The position numbers and the translations under genes were made by a program. From a virus, in the IMG/VR virus record IMGVR_UViG_3300045988_107626, positions 1-36,588 of that record: a stretch of DNA of 36,588 nt. One strand, written 5' to 3'. The notes under the pieces were generated by a model. That model was given only the letters and a program-made list of their open reading frames with translations. It ran no database searches and was not told the origin of the DNA. This document shows positions 1 to 36,588 of this stretch, piece by piece. Every line of letters begins with the position of its first letter. Positions within the stretch are counted from its first letter, which is position 1.

Positions 1-55
1 CACACTCTCCGAGCGCTCCTCGGAGCCAGATCTAAACGGAGGCGGTCACGATGAC
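1..55. repeat. Terminal overlap copy 1 (identical to 36534-36588)
   Basis: Exact 55-nt identity by direct comparison of both window ends. Confidence 0.97.
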
Positions 56-443
56 ATACACCGACGCAGTCCAGGTCATCCGCGATGCAATCACCGCGGC
101 GACCGGCATCCCGACTGCGCGAGTCCTGCAGCCCGGCTTCACCGACGGGCCGCTTCCACTCGCACACGTCTCGCTCGTACAAACTCAGACGGGGGACTAC
201 GACAGAGACGACACGATCTCGATTTCCATCTACGCAAAAACACCAGCCTCCCCCGACGAAGCCGGAGCCTCAGCGCTCGCGGACCAGATCGAGGGGGCGT
301 TCGACGTCCGTCCGGTCGTCGGGTCTCGCGGCTGGGTAGACGAGGCCGAGGTCGATTCAATCCTGGGCGTGCAGCCATACTTCGAGGCTGTCGAGGTCGT
401 TCACATGACGGTCACGGTCACGCACAGGCCCATCTCAGAATGA
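51..443 (+). CDS. Tail terminator / tail completion protein (130 aa)
   Basis: High-GC3 ORF. Its ATG overlaps the TGA of the HK97 gp10-like gene across the circular junction (ATGA). It lies directly upstream of the tail tube gene. Confidence 0.6.
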   Translation: MTYTDAVQVIRDAITAATGIPTARVLQPGFTDGPLPLAHVSLVQTQTGDYDRDDTISISIYAKTPASPDEAGASALADQIEGAFDVRPVVGSRGWVDEAEVDSILGVQPYFEAVEVVHMTVTVTHRPISE

Positions 444-470
444 CAACACCTGATTAGGAAGGGGTCTTGC

Positions 471-1133
471 ATGACCACCATCGAAGCACTCAAAAAGAAG
501 CATAATCGCACGACCAACGTGCGTAAGGGCCTGAACGCACTCGCGTTCCTGGCCCCGATGACAACGGCAGTCCCGACGGCGATCACCGACTCGGGCGGCG
601 CCCTCAAGGAGATCCCCGCCGATTTCATGCCCTTGGGCCTGATTACGACCGACGGCATCACCTTCTCCGCCGACGCGAAGAACGAAGAGGTCGAAGCCCT
701 CGGATATGCGGAAGCGGTCCGGTCTGACCTGACCGGCGCGCCCAAGTCGGTGAAGCTCACGGTCCTGGAGCCTGTCCGTAAGACGATCCAGCAGCTCGTC
801 TACGGTATCGACCTGTCGCAGACCAAGGCGTCCAAGACCACGGGCGAGATCACCTTCGACGAGGCCGCGATCCCGGCTCTCGCTGAATACCGTCTCCTGC
901 TGGTCATGGCTGACGGCCCCGCCGCCGACGAGTGGCTGATCGGTCGCTGTTACCCGCGCGTGAAGCTGTCCTCTCTTCCGGATGAGAAGTGGGCGGCGTC
1001 GGATGCGATGCAGTTCGACCTTGAGTTCGCGGCCTTCATGGATGAGACGGCGGGAACGTCGTGCCGTCACTACATCGGTGGATCCGGCGCGATCCGTCAC
1101 CGCGACGCGATCGGCTTCGAGCAGGCCAACTGA
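471..1133 (+). CDS. Major tail (tube) protein (220 aa)
   Basis: RBS GGAAGGGG. Sits between the terminator-like protein and the chaperone pair. Size and composition are typical of siphovirus tube proteins. Confidence 0.7.
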   Translation: MTTIEALKKKHNRTTNVRKGLNALAFLAPMTTAVPTAITDSGGALKEIPADFMPLGLITTDGITFSADAKNEEVEALGYAEAVRSDLTGAPKSVKLTVLEPVRKTIQQLVYGIDLSQTKASKTTGEITFDEAAIPALAEYRLLLVMADGPAADEWLIGRCYPRVKLSSLPDEKWAASDAMQFDLEFAAFMDETAGTSCRHYIGGSGAIRHRDAIGFEQAN

Positions 1134-1228
1134 CCTGCTCTCGATCTCGGGCGGGCCGGGGTTGATCTCCCTCCGGCCCGCCCGTCCACACCTCACCTAA
1201 TGGAGATCCCTCACGGATAGGACCATCG

Positions 1229-1402
1229 ATGAAGTTCATCAAGACTGTCAAGACCGACGCCGGCGACGAGCTCAAGCTGGAGCGTGAGACCGACGCTGCC
1301 GTCGAGCAGAACCAGCTCATCTCGCAGGGCTGGGAACCCGCCGCCGACACCGAGGGCGACGAGAAGCCGACGCTGCCCGCGCCTCCCACCTTCAACAAGT
1401 AA
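1229..1402 (+). CDS. Small hypothetical protein (57 aa, below the ORF-track cutoff)
   Basis: ATG at 1229, TAA at 1400-1402. Very high G/C at third codon positions. Fills the gap between the tube and chaperone genes. Confidence 0.6.
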   Translation: MKFIKTVKTDAGDELKLERETDAAVEQNQLISQGWEPAADTEGDEKPTLPAPPTFNK

Positions 1403-1432
1403 CCAACAGCCAGACGAAATAGGAGATCATGC

Positions 1433-1774
1433 ATGTCTGACCAGATGAAGCCCACGTTCACGTTCAACGCTCTCTCGAAGCTGGAGAAGGCCGCAGCCCC
1501 GGCGCCGTTTACCTTCGGGATCGGGAGCCAGGTCATCGCGTTCCCGGATCCGCTGAGCCTCACTCCAGAGGCAGCGGAGAAGTTCATGGCAGCGATGGAG
1601 TCCTCGAAGGCTCCGACGCAGATGATCCGCACATGGCTCGCCGCCGAGGACGCGGACCTGCTCCTCAGCAAGCTGAACATGCGCCAACTCGGCATCCTGA
1701 TACATCAGGCGTCCGAACATTATCAGGGCATGCTGGGCGACGCGGGGGAAGGCAACGCCTCTACGACCGACTGA
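1433..1774 (+). CDS. Tail assembly chaperone, short form (gpG-like, 113 aa)
   Basis: RBS AGGAGA. Lies immediately before the tape measure. A -1 frame ORF overlaps its 3' end. Confidence 0.75.
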   Translation: MSDQMKPTFTFNALSKLEKAAAPAPFTFGIGSQVIAFPDPLSLTPEAAEKFMAAMESSKAPTQMIRTWLAAEDADLLLSKLNMRQLGILIHQASEHYQGMLGDAGEGNASTTD

Positions 1775-2199
1775 GTCGGTACGAGAGGCAGATCGTCTCC
1801 GATCTCGCGGAGCAGGGCTGGGATGCGCCGGCTCTGTTCCGCGCCCGCCGCTGGCGCTTCCTCCTCATCCTCATCGACGGCCTCGGGTCGACGAGCAGGA
1901 CGACAGTCGCGATCCTCAACGATCCCGATCGCTTCGAGGAGATCGCAAAGACCGTCGCCGCGACCGAGGCGACCGCCGACGACACTGAGGCGCGGATGCG
2001 CGAGCAGACGCCCGTCGTGCGGCTCTTACAGGACATCTTTGATCTGGTGTCCGCAGCCTTCGGAGGTAAAGAGCCGTACCCGCGTCCGGTGTCAGCGGTC
2101 GAGCTGGCACTCGAGGATGCGCGCACCGATCACCTTCACGGCTTCCGAGATGAAGCGATGAAGGCTCTCCTCCCCCACTGGGAGGACGACACAGAATAA
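1433..2199 (+). CDS. Tail assembly chaperone, -1 frameshift fusion (gpGT-like)
   Basis: The frame of 1633-2199 is -1 relative to 1433-1774 and is open across the G stop. It has no independent RBS. The downstream part (YDRLSRYERQIVSDLAEQGWD...) ends just before the tape measure. Confidence 0.65.
1744..1750 (+). promoter_or_regulatory. Candidate -1 slippery site GGGGGAA
   Basis: Zero-frame codons are GCG GGG GAA. The P-site GGG can re-pair perfectly at -1. This is the only homopolymeric run inside the overlap window. Confidence 0.45.
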
Positions 2200-2219
2200 C
2201 TGCAGAGAGGAACCCAGGA

Positions 2220-5200
2220 ATGGCCGGCGTTTACAAGGCAGGAACGCTCTACGTTGACGTCGTGCCCTCCATGAGGGGTTTCTTCAAGACCGTCGAGGCA
2301 GACGCAAAGGCCCAGCTGCCCAACATCGGGCAGAACGCGGGTAAGGACTTTGCGAACGGCTTGCGCTCTGGCGTAGGTTCCAGCGGCGCCCAGGTAGCGA
2401 AGTCCATCAGTCAGCCTATCGACGCTGCCGCCACTGAGGCGAAGGCCAGCGTCGACAAGATGACGAAGAGCATGCAGGCCTCGACGGGCGGCATGCAGAA
2501 AGCTGCGGAGGGCGCGGGCCGCAGCTTCACGACGATGGGCGCCGAGGCTGGCCGCAGTCGCGGCCCTATCGAGTCGGCGACGCGCGACCTTGACGAGGCC
2601 GCGCAGGCAGCGGAGAAGGCCGCGAGGGGCACGCGCGAGGCGGGCTCGGGCTTCTCCTCTATGGCGGGCTTTGCACAGAGCGCGATCGCTCCTCTGGCGG
2701 CAATGGCCGCAGCCGTGGGCATCGGTGGTTTCGTCTCCGAGGCTATCGCCGCGTCCGACGCCACCCAGAAATTCGCGGACACCCTCAAGTTTGCGGGGAT
2801 TGATCCTGATCGGATCGAGGAGCTGGGTGCAGCCGCGCAGAAATATGCCGACGAGACCGTCTATGACCTGTCGGACATTCAGGGTATTACGTCGCAGCTC
2901 GCTGCGAACGATGTCGAGGGATTCGACAAGCTCGCCGAGGCGGCGGGTAACCTCAACGCCGTCGCGGGCGGCAGTGCGGAGACCTACAAACAGGTAGGCC
3001 TCGCGCTCGTGCAGGTCAACGGGGCCGGGAAGCTGGCGACGCAGGATTGGAATCAGATCGCAAACGCCATTCCCGGCGCGTCCGGGAAGATTCAGAAGGC
3101 GCTGCTCGACGCGGGCGCCTATACCGGGAATTTCCGCGACGCAATGGCCCAGGGCCAGATCAGCGCGCAGGAATTCAACGAAGCTCTGCTGAGCCTCGGC
3201 TTCGACGAGGTCGCAGCGAACGCGGCTCGCGATACGAGCCGTATCGAGAATGCTGCCGGTAACCTCCAGGCCACGATCATGGGCGGCGTGAAGGATCTCG
3301 TCGACTACATGAAGCCCACGATCACAGACCTGATGGGCTGGCTGTCGGACATGTTCTCGAACGCCTTCGGCTGGATCCAGGAGCACAAGGATCTGCTGGT
3401 CGCCCTTGGTGAGGGGATCGGCGTTGCGGTTGCCGCGTACTGGGGCTTCTCGGTCCTGACGACGGTCATCGAGTGGATCAAAAACACGACGCTCGTGCAG
3501 GAGGGGCTCAACGCCGCTATGGCTGCGAACCCTATCGGCTTGGCGGTCGTGGCTATCGGCGCGCTCGTCGCTGGCCTGATCTACCTGTACAACACGAACG
3601 AGGACGTCGCGAACGCGATCAACTCGCTCGGTGCCGGCATCGCGGAGTTCTGGACGAACAACGTCACGCCGATTATCGACGCTTTCGTCGATTATACGAA
3701 GAACACACTCATCCCGGGCATCGAGTCGGCCTGGGGCATCCTAACCACAGGCGACTACGACGGCAACCTCTTTGGCCTTGAGGAGGACTCGGCGCTCGTC
3801 GACTTCTTCTTCACGCTGAGGGACGCGCTCCTCACGGTCGGCGAGATCGCGTACACCGCGTGGACGGACAAGATCAAGCCGTCCCTTGAGGCGGCGTGGG
3901 AATGGATCAGCGGCACGCTGTGGCCGGGCCTCCAGAACTTCTGGTCAACCGTGCTGCAGCCCTTGTTTGAGGGGATCGGCTCGGGCCTGGCGCTCGCCTG
4001 GACCGCCGTCATCCGCCCGGCGCTCATGGGCATCTGGACGCTGATCTCCCGCGTGCTGTGGCCCGTCCTCAAGACACTCTGGGAGAACGTCGTCAAGCCC
4101 CTCTGGGAGGGCTTCGCATCGGCAGTCCAGTCAGCATGGGCCGTAATCTACCCAGCCATGCAGGCGCTCGCGGGTTTCTTCCGTGACACCCTGATGCCCG
4201 CGCTGTGGAGCTTCTGGCAGGACGTGGTCCAGCCGGTGTGGACGAACGTCTCGAACTTCATCCTCGCGGTGTGGGACAACGTCTTGTATCCGCTTTTCGA
4301 CCTGCTCGTGACGGTGCTTTCGGGCACTGTCGGCACGGCCTTCCAGGGCCTGTGGACAATCGTCGTCACCGCCTGGAATGGGATCAGCTCGGCGATTCAG
4401 ACGGTCTGGGGCATACTATCCCCGATATTCTCGGCGATCGGCAGCGCGATCTCATCGACGCTCGGCCCAACCTTCACGTGGCTGTACGACTCGGTCATCA
4501 AGCCGGTCTGGGACAAGATCTCGTCGGCGGTGCAGACAGCATCATCCGTCCTGATCGACGTCGTATTCCCGGCGATCAAGAACGCAATCGGCGGCATGAA
4601 AGAATCGTTCGAGTCTTTCCGCCAGTCGGTCGAGACCGTGTTCGAGAAGATCAAGGGCGCCGCCGCAAAGCCGATCAACTTCGTCATCACGACGGTCTAC
4701 AGGGACGGCATTAAGGCCGCGTTCGATACGATCGCCGCGAAGGTCGGCCTCTCCGTCCGGCTCCCCGACGTGAAGGCCATTCCGGCCTACGCGACCGGCG
4801 GCGTGTTCTCCACCATGACGCCCGGATATTCTCCGGGCAAGGACATCTATCACTTCTACAGCCCGGACGGGGGCGGCGCGCTGCGCCTGTCTGGCGGCGA
4901 GGGCATCATCCGCCCCGACGCGCTGCGCGCTCTCGGCGGGAAGCCCTGGCTCGACAGAGTCAACGCCTCGCGCGGCTCCGGCCTCGCGACCGTCGGAGAG
5001 ACCGGACGCCGCCGCGGCGAAGTCGCCTTCGCAGACGGTGGAATCTGGAACGCCGTCAAGGGCGGCTTCTCCGGCGCCCTGGACTGGGTCAAGGAAACCA
5101 CGGAAGCAGTCGCTGAGATCGTCACCGACCCCGCAGCCGCAATCGCAAACCTGGTCATCAAGCCGGCGCGCGATCTGCTCTCCACCAAGGACGGCAGCTT

Positions 5201-5909
5201 CTGGGAGAGCGTGGCCTACGGCATCCCACCGATGCTATTCGACGGCCTGAAAAGCATGTTCACCTCGAAGGTGAACGAGTCCGGGCTCTCGGGCGGCGCG
5301 GGCCTCGTCGGCGCAGCCATGAAGGCAGTCCTCATGGGTGTACCTTACGTCTGGGGCGGATCAGCGATCCCGCCCGGCCTCGACTGCTCCGGCCTCGTCT
5401 ACTGGGCCGCGCAGCAGCTCGGTCTTGGCTGGCCTCGCCTCACCGCTGCCGGATACCAGTCCGGCTCAACACCCGTCCCCTGGGGCTCCGCCACACCCGG
5501 CGACCTCCTCTACTGGGGATCGCCCGCCTGGCACGTCGCCATCTACGCCGGCAACGGCCAGATGATCGAAGAACCCAAGCCCGGCCTGAGTGCTCGCAAG
5601 ACCGCGATCTGGGGCTCTCCCTCGGTCGGACGTTACGGCGGCGCACGCAAGTATGACCGTGGCGGATGGCTACCCGACGGAGTCACCGCAGCAGTCAATC
5701 AAACCGGCCAGCGCGAAGCGATCCTTACCGCCCGACAGTGGGCCGATGTCTCCGCGCTCGCGGCCAGCGGCGCGGGTGCGGGGGTCTCGCTGGAGGGTGC
5801 TCAGGTGAATCTGGTTCTCGATGACGGCGTGCAGTTCCGCGCGCACGTCGAGGGGATTAGTGCTGGCGTCCTGGCTCGTAGGAAGCAGCTTGCAGGAAGG
5901 AGCCGATAA
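2220..5909 (+). CDS. Tape measure protein with C-terminal NlpC/P60 peptidoglycan hydrolase domain (1229 aa)
   Basis: Largest ORF, following the G/T pair. The centre carries W/P-periodic hydrophobic repeats. The C-terminal part has GVPYVWGG...DCSGLVYW...HVAIY (NlpC/P60 Cys-His signature). Confidence 0.9.
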   Translation: MAGVYKAGTLYVDVVPSMRGFFKTVEADAKAQLPNIGQNAGKDFANGLRSGVGSSGAQVAKSISQPIDAAATEAKASVDKMTKSMQASTGGMQKAAEGAGRSFTTMGAEAGRSRGPIESATRDLDEAAQAAEKAARGTREAGSGFSSMAGFAQSAIAPLAAMAAAVGIGGFVSEAIAASDATQKFADTLKFAGIDPDRIEELGAAAQKYADETVYDLSDIQGITSQLAANDVEGFDKLAEAAGNLNAVAGGSAETYKQVGLALVQVNGAGKLATQDWNQIANAIPGASGKIQKALLDAGAYTGNFRDAMAQGQISAQEFNEALLSLGFDEVAANAARDTSRIENAAGNLQATIMGGVKDLVDYMKPTITDLMGWLSDMFSNAFGWIQEHKDLLVALGEGIGVAVAAYWGFSVLTTVIEWIKNTTLVQEGLNAAMAANPIGLAVVAIGALVAGLIYLYNTNEDVANAINSLGAGIAEFWTNNVTPIIDAFVDYTKNTLIPGIESAWGILTTGDYDGNLFGLEEDSALVDFFFTLRDALLTVGEIAYTAWTDKIKPSLEAAWEWISGTLWPGLQNFWSTVLQPLFEGIGSGLALAWTAVIRPALMGIWTLISRVLWPVLKTLWENVVKPLWEGFASAVQSAWAVIYPAMQALAGFFRDTLMPALWSFWQDVVQPVWTNVSNFILAVWDNVLYPLFDLLVTVLSGTVGTAFQGLWTIVVTAWNGISSAIQTVWGILSPIFSAIGSAISSTLGPTFTWLYDSVIKPVWDKISSAVQTASSVLIDVVFPAIKNAIGGMKESFESFRQSVETVFEKIKGAAAKPINFVITTVYRDGIKAAFDTIAAKVGLSVRLPDVKAIPAYATGGVFSTMTPGYSPGKDIYHFYSPDGGGALRLSGGEGIIRPDALRALGGKPWLDRVNASRGSGLATVGETGRRRGEVAFADGGIWNAVKGGFSGALDWVKETTEAVAEIVTDPAAAIANLVIKPARDLLSTKDGSFWESVAYGIPPMLFDGLKSMFTSKVNESGLSGGAGLVGAAMKAVLMGVPYVWGGSAIPPGLDCSGLVYWAAQQLGLGWPRLTAAGYQSGSTPVPWGSATPGDLLYWGSPAWHVAIYAGNGQMIEEPKPGLSARKTAIWGSPSVGRYGGARKYDRGGWLPDGVTAAVNQTGQREAILTARQWADVSALAASGAGAGVSLEGAQVNLVLDDGVQFRAHVEGISAGVLARRKQLAGRSR

Positions 5910-7348
5910 TGGCGCGCATAAACCTCTGTCCTAATCCCTCGTTCGCGTATGGCACGAATGGGTGGGCGAGGTATGCGCCGTCGTCGCTCCGTGTAGCGTC
6001 TGATCCTGCTGCGTGGGGCGGGTACGATCGACAGTCGCCAACCTATCTGGCTGTCGATGTGCCCGCTCAGTTGCAGGGGCAGGTCGCGACACCTGGCCTG
6101 GTTCCCGTTTCGGCGGGGCAGGCGCTGGCGGTGTCGGCGCTGGTGCGCACGAGTCCGGGTATCGGGCTCGCCGTCCGTGTCGAGTGGACGGTCGCGGGTC
6201 GCAGTCAGGTCGCGTCTGCGCCGCTGCTGCTGACGTCGAGTGCGGAGGGCGATCGCCCGACGTGGGTCCACGTCGCACCGGCAGGCGCCACGCAGGCTCG
6301 CGTGCGCTTTGAGGTCCATACCTCGGGCGTGCGCGACAATAAGCCCGGGTGGGTCCACCTGGACGACGTGATGATCGTCGCTGCGGCGACCGTCGAGGAG
6401 GCTGTCGCTGACGCGGCGACTTTCTTCGACGGCGATACGCCTCAGCGGCGGATCGGGTACACGCAGCGGGCGATCGCTCACCAGTGGACGGGCACGAAGG
6501 GCCTGTCTGCGTCGCGTGAGGTTGAGGGTGCGCTGGATATGACGCGCGCGCCGGTCGCGGTCGTCGAGGACGGCCAGGCCCCGCGCGTGCAGTTGGTGAT
6601 CCCGGCGTCGCTCGCGCCTGCGGGCACGGCATGCTACGTCGAGGGCATCGCCTCGACGGGCTTCAAGTGGATCCCCCGCGCGGGCGTGTGGACGGGCACG
6701 GGAGAGCAGCGGGTGATCGGTGATTCTCTTGCACCGATCAACACTGAGTTCCGGTACCGGCTGACAACGTCTCGCGGCGTCGAGGTCGAGTCAACGCCGG
6801 TCGTGCGCCGCTGGCAGGGACTCTCGCTCATGACGGATACGGCGGGCAAGATGCCCGTGAATCTGCTCTGGCAGGGGACCGATCAGCGCGAGAAGAAGAT
6901 GAGGGTCACCGAGCATGAGGTGCCCGGCAGGCCGACGCCTGTCATGGTGTACGCACCTACGATGGGTGCGGGCACCGTGTCGCTGACGGCTCGCACGAAT
7001 CTCAAGGACACGCCCGCGCTCAAGCTCCTGCTGGGAACGCCGACACCAGTCGCCCTATTCCACAACCCCGAGCACTGCGTGCAGTGCAGGGCGGGCGTGT
7101 GCGACGTCGATCTAGTGACGCTCATGTCGCCGACAGGGGTCACGATGGAGCGCGCCGCCCGGATCGACATCGCGGAGCGCATCTGGGCGATCAAGGGGAC
7201 GATCACGTCGCTGCCGCAGGCCGCGACGCTTCTCGCTCTCTCGACGTGGGCTGACTTTGACGGGCGCGCGCTCACGTGGCAGGCTCTCGATGCTCGCCGC
7301 CTCACGTGGGAGGGCTTCGACCGCACGATCTGGCAGGAGGAGCGATGA
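5909..7348 (+). CDS. Minor tail protein, distal-tail (Dit)-like, with N-terminal CBM-like jelly-roll (479 aa)
   Basis: TAATG coupling to the tape measure. The N-terminus NLCPNPSFAYGTNGW is typical of CBM4/9-like domains. Position matches Dit. Confidence 0.55.
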   Translation: MARINLCPNPSFAYGTNGWARYAPSSLRVASDPAAWGGYDRQSPTYLAVDVPAQLQGQVATPGLVPVSAGQALAVSALVRTSPGIGLAVRVEWTVAGRSQVASAPLLLTSSAEGDRPTWVHVAPAGATQARVRFEVHTSGVRDNKPGWVHLDDVMIVAAATVEEAVADAATFFDGDTPQRRIGYTQRAIAHQWTGTKGLSASREVEGALDMTRAPVAVVEDGQAPRVQLVIPASLAPAGTACYVEGIASTGFKWIPRAGVWTGTGEQRVIGDSLAPINTEFRYRLTTSRGVEVESTPVVRRWQGLSLMTDTAGKMPVNLLWQGTDQREKKMRVTEHEVPGRPTPVMVYAPTMGAGTVSLTARTNLKDTPALKLLLGTPTPVALFHNPEHCVQCRAGVCDVDLVTLMSPTGVTMERAARIDIAERIWAIKGTITSLPQAATLLALSTWADFDGRALTWQALDARRLTWEGFDRTIWQEER

Positions 7349-8475
7349 GCCTGACCGGCCCGGACGCGCACATCCCGGACGACCTCCTCTCATCTGCTTA
7401 CACACTGCAGGCGACGGTAGAGTCGTGGCTCGGCGACGAGTATCTCGGTGAGGTGCCCGTCGAGGACGGCTCGGTCGCCTGGGACGCAACCCAGCAGGTG
7501 CAGGGCTCGCTCTCCCTCACGGTTCCGCGTGTCGGGTCCGCGAGTGAGGATGAGGACTGGCGGGACTGGGATCCGACGGACCCAACGCATCCGCTCGCTT
7601 GCTTCGGGCAGACGCTGCATGTCTCACTAACGATCGCTTCGGTGATTCCCGGCGGCGGCTGGTGGGATGTCCAGCTAGGCCACTTCCTCATCACGTCGGT
7701 CGATCCAGGCCCCTCTACCGTGAGGGTCACCGGGAAATCGCTGATGCACCGCCTTGAGGAGGACCGCCTCACGACGCCGCTCTCCCCCATGTGGAACGGC
7801 ACGCTCGCATCCGAGATCCGGCGCCTGGTCGGCGGGCACATGGGCGTCGTGATTGACACCGGCCTCGTGGACCGATGGTGCCCCTCGATGACCTGGGGCG
7901 AGTCCCGTATCGACGCGGTGTACGAGATCGCGAAGGCTTGGCCGGCGTCGATCCGTGAGGGCGGCGACGGCATCCTGTACGTGACCCCGCCGGTCTCGCC
8001 GCCGGTCTCGCCGCCGAAGCTGCGGCTCACGGACGACCTGGACGGCACCGTCGTCGGAGTATCCTCTCAGGTCTCGCGCGACAAGGTGTATAACCGCGTC
8101 GTCGCGCGCGGACAGGACGGGCACGACGAGGGAGCACCCGCGTTCCAGGCGGTCGCAGATCAGACGACAGGCCCGATGCGAACCGACGGCCCCTACGGTG
8201 TCGTCCCTCGCTTCTTCTCCTCGCCTCTCATCACCTCGCAGGAACAGGCACGGAAAACAGCGGAGGCGATGCTCGCAGAGTCGATCCGCCGCAAAGTCAA
8301 AGTGCCCGTAGAGCACGCTCCGGACCCGCGTGTCGGCCTCGATCAGCCGATCGAGATCGTCACGCAGCCTGTCCTAGCGGCTGAGCCGAAAACCCTCTGG
8401 GGCCTCGTCACTGCATACGAAGTTCCCCTCACGTACAAAGGCACGCAGAAAACCGACGTGGAGGTGACGCTGTGA
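7345..8475 (+). CDS. Minor tail protein, tail-tip/Tal-like (376 aa)
   Basis: ATGA coupling at 7345 (the ORF-track start at 7276 is rejected). Second gene after the tape measure. Contains a PPVSPPVSPP tandem. Confidence 0.55.
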   Translation: MSLTGPDAHIPDDLLSSAYTLQATVESWLGDEYLGEVPVEDGSVAWDATQQVQGSLSLTVPRVGSASEDEDWRDWDPTDPTHPLACFGQTLHVSLTIASVIPGGGWWDVQLGHFLITSVDPGPSTVRVTGKSLMHRLEEDRLTTPLSPMWNGTLASEIRRLVGGHMGVVIDTGLVDRWCPSMTWGESRIDAVYEIAKAWPASIREGGDGILYVTPPVSPPVSPPKLRLTDDLDGTVVGVSSQVSRDKVYNRVVARGQDGHDEGAPAFQAVADQTTGPMRTDGPYGVVPRFFSSPLITSQEQARKTAEAMLAESIRRKVKVPVEHAPDPRVGLDQPIEIVTQPVLAAEPKTLWGLVTAYEVPLTYKGTQKTDVEVTL

Positions 8476-9254
8476 CCGTCCGAGTGATGGACCTGATCTC
8501 CTCGACGCCGGATGATCTGCCGCCCCGGTACGGGTCGGACAGATCAACGACAGCGATCGCGCGGATTATCGACCTCGTCGAAGGCGGGCGACAGCTCATC
8601 GTCTCCCTGTACGGCGGCGCGGGCGTGCAGATCCCCGCGACCGCCGTCAACTGGCAAGGCGTGAAAACCGCGCACGTTCTCCTCGATCCGGACACGGGGC
8701 GCCCGGTACACGCGCTGGGGCCTGCCCCGTCCCCCGAAGGGCCGCTCCCAGCGGTCCCGAAAACACCAGAGCCTAAGCCCGTGGCCAGGCACGCGGTGCT
8801 CACGCCGCAGTGGATGGGCACCTGGACAACCGGCGGATGGTCGCGCTACGGCGACGGCGGCGCCTGGCAGGGAACCAACGCAGTAGGCCAGCGCCTCCGA
8901 GGCCTCGTCACCTACGGTCGCCAGCTCGAAGCCCTAGGAACGATCACGATCACTCGAGCGCTGCTCACCGTCCGGCCCGCGTCGCACGTCCCACCGTGGG
9001 CGCTCGTGATTCAGCCCGCCGCCTACTCGGAGTCTGGGCCGCAGCTGACAGGCGCGACGCAGACAATCAACGTCAACGCGCAGCAGGCGCAGGTCGACAT
9101 TACGGCCCTGGCAAAGACCCTCAAAGCGGGCGCGGGCCTCGCTCTCGTCGGTACTGCCTACGGCGGCATCACCAAGGGCGGCGCAAGCGCAGCCCTACAC
9201 CTCGACTACACCGAAATACTCCAAGTCAAACCCGCAGAAAGGCGCGCACAATGA
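8472..9254 (+). CDS. Minor tail protein (260 aa)
   Basis: GTGA coupling; lies in the tail-tip module; high GC3. Confidence 0.5.
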   Translation: MTVRVMDLISSTPDDLPPRYGSDRSTTAIARIIDLVEGGRQLIVSLYGGAGVQIPATAVNWQGVKTAHVLLDPDTGRPVHALGPAPSPEGPLPAVPKTPEPKPVARHAVLTPQWMGTWTTGGWSRYGDGGAWQGTNAVGQRLRGLVTYGRQLEALGTITITRALLTVRPASHVPPWALVIQPAAYSESGPQLTGATQTINVNAQQAQVDITALAKTLKAGAGLALVGTAYGGITKGGASAALHLDYTEILQVKPAERRAQ

Positions 9255-9850
9255 GCTACCAGGACCAGCGCGGACACAAGGTGCCCTCCCCCGCCGATCC
9301 GGCCCGCCGCCAAGACCTCCTCGACCTCTCCCTCTCCATCCCCTCCTACAAGGCGTGCGCGTCCGAGACCGCCGCCTCCCAGTACGTCGCCGCGCTCGCG
9401 GGCGTGGGCCTCACAGCCTCCCCCGCTCAGCCCGTCTACGTCTGGAGAACCGACCTCAACGCTGTCCGTGTGTGGGATGGGCGCAGGTGGTCGGGTGAGT
9501 CGAATCTGCAGATGGAGCTGAGCGCGGTCGGCGACGTTCCTGTCGGGTCCGGCCTCAGCGTCGGTGTGCGCAATGGCCTCATCAAGGCAGGCAAGGTCGC
9601 AACCTCAGCGACCGAGGTGCAGTTCGGGAACCTCTATCTCGACAGCATCACCTTCCAGACGCCTTTCCCTAATGACTGTGTATCTGTAACGCTCACGCCG
9701 CTGTATGGAACCGGCTCGGCCCAGTGGACATTCAAGAACGCGCAGCAATTCTGTCTCGACTCGATGAGCCGCAACGGCTTCCGCGCGATGCTTCCGGGGG
9801 TCACGACCCCTGGCCGTCACGCCTATGCGTGGACCGCGATCGGCTACTGA
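9251..9850 (+). CDS. Minor tail / putative receptor-binding protein (199 aa)
   Basis: ATGA coupling at 9251. The long N-terminal extension from 8810 is Arg-rich and overlaps the previous gene, so I reject it. This is the last gene of the tail module, before a terminator. Confidence 0.5.
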   Translation: MSYQDQRGHKVPSPADPARRQDLLDLSLSIPSYKACASETAASQYVAALAGVGLTASPAQPVYVWRTDLNAVRVWDGRRWSGESNLQMELSAVGDVPVGSGLSVGVRNGLIKAGKVATSATEVQFGNLYLDSITFQTPFPNDCVSVTLTPLYGTGSAQWTFKNAQQFCLDSMSRNGFRAMLPGVTTPGRHAYAWTAIGY

Positions 9851-9869
9851 CACCCCCTGATCTTTCATG

Positions 9870-9900
9870 CCCTCGGACAAGCCCGTCCGGGGGCTTTCCC
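9870..9900 (+). terminator. Hairpin terminator after the tail module
   Basis: CCCTCGGAC-AAGCCC-GTCCGGGGG (9-bp stem with one G.U pair) followed by CTTTCCC. Confidence 0.45.
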
Positions 9901-9920
9901 ATACCCAAGAGGAGAAACCA

Positions 9921-10034
9921 ATGGAACCGAATATCGAGCAGCTTATGGCGTCGATGACCCCCGCGACGGACACGCCGCCTGACGTCGTCGCACCGATCGT
10001 TATCCCCTACGAGAAGCCGGAGGGCACGCGATGA
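9921..10034 (+). CDS. Small hypothetical protein (37 aa)
   Basis: Strong RBS AGAGGAGA 7 nt upstream. The stop overlaps the endolysin ATG (ATGA). Confidence 0.45.
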   Translation: MEPNIEQLMASMTPATDTPPDVVAPIVIPYEKPEGTR

Positions 10035-10867
10035 GCATGACCGCACAGAACGTCCTAGCCTGGGCAGCTGGCGAAATTGGATATACGCGCTGGGACGACC
10101 CCGAGGAGGGGTCGAAGTACGGGCGCTGGTACGCCAAGCGACACGGCGCGTACTACGGCACGTCCGGCGTGCCCTTCTGCGCTATGGGTGCGTCCTGGTG
10201 CGCGACAGACAATGAGGACAAGTCCGTCCTGCCCGGCGGCGACTTCGCTTACGTGCCGTATGGCATAAACGCCGCAGCCCGCGAGGGCAGGCTCGTCTCC
10301 CCGATGACTCAGGCCGCGCCTGGAGACTTGATTTGCTTCGACTGGGACGACGACGGGATCGCCGACCACGTCGGCATCGTTGAGGCCAATTATGGCGGCT
10401 GGGTCCAGACCATTGAATTCAACACCAGCTCGGGCGCTGCGGGATCTCAGAGCAACGGCGGCGGCGTGTGGCGCCGCACCCGCGACTGGGACTCCGTCTG
10501 CGCGGTCATCCGCCCGTACTACGGCGACGCGACCACGGCCTCGGGCTACACCGACGTTACGGCGCTGCAGGCTGCGGTCGGCGCGACCGCTGACAACATC
10601 GTCGGCCCCGACACGACGAAGCGCATTTACGCCGTCGTCGCCGCCTCCAGCTGGGGCGGCAGGCAGTTCCCGTTCGGCGTCGAGTACGTGCAGTCCGTGA
10701 TCGGTACCGAGGCTGACGGAGTCTGGGGCGATGCCTCGGACGAGGCGCACGACCGCGTCGTCGGAAACCTTCAGCGCGCCGTCGGTGTCGATGACGACGA
10801 GATCTACGGCCCGGCCACCAACCAGGCGATTAACGCCGCGCTCGCGGGCGCGGAGAAGGGGGAATGA
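10031..10867 (+). CDS. Endolysin: N-terminal CHAP/peptidase C51-like domain plus C-terminal peptidoglycan-binding repeats (278 aa)
   Basis: Motifs VPFCAMGASW (Cys), DHVGIVE (His) and TIEFNTS. The C-terminus carries PG_binding_1-like repeats (GPDTTKRIYA, GVWGDASDEAH, IYGPATNQAINAAL). Confidence 0.85.
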   Translation: MSMTAQNVLAWAAGEIGYTRWDDPEEGSKYGRWYAKRHGAYYGTSGVPFCAMGASWCATDNEDKSVLPGGDFAYVPYGINAAAREGRLVSPMTQAAPGDLICFDWDDDGIADHVGIVEANYGGWVQTIEFNTSSGAAGSQSNGGGVWRRTRDWDSVCAVIRPYYGDATTASGYTDVTALQAAVGATADNIVGPDTTKRIYAVVAASSWGGRQFPFGVEYVQSVIGTEADGVWGDASDEAHDRVVGNLQRAVGVDDDEIYGPATNQAINAALAGAEKGE

Positions 10868-11277
10868 CGATGAATGATCTGCTTCTCGGGCTCCACACTG
10901 ACCCGTTTCTGACGACGGTCGTCGTCGGCCTGGTGTGGCCGATGGTACAGGCCGCGCTCGACCGTCCGTACTGGACGCCGGCACGCCGTAAGGTGCTGCT
11001 GGCCGTCGTCGCGGTCATCGTCTCGCTGGCCGTCTGGGTGTCCGGAACGTATCCGGCGACCTGGCGACTTCTCATTGCCCAGGCCGGCGTTTTCCTGGGC
11101 ATCGCCTGGTCTGTGTTCCAGGTGCTCTCGGCGGTGCGTATTAACGGCGTGACACTGATTGACTGGGTCGGCGCTGTGACTCCCGGCGGCGAGTCCGTCG
11201 AGGAGGTTCGCGCTGCCGCTGCTGCTGTCCCTTCGACCCGGGTAGTTGACGGGGCCGAGCTGGCCAGCCGTGACTGA
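10864..11277 (+). CDS. Holin-like membrane protein (137 aa)
   Basis: ATGA coupled to the endolysin. Has three to four hydrophobic helices and a charged C-terminus. Confidence 0.65.
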   Translation: MTMNDLLLGLHTDPFLTTVVVGLVWPMVQAALDRPYWTPARRKVLLAVVAVIVSLAVWVSGTYPATWRLLIAQAGVFLGIAWSVFQVLSAVRINGVTLIDWVGAVTPGGESVEEVRAAAAAVPSTRVVDGAELASRD

Positions 11278-11809
11278 GCTTCTAGCGGATCCGAAAGTGA
11301 CAGACGCGCTCGCCGCGCTCGTCGTCGCGGTCCTCGTTGCGATGACGGGCATCGTCGCCCTGGCCGCAAGCCAGGTGCGCCGCTGGATGGACGCGAAATT
11401 CGCGCACGTCCTCGCGGGCGTCGAGGAAGCCAGAGCAGCCGCCCGCTCGGCGGACGCGCAGGTCTCCAACGATCACGACACCAACATCAGGGATGACTTG
11501 GACCGCGCGATCGAGACCGTCCACGCTGTCTCGGACCAGATCGGTGAGCTGACCGGACACGTCGGCACGCTCGCCGATCAGCTGAACCGCGTCGAGACGA
11601 CGCTCACCAATCACGGGAAGAGTCTCGAAGCGGTGGAGTCTCGCGTCGGCAGGATCGACGAGCGCGGCGGTCGTATGGCCGAGGAGATCCACGATGAGCG
11701 CGTCGCTCGTGAGGCGGCGCAGCGGACAATCGATGAGCACTCGCACGACGCGCACGCGCGCCTTCACGAGCGACTCGACAAACTCGAAGAGAGGATGAAC
11801 GAACAGTGA
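11270..11809 (+). CDS. Membrane-anchored coiled-coil protein, lysis-associated (about 179 aa; alternative start 11246)
   Basis: One N-terminal transmembrane segment (ALAALVVAVLVAMTGIVALAA) followed by a long charged helical region. The GTG at 11270 overlaps the end of the holin gene. Confidence 0.5.
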   Translation: MTELLADPKVTDALAALVVAVLVAMTGIVALAASQVRRWMDAKFAHVLAGVEEARAAARSADAQVSNDHDTNIRDDLDRAIETVHAVSDQIGELTGHVGTLADQLNRVETTLTNHGKSLEAVESRVGRIDERGGRMAEEIHDERVAREAAQRTIDEHSHDAHARLHERLDKLEERMNEQ

Positions 11810-12213
11810 CCACGACTATTTCGGGCACTGTCGGCAGGCTTGACGGCGCTCCCGAGCCGCAGGCCTACATCGTCGCTACGCTCGCGGGGACAGGTGAGAA
11901 TCTCGCTGTCCTCGCGGGCGGGCCGGTGGCCCGGCAGGCCGACGTGAGGGGGCAGATAGTCCTCCCGCTTGACATCCGCACGGAGACGCAGGTGCATCTG
12001 CGTCTCGCGATCCCTGGTCGCACGCTTCGCGAGGCGACCGTGTCCCTGCGCCCATCGGTTGCTTACGATCTGGCGCAGGTTTTCTCCGGCGCCGCGTCGC
12101 CGACCCCGTCTCCCGCGCCTGTCCCTGGTATGGGCGGCGTCGAGATCTCCGGCGACGGAGATACCCTCACCCTGGACGGAACGCTCTACGGCGACCTATA
12201 CGATACACTCTAG
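11806..12213 (+). CDS. Hypothetical protein (135 aa), beta-rich, with PT-rich linker
   Basis: GTGA coupling; high GC3; precedes the fibre-repeat protein. Confidence 0.5.
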   Translation: MTTTISGTVGRLDGAPEPQAYIVATLAGTGENLAVLAGGPVARQADVRGQIVLPLDIRTETQVHLRLAIPGRTLREATVSLRPSVAYDLAQVFSGAASPTPSPAPVPGMGGVEISGDGDTLTLDGTLYGDLYDTL

Positions 12214-12228
12214 ATCGGAGACTGACCT

Positions 12229-13398
12229 ATGGCAGCTCGACCGACGCTCTACACGAAGCAGGGCACCGATAAGGCGATCGCGCGAGCGGTCGCACCGCTC
12301 GCAACAAAGTCGGAGCTCTCCGGCTATGCGACGAAGGGCGACGTCGCGACCGCCGCCGCAGGCGGCAGAGTGGACCTCACCGACTACGCGAAGAAGGCAG
12401 AGCTGCGGGGCCTCGCGACCCGCGAGGAACTGTCCGGCTACGCGACCACTCGCCAGGTCGCCGACCTCGCCTCCCGCGCCGACCTCACGGCCTACGCGAC
12501 GAAGGATGAGATCGTCGGCGTCGCCAAGCGCTCCGACCTGACCGGCCTCGCCACGAAGGCCGAGCTCTCCGGCTATGCGACGAAGGGCGACGTCGCAGGC
12601 GTCGCGCACACCTCCGACCTGACCGGCCTTGCTACCAAGGCTGAGCTGCAGGCCGCGCTAACAGGCGTCGGCATCACCGTCGTCGCAAACGAGGCCGAAG
12701 CGCAGCGCCTGCCAGACGGCGCGCTCTACTTCCTCGCTGCCGCAGCTTCACCAGCGCAGCCGCCGACCCCGACGCCCGGCCCCGCGCCAGCCGCCGGCCC
12801 CGCCGTCGTCGGCCACGCCTCGGGCTCCGTTGTCGGCCAGACCATCACCGTAAAGGTCGACGGCAAGGCAGGCGACAAGGTCATCCTGGGTATCAACGAG
12901 AAGGCGCAGGGCACGCGCGCGGCCGCGAACCTCCCGCAGGGCTGGACGACGCTCGTCGATCCGTACTGGGTCGGTACGATGAGCGCGACTATCATCACCG
13001 GTCCCTGGGCGCCGACGGTCACGGTCACGATGTCGCAGAACGCCGAGATTGGATGGGCCGCAGCCGCAGTACGCGGAGCCTCCCGCATCGAGGCCGGCAC
13101 CGTCAAGAAACGTCAGGCCGAGCCGGTCGAGACTAAGACTTGCACGGCGCCCGCGCTCGCGGGCGCGGGTCTCGCGCTCGGCTTCACTTTCGAGCGCACG
13201 AGTGCGGGCGAAACTTCGGACCAGGTCACGGTCTCGGAGGGCTGGGAGAAGTTACAATTTGCGGCGCAGGACGGTCTGAATTATCAGACGGTGACGCTTG
13301 CAAAGCGAACTGCAGGCTCCCCCGCCGACCTCGTCGTGACCTACCCGAACGTCCAAGGGAGTAACGGGATCGGTGTCCAGGTGGTCGCCCGTGGCTGA
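12229..13398 (+). CDS. Tail-fibre-repeat protein (389 aa)
   Basis: At least six copies of DLTxYATKxEL / LATKAELSGYATKGDV pseudo-repeats, resembling the phage tail fibre repeat. Has a Pro-rich hinge and an unassigned beta-rich C-terminal domain. Confidence 0.6.
   Translation: MAARPTLYTKQGTDKAIARAVAPLATKSELSGYATKGDVATAAAGGRVDLTDYAKKAELRGLATREELSGYATTRQVADLASRADLTAYATKDEIVGVAKRSDLTGLATKAELSGYATKGDVAGVAHTSDLTGLATKAELQAALTGVGITVVANEAEAQRLPDGALYFLAAAASPAQPPTPTPGPAPAAGPAVVGHASGSVVGQTITVKVDGKAGDKVILGINEKAQGTRAAANLPQGWTTLVDPYWVGTMSATIITGPWAPTVTVTMSQNAEIGWAAAAVRGASRIEAGTVKKRQAEPVETKTCTAPALAGAGLALGFTFERTSAGETSDQVTVSEGWEKLQFAAQDGLNYQTVTLAKRTAGSPADLVVTYPNVQGSNGIGVQVVARG
12301..12650 (+). repeat. In-gene DNA repeats encoding the fibre repeats
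   Basis: An identical 35-mer occurs at 12313-12347 and 12562-12596. A related unit occurs at about 12533 and 12612. Confidence 0.8.
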
Positions 13399-14272
13399 GC
13401 TGACGATCTATCGCCGTCGTCGCAACGGTGGTGACGTGCCCGGGGTCGTGCGTCGCCGTCGTCGCGACGGAGGGGATCTTCTCCTGCGTCGACGTGAGGC
13501 GACGACTCCGGTCACGCCCGCCGCGACGGACGTCGTCGAGCACTTCCTCAAGCAGAGGCCCTTCTATATCGCCCATAGGATGAGCGGCACGGAATATCCG
13601 GAGTTCACGCAGCGGGGTCTTGATGCCTCGCTGCGTGCTGGCTTCAAGGCGCTGGAGATCTCCGTCCGGCTCTGCGCTCGGGGGCCGCACGGAGAGCCTG
13701 CCGAGTTTGTCGCGATCCATGACTGGAAAACGACTCGCACGGTCCCGGGGACGGATCTGCCGATCTGGTCTACTCCCTGGAGCACGCTGCGGACTCTGCA
13801 GCAGGGCACGGGGCCGTTTATGCGGCTTCGGGATATCGTCGATCAGATTCCCGATGATGTCGTCCTGGCGATCGACCACAAGACGACCTCGTCTGAGGAT
13901 CAGCGGAACGCTGCTGATCTGAAGGCTGAGGAGCAGCTCTTCGAGTACCTGGACACCGCTTTCGGGGGGCATCCCGAGCGTCGCGTGATCTGGAAAGTTT
14001 TTGCGAAGGGGACGAGCGCGGCGCGCGCGAAAGCGCGCGGCTATCGCACTATGGCGATGCTGTATCCCGCCGAAGTCCCCGCGGCGAACCTGCAGCAGTG
14101 GGATGTGATCGGCATGGAGTGGTCCGCGAGCGCGGACGTGTGGAATCGCATCAACGCGTCCGGGCGTCCGACGATCGCGCACATCATTACGAACGAAGGT
14201 CAAGCGCGTACGGCGTTCGATAAGGGGGCGTCCGGCCTTATGGCATCGTTCCCGTCTCGCGTGCATCCGTAG
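13373..14272 (+). CDS. Glycerophosphodiester phosphodiesterase (GDPD)-like protein (up to 299 aa; start uncertain: 13373, 13391 or a later GTG)
   Basis: FYIAHRMSGTEYPEFTQRGLDASLRAGFKALEISVRL and VAIHDW resemble the GDPD HR..E and HD signatures. The N-terminus is Arg-rich. Confidence 0.6.
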   Translation: MSRWSPVAELTIYRRRRNGGDVPGVVRRRRRDGGDLLLRRREATTPVTPAATDVVEHFLKQRPFYIAHRMSGTEYPEFTQRGLDASLRAGFKALEISVRLCARGPHGEPAEFVAIHDWKTTRTVPGTDLPIWSTPWSTLRTLQQGTGPFMRLRDIVDQIPDDVVLAIDHKTTSSEDQRNAADLKAEEQLFEYLDTAFGGHPERRVIWKVFAKGTSAARAKARGYRTMAMLYPAEVPAANLQQWDVIGMEWSASADVWNRINASGRPTIAHIITNEGQARTAFDKGASGLMASFPSRVHP

Positions 14273-14281
14273 CCGATGCAG

Positions 14282-14316
14282 AAGGCCCCACCGCCAGTTT
14301 TGGGCGGTGGGGCCTT
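14282..14316. terminator. Bidirectional terminator between convergent genes
   Basis: Perfect 14-bp stem AAGGCCCCACCGCC / GGCGGTGGGGCCTT with a 7-nt loop AGTTTTG. Confidence 0.8.
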
Positions 14317-14325
14317 CCCTTGTTG

Positions 14326-14718
14326 TCAGGCCTTGGCGGGGGCTGTCACTCCGATTCCGGGATCGAAATCCCAGTGGTAGCTGGAGCAGTCGCAGTTCGC
14401 GAGCCAGTAGTTGAACTCTGAGTCGAGGCTGAGGAGGAAGCCTCGACGAATCATCTTGATGATCCACTTGAAGTCGTCAAGCGTGACGATCTCTCGCGGT
14501 GTCGGGTAGAAGTGGATCGACATCGGATCGGCTTCGTCGCCGTAGGCGCGGGCGATTTCGCGGCCGTCGTAGCTGATAGCGACGAAGAACTCCTCCGTGG
14601 GGCGGGCAGGGCCGTTGAATGCCCAGCCGGGGCAGCCGGGGATATCGACGGTGTCGCAGCTGGTCCATGCCTTGGTGGCGGCTTCATTGAATGCTTGGGT
14701 GGCGGCGTAGAGGTCCAT
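14326..14718 (-). CDS. Orphan moron protein A (130 aa, Cys-rich, no recognised family)
   Basis: The internal ATG at 14718 is preceded by AAGGAG. It is driven by duplicated promoter module copy A and followed by the 14282-14316 terminator. Confidence 0.7.
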   Translation of the reverse strand: MDLYAATQAFNEAATKAWTSCDTVDIPGCPGWAFNGPARPTEEFFVAISYDGREIARAYGDEADPMSIHFYPTPREIVTLDDFKWIIKMIRRGFLLSLDSEFNYWLANCDCSSYHWDFDPGIGVTAPAKA

Positions 14719-14725
14719 GGTTTCT

Positions 14726-14811
14726 GTCTCCTTCTTTGAGGGTCGGGGGGCTCGTCCCTCCCGATGCATTAACTATACATCGTGCGCGATGCATAGCGCA
14801 AGTTGGAATAA
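14726..14811 (-). promoter_or_regulatory. Duplicated promoter/operator/leader module, copy A
   Basis: On the minus strand: -35 TTGCGC (14796-14801), 18-nt spacer, -10 TATAGT (14772-14777). Palindrome TATGCATCG-CGCA-CGATGTATA at 14774-14795. Extra half-site ATGCATCG at 14762-14769. A leader hairpin precedes the SD AAGGAG. Confidence 0.7.
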
Positions 14812-14823
14812 CTGTATTGTGCG

Positions 14824-15039
14824 CTACTTTTCGATGTCGGTGCGGGCACCGCGTCCGGGGCGATCGCGCTGCCATTCATCGATTGTCTCGGGAGCCCAGC
14901 CGCGCAGGGGACCGGAGGGGGTAGAGATGATGACGTCAGGCGCGGGCATGAGGCCGCGCAGGATGTATGAGCGGATCGTGGGGACAGCGAGGCCGAGGCG
15001 TTCTGCGACAGCAGCCGTTCCGAGGTACTCGGTAGTCAT
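14824..15039 (-). CDS. MerR/excisionase-family HTH protein (71 aa)
   Basis: LGTAAVAERLGLAVPTIRSYILRG is a winged-HTH_17-type motif. RBS GAGGA. Starts 11 nt after the upstream HTH gene. Confidence 0.65.
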   Translation of the reverse strand: MTTEYLGTAAVAERLGLAVPTIRSYILRGLMPAPDVIISTPSGPLRGWAPETIDEWQRDRPGRGARTDIEK

Positions 15040-15050
15040 GATTCTTGTCC

Positions 15051-15461
15051 TCAGTCGTAGGGGGTGACGATCTGGACGGGGATGCCCTGATCGGAGAGGA
15101 GCTGGTATGCGCGCCCGACGCAGGCACGGTACGAGGGTAGGGGGAGCCGCATTGCCCATCGCGTGCTCTGACGATAGGTGAGAATGTCCTGGTACGCAAT
15201 GAGCGCTGTCGGCAGCGCCCGCACGCCCTCGTTCTCGTCGTCCACGCTCTCGATGAGCTCGTCGACGCAGTCGAGGGCCGCATCTTCGATCTCGCCGAGG
15301 AGCATGTGAATGCTGATCGGATCCCTTGGTTCACTCTTACCGATTTCCCAGGAGCGGATAACGCCCTCGTTGACGTCCAGGAGGACGCCGAGGTCAGCGC
15401 GGGAGAGGCCGAGGGCCTCTCTTCGACATCTCAGTCCGGCGGGTGTGAGTGGTTCGGTCAA
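15051..15461 (-). CDS. XRE-type HTH protein with unassigned C-terminal domain (136 aa, TTG start)
   Basis: LRCRREALGLSRADLGVLLDVNEGVIRSWEIG is a Cro/C1-type HTH. RBS GGAGGAG. Confidence 0.65.
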   Translation of the reverse strand: MTEPLTPAGLRCRREALGLSRADLGVLLDVNEGVIRSWEIGKSEPRDPISIHMLLGEIEDAALDCVDELIESVDDENEGVRALPTALIAYQDILTYRQSTRWAMRLPLPSYRACVGRAYQLLSDQGIPVQIVTPYD

Positions 15462-15480
15462 TTCTCCTCCTACGGGTTGA

Positions 15481-15510
15481 CCCCCGCGCCGGCGGTTTCG
15501 GGCGCGGGGG
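15481..15510 (-). terminator. Hairpin (terminator or attenuator) after moron B
   Basis: Perfect 10-bp GC stem CCCCCGCGCC / GGCGCGGGGG with a 10-nt loop. No U-tract. Confidence 0.45.
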
Positions 15511-15524
15511 CCTTGGTTTGCTGG

Positions 15525-15866
15525 TCAGCCCTCGGCCAGCCAGGCGTTCGTCTCGGCGACGAACTGGGCGACGGCGGCGGCAACCTCGGGGTCGGGGGTG
15601 CGTTCGGCGGGGCCACGGTAGCCGCCCCAGATTTCGGCGGGCCACTCGACACGGGGGATGTACTGCTCGATGAGCGGCCATTCCTGGGTGTTGTTGGTCG
15701 AGGCACTGCCGCCCGGCAGGGAGGAGTCGAAGATCAGCAAGCTAATCTTGATCTCGTCCTGGTAATCGCCGTAGATGACGGCACGGGCGCCGTTGTCGAG
15801 GTCGGCGGCAATGAGGGCGTTGTCGCCGTCGAAACGCTCTGCCTTGGTCCAGTTTGCGGTGGTCAT
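15525..15866 (-). CDS. Orphan moron protein B (113 aa, acidic, no recognised family)
   Basis: The internal ATG at 15866 follows AAGGAG. It is driven by duplicated promoter module copy B. Confidence 0.7.
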   Translation of the reverse strand: MTTANWTKAERFDGDNALIAADLDNGARAVIYGDYQDEIKISLLIFDSSLPGGSASTNNTQEWPLIEQYIPRVEWPAEIWGGYRGPAERTPDPEVAAAVAQFVAETNAWLAEG

Positions 15867-15872
15867 TTCAGT

Positions 15873-15958
15873 GTCTCCTTCTTTGAGGGTCGGGGGGCTC
15901 GTCCCTCCCGATGCATTAACTATACATCGCACGCGACGCATAGTGCAACCTGGAATGA
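15873..15958 (-). promoter_or_regulatory. Duplicated promoter/operator/leader module, copy B
   Basis: Offset exactly 1147 nt from copy A. 57 nt are identical, then 22 of 29 match. -35 TTGCAC (15943-15948), 18-nt spacer, -10 TATAGT (15919-15924). Confidence 0.7.
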
Positions 15959-15982
15959 ATGTGATCTACAAAACAATAGCAC

Positions 15983-17140
15983 TCAGATAAGGACGTGCGA
16001 GTCCATACGCGAAGTCAAGGCCGCGTCGCGCTCGCGGGTCGCATGCTGATAACGGAGAGCGACGTCAACGTCGCTGTGCCCGCCACGATGAAGCAGCTCA
16101 GCAAGCGTCGCGCCCTGCTGTGCGAAGATCGTGAGGCCAGTGTGTCGCAGATCGTGGAACTTGAACCACGGGATACCCGCATCATCGCGGGCGCGCTCCC
16201 AGGCCCCGCGCAGGCTATTAGGATGCAGGGGCAGGCGCGGAGATCGCTCGGAGGATAGGAGCCAGGACGTGCCCGCAGGCGCGACATAGGAATCGAGGTG
16301 CGCGCGCAGCTCTGGGACCAGCGACGCGGGGATGACGATCTCGCGCACGCCGGCGGCACTCTTCGGGGGAAGCTCGACCGGCCCCTCCCCTGCTAGATAC
16401 TGCACCTGTCGCTCGATCCGGAGAGTCGCAGGCGTGGAGTCGAGATCAAGATCGCGGCGCTGCAAGCCAGTCAGTTCACCGAGCCTGGTCTGGCACCATG
16501 CAGCGAGCAGGACGGCGATGCGCAGGCGCGCGGGCATTGCATCTGCGGCGGCGCGAACTTCCTCGGGGGTCGCGACCTGCCGCTCGCGCTCGCGGACGGG
16601 ACGGTGCTTCTGACCCTCGGGAACCTTGCACGGGCTCGCCTCGATGAGGCCGCTCTTAACCGCGGCGTTCATGCAAACCGAGAGTGTCATATAGATCGGA
16701 CGCGTGACGCCCGGCCCCTTCGCATCCCAGACGTGCTGGTACCATGCGTCAACATCCTCGACACTGATCGCCCCGAGCGGCTTCGCGCCGAAAACCGGGA
16801 CGAGCTGCCTCATCCGATAGGTGTGAGTCTGAATAGTCTGCGGTGTGCGACCCAGTCGCTCGAGCGACGCGAGCCAGCGGTCCGACCATGCCGCGAAAGT
16901 GATAGCCGCGCGCTCGGCGGCGACCTCCTGCGCGCGATCGCGCTCGCGGGCTTCTTTGGGGCTGGTCCAGGTACCCTCGCTGATCTCGGCTTCGACGTGT
17001 GCGAGGAAAGCGCTTGCGTCGGTCTTGCGGATGAATGAGCGCCCGGCGGTGTACTTGCCGCCGTCGGGGCCTGTGTAGCGGACCTCGAAGCGTCCGCTGC
17101 GGGCTTTCCGGATCGAGCCGAAGGCTCTGCGTCCGCTCAT
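15983..17140 (-). CDS. int: Tyrosine recombinase / phage integrase (385 aa)
   Basis: C-terminal HDLRHTGLT...GHSDVDVALRYQH (R-H-R-Y catalytic pattern). The N-terminal arm-binding-type domain reads RFEVRYTGPDG. The real start is ATG 17140 after GAGGAGG; the ORF-track extension to 17359 is rejected. Confidence 0.9.
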   Translation of the reverse strand: MSGRRAFGSIRKARSGRFEVRYTGPDGGKYTAGRSFIRKTDASAFLAHVEAEISEGTWTSPKEARERDRAQEVAAERAAITFAAWSDRWLASLERLGRTPQTIQTHTYRMRQLVPVFGAKPLGAISVEDVDAWYQHVWDAKGPGVTRPIYMTLSVCMNAAVKSGLIEASPCKVPEGQKHRPVRERERQVATPEEVRAAADAMPARLRIAVLLAAWCQTRLGELTGLQRRDLDLDSTPATLRIERQVQYLAGEGPVELPPKSAAGVREIVIPASLVPELRAHLDSYVAPAGTSWLLSSERSPRLPLHPNSLRGAWERARDDAGIPWFKFHDLRHTGLTIFAQQGATLAELLHRGGHSDVDVALRYQHATRERDAALTSRMDSHVLI

Positions 17141-17187
17141 GTCTGCCTCCTCGGTAGGGAAATGGCGCAGCATCTTATTCCACAGGA

Positions 17188-17405
17188 TGCGCCACCCGTG
17201 CGCCACTAGCAATGCTACACCCTGCGACATCCTGACATATGGGAGAGGGAGGGACGAGGGCGCGAAAACCGCGCGAGGGCAATGAAAACCCCGGAATCTC
17301 AATGAGATTCCGGGGTGTGTGTGGAGATGGGGGGAATCGAAACGGATGCCCCTAATCACAACGGAAAGTGCATGCGCCGCCTCATGCGCGCCACTACAGC
17401 GCCAC
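17188..17405 (-). other. Candidate attP with a tRNA 3'-end-like core
   Basis: The minus strand reads TTCGATTCCCCCCATCTCCA (17322-17341), matching a T-loop, T-stem 3' strand, acceptor 3' strand and discriminator. It is followed by a hairpin. GCGCCAC direct repeats spaced 11 bp apart sit on both sides (17189/17200 and 17388/17399). Confidence 0.55.
17289..17315 (-). terminator. Rho-independent terminator
   Basis: Perfect 12-bp stem CCCCGGAATCTC / GAGATTCCGGGG with a 3-nt loop, followed by TTTTC on the minus strand. It lies downstream of the 17411-17872 gene and of the tRNA-like core. Confidence 0.8.
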
Positions 17406-17410
17406 AGAGT

Positions 17411-17872
17411 TTAGCGGAATATGCGGCCCCAACCGCCAGGCTTCGGGGCGGGCTGCTGAGGCGCGCCGGGCCGAGCGACCGGCACAGCAGGCGGCACTGG
17501 CGCGGGCTGGGACTGTGCGGCCTTCACGGCGGCGCGCGTGTGCGCGACAAATCGCATGAGCCCGTCGACGGCTTTGCGCTCGAAATGGAGAGTCAGCAGG
17601 GCGCTGCGGGTTTCGATCATGAGCCACTTGTCACCGCCGCTCTTTTTCTTCGCAGCAAGCGCGAAGATACCGAGCGCGACGAGGCGCGTCGCAGTCACGC
17701 GCGCCTGCGCCGCTTCGCCGTCCTCGACCTCGATACTGACGACGTCGGTCAGCGGGATGCGCTGGATTGGTTCGCCGCGCCGCTTCGAGTCGTAGAGCAG
17801 CTCGGTGTCGGTGCAGATGATCTCCGCAGGATCGGATGAGTAGAGCCGGAAGGCTCCTTTGGGTCGGTGCAT
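17411..17872 (-). CDS. Hypothetical protein with bacterial PH-like N-terminal region and Pro-rich tail (153 aa)
   Basis: Strong RBS AAAGGAGGAG. Co-oriented with and directly downstream of the repressor gene. I could make no confident family call. Confidence 0.6.
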   Translation of the reverse strand: MHRPKGAFRLYSSDPAEIICTDTELLYDSKRRGEPIQRIPLTDVVSIEVEDGEAAQARVTATRLVALGIFALAAKKKSGGDKWLMIETRSALLTLHFERKAVDGLMRFVAHTRAAVKAAQSQPAPVPPAVPVARPGAPQQPAPKPGGWGRIFR

Positions 17873-17935
17873 AGCTCCTCCTTTGAGCGCGGCCTGCCTT
17901 ATGGACAGCGTACAGCTCGCGCGAGGACGTGGAGG

Positions 17936-18202
17936 CTATTCCGGAGAGGCTTCGTCCGCGAGGCGCTGCTCCGCCTCGGCAGCTACATCGGCGCCGCTGA
18001 CTCCGAGGGCTGCGCACATCGCGCCGAAGTCGCTCATCGTGCAAACCGTGTCGCCAGCAAAGATCTTGTAGCAGCGCGCGCGAGTGATGCCGGCGCGCTC
18101 AGCGAGGCGGTCGATAGTGAGGTCCAGACTTTGCAGACGCTCCTTGAGTACAGCTAAGACAGCGCGTTCAAAGGGACTCGATTTAAGAGATCTGCTTCCC
18201 AT
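17936..18202 (-). CDS. CI-like immunity repressor, HTH (88 aa)
   Basis: LTIDRLAERAGITRARCYKIFAG is an HTH motif. It is divergent from the cro-like gene across an AT-rich operator region. Start taken at ATG 18202. Confidence 0.7.
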   Translation of the reverse strand: MGSRSLKSSPFERAVLAVLKERLQSLDLTIDRLAERAGITRARCYKIFAGDTVCTMSDFGAMCAALGVSGADVAAEAEQRLADEASPE

Positions 18203-18317
18203 GAGGTAAGCATATCTACTTTTGTAGACCCATGTCACATGAAAACGAGTTGCAAAATCTCTATTTGTAGACTTATATAGTAGTCATTGGTCTACAAATG
18301 TAGAAAGGAACCATGAG
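18203..18317. promoter_or_regulatory. Genetic switch region with three 14-bp operators
   Basis: TCTAC-TTTT-GTAGA (18215-18228), TCTCT-ATTT-GTAGA (18258-18271) and TCTAC-AAAT-GTAGA (18291-18304). Rightward promoter: -35 TTGCAA (18250-18255), -10 TATATA/TATAGT (18074 region is not meant; the hexamer lies at 18274-18281). This is the most AT-rich stretch of the window. Confidence 0.7.
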
Positions 18318-18641
18318 ATGACGGTCGCAGCCGTAATCAAGGGCATGGCCCGTGAGCAGGGCGTATCGCAGACGGAGCTTGCTGCTCGCGCTCGCATGAG
18401 CCGCGCAAGCCTGTCTCTCAAGCTCAACGAGCGCCGAGATCTGACCTTGCCAGAGGTTGAGCGCCTCGCAGCAGTGCTCGGAACCTCCGTCCGCGAGCTC
18501 CTCGACCGAGTCGAGCGCACCACTGAGACCGCGCCTGCAGCCGAGAAATCGCGAGGCTACGCGATCGCCGATAAGGCGACCGGCGTCGTGGTCCTCCAGG
18601 CCTCGCACGGCAGCATCTACGACGAGGATGTCCCGGCATGA
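18318..18641 (+). CDS. Cro-like / XRE-family HTH regulator (107 aa)
   Basis: GVSQTELAARARMSRASLSLKLNERRDLTLPEVERLAAVL is a Cro/C1 HTH. First gene of the rightward operon. Confidence 0.75.
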   Translation: MTVAAVIKGMAREQGVSQTELAARARMSRASLSLKLNERRDLTLPEVERLAAVLGTSVRELLDRVERTTETAPAAEKSRGYAIADKATGVVVLQASHGSIYDEDVPA

Positions 18642-18823
18642 GCGCCGTCGTCGCGGTGACCATCGGCCTGATTCTCGCGGTCGCCGCAATACCTGTCATC
18701 GTATGCGTCGTATACCTCACGGGTATCTACGCAGGGGATGCGCTCGACCGCCTCGTTTGTATGGGCCTAGACGCGGGTGATCGGATCGCCGAAATGATCG
18801 ATGGGGAGGTGCCCGGGAAATGA
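18638..18823 (+). CDS. Small membrane protein (61 aa)
   Basis: ATGA coupling; hydrophobic N-terminal 30 aa. Confidence 0.5.
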   Translation: MSAVVAVTIGLILAVAAIPVIVCVVYLTGIYAGDALDRLVCMGLDAGDRIAEMIDGEVPGK

Positions 18824-19041
18824 CCGCCGCTGCACCGTTCGCGCCGGAGCGCTGGTACTCCGCGCAGCAGGTCCAGGAAACCCTCAGCCTCTCCCGCTCA
18901 ACCGTCGAGCGCCTCGGAGTCGAAGGCAAGGTCGCCGCAATCAAGATCGGCCGATCTGTCCGATACAGCGGCGACGACCTCAACCGCCAGTGCCAGAGCC
19001 TCGGCTCCGGCCTCGCCGAAAAGAAGAGCTCCCAGCGGTAG
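18820..19041 (+). CDS. Excisionase-type HTH DNA-binding protein (73 aa)
   Basis: WYSAQQVQETLSLSRSTVERLGVEGKVAAIKIGRSVRY is an HTH_17/AlpA-Xis-type motif. Lies in the early operon, the usual RDF position. Confidence 0.65.
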   Translation: MTAAAPFAPERWYSAQQVQETLSLSRSTVERLGVEGKVAAIKIGRSVRYSGDDLNRQCQSLGSGLAEKKSSQR

Positions 19042-19086
19042 AAGCGCTGGGAGCGGCAGAACCCCTAGAGAAAGAAGGAAGATTCC

Positions 19087-19299
19087 ATGAACCAGAATAC
19101 CACACACCGCCGCCACCTGCGGCCCTGGCGGACCCTCATCGGAGGCGCGTCACTCGCCGCCGCCCTCACCCTCGGTTTCGCGATGCGGGGCCTTGACAAC
19201 CCCGACGGCCTGCCCGAGTGGACCTTCTTCCCCGCCATCGGACTCCTCGCGCTCGCGGTTTGCTTGATCCGCGCGGACTGGAAGGCGGGCAGACTGTGA
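19087..19299 (+). CDS. Membrane protein (70 aa, two TM segments)
   Basis: RBS GAAGGAAG; two hydrophobic helices. Confidence 0.5.
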   Translation: MNQNTTHRRHLRPWRTLIGGASLAAALTLGFAMRGLDNPDGLPEWTFFPAIGLLALAVCLIRADWKAGRL

Positions 19300-19682
19300 G
19301 CGCCTCGGTCATCTTCGTCGTCATTGTCCTCCTCTTCGTCGGCTGCGGACTGCTGACCTGGATCGCCGTTCGAGGCGCATCGCGCGCAGCCTCCATCGAG
19401 GAGATCGCCGCCCGCATGCAGCGCTCCGCGTCGAAGGCCAGGGCGAAGGGCACGACGTTGCTCGAACGTCACGTCGGCTTCGATTACTACGACGTGGATG
19501 GCGAGGCGCCGCTGCCTCATCTGATCTGCCTGGCGACGCAGGACGTGGTCATGGAGGCAGAGCTCAACAACTGTTACGCGCTGGATACGCCGAAGATCGC
19601 GGTCGATCTCGACCGTCATCAGATCCACGTCACCCTCGAAGTTCTCCGGCTCGACGGCCCGCGCATGGACGTGCGCGCCTGA
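19296..19682 (+). CDS. Membrane-anchored hypothetical protein (128 aa)
   Basis: GTGA coupling at 19296. N-terminal TM segment VIFVVIVLLFVGCGLLTWIAV. Confidence 0.5.
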   Translation: MSASVIFVVIVLLFVGCGLLTWIAVRGASRAASIEEIAARMQRSASKARAKGTTLLERHVGFDYYDVDGEAPLPHLICLATQDVVMEAELNNCYALDTPKIAVDLDRHQIHVTLEVLRLDGPRMDVRA

Positions 19683-19726
19683 CAACCTCAGACCTACTGC
19701 AAACCCCACGAAACAAAGGAAAACCA

Positions 19727-21016
19727 ATGAACGCCAAATACTGGGCGGCGGGAGCTGCCCTCACCATCGCGGCCCTAGCGCTGCCCTACGGCGCCGCATA
19801 CGCCGCCGCCGAGGCCGCGCCAGCCATGACCGCGCAGGTCACGAAGGCGACATCATCCTCCCGTCAGACCTCGTCCGAGGTCGCAGTCGAGGGCACCTGG
19901 TCAACGCCGAAGCTCACAGTTGGCCAGCACTTCACCGTCGCCAGCAAGGACGGCGGCTTCAAGTGGCTGGCCAGCTTCCCGTTCGTCCTCGACGACGGGA
20001 CCAAGATCGGCGACTGCGAGGCCAACGAGGCGACGCTGACCTGCACGGTCGACGAAGTCCCCGCGTCCTACGCGGACAAGACCGACGTGACCGGAAACTT
20101 CCATGCCCGCGCGCGTCTCTCGGACGCCGCAGTCGGCACCGAGGATACACAGATCGTCGTGAACGGCGAAGTCACGCGCACGCTCGTCTGGGGCGACCGC
20201 GACGGCTCGGGCACCTGCACGAACGATTGCTCGTCGCCCGCGCACTTCGAGTACGCCGCGCCCGAAACGATTAAATTCGGGTGGACCAATCCCGACAAGT
20301 CGATCAGCTGGGGCATCAAGTGGGCCGTCGAAGCTGGCAAGACCTACACGCTGACGGACGAGACGAACGCTCTCCCGAAGGCCGTGAAGTGCAGTAGCGG
20401 TCCGACCTGGGATCCGGCGACTACGACCTGGACCGACGGCACGCTCGACGAGGCCGCGCACACGCTGACGTTCACGCCGCCCGCAGGCTCGCTGGTCTGC
20501 ATCGTGTACCCGGCTACGTCCCCGCACGTCGAGGGCCAGGGCACCTACACCAACCGCGCGACGATCAACGGCAAGAGCCTTGAGGCAACCGCGACGATCA
20601 AGGCCTCGGGCGGCACCGACGGCGACGGCAAGACCAAGCCGAAGCCGACCCCGGTCCCAGTCCCCACGCCTGACCCGAGCATGCCGACACCCGCGCCGGT
20701 CCCGTCTCCTCTCCCGAAGCCGTCGCCGAAGCCGACCCCGGCCCCGGTTCCGACTCCATCGGATGAGCCGCAGTCTGCGCCGACCCCGACGCCTACTCCT
20801 ACGACCGCGCCGACGCCGGGCACGGTGAAGCCCGCGCCGAAGCATGAGGCCGTGCCGGCTACTGCTCCGGCCCCGCAGGAGCGCCTCGCCAAGACTGGCG
20901 CGACCTCCAGCGGACTTTTGCTGATGATCGGCGCGATCCTGGGCGGCGCAGGCGCTGGCCTGCTCCTCCTCCGACTTCTTGAAGGCCCCGCGAGCAAGAA
21001 GGGAGAAAAGCTGTGA
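19727..21016 (+). CDS. Cell-wall-anchored surface protein with LAXTG sorting signal, adhesin-like (429 aa)
   Basis: N-terminal signal peptide (AALTIAALALPYGAAYAAAEA). Beta-rich domain with Cys pairs. PT/PK-rich stalk. LAKTG motif, then a hydrophobic helix and the basic tail KKGEKL. Confidence 0.85.
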   Translation: MNAKYWAAGAALTIAALALPYGAAYAAAEAAPAMTAQVTKATSSSRQTSSEVAVEGTWSTPKLTVGQHFTVASKDGGFKWLASFPFVLDDGTKIGDCEANEATLTCTVDEVPASYADKTDVTGNFHARARLSDAAVGTEDTQIVVNGEVTRTLVWGDRDGSGTCTNDCSSPAHFEYAAPETIKFGWTNPDKSISWGIKWAVEAGKTYTLTDETNALPKAVKCSSGPTWDPATTTWTDGTLDEAAHTLTFTPPAGSLVCIVYPATSPHVEGQGTYTNRATINGKSLEATATIKASGGTDGDGKTKPKPTPVPVPTPDPSMPTPAPVPSPLPKPSPKPTPAPVPTPSDEPQSAPTPTPTPTTAPTPGTVKPAPKHEAVPATAPAPQERLAKTGATSSGLLLMIGAILGGAGAGLLLLRLLEGPASKKGEKL

Positions 21017-21342
21017 AGTTCGAGAAGGCACTCGAAAACCCGGTAACGCTCACCCTCGAAGCAGCCGACGTTTTCTACCTGCGCGATTTCCTGTACGAGG
21101 AGAGCATCAGTGCCGAGGTCGATTTCGACAACGTCGAGACCCTGCACAACGACAGAGCTCGCCAAGCAGCGAAGATGACCCTCAGCCGCGAGCACACGAA
21201 GATGACGAAGATCATCGACGCCCTGGACGCAACCCTGGACGCAACCGAGGGTCGCGTTGTCGTCGCAAAGAAGATCGCGTCCATGACCGACCCCATGCAG
21301 GCCGCTGATGAAGTCGGTACCTCGACGGAGGAGGGGAAGTGA
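21013..21342 (+). CDS. Hypothetical acidic protein (109 aa)
   Basis: GTGA coupling; coding-like codon usage. Confidence 0.5.
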   Translation: MKFEKALENPVTLTLEAADVFYLRDFLYEESISAEVDFDNVETLHNDRARQAAKMTLSREHTKMTKIIDALDATLDATEGRVVVAKKIASMTDPMQAADEVGTSTEEGK

Positions 21343-21590
21343 TGACTCGATACATCGCGGTCTATCTCGACACCGCTCAGGTGCAAGCGCTGCGAGACGA
21401 CGCTCAGGAAACGGTCCTCGCCGCTGATGAGGATCTGGAGGTCACGAAGCAGATCAACGACCTGACCGCCCGCCGTCTCGCTCGCGAAGCGATCGACAAG
21501 AAGCGCGACCTGTACCTCGAGATCGTCGGAAAGCTCCAGGAAGCATCCGAGCGCCTCAACGTCGGTGAGGGCGACTACATCGACGAATGA
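21342..21590 (+). CDS. Hypothetical protein (82 aa; alternative GTG start at 21339)
   Basis: RBS GGAGGAGG 7 nt upstream of the ATG at 21342 (TGATG overlap). Confidence 0.5.
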   Translation: MTRYIAVYLDTAQVQALRDDAQETVLAADEDLEVTKQINDLTARRLAREAIDKKRDLYLEIVGKLQEASERLNVGEGDYIDE

Positions 21591-21764
21591 GCACACTCCC
21601 CGATGAGCGCGGCCAACGGGGAGGCCACCCGCCACCAAGAAAACGAGGCGGGACAGGCTAAAGATCGCGCAGCCCGACTAGCAGACTCCCGGGTGCAAGT
21701 CCCGGGCGGGCACGAAGCCCGCGCCACGAGCGTAGGGCAAAACACCCCTAGAGAAGGACCAAAG
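21591..21764 (+). other. Structured 174-nt intergenic region (five consecutive hairpins)
   Basis: Stems at 21596-21602/21617-21623, 21628-21633/21647-21652, 21688-21693/21701-21706, 21706-21711/21717-21722 and 21733-21737/21746-21750. Confidence 0.4.
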
Positions 21765-22118
21765 ATGACCACCATCAACGAGATCAAGGACCGGCTGGAC
21801 GCCGTTGCGTTCGCTGGGCGCAGCTACGCCGGAGCCGACCGCGCCGCGATCGCGAAGGCCTACACAGACGCTGTCACCGCGTTCGACCAGAACGCAGCCG
21901 TGGATATGGTGTACCTGCTCGACCGTGTCGAGGAGCTGCAGGACGCGATCGCCGTCGCAGCTTCGGACCTCGCCGACGTAGCAAGCTACGTCGCCGCCAG
22001 GTACGCCGGCACACCCGACGAAGCCAGCGAAATCCGCCTAGCAATCGGCGAACCAATCGACGCCCTAGTCAACGTCTCACAGGGCACACCGATCACACCC
22101 GAGGAGGCCGGGGAATGA
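21765..22118 (+). CDS. Hypothetical protein (117 aa)
   Basis: ATG 21765 follows RBS AGAAGGA. The ORF-track start at 21603 has no RBS. Confidence 0.55.
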   Translation: MTTINEIKDRLDAVAFAGRSYAGADRAAIAKAYTDAVTAFDQNAAVDMVYLLDRVEELQDAIAVAASDLADVASYVAARYAGTPDEASEIRLAIGEPIDALVNVSQGTPITPEEAGE

Positions 22119-22417
22119 GCGGCGCCGGCCTCCTCAGCATCGAGTGGGAGATCGCCGACCAGCATCTCCCCATGCCTCATATCGTCGCGACGGCCTGCGC
22201 CGCGTTCGTCGAGGAAGCAGAACGCCGCGGACTCGTCATCCGCTCCGGACCCTCACCTTCCGTCCTGCACGAGCTCCGGATCGTGCGAGTCACCGGCAAG
22301 GTCACCCGCCAGGACGACGAAACCCCCGAGCCGCAGCCACCACACACACTGCGACGCTGCCCCGCCTGCGGCGTACACATCTACGACCTCACCGACATCG
22401 AAGGAGCCGAGCAATGA
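22115..22417 (+). CDS. Hypothetical protein with C-terminal CxxC (100 aa)
   Basis: ATGA coupling; high GC3. Confidence 0.5.
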   Translation: MSGAGLLSIEWEIADQHLPMPHIVATACAAFVEEAERRGLVIRSGPSPSVLHELRIVRVTGKVTRQDDETPEPQPPHTLRRCPACGVHIYDLTDIEGAEQ

Positions 22418-22656
22418 TCGAAATCAAGCAGGCGCGCAACGTCCCCGGCTTCCGCTTCTGCCCTGTCTGCCGCACGCGCCTCGCGCCGAAAGGCTCGAAC
22501 GTCCGTGTCACAATCGACGCCGAAAACGAAGCCACCGCAATCGAGCACATCACGCACAAAGCCTGCGCACAAACCGTCATCGCCTTCACCCGCGATCGCG
22601 GCTACACGCCTGCCGAGCTCGCGGAGGTCGGCATCTGGGCTGAGGAGCAGCGATGA
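22414..22656 (+). CDS. Hypothetical zinc-ribbon-like protein (80 aa)
   Basis: ATGA coupling at 22414; CPVCRT motif. The upstream part of ORF 22144-22656 is Arg-rich junk. Confidence 0.5.
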   Translation: MIEIKQARNVPGFRFCPVCRTRLAPKGSNVRVTIDAENEATAIEHITHKACAQTVIAFTRDRGYTPAELAEVGIWAEEQR

Positions 22657-23042
22657 GGCTCCCAATCAGGATTCAGCGCCGCCGCGCTCGCGGCTGGCGT
22701 ATGCCCGCGCATACGAAGTATGTGGGCAGGGGGAGCCTGTACGGGAACCCTTACCGAGTCGCCCGGTCGGCGCGTGAGCTTGAAGAGGGCGGCGAGCTTG
22801 TTGTCGCATCGGCGGATGAGGCTGTCGCTCGGTATCGCGAGTGGATCGAGCAGACGCGAGAAGGTCGGTTCGTAGCGTCGTGCGCAGCCCGGAATTTGTG
22901 GGGCTTGGACCTGGCTTGCTGGTGCAAGCTCGATCAGCCTTGCCATGCAGATGTGCTCTTGGAGATCGCGAACCCGCGCGGTGAGCGCGAGTTCGAGAAC
23001 CGCTATTACAGGATGTGGGACCGAGACGAGGCCGAAGAATGA
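22653..23042 (+). CDS. DUF4326-family protein (129 aa)
   Basis: GRGSLYGNPY ... LACWCKLDQPCHADVLLEIAN matches the DUF4326 signature as I recall it. Confidence 0.7.
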   Translation: MRLPIRIQRRRARGWRMPAHTKYVGRGSLYGNPYRVARSARELEEGGELVVASADEAVARYREWIEQTREGRFVASCAARNLWGLDLACWCKLDQPCHADVLLEIANPRGEREFENRYYRMWDRDEAEE

Positions 23043-24287
23043 CAACTATCGGCAGTCTCTTTACTGGCTACGGCGGTCTAGATATGGCGGTCCGCATGGC
23101 GCTTGATCCGGATGCGCGCGTCGCATGGACGAGCGACGTCGAACCCGGGCCGTGCAGGCTTGCTGAGATGCGCTGGCCGGGTGTCCCGAACCTCGGGGAC
23201 ATCACGCAGGTCGATTGGTCGCAAGTTGAGCCGGTCGACATTATCTGCGGCGGATCGCCCTGCCAGGATCTGAGCCTCGCTGGTCGCCGTGCGGGCATGG
23301 CCTCGGGGACGAGATCGGGCCTGTGGGAGTCGATGTTCACGGCAATTAAGACGCTGCGCCCGCGTCTGGTCGTATGGGAAAACGTGCGAGGGAGTTTGAC
23401 AAGTGGAGCCTACAGTCTGGTGGAATCAGAACAGGGACTGCTGGGAGACCGAGCAGATGGACCTGTTCTCCGAGCAACCGGTCGTGTGGTCGGAGATCTG
23501 GCCGGCATCGGGTATGACTCGCAATGGTGCGTTGTCCGTGCTTCCGACGTCGGTGCCCCTCATCAGCGAGAGCGACTTTTCCTTACTAGCCACTCCGCAG
23601 GCGAACCTTGGCAGCTGCGGGGGCTCGCAGACACCGGAGAAGCGGCGGGCCGGGGGACACTCGGTGAGTCTCGCGGATCAGATCGAGCACCTGGTGCCCT
23701 GATCCCGACGCCGACCGCGTCGGACCACAAGGCCGGGCGCCACCAGGCGGGGACGGGAATGAGCCTGTCCCAGGCGGTGCAGATGCTGCCGACGCCGGTC
23801 GCGCAGCCCTCGGGCAACTCTCCCGAGGAGCACCTGCGCAAAAAGCCAGGCCGCATACAGGTCACAGACCTAGCGATCCTCGTTGAGAACGGACTGCTGG
23901 CAACGGGAGGACTCCTACCGACTCCGCAGGCGACGAACGCGACGGCATCCTCGACCGGCTACGGATCGAACCTGCATGAGGTGGCAAGAGGGATGAAGCC
24001 CGGCATCTTCGGCGTCTATGGGCAAGCGATTGCCAGGTGGGAGCGGGTGCTCGGACGTGAGGCTCCAGCTCCGACTGTCCCGCCGACACGCGAGGGGGGG
24101 GCGAGCACGGCTCTCGACTCGCTTCGTCGAGTGGCTCATGGGGTTGGAGGACGGGCACGTGACCGGAGCAGACCTCGGGCTGACGCGAGAGCAGCAGCTC
24201 CGGCTCCTCGGAAATGGCGTCGTCCCGCAGCAGGGTGCCGCCGCTATCTATCAGCTCACCAGGATCGCCCTTAAGGAGGCAGCATGA
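23039..24287 (+). CDS. DNA (cytosine-5)-methyltransferase, reading frame broken (+1) at a G8 tract
   Basis: Motif I LFTGYGGLD, IV GGSPCQDLS, VI WENV and VIII APHQRERLF, followed by LxPTP repeats, all in the 23039 frame. Motif IX/X (RFVEWLMGL, LLGNGVVPQQ) is in the next frame after 24094-24101. Removing one G restores a single ORF. Confidence 0.85.
24094..24101 (+). repeat. G8 homopolymer at the methyltransferase frame break
   Basis: Counted directly: CGAGGGGGGGGCG. Confidence 0.95.
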
Positions 24288-24592
24288 GCAACCTCGACCC
24301 GTTGAAGGATCTCGTCGGGGTCAAGAACTTTCAGGAGCGCGCGATCGTCCGCGCGGTCCGTCTGACCCGTGAGAACGCCGATGAGATCGCCCTTCGCGCA
24401 CGGATGCGCGTGAACCTCACGCCCGAGGGGAAGGTGATGCTGTGCGGGCACAACTTCGTGATTTGGGCGTTGGAGGGCGACGTGATCTTCGCCCGGCCAG
24501 GAACCATGAGGCTCTCAGTCAGGACCGAGGAGGACTTCCTCGCCTGGTACACGCAGCCGGGCGAGCAGCTCACGGAGGAGGATCTGGGATGA
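24284..24592 (+). CDS. Hypothetical protein (102 aa)
   Basis: ATGA coupling; coding-like. Confidence 0.5.
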   Translation: MSNLDPLKDLVGVKNFQERAIVRAVRLTRENADEIALRARMRVNLTPEGKVMLCGHNFVIWALEGDVIFARPGTMRLSVRTEEDFLAWYTQPGEQLTEEDLG

Positions 24593-25014
24593 GTGCGCAG
24601 CTGGTGTGGGAGTCGAGAGTGCTGCCGTTGACGCGCAGCAAGCTCATCACCGCAAACGACAAATCGCACTGGGCCGCACGCGCGCGGCTCACGAAGCAGA
24701 TCCGCCAGTGGGGCTACCTGCTCGGTCGTGAAGGCGAGGGAGTCGCGCACCTCGGACTGACGCACGCTCGCGTCGAGATGGAATTCGCGTATCCGGATCG
24801 TCGCCGCCGTGACCGCAGCAACCTCGCGCCGACGGTGAAAGCCCTCATGGACGGCCTGATCGATGCCGGGCTGCTGCCCGATGACGCGGACCGCTTCCTC
24901 GACGGCCCGCACACGGTCATCGCGGAGCGCCTAGCGGGCAAGCACCTGAACATCCCGATGTATGAGGTCCGCATCCGCGTGTACGCGGACACAGATAAGA
25001 AAGAGAGCAAGTAA
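24589..25014 (+). CDS. rusA: RusA-like Holliday junction resolvase (141 aa)
   Basis: [26 protein letters not shown] fits the RusA D-x-x-N-x-x-K-x-x-x-D...DD pattern. ATGA coupling at 24589. Confidence 0.75.
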
Positions 25015-25511
25015 TGGCCGGAGAAACCGTCATCACTGTCATCGGTAACCTGACTGCTGACCCCGAACTGCGTTGGACGCAGTCTGGCGCCGCAGTCGCA
25101 GACTTCACCGTCGCGTCGACCCCGAGAACCTACGACCGTAACGCCGGCGAATGGCGCGACGGCGACACCCTCTTCATACGCTGCTCCGTGTGGCGCGAAG
25201 CCGCTGAGAACGTCGCCGAGTCGCTGCGCAAGGGTATGCGCGTCATCGTTCAGGGTCGCCTCACCCAGCGCTCGTATGACACCCAGCAGGGCGAGCGCCG
25301 CACGGTAGTTGAGCTGCAGGTCGACGAGGTCGGCCCCTCCCTGCGCCGCGCACGCGCACAGGTCACCCGCGTTCAGGCACAGGCCGCGAGCGCACCGTCC
25401 GCGAGCGCGTCGGCCTCTGGCGGTGCGGCTGGGTGGGGGCAGGAGACTCCGCAGCATGACCCGTGGGGTGAGCCTGGCGGGTCGGCGTTCGGGTCTGAGC
25501 CGCCGTTCTGA
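25014..25511 (+). CDS. ssb: Single-stranded DNA-binding protein (165 aa)
   Basis: OB-fold consensus [27 protein letters not shown]...[30 protein letters not shown]. Gly/Ser-rich tail ending in the acidic-aromatic tip SEPPF. Confidence 0.95.
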
Positions 25512-25726
25512 TGGAGCGCTATTGCCCGGACTGCGGCGAGGTTCTCGCTGCAGGGCACGCGCGCTGTAGGCTGTGCTTCCGCAGGTTTGAGGCTGAGTAT
25601 CAGAGGAAAACCGAGCGCGACTGGATGCGGCGCAACTTCCCGGAGTTCCGACCCCGGGACTTGTTCCCGGAGGACGGCTGGGAGCAGACGGAGATCAAGA
25701 CAACAAGTATGAAGGAGGGCGAGTAA
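25511..25726 (+). CDS. Small zinc-ribbon protein (71 aa)
   Basis: CPDCG...CRLC; TGATG coupling. Confidence 0.5.
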   Translation: MERYCPDCGEVLAAGHARCRLCFRRFEAEYQRKTERDWMRRNFPEFRPRDLFPEDGWEQTEIKTTSMKEGE

Positions 25727-26772
25727 TGGCCTGGGTACGAGTCGGCGACGAAGCGCTGAGCCACCCAAAGCTCATGAGCTTGTACGACATCGAGGGCGCG
25801 GAGGACATCTCGATCATCGAGATGTTCGGCTTCCTCATGGCGTTAGCGACCTACTCGGCCAAACACCTAACAGACGGAATCATCGAGAGGGGCGCGGCCT
25901 TCCGCGACGGCGAGCGCTCGCGGGTTGTGCGCCTCATCGATGCGGCGGTGGCCGCAGAACTGCTCACGTGGGTTGAGGTGGACGGCGCGAAAAAACTGCG
26001 CCTGTTCACGGACGAGGAGTTTATTCACGTCCAGCCCCGCGAAGAGGTTATGCGGCGCCGCGCCAGGTCGCGGGAGAACCGCGACAAGGACAAGAAAGCT
26101 GCTGTGATCTTCCGCGACGGCGACCAGTGCCGTTACTGCGGCAAGCTCGTGCGCTGGACCGGCCCGATCGGCAACAACTTCGGCACGCTCGATCACGTCG
26201 ATCCGGACTCTCTGGGGGACGCCCCAGTCGAGGGTCTCGTGGTCGCATGCCACGAGTGCAATTCCTCGCGCGGTCACGCGCGCGAAGCGTTCGACGCGGC
26301 CTCGCCGCTGCGTCCTGTCCCGTCCGTCCCCTATTACGGAGTGTGGTCGGCTGAGTTCCTGACCAGGTGCGGATATGAAGCCGTGCCGTCCGTGGATCCG
26401 GGTACACCCGTTGACCCCGCCTCAGAGACGCCCGCGAGGGGCGTTCTCCCGGGCCGAGGGTCCGGGGCACCCGTTGACCCCGGGCGCGGCTCCAGCGGCC
26501 CCACAGAGGCCGCTGTGCGTGACCCCGGTGCATCCGAGAGATGCACGTCCGAGGGTCCGCGTATTCGACCTAGTTCGGACTCAAGTCCGAACCATAGTCC
26601 GACGTCGAAGGGTATCAAGCCGAATACTCTCGGGTCGGGTAGGGACGGGACGGGACGGGCAGGCCAGGGAAGGGCAGGCACGGGCCAGGCCGGGAAGGGC
26701 CAGGCCGGGCACCCGCGCACACCTCAGCAGCAACAATCAAGTAAGCGGAACCGTAGAAGGAGAAGAAGGTGA
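25726..26772 (+). CDS. HNH-nuclease-domain protein with N-terminal replisome-organiser-like region and disordered G/R/P-rich tail (348 aa)
   Basis: CRYCG...LDHVDP...VVACHECNSSRG is an HNH motif. The C-terminal 120 aa are low complexity (GRAGQGRAGTGQAGKGQAG). Confidence 0.6.
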   Translation: MAWVRVGDEALSHPKLMSLYDIEGAEDISIIEMFGFLMALATYSAKHLTDGIIERGAAFRDGERSRVVRLIDAAVAAELLTWVEVDGAKKLRLFTDEEFIHVQPREEVMRRRARSRENRDKDKKAAVIFRDGDQCRYCGKLVRWTGPIGNNFGTLDHVDPDSLGDAPVEGLVVACHECNSSRGHAREAFDAASPLRPVPSVPYYGVWSAEFLTRCGYEAVPSVDPGTPVDPASETPARGVLPGRGSGAPVDPGRGSSGPTEAAVRDPGASERCTSEGPRIRPSSDSSPNHSPTSKGIKPNTLGSGRDGTGRAGQGRAGTGQAGKGQAGHPRTPQQQQSSKRNRRRRRR

Positions 26773-27014
26773 ACCACGAGAAGGAAGAGCTGAGGGGCAA
26801 AGTAGAAGATGCACTCTCAGCACTGGTACAGGCAGGGCACGGAGACCAAGCAGTGACCGGGGCGTGGGTGGTCTGCGCTGAGGTCATGGTCCCCGGCAAA
26901 GAAGAGGTGACTGTCTTTATGCACGATGGAGGCGGGTCGATGCTCGCGCGGCGCGGACTGATCGAGTGTACTCGCGATCAGCTCGCCTCATGGGTGGAGG
27001 GCTACGATGACTAA
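26769..27014 (+). CDS. Hypothetical protein (81 aa, GTG start)
   Basis: GTGA coupling; coding-like. Confidence 0.45.
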   Translation: MNHEKEELRGKVEDALSALVQAGHGDQAVTGAWVVCAEVMVPGKEEVTVFMHDGGGSMLARRGLIECTRDQLASWVEGYDD

Positions 27015-27789
27015 CCTTGACGACCGCCGGGTTTGTCCGGTGACTGGTGAGCCTCTCCTCGACGGAGAGTTCCTCTCTCGCGGCGGCGCTGCCCGCGTCC
27101 GCGTGGCGACCGCATCGATGCCAGGACTCATGAGCGACCTCGCCTATGCCGCATCGCACGGCGTGCGCACGGGTGAGCAAGTCGGCGGCGCGGGTGTCCC
27201 ATCGTCGAGAGCCCCGCTCAACCTGGCGCTCATGATCGAGGTCGACGAGATGTGCGATGCGATCCTGACATGGGCGACGCTGCTCCTCTCGCACGTGATG
27301 GGGCCGTCCTACTGGGTGCGGCCCGGCGATTGGTGGATGGTCTCGCGAGTGTTCGACCTGCACGAGGATAAGCTCCGCAGATGGTCGGAAGCCGAGCAAT
27401 GCGCAGACGAGGTGCTCTACTCTGTCTCGCGATTGGAACGCCTCGCCTCCCCCGGCAGACAGCGTCTCGTATACGTCGGATCGTGCAGCCAGTGTGATGC
27501 TGATCTTCTCGTCCGCGATCCGGATGAGGAGACGACGACCTGCCGGGAGTGCGGAGCGGACGAGCAGATCGGCGAAGCCTGGGAGCGACTCCTCTCGAAA
27601 GCTCGTGAGTCTCTGCTGCCTCGCTCGCGGGCGACCCGCGTCGCGGAGATCCTGGCCGGCACACAGATCAAGGATCCGACTGTCCGGAAGTGGACGCAGC
27701 GGGGGCAGCTCGCGCCCCGGGCGAGGAGGGGCGGGGATCGGCTCTACAGGGTCGGGGATATTGAGAGGCTGGCGACACGCAGAATGTAG
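27007..27789 (+). CDS. Putative DNA-binding regulator with CxxC...CxxC zinc ribbon and C-terminal MerR/Xis-type HTH (260 aa)
   Basis: GSCSQCDADLL...TTCRECGADEQ. C-terminal ATRVAEILAGTQIKDPTVRKWTQRGQL...YRVGDIERL. Last gene before the late promoter-like region. Confidence 0.5.
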   Translation: MTNLDDRRVCPVTGEPLLDGEFLSRGGAARVRVATASMPGLMSDLAYAASHGVRTGEQVGGAGVPSSRAPLNLALMIEVDEMCDAILTWATLLLSHVMGPSYWVRPGDWWMVSRVFDLHEDKLRRWSEAEQCADEVLYSVSRLERLASPGRQRLVYVGSCSQCDADLLVRDPDEETTTCRECGADEQIGEAWERLLSKARESLLPRSRATRVAEILAGTQIKDPTVRKWTQRGQLAPRARRGGDRLYRVGDIERLATRRM

Positions 27790-27800
27790 GCGCGTGTCGC

Positions 27801-27829
27801 TTGCGATAGGGCTTGTCACGGCGTATTCT
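27801..27829 (+). promoter_or_regulatory. Candidate late promoter
   Basis: -35 TTGCGA (27801-27806), 17-nt spacer, -10 TATTCT (27824-27829), in a 167-nt non-coding gap. Confidence 0.4.
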
Positions 27830-27890
27830 CCTAGTGTGGCCCTGAGCGTAAGCGAGGGGCTTCTGCTTTAACGGCAATCCGCGCACTTGT

Positions 27891-27933
27891 ACTGACCCCC
27901 GCTCCCATCGGCCCCGGTGGAGCGGGGGTCAGT
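27891..27933 (+). terminator. Strong hairpin in the late-operon leader (terminator or antitermination target)
   Basis: Perfect 15-bp stem ACTGACCCCCGCTCC / GGAGCGGGGGTCAGT with a 13-nt loop. No U-tract. Confidence 0.5.
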
Positions 27934-27956
27934 GCATACGGACTGAGGGGGCGGGC

Positions 27957-28262
27957 ATGGCATGGGAGACATCGGACCGCGCCGCCCGTCTGCCTGATGA
28001 CTGGGAAGAGCGCCGCGCCTTCGTGCGTGACCGCGCAGCCGGCAGGTGCGAAGCGATGCTGCACGACGGCACGCGATGCCCCGCTGCAGGTACAGACTGC
28101 GATCACATCGAGCCAGGTGACGATCACCGCGCGGTGAACCTCCAGTGGCTTTGCCGTTGGCATCACAAACGTAAGACGCAGCAGGAAGCTGCGGCGGCGC
28201 TCGCTGCTGAGCGGAAGAAAAACCAGCCGCGCAAGCGCAAGCACCCCGGCCTCATCGACTGA
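27957..28262 (+). CDS. HNH endonuclease, terminase-associated type (101 aa)
   Basis: CDHIEPGDDHRAVNLQWLCRWHHKRKT is an HNH motif. Lies near terS/terL, as in HK97-like cos phages. Confidence 0.85.
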   Translation: MAWETSDRAARLPDDWEERRAFVRDRAAGRCEAMLHDGTRCPAAGTDCDHIEPGDDHRAVNLQWLCRWHHKRKTQQEAAAALAAERKKNQPRKRKHPGLID

Positions 28263-28269
28263 CCCACCT

Positions 28270-28288
28270 GGGGGAGACCCCCTCCCCC
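28270..28288. terminator. Weak hairpin between convergent HNH and PrimPol genes
   Basis: GGGGGAG-ACCCC-CTCCCCC, a 7-bp stem with no T-tract. Confidence 0.3.
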
Positions 28289-28358
28289 ACCCAACGCAAC
28301 ACCGTCAAGAGCTGTCGATCTAAGTTTGTACGGGTCTGGGGATTTTGCGAGGGGCACT

Positions 28359-28375
28359 TTTCGTTGATGTGCCGC
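28359..28375 (+). repeat. Direct repeat flanking the PrimPol cassette, left copy
   Basis: TTTCGTTGATGTGCCGC compared with TTTCGTTGATATTCCGC at 28987-29003: 15 of 17 match, with a 10-nt exact core. Confidence 0.7.
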
Positions 28376-28414
28376 GCGAAACAGCGCATCGGAGGGTGGG
28401 TGCTCTGAGGATGG

Positions 28415-28966
28415 TCAGAGGGGCAGGAGTGCCCCGTGCTGGTACACATTGCCGGTAATGGTGATGTATCGGCCTGTCGAGTAAAACTCGATCCGCTGGC
28501 CCTTCCACTCGCGCTTGAAGCCGCGGCGTGGAGCTGCGGTGCCCCAGATGTGCAAGCCGCGCCCTGACGGGGAGATCTCGACGTAGGAGCCCTCGTAGTA
28601 CGCGAGGAGCGTGCGAGTAGCCTCGTTCGGGATGCCGTTCTCGTCGAGGCAGGCGTCCAGGTCGATACAGCCGACGCCGTCGCCGAGGACGAAGCCGAGG
28701 GGCGCGCCGGTCGCGCTCGCGGCCTCATACGTGCTCCAGGTCGTCGGGTCGGTGACGGATGCCCACGCGCCCGTGCGAGCGCACAGGGGGCGCTTGTTGA
28801 TGTGGTTGACCCAGCGGGCGCGGGTGGTCAGCTCGACGGGGAGGCCGGCGGCTTCGTCGGCTCGGGTCGAGCGGTGATGTGCGACTCGGCAGCGTGTCGA
28901 GCAAAAGCGCGCGTCGGCTCGCGCCCAGGCTTTGAGCTGGTGGCCGCATTGTTCGCACGTTTTCAT
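28415..28966 (-). CDS. Zinc-ribbon plus archaeo-eukaryotic primase (PrimPol)-like protein (183 aa)
   Basis: N-terminal CEQCG...CSTRCR. AEP motif I GCIDLDAC, motif II SPSGRGLHIW, motif III region YSTGRYITITG. It is the only minus-strand gene in the late region. Confidence 0.7.
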   Translation of the reverse strand: MKTCEQCGHQLKAWARADARFCSTRCRVAHHRSTRADEAAGLPVELTTRARWVNHINKRPLCARTGAWASVTDPTTWSTYEAASATGAPLGFVLGDGVGCIDLDACLDENGIPNEATRTLLAYYEGSYVEISPSGRGLHIWGTAAPRRGFKREWKGQRIEFYSTGRYITITGNVYQHGALLPL

Positions 28967-28979
28967 GTCTCTTATTGTA
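28967..28979 (-). promoter_or_regulatory. -10 box TACAAT placed for a leaderless PrimPol transcript
   Basis: On the minus strand TACAAT (28974-28979) lies 7 nt upstream of the ATG at 28966. There is no SD sequence. Confidence 0.45.
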
Positions 28980-28986
28980 ACGCTTA

Positions 28987-29003
28987 TTTCGTTGATATTC
29001 CGC
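28987..29003 (+). repeat. Direct repeat flanking the PrimPol cassette, right copy
   Basis: See the left copy; the copies are 628 nt apart. Confidence 0.7.
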
Positions 29004-29010
29004 AGATAGG

Positions 29011-29511
29011 TTGGGGGTGGTCTGTGTGGCTGGTCGCGGTCCTGCGCCGAAGCCGGAAGGCTCTCGCGCTCGCCGGAATAAGGATCCGCAGGTGCTCCGG
29101 ATCATCACTGCGCAGCCGGTCGAGCAGCCGGCGCTTCCGACTATCGAGCAGGTCGTCGTCGATGAGTTCGGCGTGCCGAAGAAGAAGCGCTTCAATTGGC
29201 CGACGATCACGAAACGTTGGTGGAAGATGTGGGGCGAGTCTCCTCTCGCCGCTGAGTACACCGAGACCGACTGGGCGTTCCTCATGGACACGGCGTATCT
29301 GCATGCTCAGTATTGGAAGGGTGACACCAAGGTCGCGGCGGAGCTTCGTCTGCGCGTCGCAAAGTTCGGTGCAACGCCAGAGGACCGCGCGCGACTGCGG
29401 ATCCAGTTCGCCGTCGCTGACGGCCTGGAAGATGACGGCCCATCCGCTGAGGCATCGCCGGTCTCATCGAGGTCGAGGAGGCGAAAGACAGTCCTCAAGG
29501 CGGTGCAGTAA
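29011..29511 (+). CDS. terS: Terminase small subunit, P27-like (start uncertain: TTG 29011, GTG 29017 or 29026)
   Basis: N-terminal AGRGPAPKPEGSRARRN is typical of P27-family small terminases. TAATG coupling to terL. Confidence 0.7.
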   Translation: MGVVCVAGRGPAPKPEGSRARRNKDPQVLRIITAQPVEQPALPTIEQVVVDEFGVPKKKRFNWPTITKRWWKMWGESPLAAEYTETDWAFLMDTAYLHAQYWKGDTKVAAELRLRVAKFGATPEDRARLRIQFAVADGLEDDGPSAEASPVSSRSRRRKTVLKAVQ

Positions 29512-31181
29512 TGCCCTGGCAGCCAATCGACGAAGAGGACGAGTTTCCCACACTCGGCTATGACGTCGCCGACTGGATGACTGCTTTCCTGCTGACGCCG
29601 GACAAGGACGAGATGATCCCGTTCGCGCCGACGCAGGAGCAGCTCGACTTCCTGGTTCATGTGTACGAGCTGGACCCGCAGACAGGGCGCCGACTCAAGC
29701 AGCGCGCCGTCCTCTCGCGCCCTCGTGGCTGGGGCAAGTCCCCGTTCCTCGCAGCGATCTGCTGCGCCGAAGCGATGGGGCCTGTCCTGTGCGACGGGTG
29801 GGATGCGGAAGGCCAGCCGGTCGGTGTGCCGTGGTCGACGCGGAGAACGCCGCTCGTGCAGGTAACGGCGACGACAGACGATCAGACGGCGAACACATGG
29901 GATCCGCTCCTGGAGATGCTTCGCGGCTCACCCGCTGAGGACGAGTACGGCATCGACCCGATGGATAGTTTCGTCGCTCTGCGGCGTGGCCGTATCGAGA
30001 AGCGCACGTCCTCGGCGACCTCCGTCAAGGGCGCCAAAGCCGTAATGGCCGTGATGGACCAGACGGAGACTTGGCTACCCGGAAACGGCGGGCCGAAGCT
30101 CGCCAAGACGCTACGGTCCAACGCCGACAAGCTCGGCGGGTTGACGATTGAGACGCCGAACGCTTTCACGATCGGCGAGCGGTCAGTCGCAGAGAATACG
30201 GCCAGGTTCTATGAGCTGGTGAAGGCCGGGAAGGTCAAGAAGGAAGCCTCACGAGGTCTCTACTACGACCACCGGCAGGCGCCACTCGACACGGACATCA
30301 CGGACCGCGAATCTCTCATCGAGGGTCTGCGGATCGCCTACGGCGACTCGGCTCGGGATCCGCGCGGCTGCGCGATCCATGATCCAGAGTGCGAGCCCGG
30401 CTGGGTGGACCTAGAGCGAATCGCGGACAGCTTCTGGCACCCGGATAACGATCCGGCGGACATGTGCGCGGACTTCCTCAACCAGATCAACTCCGCGTCT
30501 GATGCCTGGCTCACGATGCCGGAACTTCGAGCGATCGAGGACCACGGCAAGACGATCTCGTCGACAGAGCCGATCACGCTCGGATTCGACGGGTCGGAAG
30601 GGCGGAAGATCGGCATCGCCGACGCGACCGTCCTCATCGGCTACTCGATCACCCAGAAGCACCTGTTCAAGGTGGGGATCTGGACGCAGCCGGACGGACC
30701 GGCAGGCGAGGGGTGGCAGCCTCCACGCCTGGAGATCGAGCAGACCGTGCGCGACGCTTTCGAGCGATACAACATTGTCGGCTTCTACGCCGACCCCTCA
30801 GCGGGCTGGGCACAGGACGTTAAGACCTGGGAGGCGAAGTATTCGCGCCGCCTCCGCGCGAAGATCAGCGCTGCGGAGCCGATCCGCTACCCGCAGCGCA
30901 ACGTCTCTCAGACGTGCGAGAACTTCGCGCAACTGCTCTCAGCGATCCACCAAGGCCTCATCACCTACGACGGCGACCCGACAATGACCGCGCACTTCCT
31001 CAACGCGAGGAAGTCACCGCGCCAGGCCGGATACGTGCTTGTCAAACCAGCAGACGATCAGGACTACTCCAAGATCGACGCGACCTGGGGCGCGATGTTC
31101 GCGTATAAGGCTGGCCTCGACGCGGTCGGTAAGGGCGCGGCCAGGCCGACGGCACGCCGCGCTCCGCGACGACTCTACTAA
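29511..31181 (+). CDS. terL: Terminase large subunit (556 aa)
   Basis: Walker-A-like SRPRGWGKSPF. Size and position between terS and the portal. Confidence 0.85.
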   Translation: MPWQPIDEEDEFPTLGYDVADWMTAFLLTPDKDEMIPFAPTQEQLDFLVHVYELDPQTGRRLKQRAVLSRPRGWGKSPFLAAICCAEAMGPVLCDGWDAEGQPVGVPWSTRRTPLVQVTATTDDQTANTWDPLLEMLRGSPAEDEYGIDPMDSFVALRRGRIEKRTSSATSVKGAKAVMAVMDQTETWLPGNGGPKLAKTLRSNADKLGGLTIETPNAFTIGERSVAENTARFYELVKAGKVKKEASRGLYYDHRQAPLDTDITDRESLIEGLRIAYGDSARDPRGCAIHDPECEPGWVDLERIADSFWHPDNDPADMCADFLNQINSASDAWLTMPELRAIEDHGKTISSTEPITLGFDGSEGRKIGIADATVLIGYSITQKHLFKVGIWTQPDGPAGEGWQPPRLEIEQTVRDAFERYNIVGFYADPSAGWAQDVKTWEAKYSRRLRAKISAAEPIRYPQRNVSQTCENFAQLLSAIHQGLITYDGDPTMTAHFLNARKSPRQAGYVLVKPADDQDYSKIDATWGAMFAYKAGLDAVGKGAARPTARRAPRRLY

Positions 31182-31211
31182 CAAACGCACTGGGGAAGGA
31201 GGCCCCACCTC

Positions 31212-32612
31212 ATGACCAAGACCCCCGAGGAGTGGCTCTCCTACCTCACCGCAAAGATGGACAAGGAGCGCACCAGGACAGACCTGCTGCGCTCCTATAC
31301 CAACGGCACCAGTCCCCTACCGGAGATGGGGCCGAACCTGGCGAAAGCCTGGATCAAGTTCCAGCGACGCGCGCGCACGAGCCCCGGAAAGCTCGTCGTT
31401 GCCGCGCTCGTTGACCGCCTCATCCCGAACGGCGTGACCGTCGGAGCGAGCGACAAGACGCCGGCGGCGCAGGCCGCAGCCAGGATCTGGCGAGACAACC
31501 GCCTCAAGGTAGTGTTCTCCGACGCGATCTGGGACGCCGCGACACTCGGACGCGGCTACCTCCTCGTCACCCAGGACGAGGACGGGCACGCCTGCGTGAC
31601 CTACGAACGGCCTGAGCATATGTACGTGGAGCCGGATCCGGTCCGGCCCTGGCGTGCGCTCGCGGCTGTGAAGGTCTGGCGCGACTCCGCGGCGGGAATC
31701 GATCATCTGGTGATGTGGACCCCGGGGAAGCGCACGGCGTTCTCGCGTTCTGCCTACAGTGACTCGAAGGCCCTGATCTCGACGGTCTCGTCCGGCTGGC
31801 GGCAGGACGAGGGCGGCGAGCAGGCGTTCGAGGGTGCGCCGCCTGTCGTCGTTCTGGAGAACAGGTTCGGCGAGGGTGAGTTCGAGAACGTGCTCGACCT
31901 GATTGACCGCATTAACTGGCAGACATTGCAGCGGCTCGTCATTATCTCGATGCAGGCTTTCCGGCAGCGTGCGCTCAAGAGCGCCGAAGGGTCGGCGGGC
32001 CTGCCCGCTGAGGACGAGGCCGGGAACGAGATCGACTACCAGAAGGTGTTCGAGCCGTCGCCCGCCGCCCTCTGGGAGCTGCCTCCCGGCGTCGAAATCT
32101 GGGAGTCCTCGCAGACTCAGATCACCGAGATTCTCAACGCTACGAAGGACGACTGGCGCGAGCTCGCGGTCGAGACCTCGACCCCGCTGTCGATCATGCT
32201 GCCGGACTCGGCAAATCAGTCGGCCTCGGGCGCCGAGCAGCCGCAGAAGGCGCTCCTGTCCAAGGCTGAGGACCGGATCGAGCGCTTTAAGCCGGCACTG
32301 GCTTACCTCATGGTGCGAGCGCTCGCGGTCGAGGGCATTGACCTTGACGAGGCCGAAACCGTAGAGGTTTTGTTCGTGCCTCCGCATGCTGTCTCCCTCA
32401 CGGAGAAGTACGCCGCCGCCGTGCAGGCGCGCAACGCTGGCGAGGCGCTGGAGACGATCCAGCGGAATATTCTCGGTTACTCGCCGGAGCAGATCGCGCA
32501 GGACAAGCAGCGCCGCGCAGAAGAGCAGCTTGCTCTCGCTTTCGCGCTGCAGGACAACCCCCAGCCGACCGATGAGGCGCAGCCTCCGGTCACGGGGGGG
32601 GGATCCGTCTGA
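31212..32612 (+). CDS. Portal protein (466 aa as read; probably continues to 32775)
   Basis: RBS GGAAGGAGG; follows terL; size fits. The ORF stops 10 nt after a G9 tract, while the +1 frame stays open and coding-like up to the next gene. Confidence 0.85.
   Translation: MTKTPEEWLSYLTAKMDKERTRTDLLRSYTNGTSPLPEMGPNLAKAWIKFQRRARTSPGKLVVAALVDRLIPNGVTVGASDKTPAAQAAARIWRDNRLKVVFSDAIWDAATLGRGYLLVTQDEDGHACVTYERPEHMYVEPDPVRPWRALAAVKVWRDSAAGIDHLVMWTPGKRTAFSRSAYSDSKALISTVSSGWRQDEGGEQAFEGAPPVVVLENRFGEGEFENVLDLIDRINWQTLQRLVIISMQAFRQRALKSAEGSAGLPAEDEAGNEIDYQKVFEPSPAALWELPPGVEIWESSQTQITEILNATKDDWRELAVETSTPLSIMLPDSANQSASGAEQPQKALLSKAEDRIERFKPALAYLMVRALAVEGIDLDEAETVEVLFVPPHAVSLTEKYAAAVQARNAGEALETIQRNILGYSPEQIAQDKQRRAEEQLALAFALQDNPQPTDEAQPPVTGGGSV
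32594..32602 (+). repeat. G9 homopolymer at the portal frame break
   Basis: Counted directly: CACGGGGGGGGGATCC. Confidence 0.95.
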
Positions 32613-32775
32613 ACTGAAAACCAAGTTCGACGCGCTCGGTACCGCGATTCGCGCGGGCGTTGCCCCGCAGTCAGCGGCTCAGGTCGTCGGCCTCGACGGA
32701 ATCAAGTTCACCGGGGCGGTGCCCGTCGCTCTGCGTCTGCCTGAGACGCAGTCAGCAGACCTTGAGGAGAAGTGA
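32602..32775 (+). CDS. Probable portal C-terminal segment in the +1 frame (DPSELKTKFDALGTAIRAGVAPQSAAQVVGLDG...)
   Basis: About 57 codons with about 72 percent G/C at third positions (hand count). Ends at a TGA overlapping the next gene start. Otherwise this compact genome would carry 160 nt of non-coding DNA here. Confidence 0.55.
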   Translation, partial: DPSELKTKFDALGTAIRAGVAPQSAAQVVGLDGIKFTGAVPVALRLPETQSADLEEK

Positions 32776-32777
32776 GT

Positions 32778-33587
32778 ATGACGGACCTGGACGACCTCAC
32801 GAGTGTCTACAGTTCCCAGGTCCACGCCGTGCGCACACAGATCACGAAGTTCGGCGAGGCCTACTGGGACTCCATGCCGAACTACCGGGCGAGCGCCGTC
32901 GAGGAGATGATCGACGCGATCGTCCCCAGGGTCACCGCCGGTCAGCTCCGCATCGCGGATCTGACACGCGCCTACCTCGCGCGCTGCGCCCACGAGCTCG
33001 GCTGGAAGCTCGTAGTCCCACAGCTCGACAAGGCGGACATTCTCGGCGCTCGCGGCGTCGATCCCCGGACGGTGTACCGCCGCCCTGCGGTCGACGTGTA
33101 CAAGGCACTGTCTGACGGGAAGCCTGTAGAGCAGGCGGTCTCTGAGGGGCGCCTGCGTTTGACTCAGCTGATCGGCGGTGACGCTCAGCTCGCGAAGGTC
33201 CACGCATCCCGACAAGTGATGCGCGCCTACCCGGACACGGGCTCGTATTACCGGCGCGTGCTCACGGGCCGCGAGAACTGCGGCCTCTGCGTCGTCGCTT
33301 CGACGCAGCGCTACTACAAGGAAGATCTGCTCCCGATCCATCCGGGATGCGACTGCGACGTGCAGCCGCTACCGCCCGGAGCAGCAGGCCAGCAGGTCAT
33401 CGATGAGGACCGCCTGGAGCAGGTCCACAAGATCGCTGCCGACCGGCTCGGCGAAGCCGACCGAGGAGGCAGAACGCCCGACTACCGGAAGCTAATCCGA
33501 GTCGAGGCGCACGGGGAATACGGAGCCACTTTGACGTGGGCAGAACCGAAAACCCCGAAGCAAAGCGGCACAGCGGATAAGGCGTAA
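32778..33587 (+). CDS. Head morphogenesis protein, MuF / SPP1 gp7-like (269 aa; alternative GTG start at 32772)
   Basis: RENCGLCVVAS...IHPGCDCDVQP resembles the MuF-type HPxCxC motif. RBS GAGGAG. Follows the portal. Confidence 0.7.
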   Translation: MTDLDDLTSVYSSQVHAVRTQITKFGEAYWDSMPNYRASAVEEMIDAIVPRVTAGQLRIADLTRAYLARCAHELGWKLVVPQLDKADILGARGVDPRTVYRRPAVDVYKALSDGKPVEQAVSEGRLRLTQLIGGDAQLAKVHASRQVMRAYPDTGSYYRRVLTGRENCGLCVVASTQRYYKEDLLPIHPGCDCDVQPLPPGAAGQQVIDEDRLEQVHKIAADRLGEADRGGRTPDYRKLIRVEAHGEYGATLTWAEPKTPKQSGTADKA

Positions 33588-33678
33588 CGCCTAAACGCGC
33601 AGCCGCGCAATCAAGCCCTGCCGAGGCCGCAACGGCGCTCGCGGGGGAGGCTACCCGAAACGGGAGGACTGATCGACC

Positions 33679-34260
33679 ATGAAGATTCACCTGAACGAGC
33701 GCCCGCATCTGCGGTTCGCTGAGTCCGTTGACGCGCCTGCGGGTGGGGACGCGGATGAGGCTCAGGTCTCGGAGGCTGCTGCCGAAACGGAGCAGGCGAA
33801 GGACTGGGAAGCCGAGGCGAAGAGGTGGAAGGCGCTCTCGCGCCAGAACGAGGCGCGTGCGAAGGAAAACGCTGAGAAGGCTCGCTTGTTCGACGAGCAT
33901 GAGGAGCAGGGCAAGACGGAGCTGCAGAAGGCTCTCGATAAGGCTGCGCAGGCTGAGGCCCGCGTGAAGGCCCTCGAAGTCCAGGCAGTGCGCGCTCAGG
34001 TCGCCGCGGCGAAGGGCGTAGACGTTGATCTGCTGTCCGGCTCGACGCTGGAGGAGCTGGAAGCGTCGGCGGATCGTCTGCTGGCGTGGCGCGGCGAGCA
34101 GATCCCGAAGGGCGCCCCGGCGTCCGACGCGGGGCATCGAGGTGAAGAGATCAGGTCGAGCAAGCAGCTCACACGCGAGGACCTCAAGACCATGAGTGCC
34201 GAGCAGATCAACCAGGCCCGCCGAGCGGGCCAACTCAACGACGTGATGGGTCTCGCCTGA
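33679..34260 (+). CDS. Scaffolding protein (193 aa)
   Basis: Highly charged, Ala/Glu/Lys-rich helical sequence directly upstream of the major capsid gene. RBS GGGAGGA. Confidence 0.7.
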   Translation: MKIHLNERPHLRFAESVDAPAGGDADEAQVSEAAAETEQAKDWEAEAKRWKALSRQNEARAKENAEKARLFDEHEEQGKTELQKALDKAAQAEARVKALEVQAVRAQVAAAKGVDVDLLSGSTLEELEASADRLLAWRGEQIPKGAPASDAGHRGEEIRSSKQLTREDLKTMSAEQINQARRAGQLNDVMGLA

Positions 34261-34288
34261 CGGCGAGCCCGTGAAAGGAGCCAAAGCA

Positions 34289-35137
34289 ATGGCTAACAAC
34301 AACTTTATCCCCGAAGTCTGGTCGGCCTCCATCCTGGAGAACTTCCACAACCAGGCGGTCCTGACCGGCCTGACGAACCGCGAATACGAGGGCGAGCTGA
34401 AGTCCGGGGCAACGGTCCACATCGCCGGTATCGTCGACATTAAGGTCAAGGACTACAAGACCGGCGTCCTCCCCGCCGCGTCCGGCGGCGGCAAGCAGCC
34501 GCGCACGACCGCGCCCGACACGGTCGCAAATACGGGTATCGAGCTGAACATCGATCAGGAGAAGTCCTTCGATTTCCTCGTCGATGACATCGACCGCGTG
34601 CAGTCGGACAAGAGCTTCGACAAGTACACCGAATCCGCCGGCATCGGCCTTGTCGAGGACGCGGAAGCCTTCCTCACCGGACTGCTCTCCACGCAGGGCA
34701 CGGCGGTGACCGGCCTGACCACCCCCACTGACTGGGCGGGCGCCTACAAGATCGCGCTTGAGCTGCGCGGCAAGCTCACCGACGCGAAGGTACCGCAGGC
34801 CGGCCGCGTCCTGCTCGTCAACGGAAAGTTCGAGAACTGCCTGCTCTCCGACGGCTCGAAGCTCACCGCCTTCGATAAGTCCAACACGACCGAGGGCCTG
34901 CGAGAAGCGATCATCGGTCGCCTCCTCGGCTTCGACGTCGTCGTGTCCTCGTGGATGGACAACGCGAAGCCTATGGCAATCGCCCTGCACAAGCCCTCGG
35001 TTGCCTACGTCTCTCAGATCTCCAAGATCGAGAGCATGCGCGCCGAGAACACCTTCGCCGACCGCGTCCGTGGCATGCACGTGTACGGCGGCAAGGTGCT
35101 GCGCCCGACCGCCGTTCAGGTCTTTAAGGGGGTCTGA
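34289..35137 (+). CDS. Major capsid protein (282 aa)
   Basis: ATG 34289 follows GAAAGGAG. The N-terminus NFIPEVWSASILENF is typical of a family of actinophage capsid proteins. Lies after the scaffold gene. Confidence 0.8.
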   Translation: MANNNFIPEVWSASILENFHNQAVLTGLTNREYEGELKSGATVHIAGIVDIKVKDYKTGVLPAASGGGKQPRTTAPDTVANTGIELNIDQEKSFDFLVDDIDRVQSDKSFDKYTESAGIGLVEDAEAFLTGLLSTQGTAVTGLTTPTDWAGAYKIALELRGKLTDAKVPQAGRVLLVNGKFENCLLSDGSKLTAFDKSNTTEGLREAIIGRLLGFDVVVSSWMDNAKPMAIALHKPSVAYVSQISKIESMRAENTFADRVRGMHVYGGKVLRPTAVQVFKGV

Positions 35138-35310
35138 TGCTCGTCCGTGGAACCAACAACCTTGAGATCGAGGTCGAGGAACAGGTCGCAATCGGGATGA
35201 TCGCCGCCGGCATCGTCGAGGCTGTCACCGCCGCAGACGGCATCGAGCCTGTCGAGCCGGTCGAGGACATCGAGGATCCGGAGCCCGCTCCGGCCAAGAC
35301 CAAGAAGTAG
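35137..35310 (+). CDS. Small acidic hypothetical protein (57 aa, below the ORF-track cutoff)
   Basis: TGATG coupling to the capsid gene; TAG at 35308-35310; high GC3. Confidence 0.5.
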   Translation: MLVRGTNNLEIEVEEQVAIGMIAAGIVEAVTAADGIEPVEPVEDIEDPEPAPAKTKK

Positions 35311-35318
35311 GAGGAGAG

Positions 35319-35900
35319 ATGACCGCCGCCCTGCCGCTCGCATCCGTCTCGGACCTGGAAGCAGCACTAGGCCGCGACCTCAACGAGACGGAGAAGCGCC
35401 GTGCGGAGTTCGTCCTCGACAAGCTCTCAGCAGCTTTCCGAGACCGAGCCCGCCAGACCTTCACCGTCGAGCAGTACACGCACCGCCTCAAGGTCGACGG
35501 CGGCGGTCGCCTCTTCCCCACTCGGACCCCGCTCCTCTCAGTTAACTCGGTGACCACAGACGACGGGACGCCGGTCGCCTGGAAGCTTCGGCACGGCTTC
35601 GTCCAGGTCGACAAGCCAGCGTCCGACTTCCTTGTCGTCTCCTACTCCGCCGGCCTCGACGAAGTCCCCGCCGCCGTCCGGCTCCAACTCGCCGACAGCG
35701 CGCGCCGCATCATGTCGATCGACGCCGCCGCAGCGCACGGAGCCACCCAGGCCACGGACACGACCGGCCCGTTCACCCAGACCAGGCAGTACGCCAGCTG
35801 GGCAATCGGAGGCCAAGCTCTCCTCTCCCCAGACGACCAGGCGCTCGCGGACTCGTTCAGGCCGCGACGCTCGGGCCATGTGTGGGTGATGGAAGCATGA
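35319..35900 (+). CDS. Head-tail connector protein (gp6-like, 193 aa)
   Basis: RBS GGAGGAG. Position and the N-terminal LASVSDLEAALGRDL pattern fit connector proteins. Confidence 0.6.
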   Translation: MTAALPLASVSDLEAALGRDLNETEKRRAEFVLDKLSAAFRDRARQTFTVEQYTHRLKVDGGGRLFPTRTPLLSVNSVTTDDGTPVAWKLRHGFVQVDKPASDFLVVSYSAGLDEVPAAVRLQLADSARRIMSIDAAAAHGATQATDTTGPFTQTRQYASWAIGGQALLSPDDQALADSFRPRRSGHVWVMEA

Positions 35901-36235
35901 GCCGGGAGCCGATGGAAGAGTGGAGAACCCCGGTCCAGGTTGAGGGGAGCGTCAGCAGGAACGCCGACGGCTTCCTAGTTGAAGGCAGTGGGCAGCGCCT
36001 GATCGGCGGTTGTCTCGTCGCCCCGGGAGCTTTCACGGTCCCGGGCTTGCTGACGTCGCCGACGTCGGAGCAGCCCGACGAGCAAGCGACGCTGTACGCG
36101 CCGCCGGGAACGTCGCTCAAGGTCGGCGACAGGATCACAATCCCTGCTGAGCACCCGCTCGTCGGGAAATGGCAAGTCGAGTCGCCGCCGTCCCCCTGGC
36201 CGAAAGGTGTAGCAGTCACCATTAACCGGAGGTGA
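35897..36235 (+). CDS. Head-tail adaptor / head closure protein (112 aa)
   Basis: ATGA coupling at 35897; lies in the connector module. Confidence 0.55.
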   Translation: MSREPMEEWRTPVQVEGSVSRNADGFLVEGSGQRLIGGCLVAPGAFTVPGLLTSPTSEQPDEQATLYAPPGTSLKVGDRITIPAEHPLVGKWQVESPPSPWPKGVAVTINRR

Positions 36236-36239
36236 GACC

Positions 36240-36587
36240 GTGGGGAACAACTTCCGCAGGGACGCCGCCGGTATTAAAGGCTTCCTGCAAAGCGGCGCCC
36301 TCGCGCCCGGCCTCCACAAGGAAGCCGAGCAGCTCAGGGCCGCAGCAGCCGCCGCAGCCCCGAGAGGCCTCACCGACAGCCTCGCCGACTCATACAAGGC
36401 CGAAACGACTAAAGCACCGCTCAGACCGGGAGGTCCGGTCCGAGACGTGGGCCGCGTCTACAACGACGCACCGCACGCGCTCGCTGTCGAGTTCGGACAC
36501 CGCTCAAGAACCGGAAAGCCGGTCCCTGGAGCGCACACTCTCCGAGCGCTCCTCGGAGCCAGATCTAAACGGAGGCGGTCACGATGA
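36240..36587 (+). CDS. HK97 gp10-family neck/tail-completion protein (115 aa, GTG start)
   Basis: APHALAVEFGHRS...GAHTLRALLGA resembles the HK97 gp10 family signature. The TGA at 36585-36587 overlaps the ATG that corresponds to position 51. Confidence 0.65.
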   Translation: MGNNFRRDAAGIKGFLQSGALAPGLHKEAEQLRAAAAAAAPRGLTDSLADSYKAETTKAPLRPGGPVRDVGRVYNDAPHALAVEFGHRSRTGKPVPGAHTLRALLGARSKRRRSR

Positions 36588-36588
36588 C
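36534..36588. repeat. Terminal overlap copy 2 (identical to 1-55)
   Basis: Exact 55-nt identity; 55 nt is a common assembler k-mer length, so this likely marks a circular contig. Confidence 0.97.

Follow-up and report, generated by a model that had tools for sequence, protein, structure and literature searches.

Among the closest known counterparts of the locus reported here are the regulons of Aca2. This protein binds both an inverted repeat lying over the -35 and -10 elements and hairpins in the 5' UTR (PMC6765145, PMC13551039), and repeated pairs of DNA and RNA motifs are predicted to place neighbouring anti-defence operons under the control of Aca proteins (PMC13551039). Aca2 belongs with SO3848 and YdiL to a reported fold group, and proteins of this fold are also known outside anti-defence contexts (PMC8434428).

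We analysed a stretch of viral DNA of 36,588 nt (IMG/VR record IMGVR_UViG_3300045988_107626, positions 1 to 36,588), hereafter called the window, which is a complete xhp1-like temperate phage genome; the host group of the phage is Actinomycetaceae (oral Actinomyces/Schaalia). In humans, Actinomyces and Schaalia are abundant in the oral microbiome; Schaalia is also a host of the episymbiont TM7x. In the literature we found no anti-CRISPR or anti-defence proteins described for phages of these two genera. We propose that positions 14281-15962 form an Aca-type autorepressed operon together with a co-repressed second operon, both carrying candidate anti-defence-type cargo. There is good support for the regulatory layout, and we regard the proposal as a whole as about as likely as not to be right.

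Anatomy and distribution of the cassette

The locus is made up of four genes, two copies of one regulatory module and two hairpins, as follows.

14281-14317, no strand assigned: hairpin of 15 perfect bp common to the convergent GDPD gene and gene A
14326-14718, minus strand: cargo gene A (slot 2), 130 aa, pI ~4.5
14719-14815, minus strand: module copy P2, upstream of gene A, with an R1 covariance-model match at 14728-14772 (E 1.5e-15)
14824-15039, minus strand: HTH71 gene, 71 aa, MerR/HTH_17 type, 11 nt after the HTH136 gene and with its own RBS
15051-15461, minus strand: HTH136 gene, 136 aa, XRE-type HTH
15481-15510, minus strand: GC-rich hairpin lacking a U tract, between gene B and the RBS of the HTH136 gene
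15525-15866, minus strand: cargo gene B (slot 1), 113 aa, pI 4.2
15867-15962, minus strand: module copy P1, upstream of gene B, with an R1 covariance-model match at 15875-15919 (E 1.5e-15)

The genes and hairpins are present as an earlier note on this DNA had described them, and the numbers that it gave for the duplicated module were reproduced base for base: 86 nt at a constant offset of 1147 nt, of which 57 are identical (14726-14782 and 15873-15929) and the next 29 match at 22 positions. A repeat search of the window returned the pair as 91 nt long (14725-14815 and 15872-15962, 91% identity, offset 1147 nt), and a core of 55 nt is found in the window exactly twice, where shuffles give an expectation of 0.00. 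P1 also holds a conserved upstream element. Copies within one genome are closer to each other than copies from different genomes (96.6% versus 92% in the leader, permutation p ~2e-4), and the two copies of each genome appear to evolve in concert.

The earlier note had taken gene B, like gene A, to be a self-contained moron with its own promoter and terminator, a description that does not hold for B. Neither HTH gene has a recognisable promoter of its own and both sit behind the U-less hairpin that follows B, so that B, HTH136 and HTH71 most likely form a single operon with an internal attenuator. A minus-strand U tract is absent from both hairpins. That at 14281-14317 is a bidirectional terminator; that at 15481-15510 is likely to be an attenuator or a 3'-end stabiliser setting a high ratio of cargo to regulator, and a strong hairpin separates the slot-1 cargo from HTH136 in every locus examined, although its sequence differs by lineage.

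In xhp1, which is a functional temperate phage (PMC13578794), the GDPD gene leads directly to int with no cassette between them, and the four-gene block at 14326-15962 is therefore an accessory insertion. It adjoins int and attL at the end of the prophage, which agrees with the int-adjacent cargo slot suggested by the earlier note. Across some 60 related loci in phages and prophages the order is constant (int, module, cargo, hairpin, HTH136, HTH71, module, cargo), and the cargo differs even between near-identical phages. A survey of the genes behind the module in relatives, which the earlier note had proposed, found at least seven cargo types, and these are drawn from at least six unrelated and unannotated families (A, B, C/D, E, F and G), most of them acidic. 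B, C, F and G are the types seen in slot 1, and A, D, E and C those seen in slot 2. Sequence comparison supports the view of the module as a putative portable promoter/operator/leader unit. A 21-mer from its core matched 12 stretches in IMG/VR and had no exact match in the representative-genome collection; either this 21-mer or the covariance model can serve to look for the shared signature.

Promoter, dyad and leader hairpin

Both module copies contain the following elements, all read on the minus strand.

14801..14796, minus strand: -35 TTGCGC of P2, read from sequence
15948..15943, minus strand: -35 TTGCAC of P1, read from sequence
14777..14772 (P2) and 15924..15919 (P1), minus strand: -10 TATAGT, with an 18-nt spacer in each
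14774-14795, minus strand: dyad TATGCATCG-CGCA-CGATGTATA of P2
15921-15942, minus strand: dyad TATGCGTCG-CGTG-CGATGTATA of P1
14762-14769 (P2) and 15909-15916 (P1), minus strand: third ATGCATCG, the CATCG 'third half-site'
14743-14764 (P2) and 15890-15911 (P1), minus strand: leader hairpin UCGGG(A)GGG-ACGAG-CCCCCCGA, from the MFE structure
14728-14733 (P2) and 15875-15880 (P1), minus strand: SD AAGGAG, followed by the ATG

The earlier note had reported the -35 and -10 boxes with their 18-nt spacer, the imperfect palindrome, the GC hairpin in the leader and AAGGAG with the ATG, and each of these is found in both copies. The 'third half-site' is likewise present in both, but its role as an operator is uncertain, as part of it coincides with the 5' arm of the hairpin and with the probable position of the transcription start.

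Each module is proposed to be a housekeeping-sigma promoter, predicted from a -35 of TTGCRC, 18 nt and a -10 of TATAGT. Among 45 distinct modules the TTG of the -35 and the TAT.GT of the -10 are invariant while flanking positions vary, and distant relatives have TTGACC, a 17-nt spacer and TATTCT at the equivalent place. A generic sigma-70 scan called neither module promoter because each -35 agrees with TTGACA at just three of six positions. An alternative promoter upstream of the dyad was considered and rejected, since no candidate is conserved across both slots.

The dyad has a 10+4+10 geometry with the core CATCG-N4-CGATG, covers the spacer and the -10, and occurs nowhere else in the window (0.02 sites expected). 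Over the related modules its cells are strictly complementary in 87% of cases, or 97% when G-T is allowed. Two-sided changes are seen at four of the ten pairs, compared with 0.9 in shuffles (none of 500 reached the observed value) and 0-2 in slid controls. Four loci (L036, L046, L054 and L055) carry a fully switched dyad, TAGCCCG-N4-CGGGCTA, and this class is found only with the 'APESA' subfamily of HTH136. We had considered such co-evolution of repressor and operator as proof that HTH136 reads the inner bases of the dyad, and dropped it as not decisive, because an identical 'APESA' protein also accompanies the standard class and both classes can be found in one phage. The identical HTH136 protein P0145 is paired with one class in L042 and L043 and with the other in L046, and L036 and L055 each carry both; the inner bases of the dyad therefore do not track the regulator. 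Selection on the dyad could come from HTH71 or from a role at the RNA level instead. One-sided variants are mostly G-T on the sense strand (46 cells, versus 6 of A-C), a bias that would suit an RNA stem no less than a DNA operator. Each dyad lies ~35-40 nt past a stop codon and, in a transcript, folds into a stem of 10 bp.

For the leader hairpin, a regular-expression census proved too noisy and a covariance model was used in its place. It gave 87 matches in 64 loci, exactly two of them in the window; an Rfam scan of 14000-17600 returned nothing relevant. In the alignment 94% of cells are paired and four pairs show compensatory changes. This apparent covariation is modest because most positions never vary, and the counts understate the exchanges of G-C for A-U seen by eye in L092, L088 and L096, because the covariance-model alignment puts distant hairpins out of register. 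The hairpin is present as a tandem duplicate in L088 and L096. Phages with 31-45% protein identity keep a bulged hairpin with a different lower stem (GUCGA/UCGAC).

The HTH proteins and the cargo

The AlphaFold2 model of HTH136 (pLDDT 91.1, pTM 0.84) has an N-terminal HTH, a long connecting helix and a C-terminal alpha/beta domain. Its best structural match by Foldseek is 2ox6 (SO3848; TMq 0.81 over 132 columns), followed by the Aca2 structures 7ezy, 7vjq, 7vjo and 7b5j (TMq 0.64-0.67, TMt 0.70-0.75, 129-132 columns), and the only full-length fold matches in the PDB are SO3848, Aca2 and YdiL (1s4k). HTH136 is thus predicted by the model to have the two-domain, DUF4447-like fold of Aca2, YdiL and SO3848, and it is this likeness that lends real support to an analogy with Acr-Aca loci (PMC8434428). 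Its nearest relative is the SO3848/DUF4447 branch, and by sequence it could not be placed in DUF1870. The DUF1870 (Aca2) profile matched neither HTH136 nor any of 29 homologues scanned at E<=10, while DUF4447 (PF14590) gave weak matches in 20 of the 29 (best E 0.0042) and none in the window protein; a profile search of the PDB recovered SO3848 at E 0.1 and did not recover Aca2. One nr record carries the DUF4447 name from its source. Pfam matches of HTH136 to HTH_3 and HTH_31 both fall under the cut-off, and the PADLOC matches of the two regulators are weak and at the level of the HTH (mad1 at 1e-5 for HTH71, RmrA at 0.003 for HTH136).

HTH71 matches Pfam MerR at 2e-5 (under the cut-off) and PHROG 597 at 1.8e-22. 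It always follows HTH136, at a gap of ~9-30 nt in the loci examined, including loci at 45% identity, and may act as a co-regulator. It is unlike the activators of the MerR family, which join a winged-helix N-terminal domain to a long dimerisation helix and an effector domain, in that it has 71 aa, of which only residues 5-35 match the MerR/HTH_17 HTH, and the module spacer of 18 nt (17 nt in distant relatives) differs from the 19-20-bp spacers of promoters served by MerR activators.

The earlier note had found A and B to be unrelated to each other, and hhalign confirmed this; among all cargo types only C and D are related. Neither A nor B has a match in Pfam, PHROGs, PADLOC, NCBIfam or, by sequence, the PDB; a match to a well-characterised family unrelated to defence or anti-defence is what the earlier note had named as counting against its proposal. 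More widely, no Pfam or PADLOC match was obtained for types A-G, no PHROG match for A-E and no PDB sequence match for A, B, C and E, and none of the cargo proteins is similar to an Acr or anti-defence protein already described. The pI is 4.0-4.5 in five of the seven types, and F is basic (pI 9.2).

The claim that no family could be recognised stands for A but not for B, which is no strict orphan. A profile search placed B in an unnamed wider family with 56 representatives and the motif ST..DWP.VE[RK][FY]IPR.EWP...AG..GP..RTPD. Its distant members again precede homologues of HTH136 and HTH71, and this trio of B-like, HTH136-like and HTH71-like proteins co-occurs in distant phages. Homologues of A are confined to the xhp1-like phage group. 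Three proteins considered as distant homologues (P0027, P0024 and P0025) proved to be frameshifted copies of the same gene, leaving A with no distant relatives. Its AlphaFold2 model (pLDDT 77.5) gave nothing above noise against the PDB and BFVD in Foldseek. C21, C29, C109 and H115 are conserved in A, and of the Cys-rich character noted earlier the C-terminal part is borne out at C109 and H115 but not at C111; a C3H or C4 zinc site using C111 was rejected because this residue varies.

Proposed control and comparison with known systems

On the Aca-type proposal, operon 1 would be transcribed from P1 and comprise cargo B, the U-less hairpin, which would let part of the transcripts pass, HTH136 and HTH71, and operon 2 would run from P2 through cargo A to the terminator. 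Transcripts would start 1-4 nt ahead of the 8-bp bulged hairpin, with the strong SD ~10 nt past it. On entry of the DNA both promoters would fire and HTH136 would build up, dimerise through its C-terminal domain, bind the dyad in both copies and block RNA polymerase, repressing its own operon and the second one together, so that expression of the cassette would be low in the lysogen. The 5'-proximal hairpin might stabilise the mRNA or provide an RNA site for translational repression, as with Aca2. Cargo slots would be exchanged by recombination at the conserved modules, and the small, mostly acidic and lineage-restricted cargo most likely neutralises host defences, making these proteins good candidates for new anti-defence factors. 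The Acr-Aca-like regulon suggested by the earlier note is upheld in its layout and in the predicted Aca2 fold of HTH136, but not in its treatment of B as a moron, and the cargo has no known Acr homology.

A bolder form of this proposal, which we put forward tentatively and would sooner expect to fail than to hold, is that phages of Actinomycetaceae have a branch of Aca2-fold regulators not recognised before, which always acts together with a small MerR-type partner and exerts control at two levels (the DNA dyad, and the hairpin as an RNA operator in translational repression) over a two-slot anti-defence cassette with readily exchanged cargo. This cargo, of at least six families, would consist of new inhibitors of immunity in oral Actinomyces/Schaalia. 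Transcription passing through the dyad from int or HTH71 could in that case give the dyad a role in RNA too. The ancestral partner would be B; E would have the same target as B, since a single protein is found in which the two are fused.

It is rather unlikely that the block is instead a lysogenic-conversion or superinfection-exclusion island, with cargo serving the prophage or its host at a level held by the HTH pair under the same regulatory layout. The position at the prophage end beside int and attL is a classic moron site, each cargo gene has its own predicted promoter and a hairpin after it, and the variation of cargo among near-identical phages would suit such an island. In the prophage-encoded defence loci of mycobacteriophages the cargo likewise varies. 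Basal expression in a lysogen, as noted for Aca2 (PMC6765145), would also be compatible. However, no cargo matches PADLOC; the cargo consists of very small proteins that lack any enzymatic or nucleotide-binding signature and, on reading of their sequences, show no evident transmembrane or lipoprotein features of the kind known from classical exclusion proteins; most of these proteins are strongly acidic, a property seen more in inhibitors than in effectors of defence; and the predicted fold of the regulator is that of an anti-defence-associated repressor.

Control of integration and excision is a less probable explanation still, and we consider it improbable. Here HTH71 would be Xis and HTH136 its regulator, the dyads would serve mainly as terminator or insulator hairpins behind int and HTH71, with the small genes as passengers. 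This would account for the matches of HTH71 to MerR/HTH_17 and to PHROG 66 ('excisionase and transcriptional regulator'), for the adjacency to int in all loci, even those with a different integrase, and for dyads that lie ~35-40 nt after stop codons, could form a 10-bp stem in RNA and have a G-T bias on the sense strand. Yet xhp1, which lacks both HTH genes, integrates, is induced and makes infectious particles (PMC13578794), and the early region of the genome analysed here includes another, conserved HTH_17 gene (18820-19041). The best PHROG match of HTH71 is 'DNA binding protein' rather than excisionase, and the invariant TTG and TAT.GT, together with the SD and ATG, show that the modules start genes and do not merely end them. 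A toxin-antitoxin or addiction system, with HTH136 as an XRE-type antitoxin and autorepressor and the neighbouring small protein as the toxin, is very improbable: the HTH domain has a weak NCBIfam and Foldseek likeness to HipB, MqsA, HigA and Xre-type antitoxins, and autoregulation through a promoter dyad is typical of type II systems, but at least six unrelated partner families beside a constant HTH136 are incompatible with specific toxin neutralisation, the cargo lies upstream with a hairpin in between, is acidic and matches no family or fold of toxins, and the full-length fold of HTH136 is that of Aca2 and SO3848, not of an antitoxin.

Returning to the Aca-type proposal, the position of the cassette, the extra C-terminal domain of its HTH protein and its variable small genes liken it to the AcrIIA1 loci of Listeria prophages. 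These lie at the prophage end after the lysis genes. There, a protein with an HTH and an extra C-terminal domain uses a palindrome to repress the promoter of its own locus and is itself an Acr, and the neighbouring small genes are variable. AcrIIA1 is not among the listed Foldseek matches of HTH136. The defence morons of mycobacteriophages are variable small genes in central or int-proximal positions, expressed independently of the lytic programme, and share with the cassette a place near int in actinobacterial temperate phages. The effectors there tend to be larger, often being enzymes or associated with membranes, and these loci are not known to centre on an Aca2-fold regulator with a repeated promoter-operator-leader unit. 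SO3848 of Shewanella oneidensis (2OX6, DUF4447) is encoded downstream of a small gene with an inverted repeat over its -35 (PMC8434428); it differs from HTH136 in being chromosomal rather than prophage-borne and in having two extra C-terminal helices, and the match bears on fold, not on mechanism.

The cassette also agrees with acrIF8-aca2 of Pectobacterium phage ZF40 and with the Aca2 regulons. As predicted for the cassette, acrIF8-aca2 has a strong promoter with an inverted repeat over its core elements (PMC6765145), and in both the small unannotated or inhibitor genes come first, with the HTH repressor downstream in the operon (a predicted one in the cassette). A conserved hairpin of the 5' UTR (a predicted one in the cassette) stands just ahead of the RBS in both, and Aca2, like HTH136 in its model, combines an N-terminal HTH with a C-terminal dimerisation domain in the same fold. 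The regulatory unit is also repeated before a neighbouring operon that lacks a regulator, as at the Marinomonas spartinae locus (PMC13551039). Unlike acrIF8-aca2, the cassette always co-encodes a MerR-type HTH gene, a hairpin parts its cargo from the regulator and no cargo is a known Acr. The Aca2 operator is TTCG-N6-CGAA, whereas the cassette dyad is 10+4+10 with a CATCG-N4-CGATG core, and in contrast to Aca2 systems most cassette modules carry just one bulged hairpin, which in its sequence is no mimic of the DNA dyad. The cassette provides a short list of at least six unannotated candidate families under one conserved regulatory signature, for which xhp1/XH001, tractable and naturally cassette-free, offers a clean gain-of-function background. 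Given that the Aca2 systems are from Proteobacteria and the cassette is from Actinomycetota, it would extend Aca2-type logic, in which one regulator serves several operons through a DNA operator and a leader RNA element, to another phylum and to a branch of the fold that has diverged in sequence.

The duplicated regulatory module

The elements of the cassette, which lies beside int, and the attP core of the phage have the following coordinates.

14326-14718, minus strand: cargo gene A (130 aa), slot 2
14719-14815, minus strand: P2, the module copy before A
14824-15039, minus strand: HTH71, a 71-aa regulator
15051-15461, minus strand: HTH136, a 136-aa regulator
15525-15866, minus strand: cargo gene B (113 aa), slot 1
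15867-15962, minus strand: P1, the module copy before B
~17285-17345, minus strand: attP core, the 3' end of host tmRNA (TTCGATTCCCCCCATCTCCAC...) with its terminator hairpin, carried by the window phage

A repeat search of the window recovered the duplication that the earlier note had described (14725-14815 and 15872-15962; 91 nt, 91% identity, offset 1147 nt), and on direct reading the copies share 57 identical bases followed by a stretch matching at 22 of 29. Shuffles predict no occurrence of the 55-nt core, which the window has twice. On the minus strand each copy gives a -35 of TTGCGC or TTGCAC, an 18-nt spacer and a -10 of TATAGT, with a dyad spanning the spacer and the -10 (TATGCATCG-CGCA-CGATGTATA in one copy, TATGCGTCG-CGTG-CGATGTATA in copy 2), and then a leader hairpin (UCGGG(A)GGG-ACGAG-CCCCCCGA), AAGGAG and the ATG, all as previously claimed. 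The proposed third half-site, ATGCATCG, is also present beyond the dyad in both copies, but it overlaps the 5' arm of the leader hairpin and the probable start site. No further full dyad was found within the 36.6-kb window apart from these two. The sequence also bears out the four genes, the two downstream hairpins and the 11 nt that separate the HTH genes. Neither module promoter was called by a generic sigma-70 scan, because each -35 agrees with TTGACA at just 3 of 6 positions.

A search with a core 21-mer returned 12 stretches in IMG/VR and no match among representative genomes; about 60 loci were gathered by HTH136 searches, B searches and exact protein look-up. A comparison of 45 distinct modules shows no change in the -35 TTG or the -10 TAT.GT amid variable adjacent positions, and distant phages have TTGACC, 17 nt and TATTCT at the equivalent place, which supports the predicted promoter assignment. 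Dyad complementarity is 87% (97% with G-T allowed), and 4 of 10 dyad pairs show both-sided changes (0.9 in shuffles, 0-2 in slid controls), a level matched by 0 of 500 shuffles. Four loci carry a wholly different dyad, TAGCCCG-N4-CGGGCTA, in its place. From these compensatory changes and the second dyad class, we infer that the dyad symmetry is selected. The TAGCCCG class was found only with one HTH136/HTH71 subfamily, an identical HTH136 protein is also paired with the standard class, and loci L036 and L055 each carry both, so that comparing dyad class with regulator singles out no reader protein. One-sided dyad variants on the sense strand are G-T in 46 cells versus A-C in 6 (alignment columns 27-50; window 14774-14795 and 15921-15942), so as sense-strand RNA the dyad would pair perfectly even at loci with a flawed DNA palindrome; this bias would also fit a stem formed in RNA read through from upstream.

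The leader hairpin is the MFE structure, and its covariance model detects exactly 2 copies in the window and 87 across 64 loci, with 94% of hairpin cells pairing and compensatory changes in four pairs. Distant phages keep the bulged design on a different lower stem (GUCGA/UCGAC). Two loci (L088 and L096) have two tandem hairpins each, and in L088 the entire module is repeated ahead of another small gene. Among 33 distinct two-module loci, leader identity is 96.6% within one genome versus 92% between genomes (permutation p ~2e-4), and cross-slot identity of the promoter part is 76.7% versus 73.7%. This indicates that the module copies of one genome evolve in concert, either by gene conversion or because both adapt to a single trans factor.

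Separately, in three distant relatives (L090, L093 and L094) another inverted repeat, ATGTGAT-NCAC-ATCACAT, precedes the -35 by ~20-30 nt and the start of the B homologue by about 60-80 nt; of this repeat the window modules retain ATCACAT(TCATTCC), similarly placed. HTH71 could bind here.

Cassette layout and genome setting

Gene order is constant: int, module, slot-1 cargo, hairpin, HTH136, HTH71, module, slot-2 cargo, terminator and a convergent GDPD gene.

Slot 1: B (113 aa), C (137-139 aa), F (99-114 aa) or G (121 aa)
Slot 2: A (130 aa), D (137 aa), E (92 aa) or C; missing entirely in some phages

The module is portable and precedes different cargo types across the ~60 loci. Regulators and cargo recombine independently of each other: in locus L024, B is at 92% and A at 97% identity, yet the HTH proteins are just 69-72% identical. 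In relatives with cargo D, cargo E or an empty slot 2, slot 2 and GDPD are separated by an extra gene of 232 aa (L030 4120-4818, L026 3373-4071, L020 4219-4917) that the window lacks; Pfam recognises a ROS/MucR zinc-finger region in its product (1.4e-10) but did not confirm the N-terminus, which is HTH_17-like by eye.

The first 55 nt of the window (1-55) recur at 36534-36588, and it is therefore a complete phage genome, circular or terminally redundant, of ~36.5 kb. A related phage is xhp1 of Actinomyces (Schaalia), for which integration, induction and infection are established (PMC13578794). Since int comes directly after the GDPD gene in xhp1, with no cassette between, the block 14326-15962 is an insertion relative to xhp1. 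Where relatives are integrated, the prophage end that carries int and the cassette adjoins the host tmRNA gene, the insertion being directly after ssrA and near smpB (e.g. L039 7070-7483). The early region of the window (22653-24274, plus strand) holds a DUF4326 gene and then an orphan C5-cytosine DNA methyltransferase, a pair that is a second, conventional candidate for an anti-restriction function.

Regulators and cargo

By sequence, HTH136 gave just a sub-threshold XRE-type HTH. Its AlphaFold model (28 homologues; pLDDT 91, pTM 0.84) was compared with the PDB by Foldseek, as the earlier note had advised, and the only full-length matches form one two-domain fold group:

SO3848: 2ox6, TMq 0.81
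Aca2: 7ezy, 7vjq, 7vjo and 7b5j, TMq 0.64-0.67, TMt 0.70-0.75
YdiL: 1s4k, full-length match

YdiL and SO3848 are the sole PDB entries reported to align with both Aca2 domains (PMC8434428). Weak DUF4447 matches occur in 20 of 29 HTH136 homologues; sequence searches with HTH136 or its homologues recovered neither DUF1870 nor Aca2, and membership in the Aca2 sequence family is not demonstrable. On the model, HTH136 is predicted to fold and work like an Aca2-type repressor. No locus, even at 45% identity, has HTH136 without HTH71, a short MerR/HTH_17 protein. HTH71 is probably not the excisionase, since it is missing from xhp1 and the phage has a separate HTH_17 gene at 18820-19041.

C and D are related (hhalign 84%, E 7.5e-6); the remaining cargo pairs, including A and B as previously proposed, are all unrelated. 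We found no match for any cargo type (A-G) in Pfam or PADLOC, for A-E in PHROG, for A or B in NCBIfam, or for A, B, C or E in the PDB by sequence. Cargo A to E have a pI of 4.0-4.5, and F is basic. The claim that neither window protein has a family stood for A, whose homologues are confined to the window's phage group (apparent distant ones are frameshifted copies of A) and whose model (pLDDT 77.5) has no fold match in PDB or BFVD, but not for B, which belongs to an unnamed family of 56 representatives (E<=0.001, full HMMER profile search) with no Pfam domain. Members of this family at 31-39% identity likewise precede homologues of HTH136 and HTH71, with integrase adjoining. Another member (P0198, 174 aa) fuses an E-like N-terminus (37% identity over 59 residues, E 4e-6) to a B-like C-terminus, and this natural fusion hints that E and B act in the same process.

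In a different group of elements (L077-L087), a tRNA-like 3' end (GGTTCGATTCCGGCCCCGCGA) and hairpin ~120 nt upstream of position 3001 are followed by a B homologue as first gene, which puts it on the border of an integrated element; no HTH pair lies beside it. The region 1400-6400 of L058, an Actinomyces MAG, has a B homologue (44% identity) within a run of small, acidic, mutually paralogous ORFs, none with a Pfam match, and this run resembles an anti-defence or leading-region island.

Alternatives and comparison with Aca systems

The cargo might instead be prophage-borne exclusion or conversion genes, or the int-adjoining cassette an excision-control module. A toxin-antitoxin pair is strongly argued against by a regulator that stays constant while its partners are interchangeable and unrelated. 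As for B, earlier taken as a separate promoter-gene-terminator moron, B-HTH136-HTH71 is better read as one predicted operon; a U-less hairpin follows the slot-1 cargo in every lineage and would hold regulator level low relative to cargo.

The Acr-Aca-like reading is supported for regulatory architecture, by the layout and the HTH136 fold, but is a hypothesis for function. The cassette is like the Aca paradigm in four respects (PMC6765145, PMC13551039): a strong promoter, predicted here, with its core under an inverted repeat; a structured leader immediately 5' of the RBS; inhibitor-type genes leading, with the putative repressor gene downstream; and a DNA and RNA motif pair repeated before the neighbouring operon. 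Given this match, we propose that HTH136 controls both modules: it would autorepress P1 and co-repress P2, and the cargo proteins would act as anti-defence factors. What is new is that phages of Actinomycetota carry an accessory cassette of two predicted operons with an Aca2-fold protein, which extends the Aca kind by a second HTH that is obligatory and by new cargo families, at least six in number.
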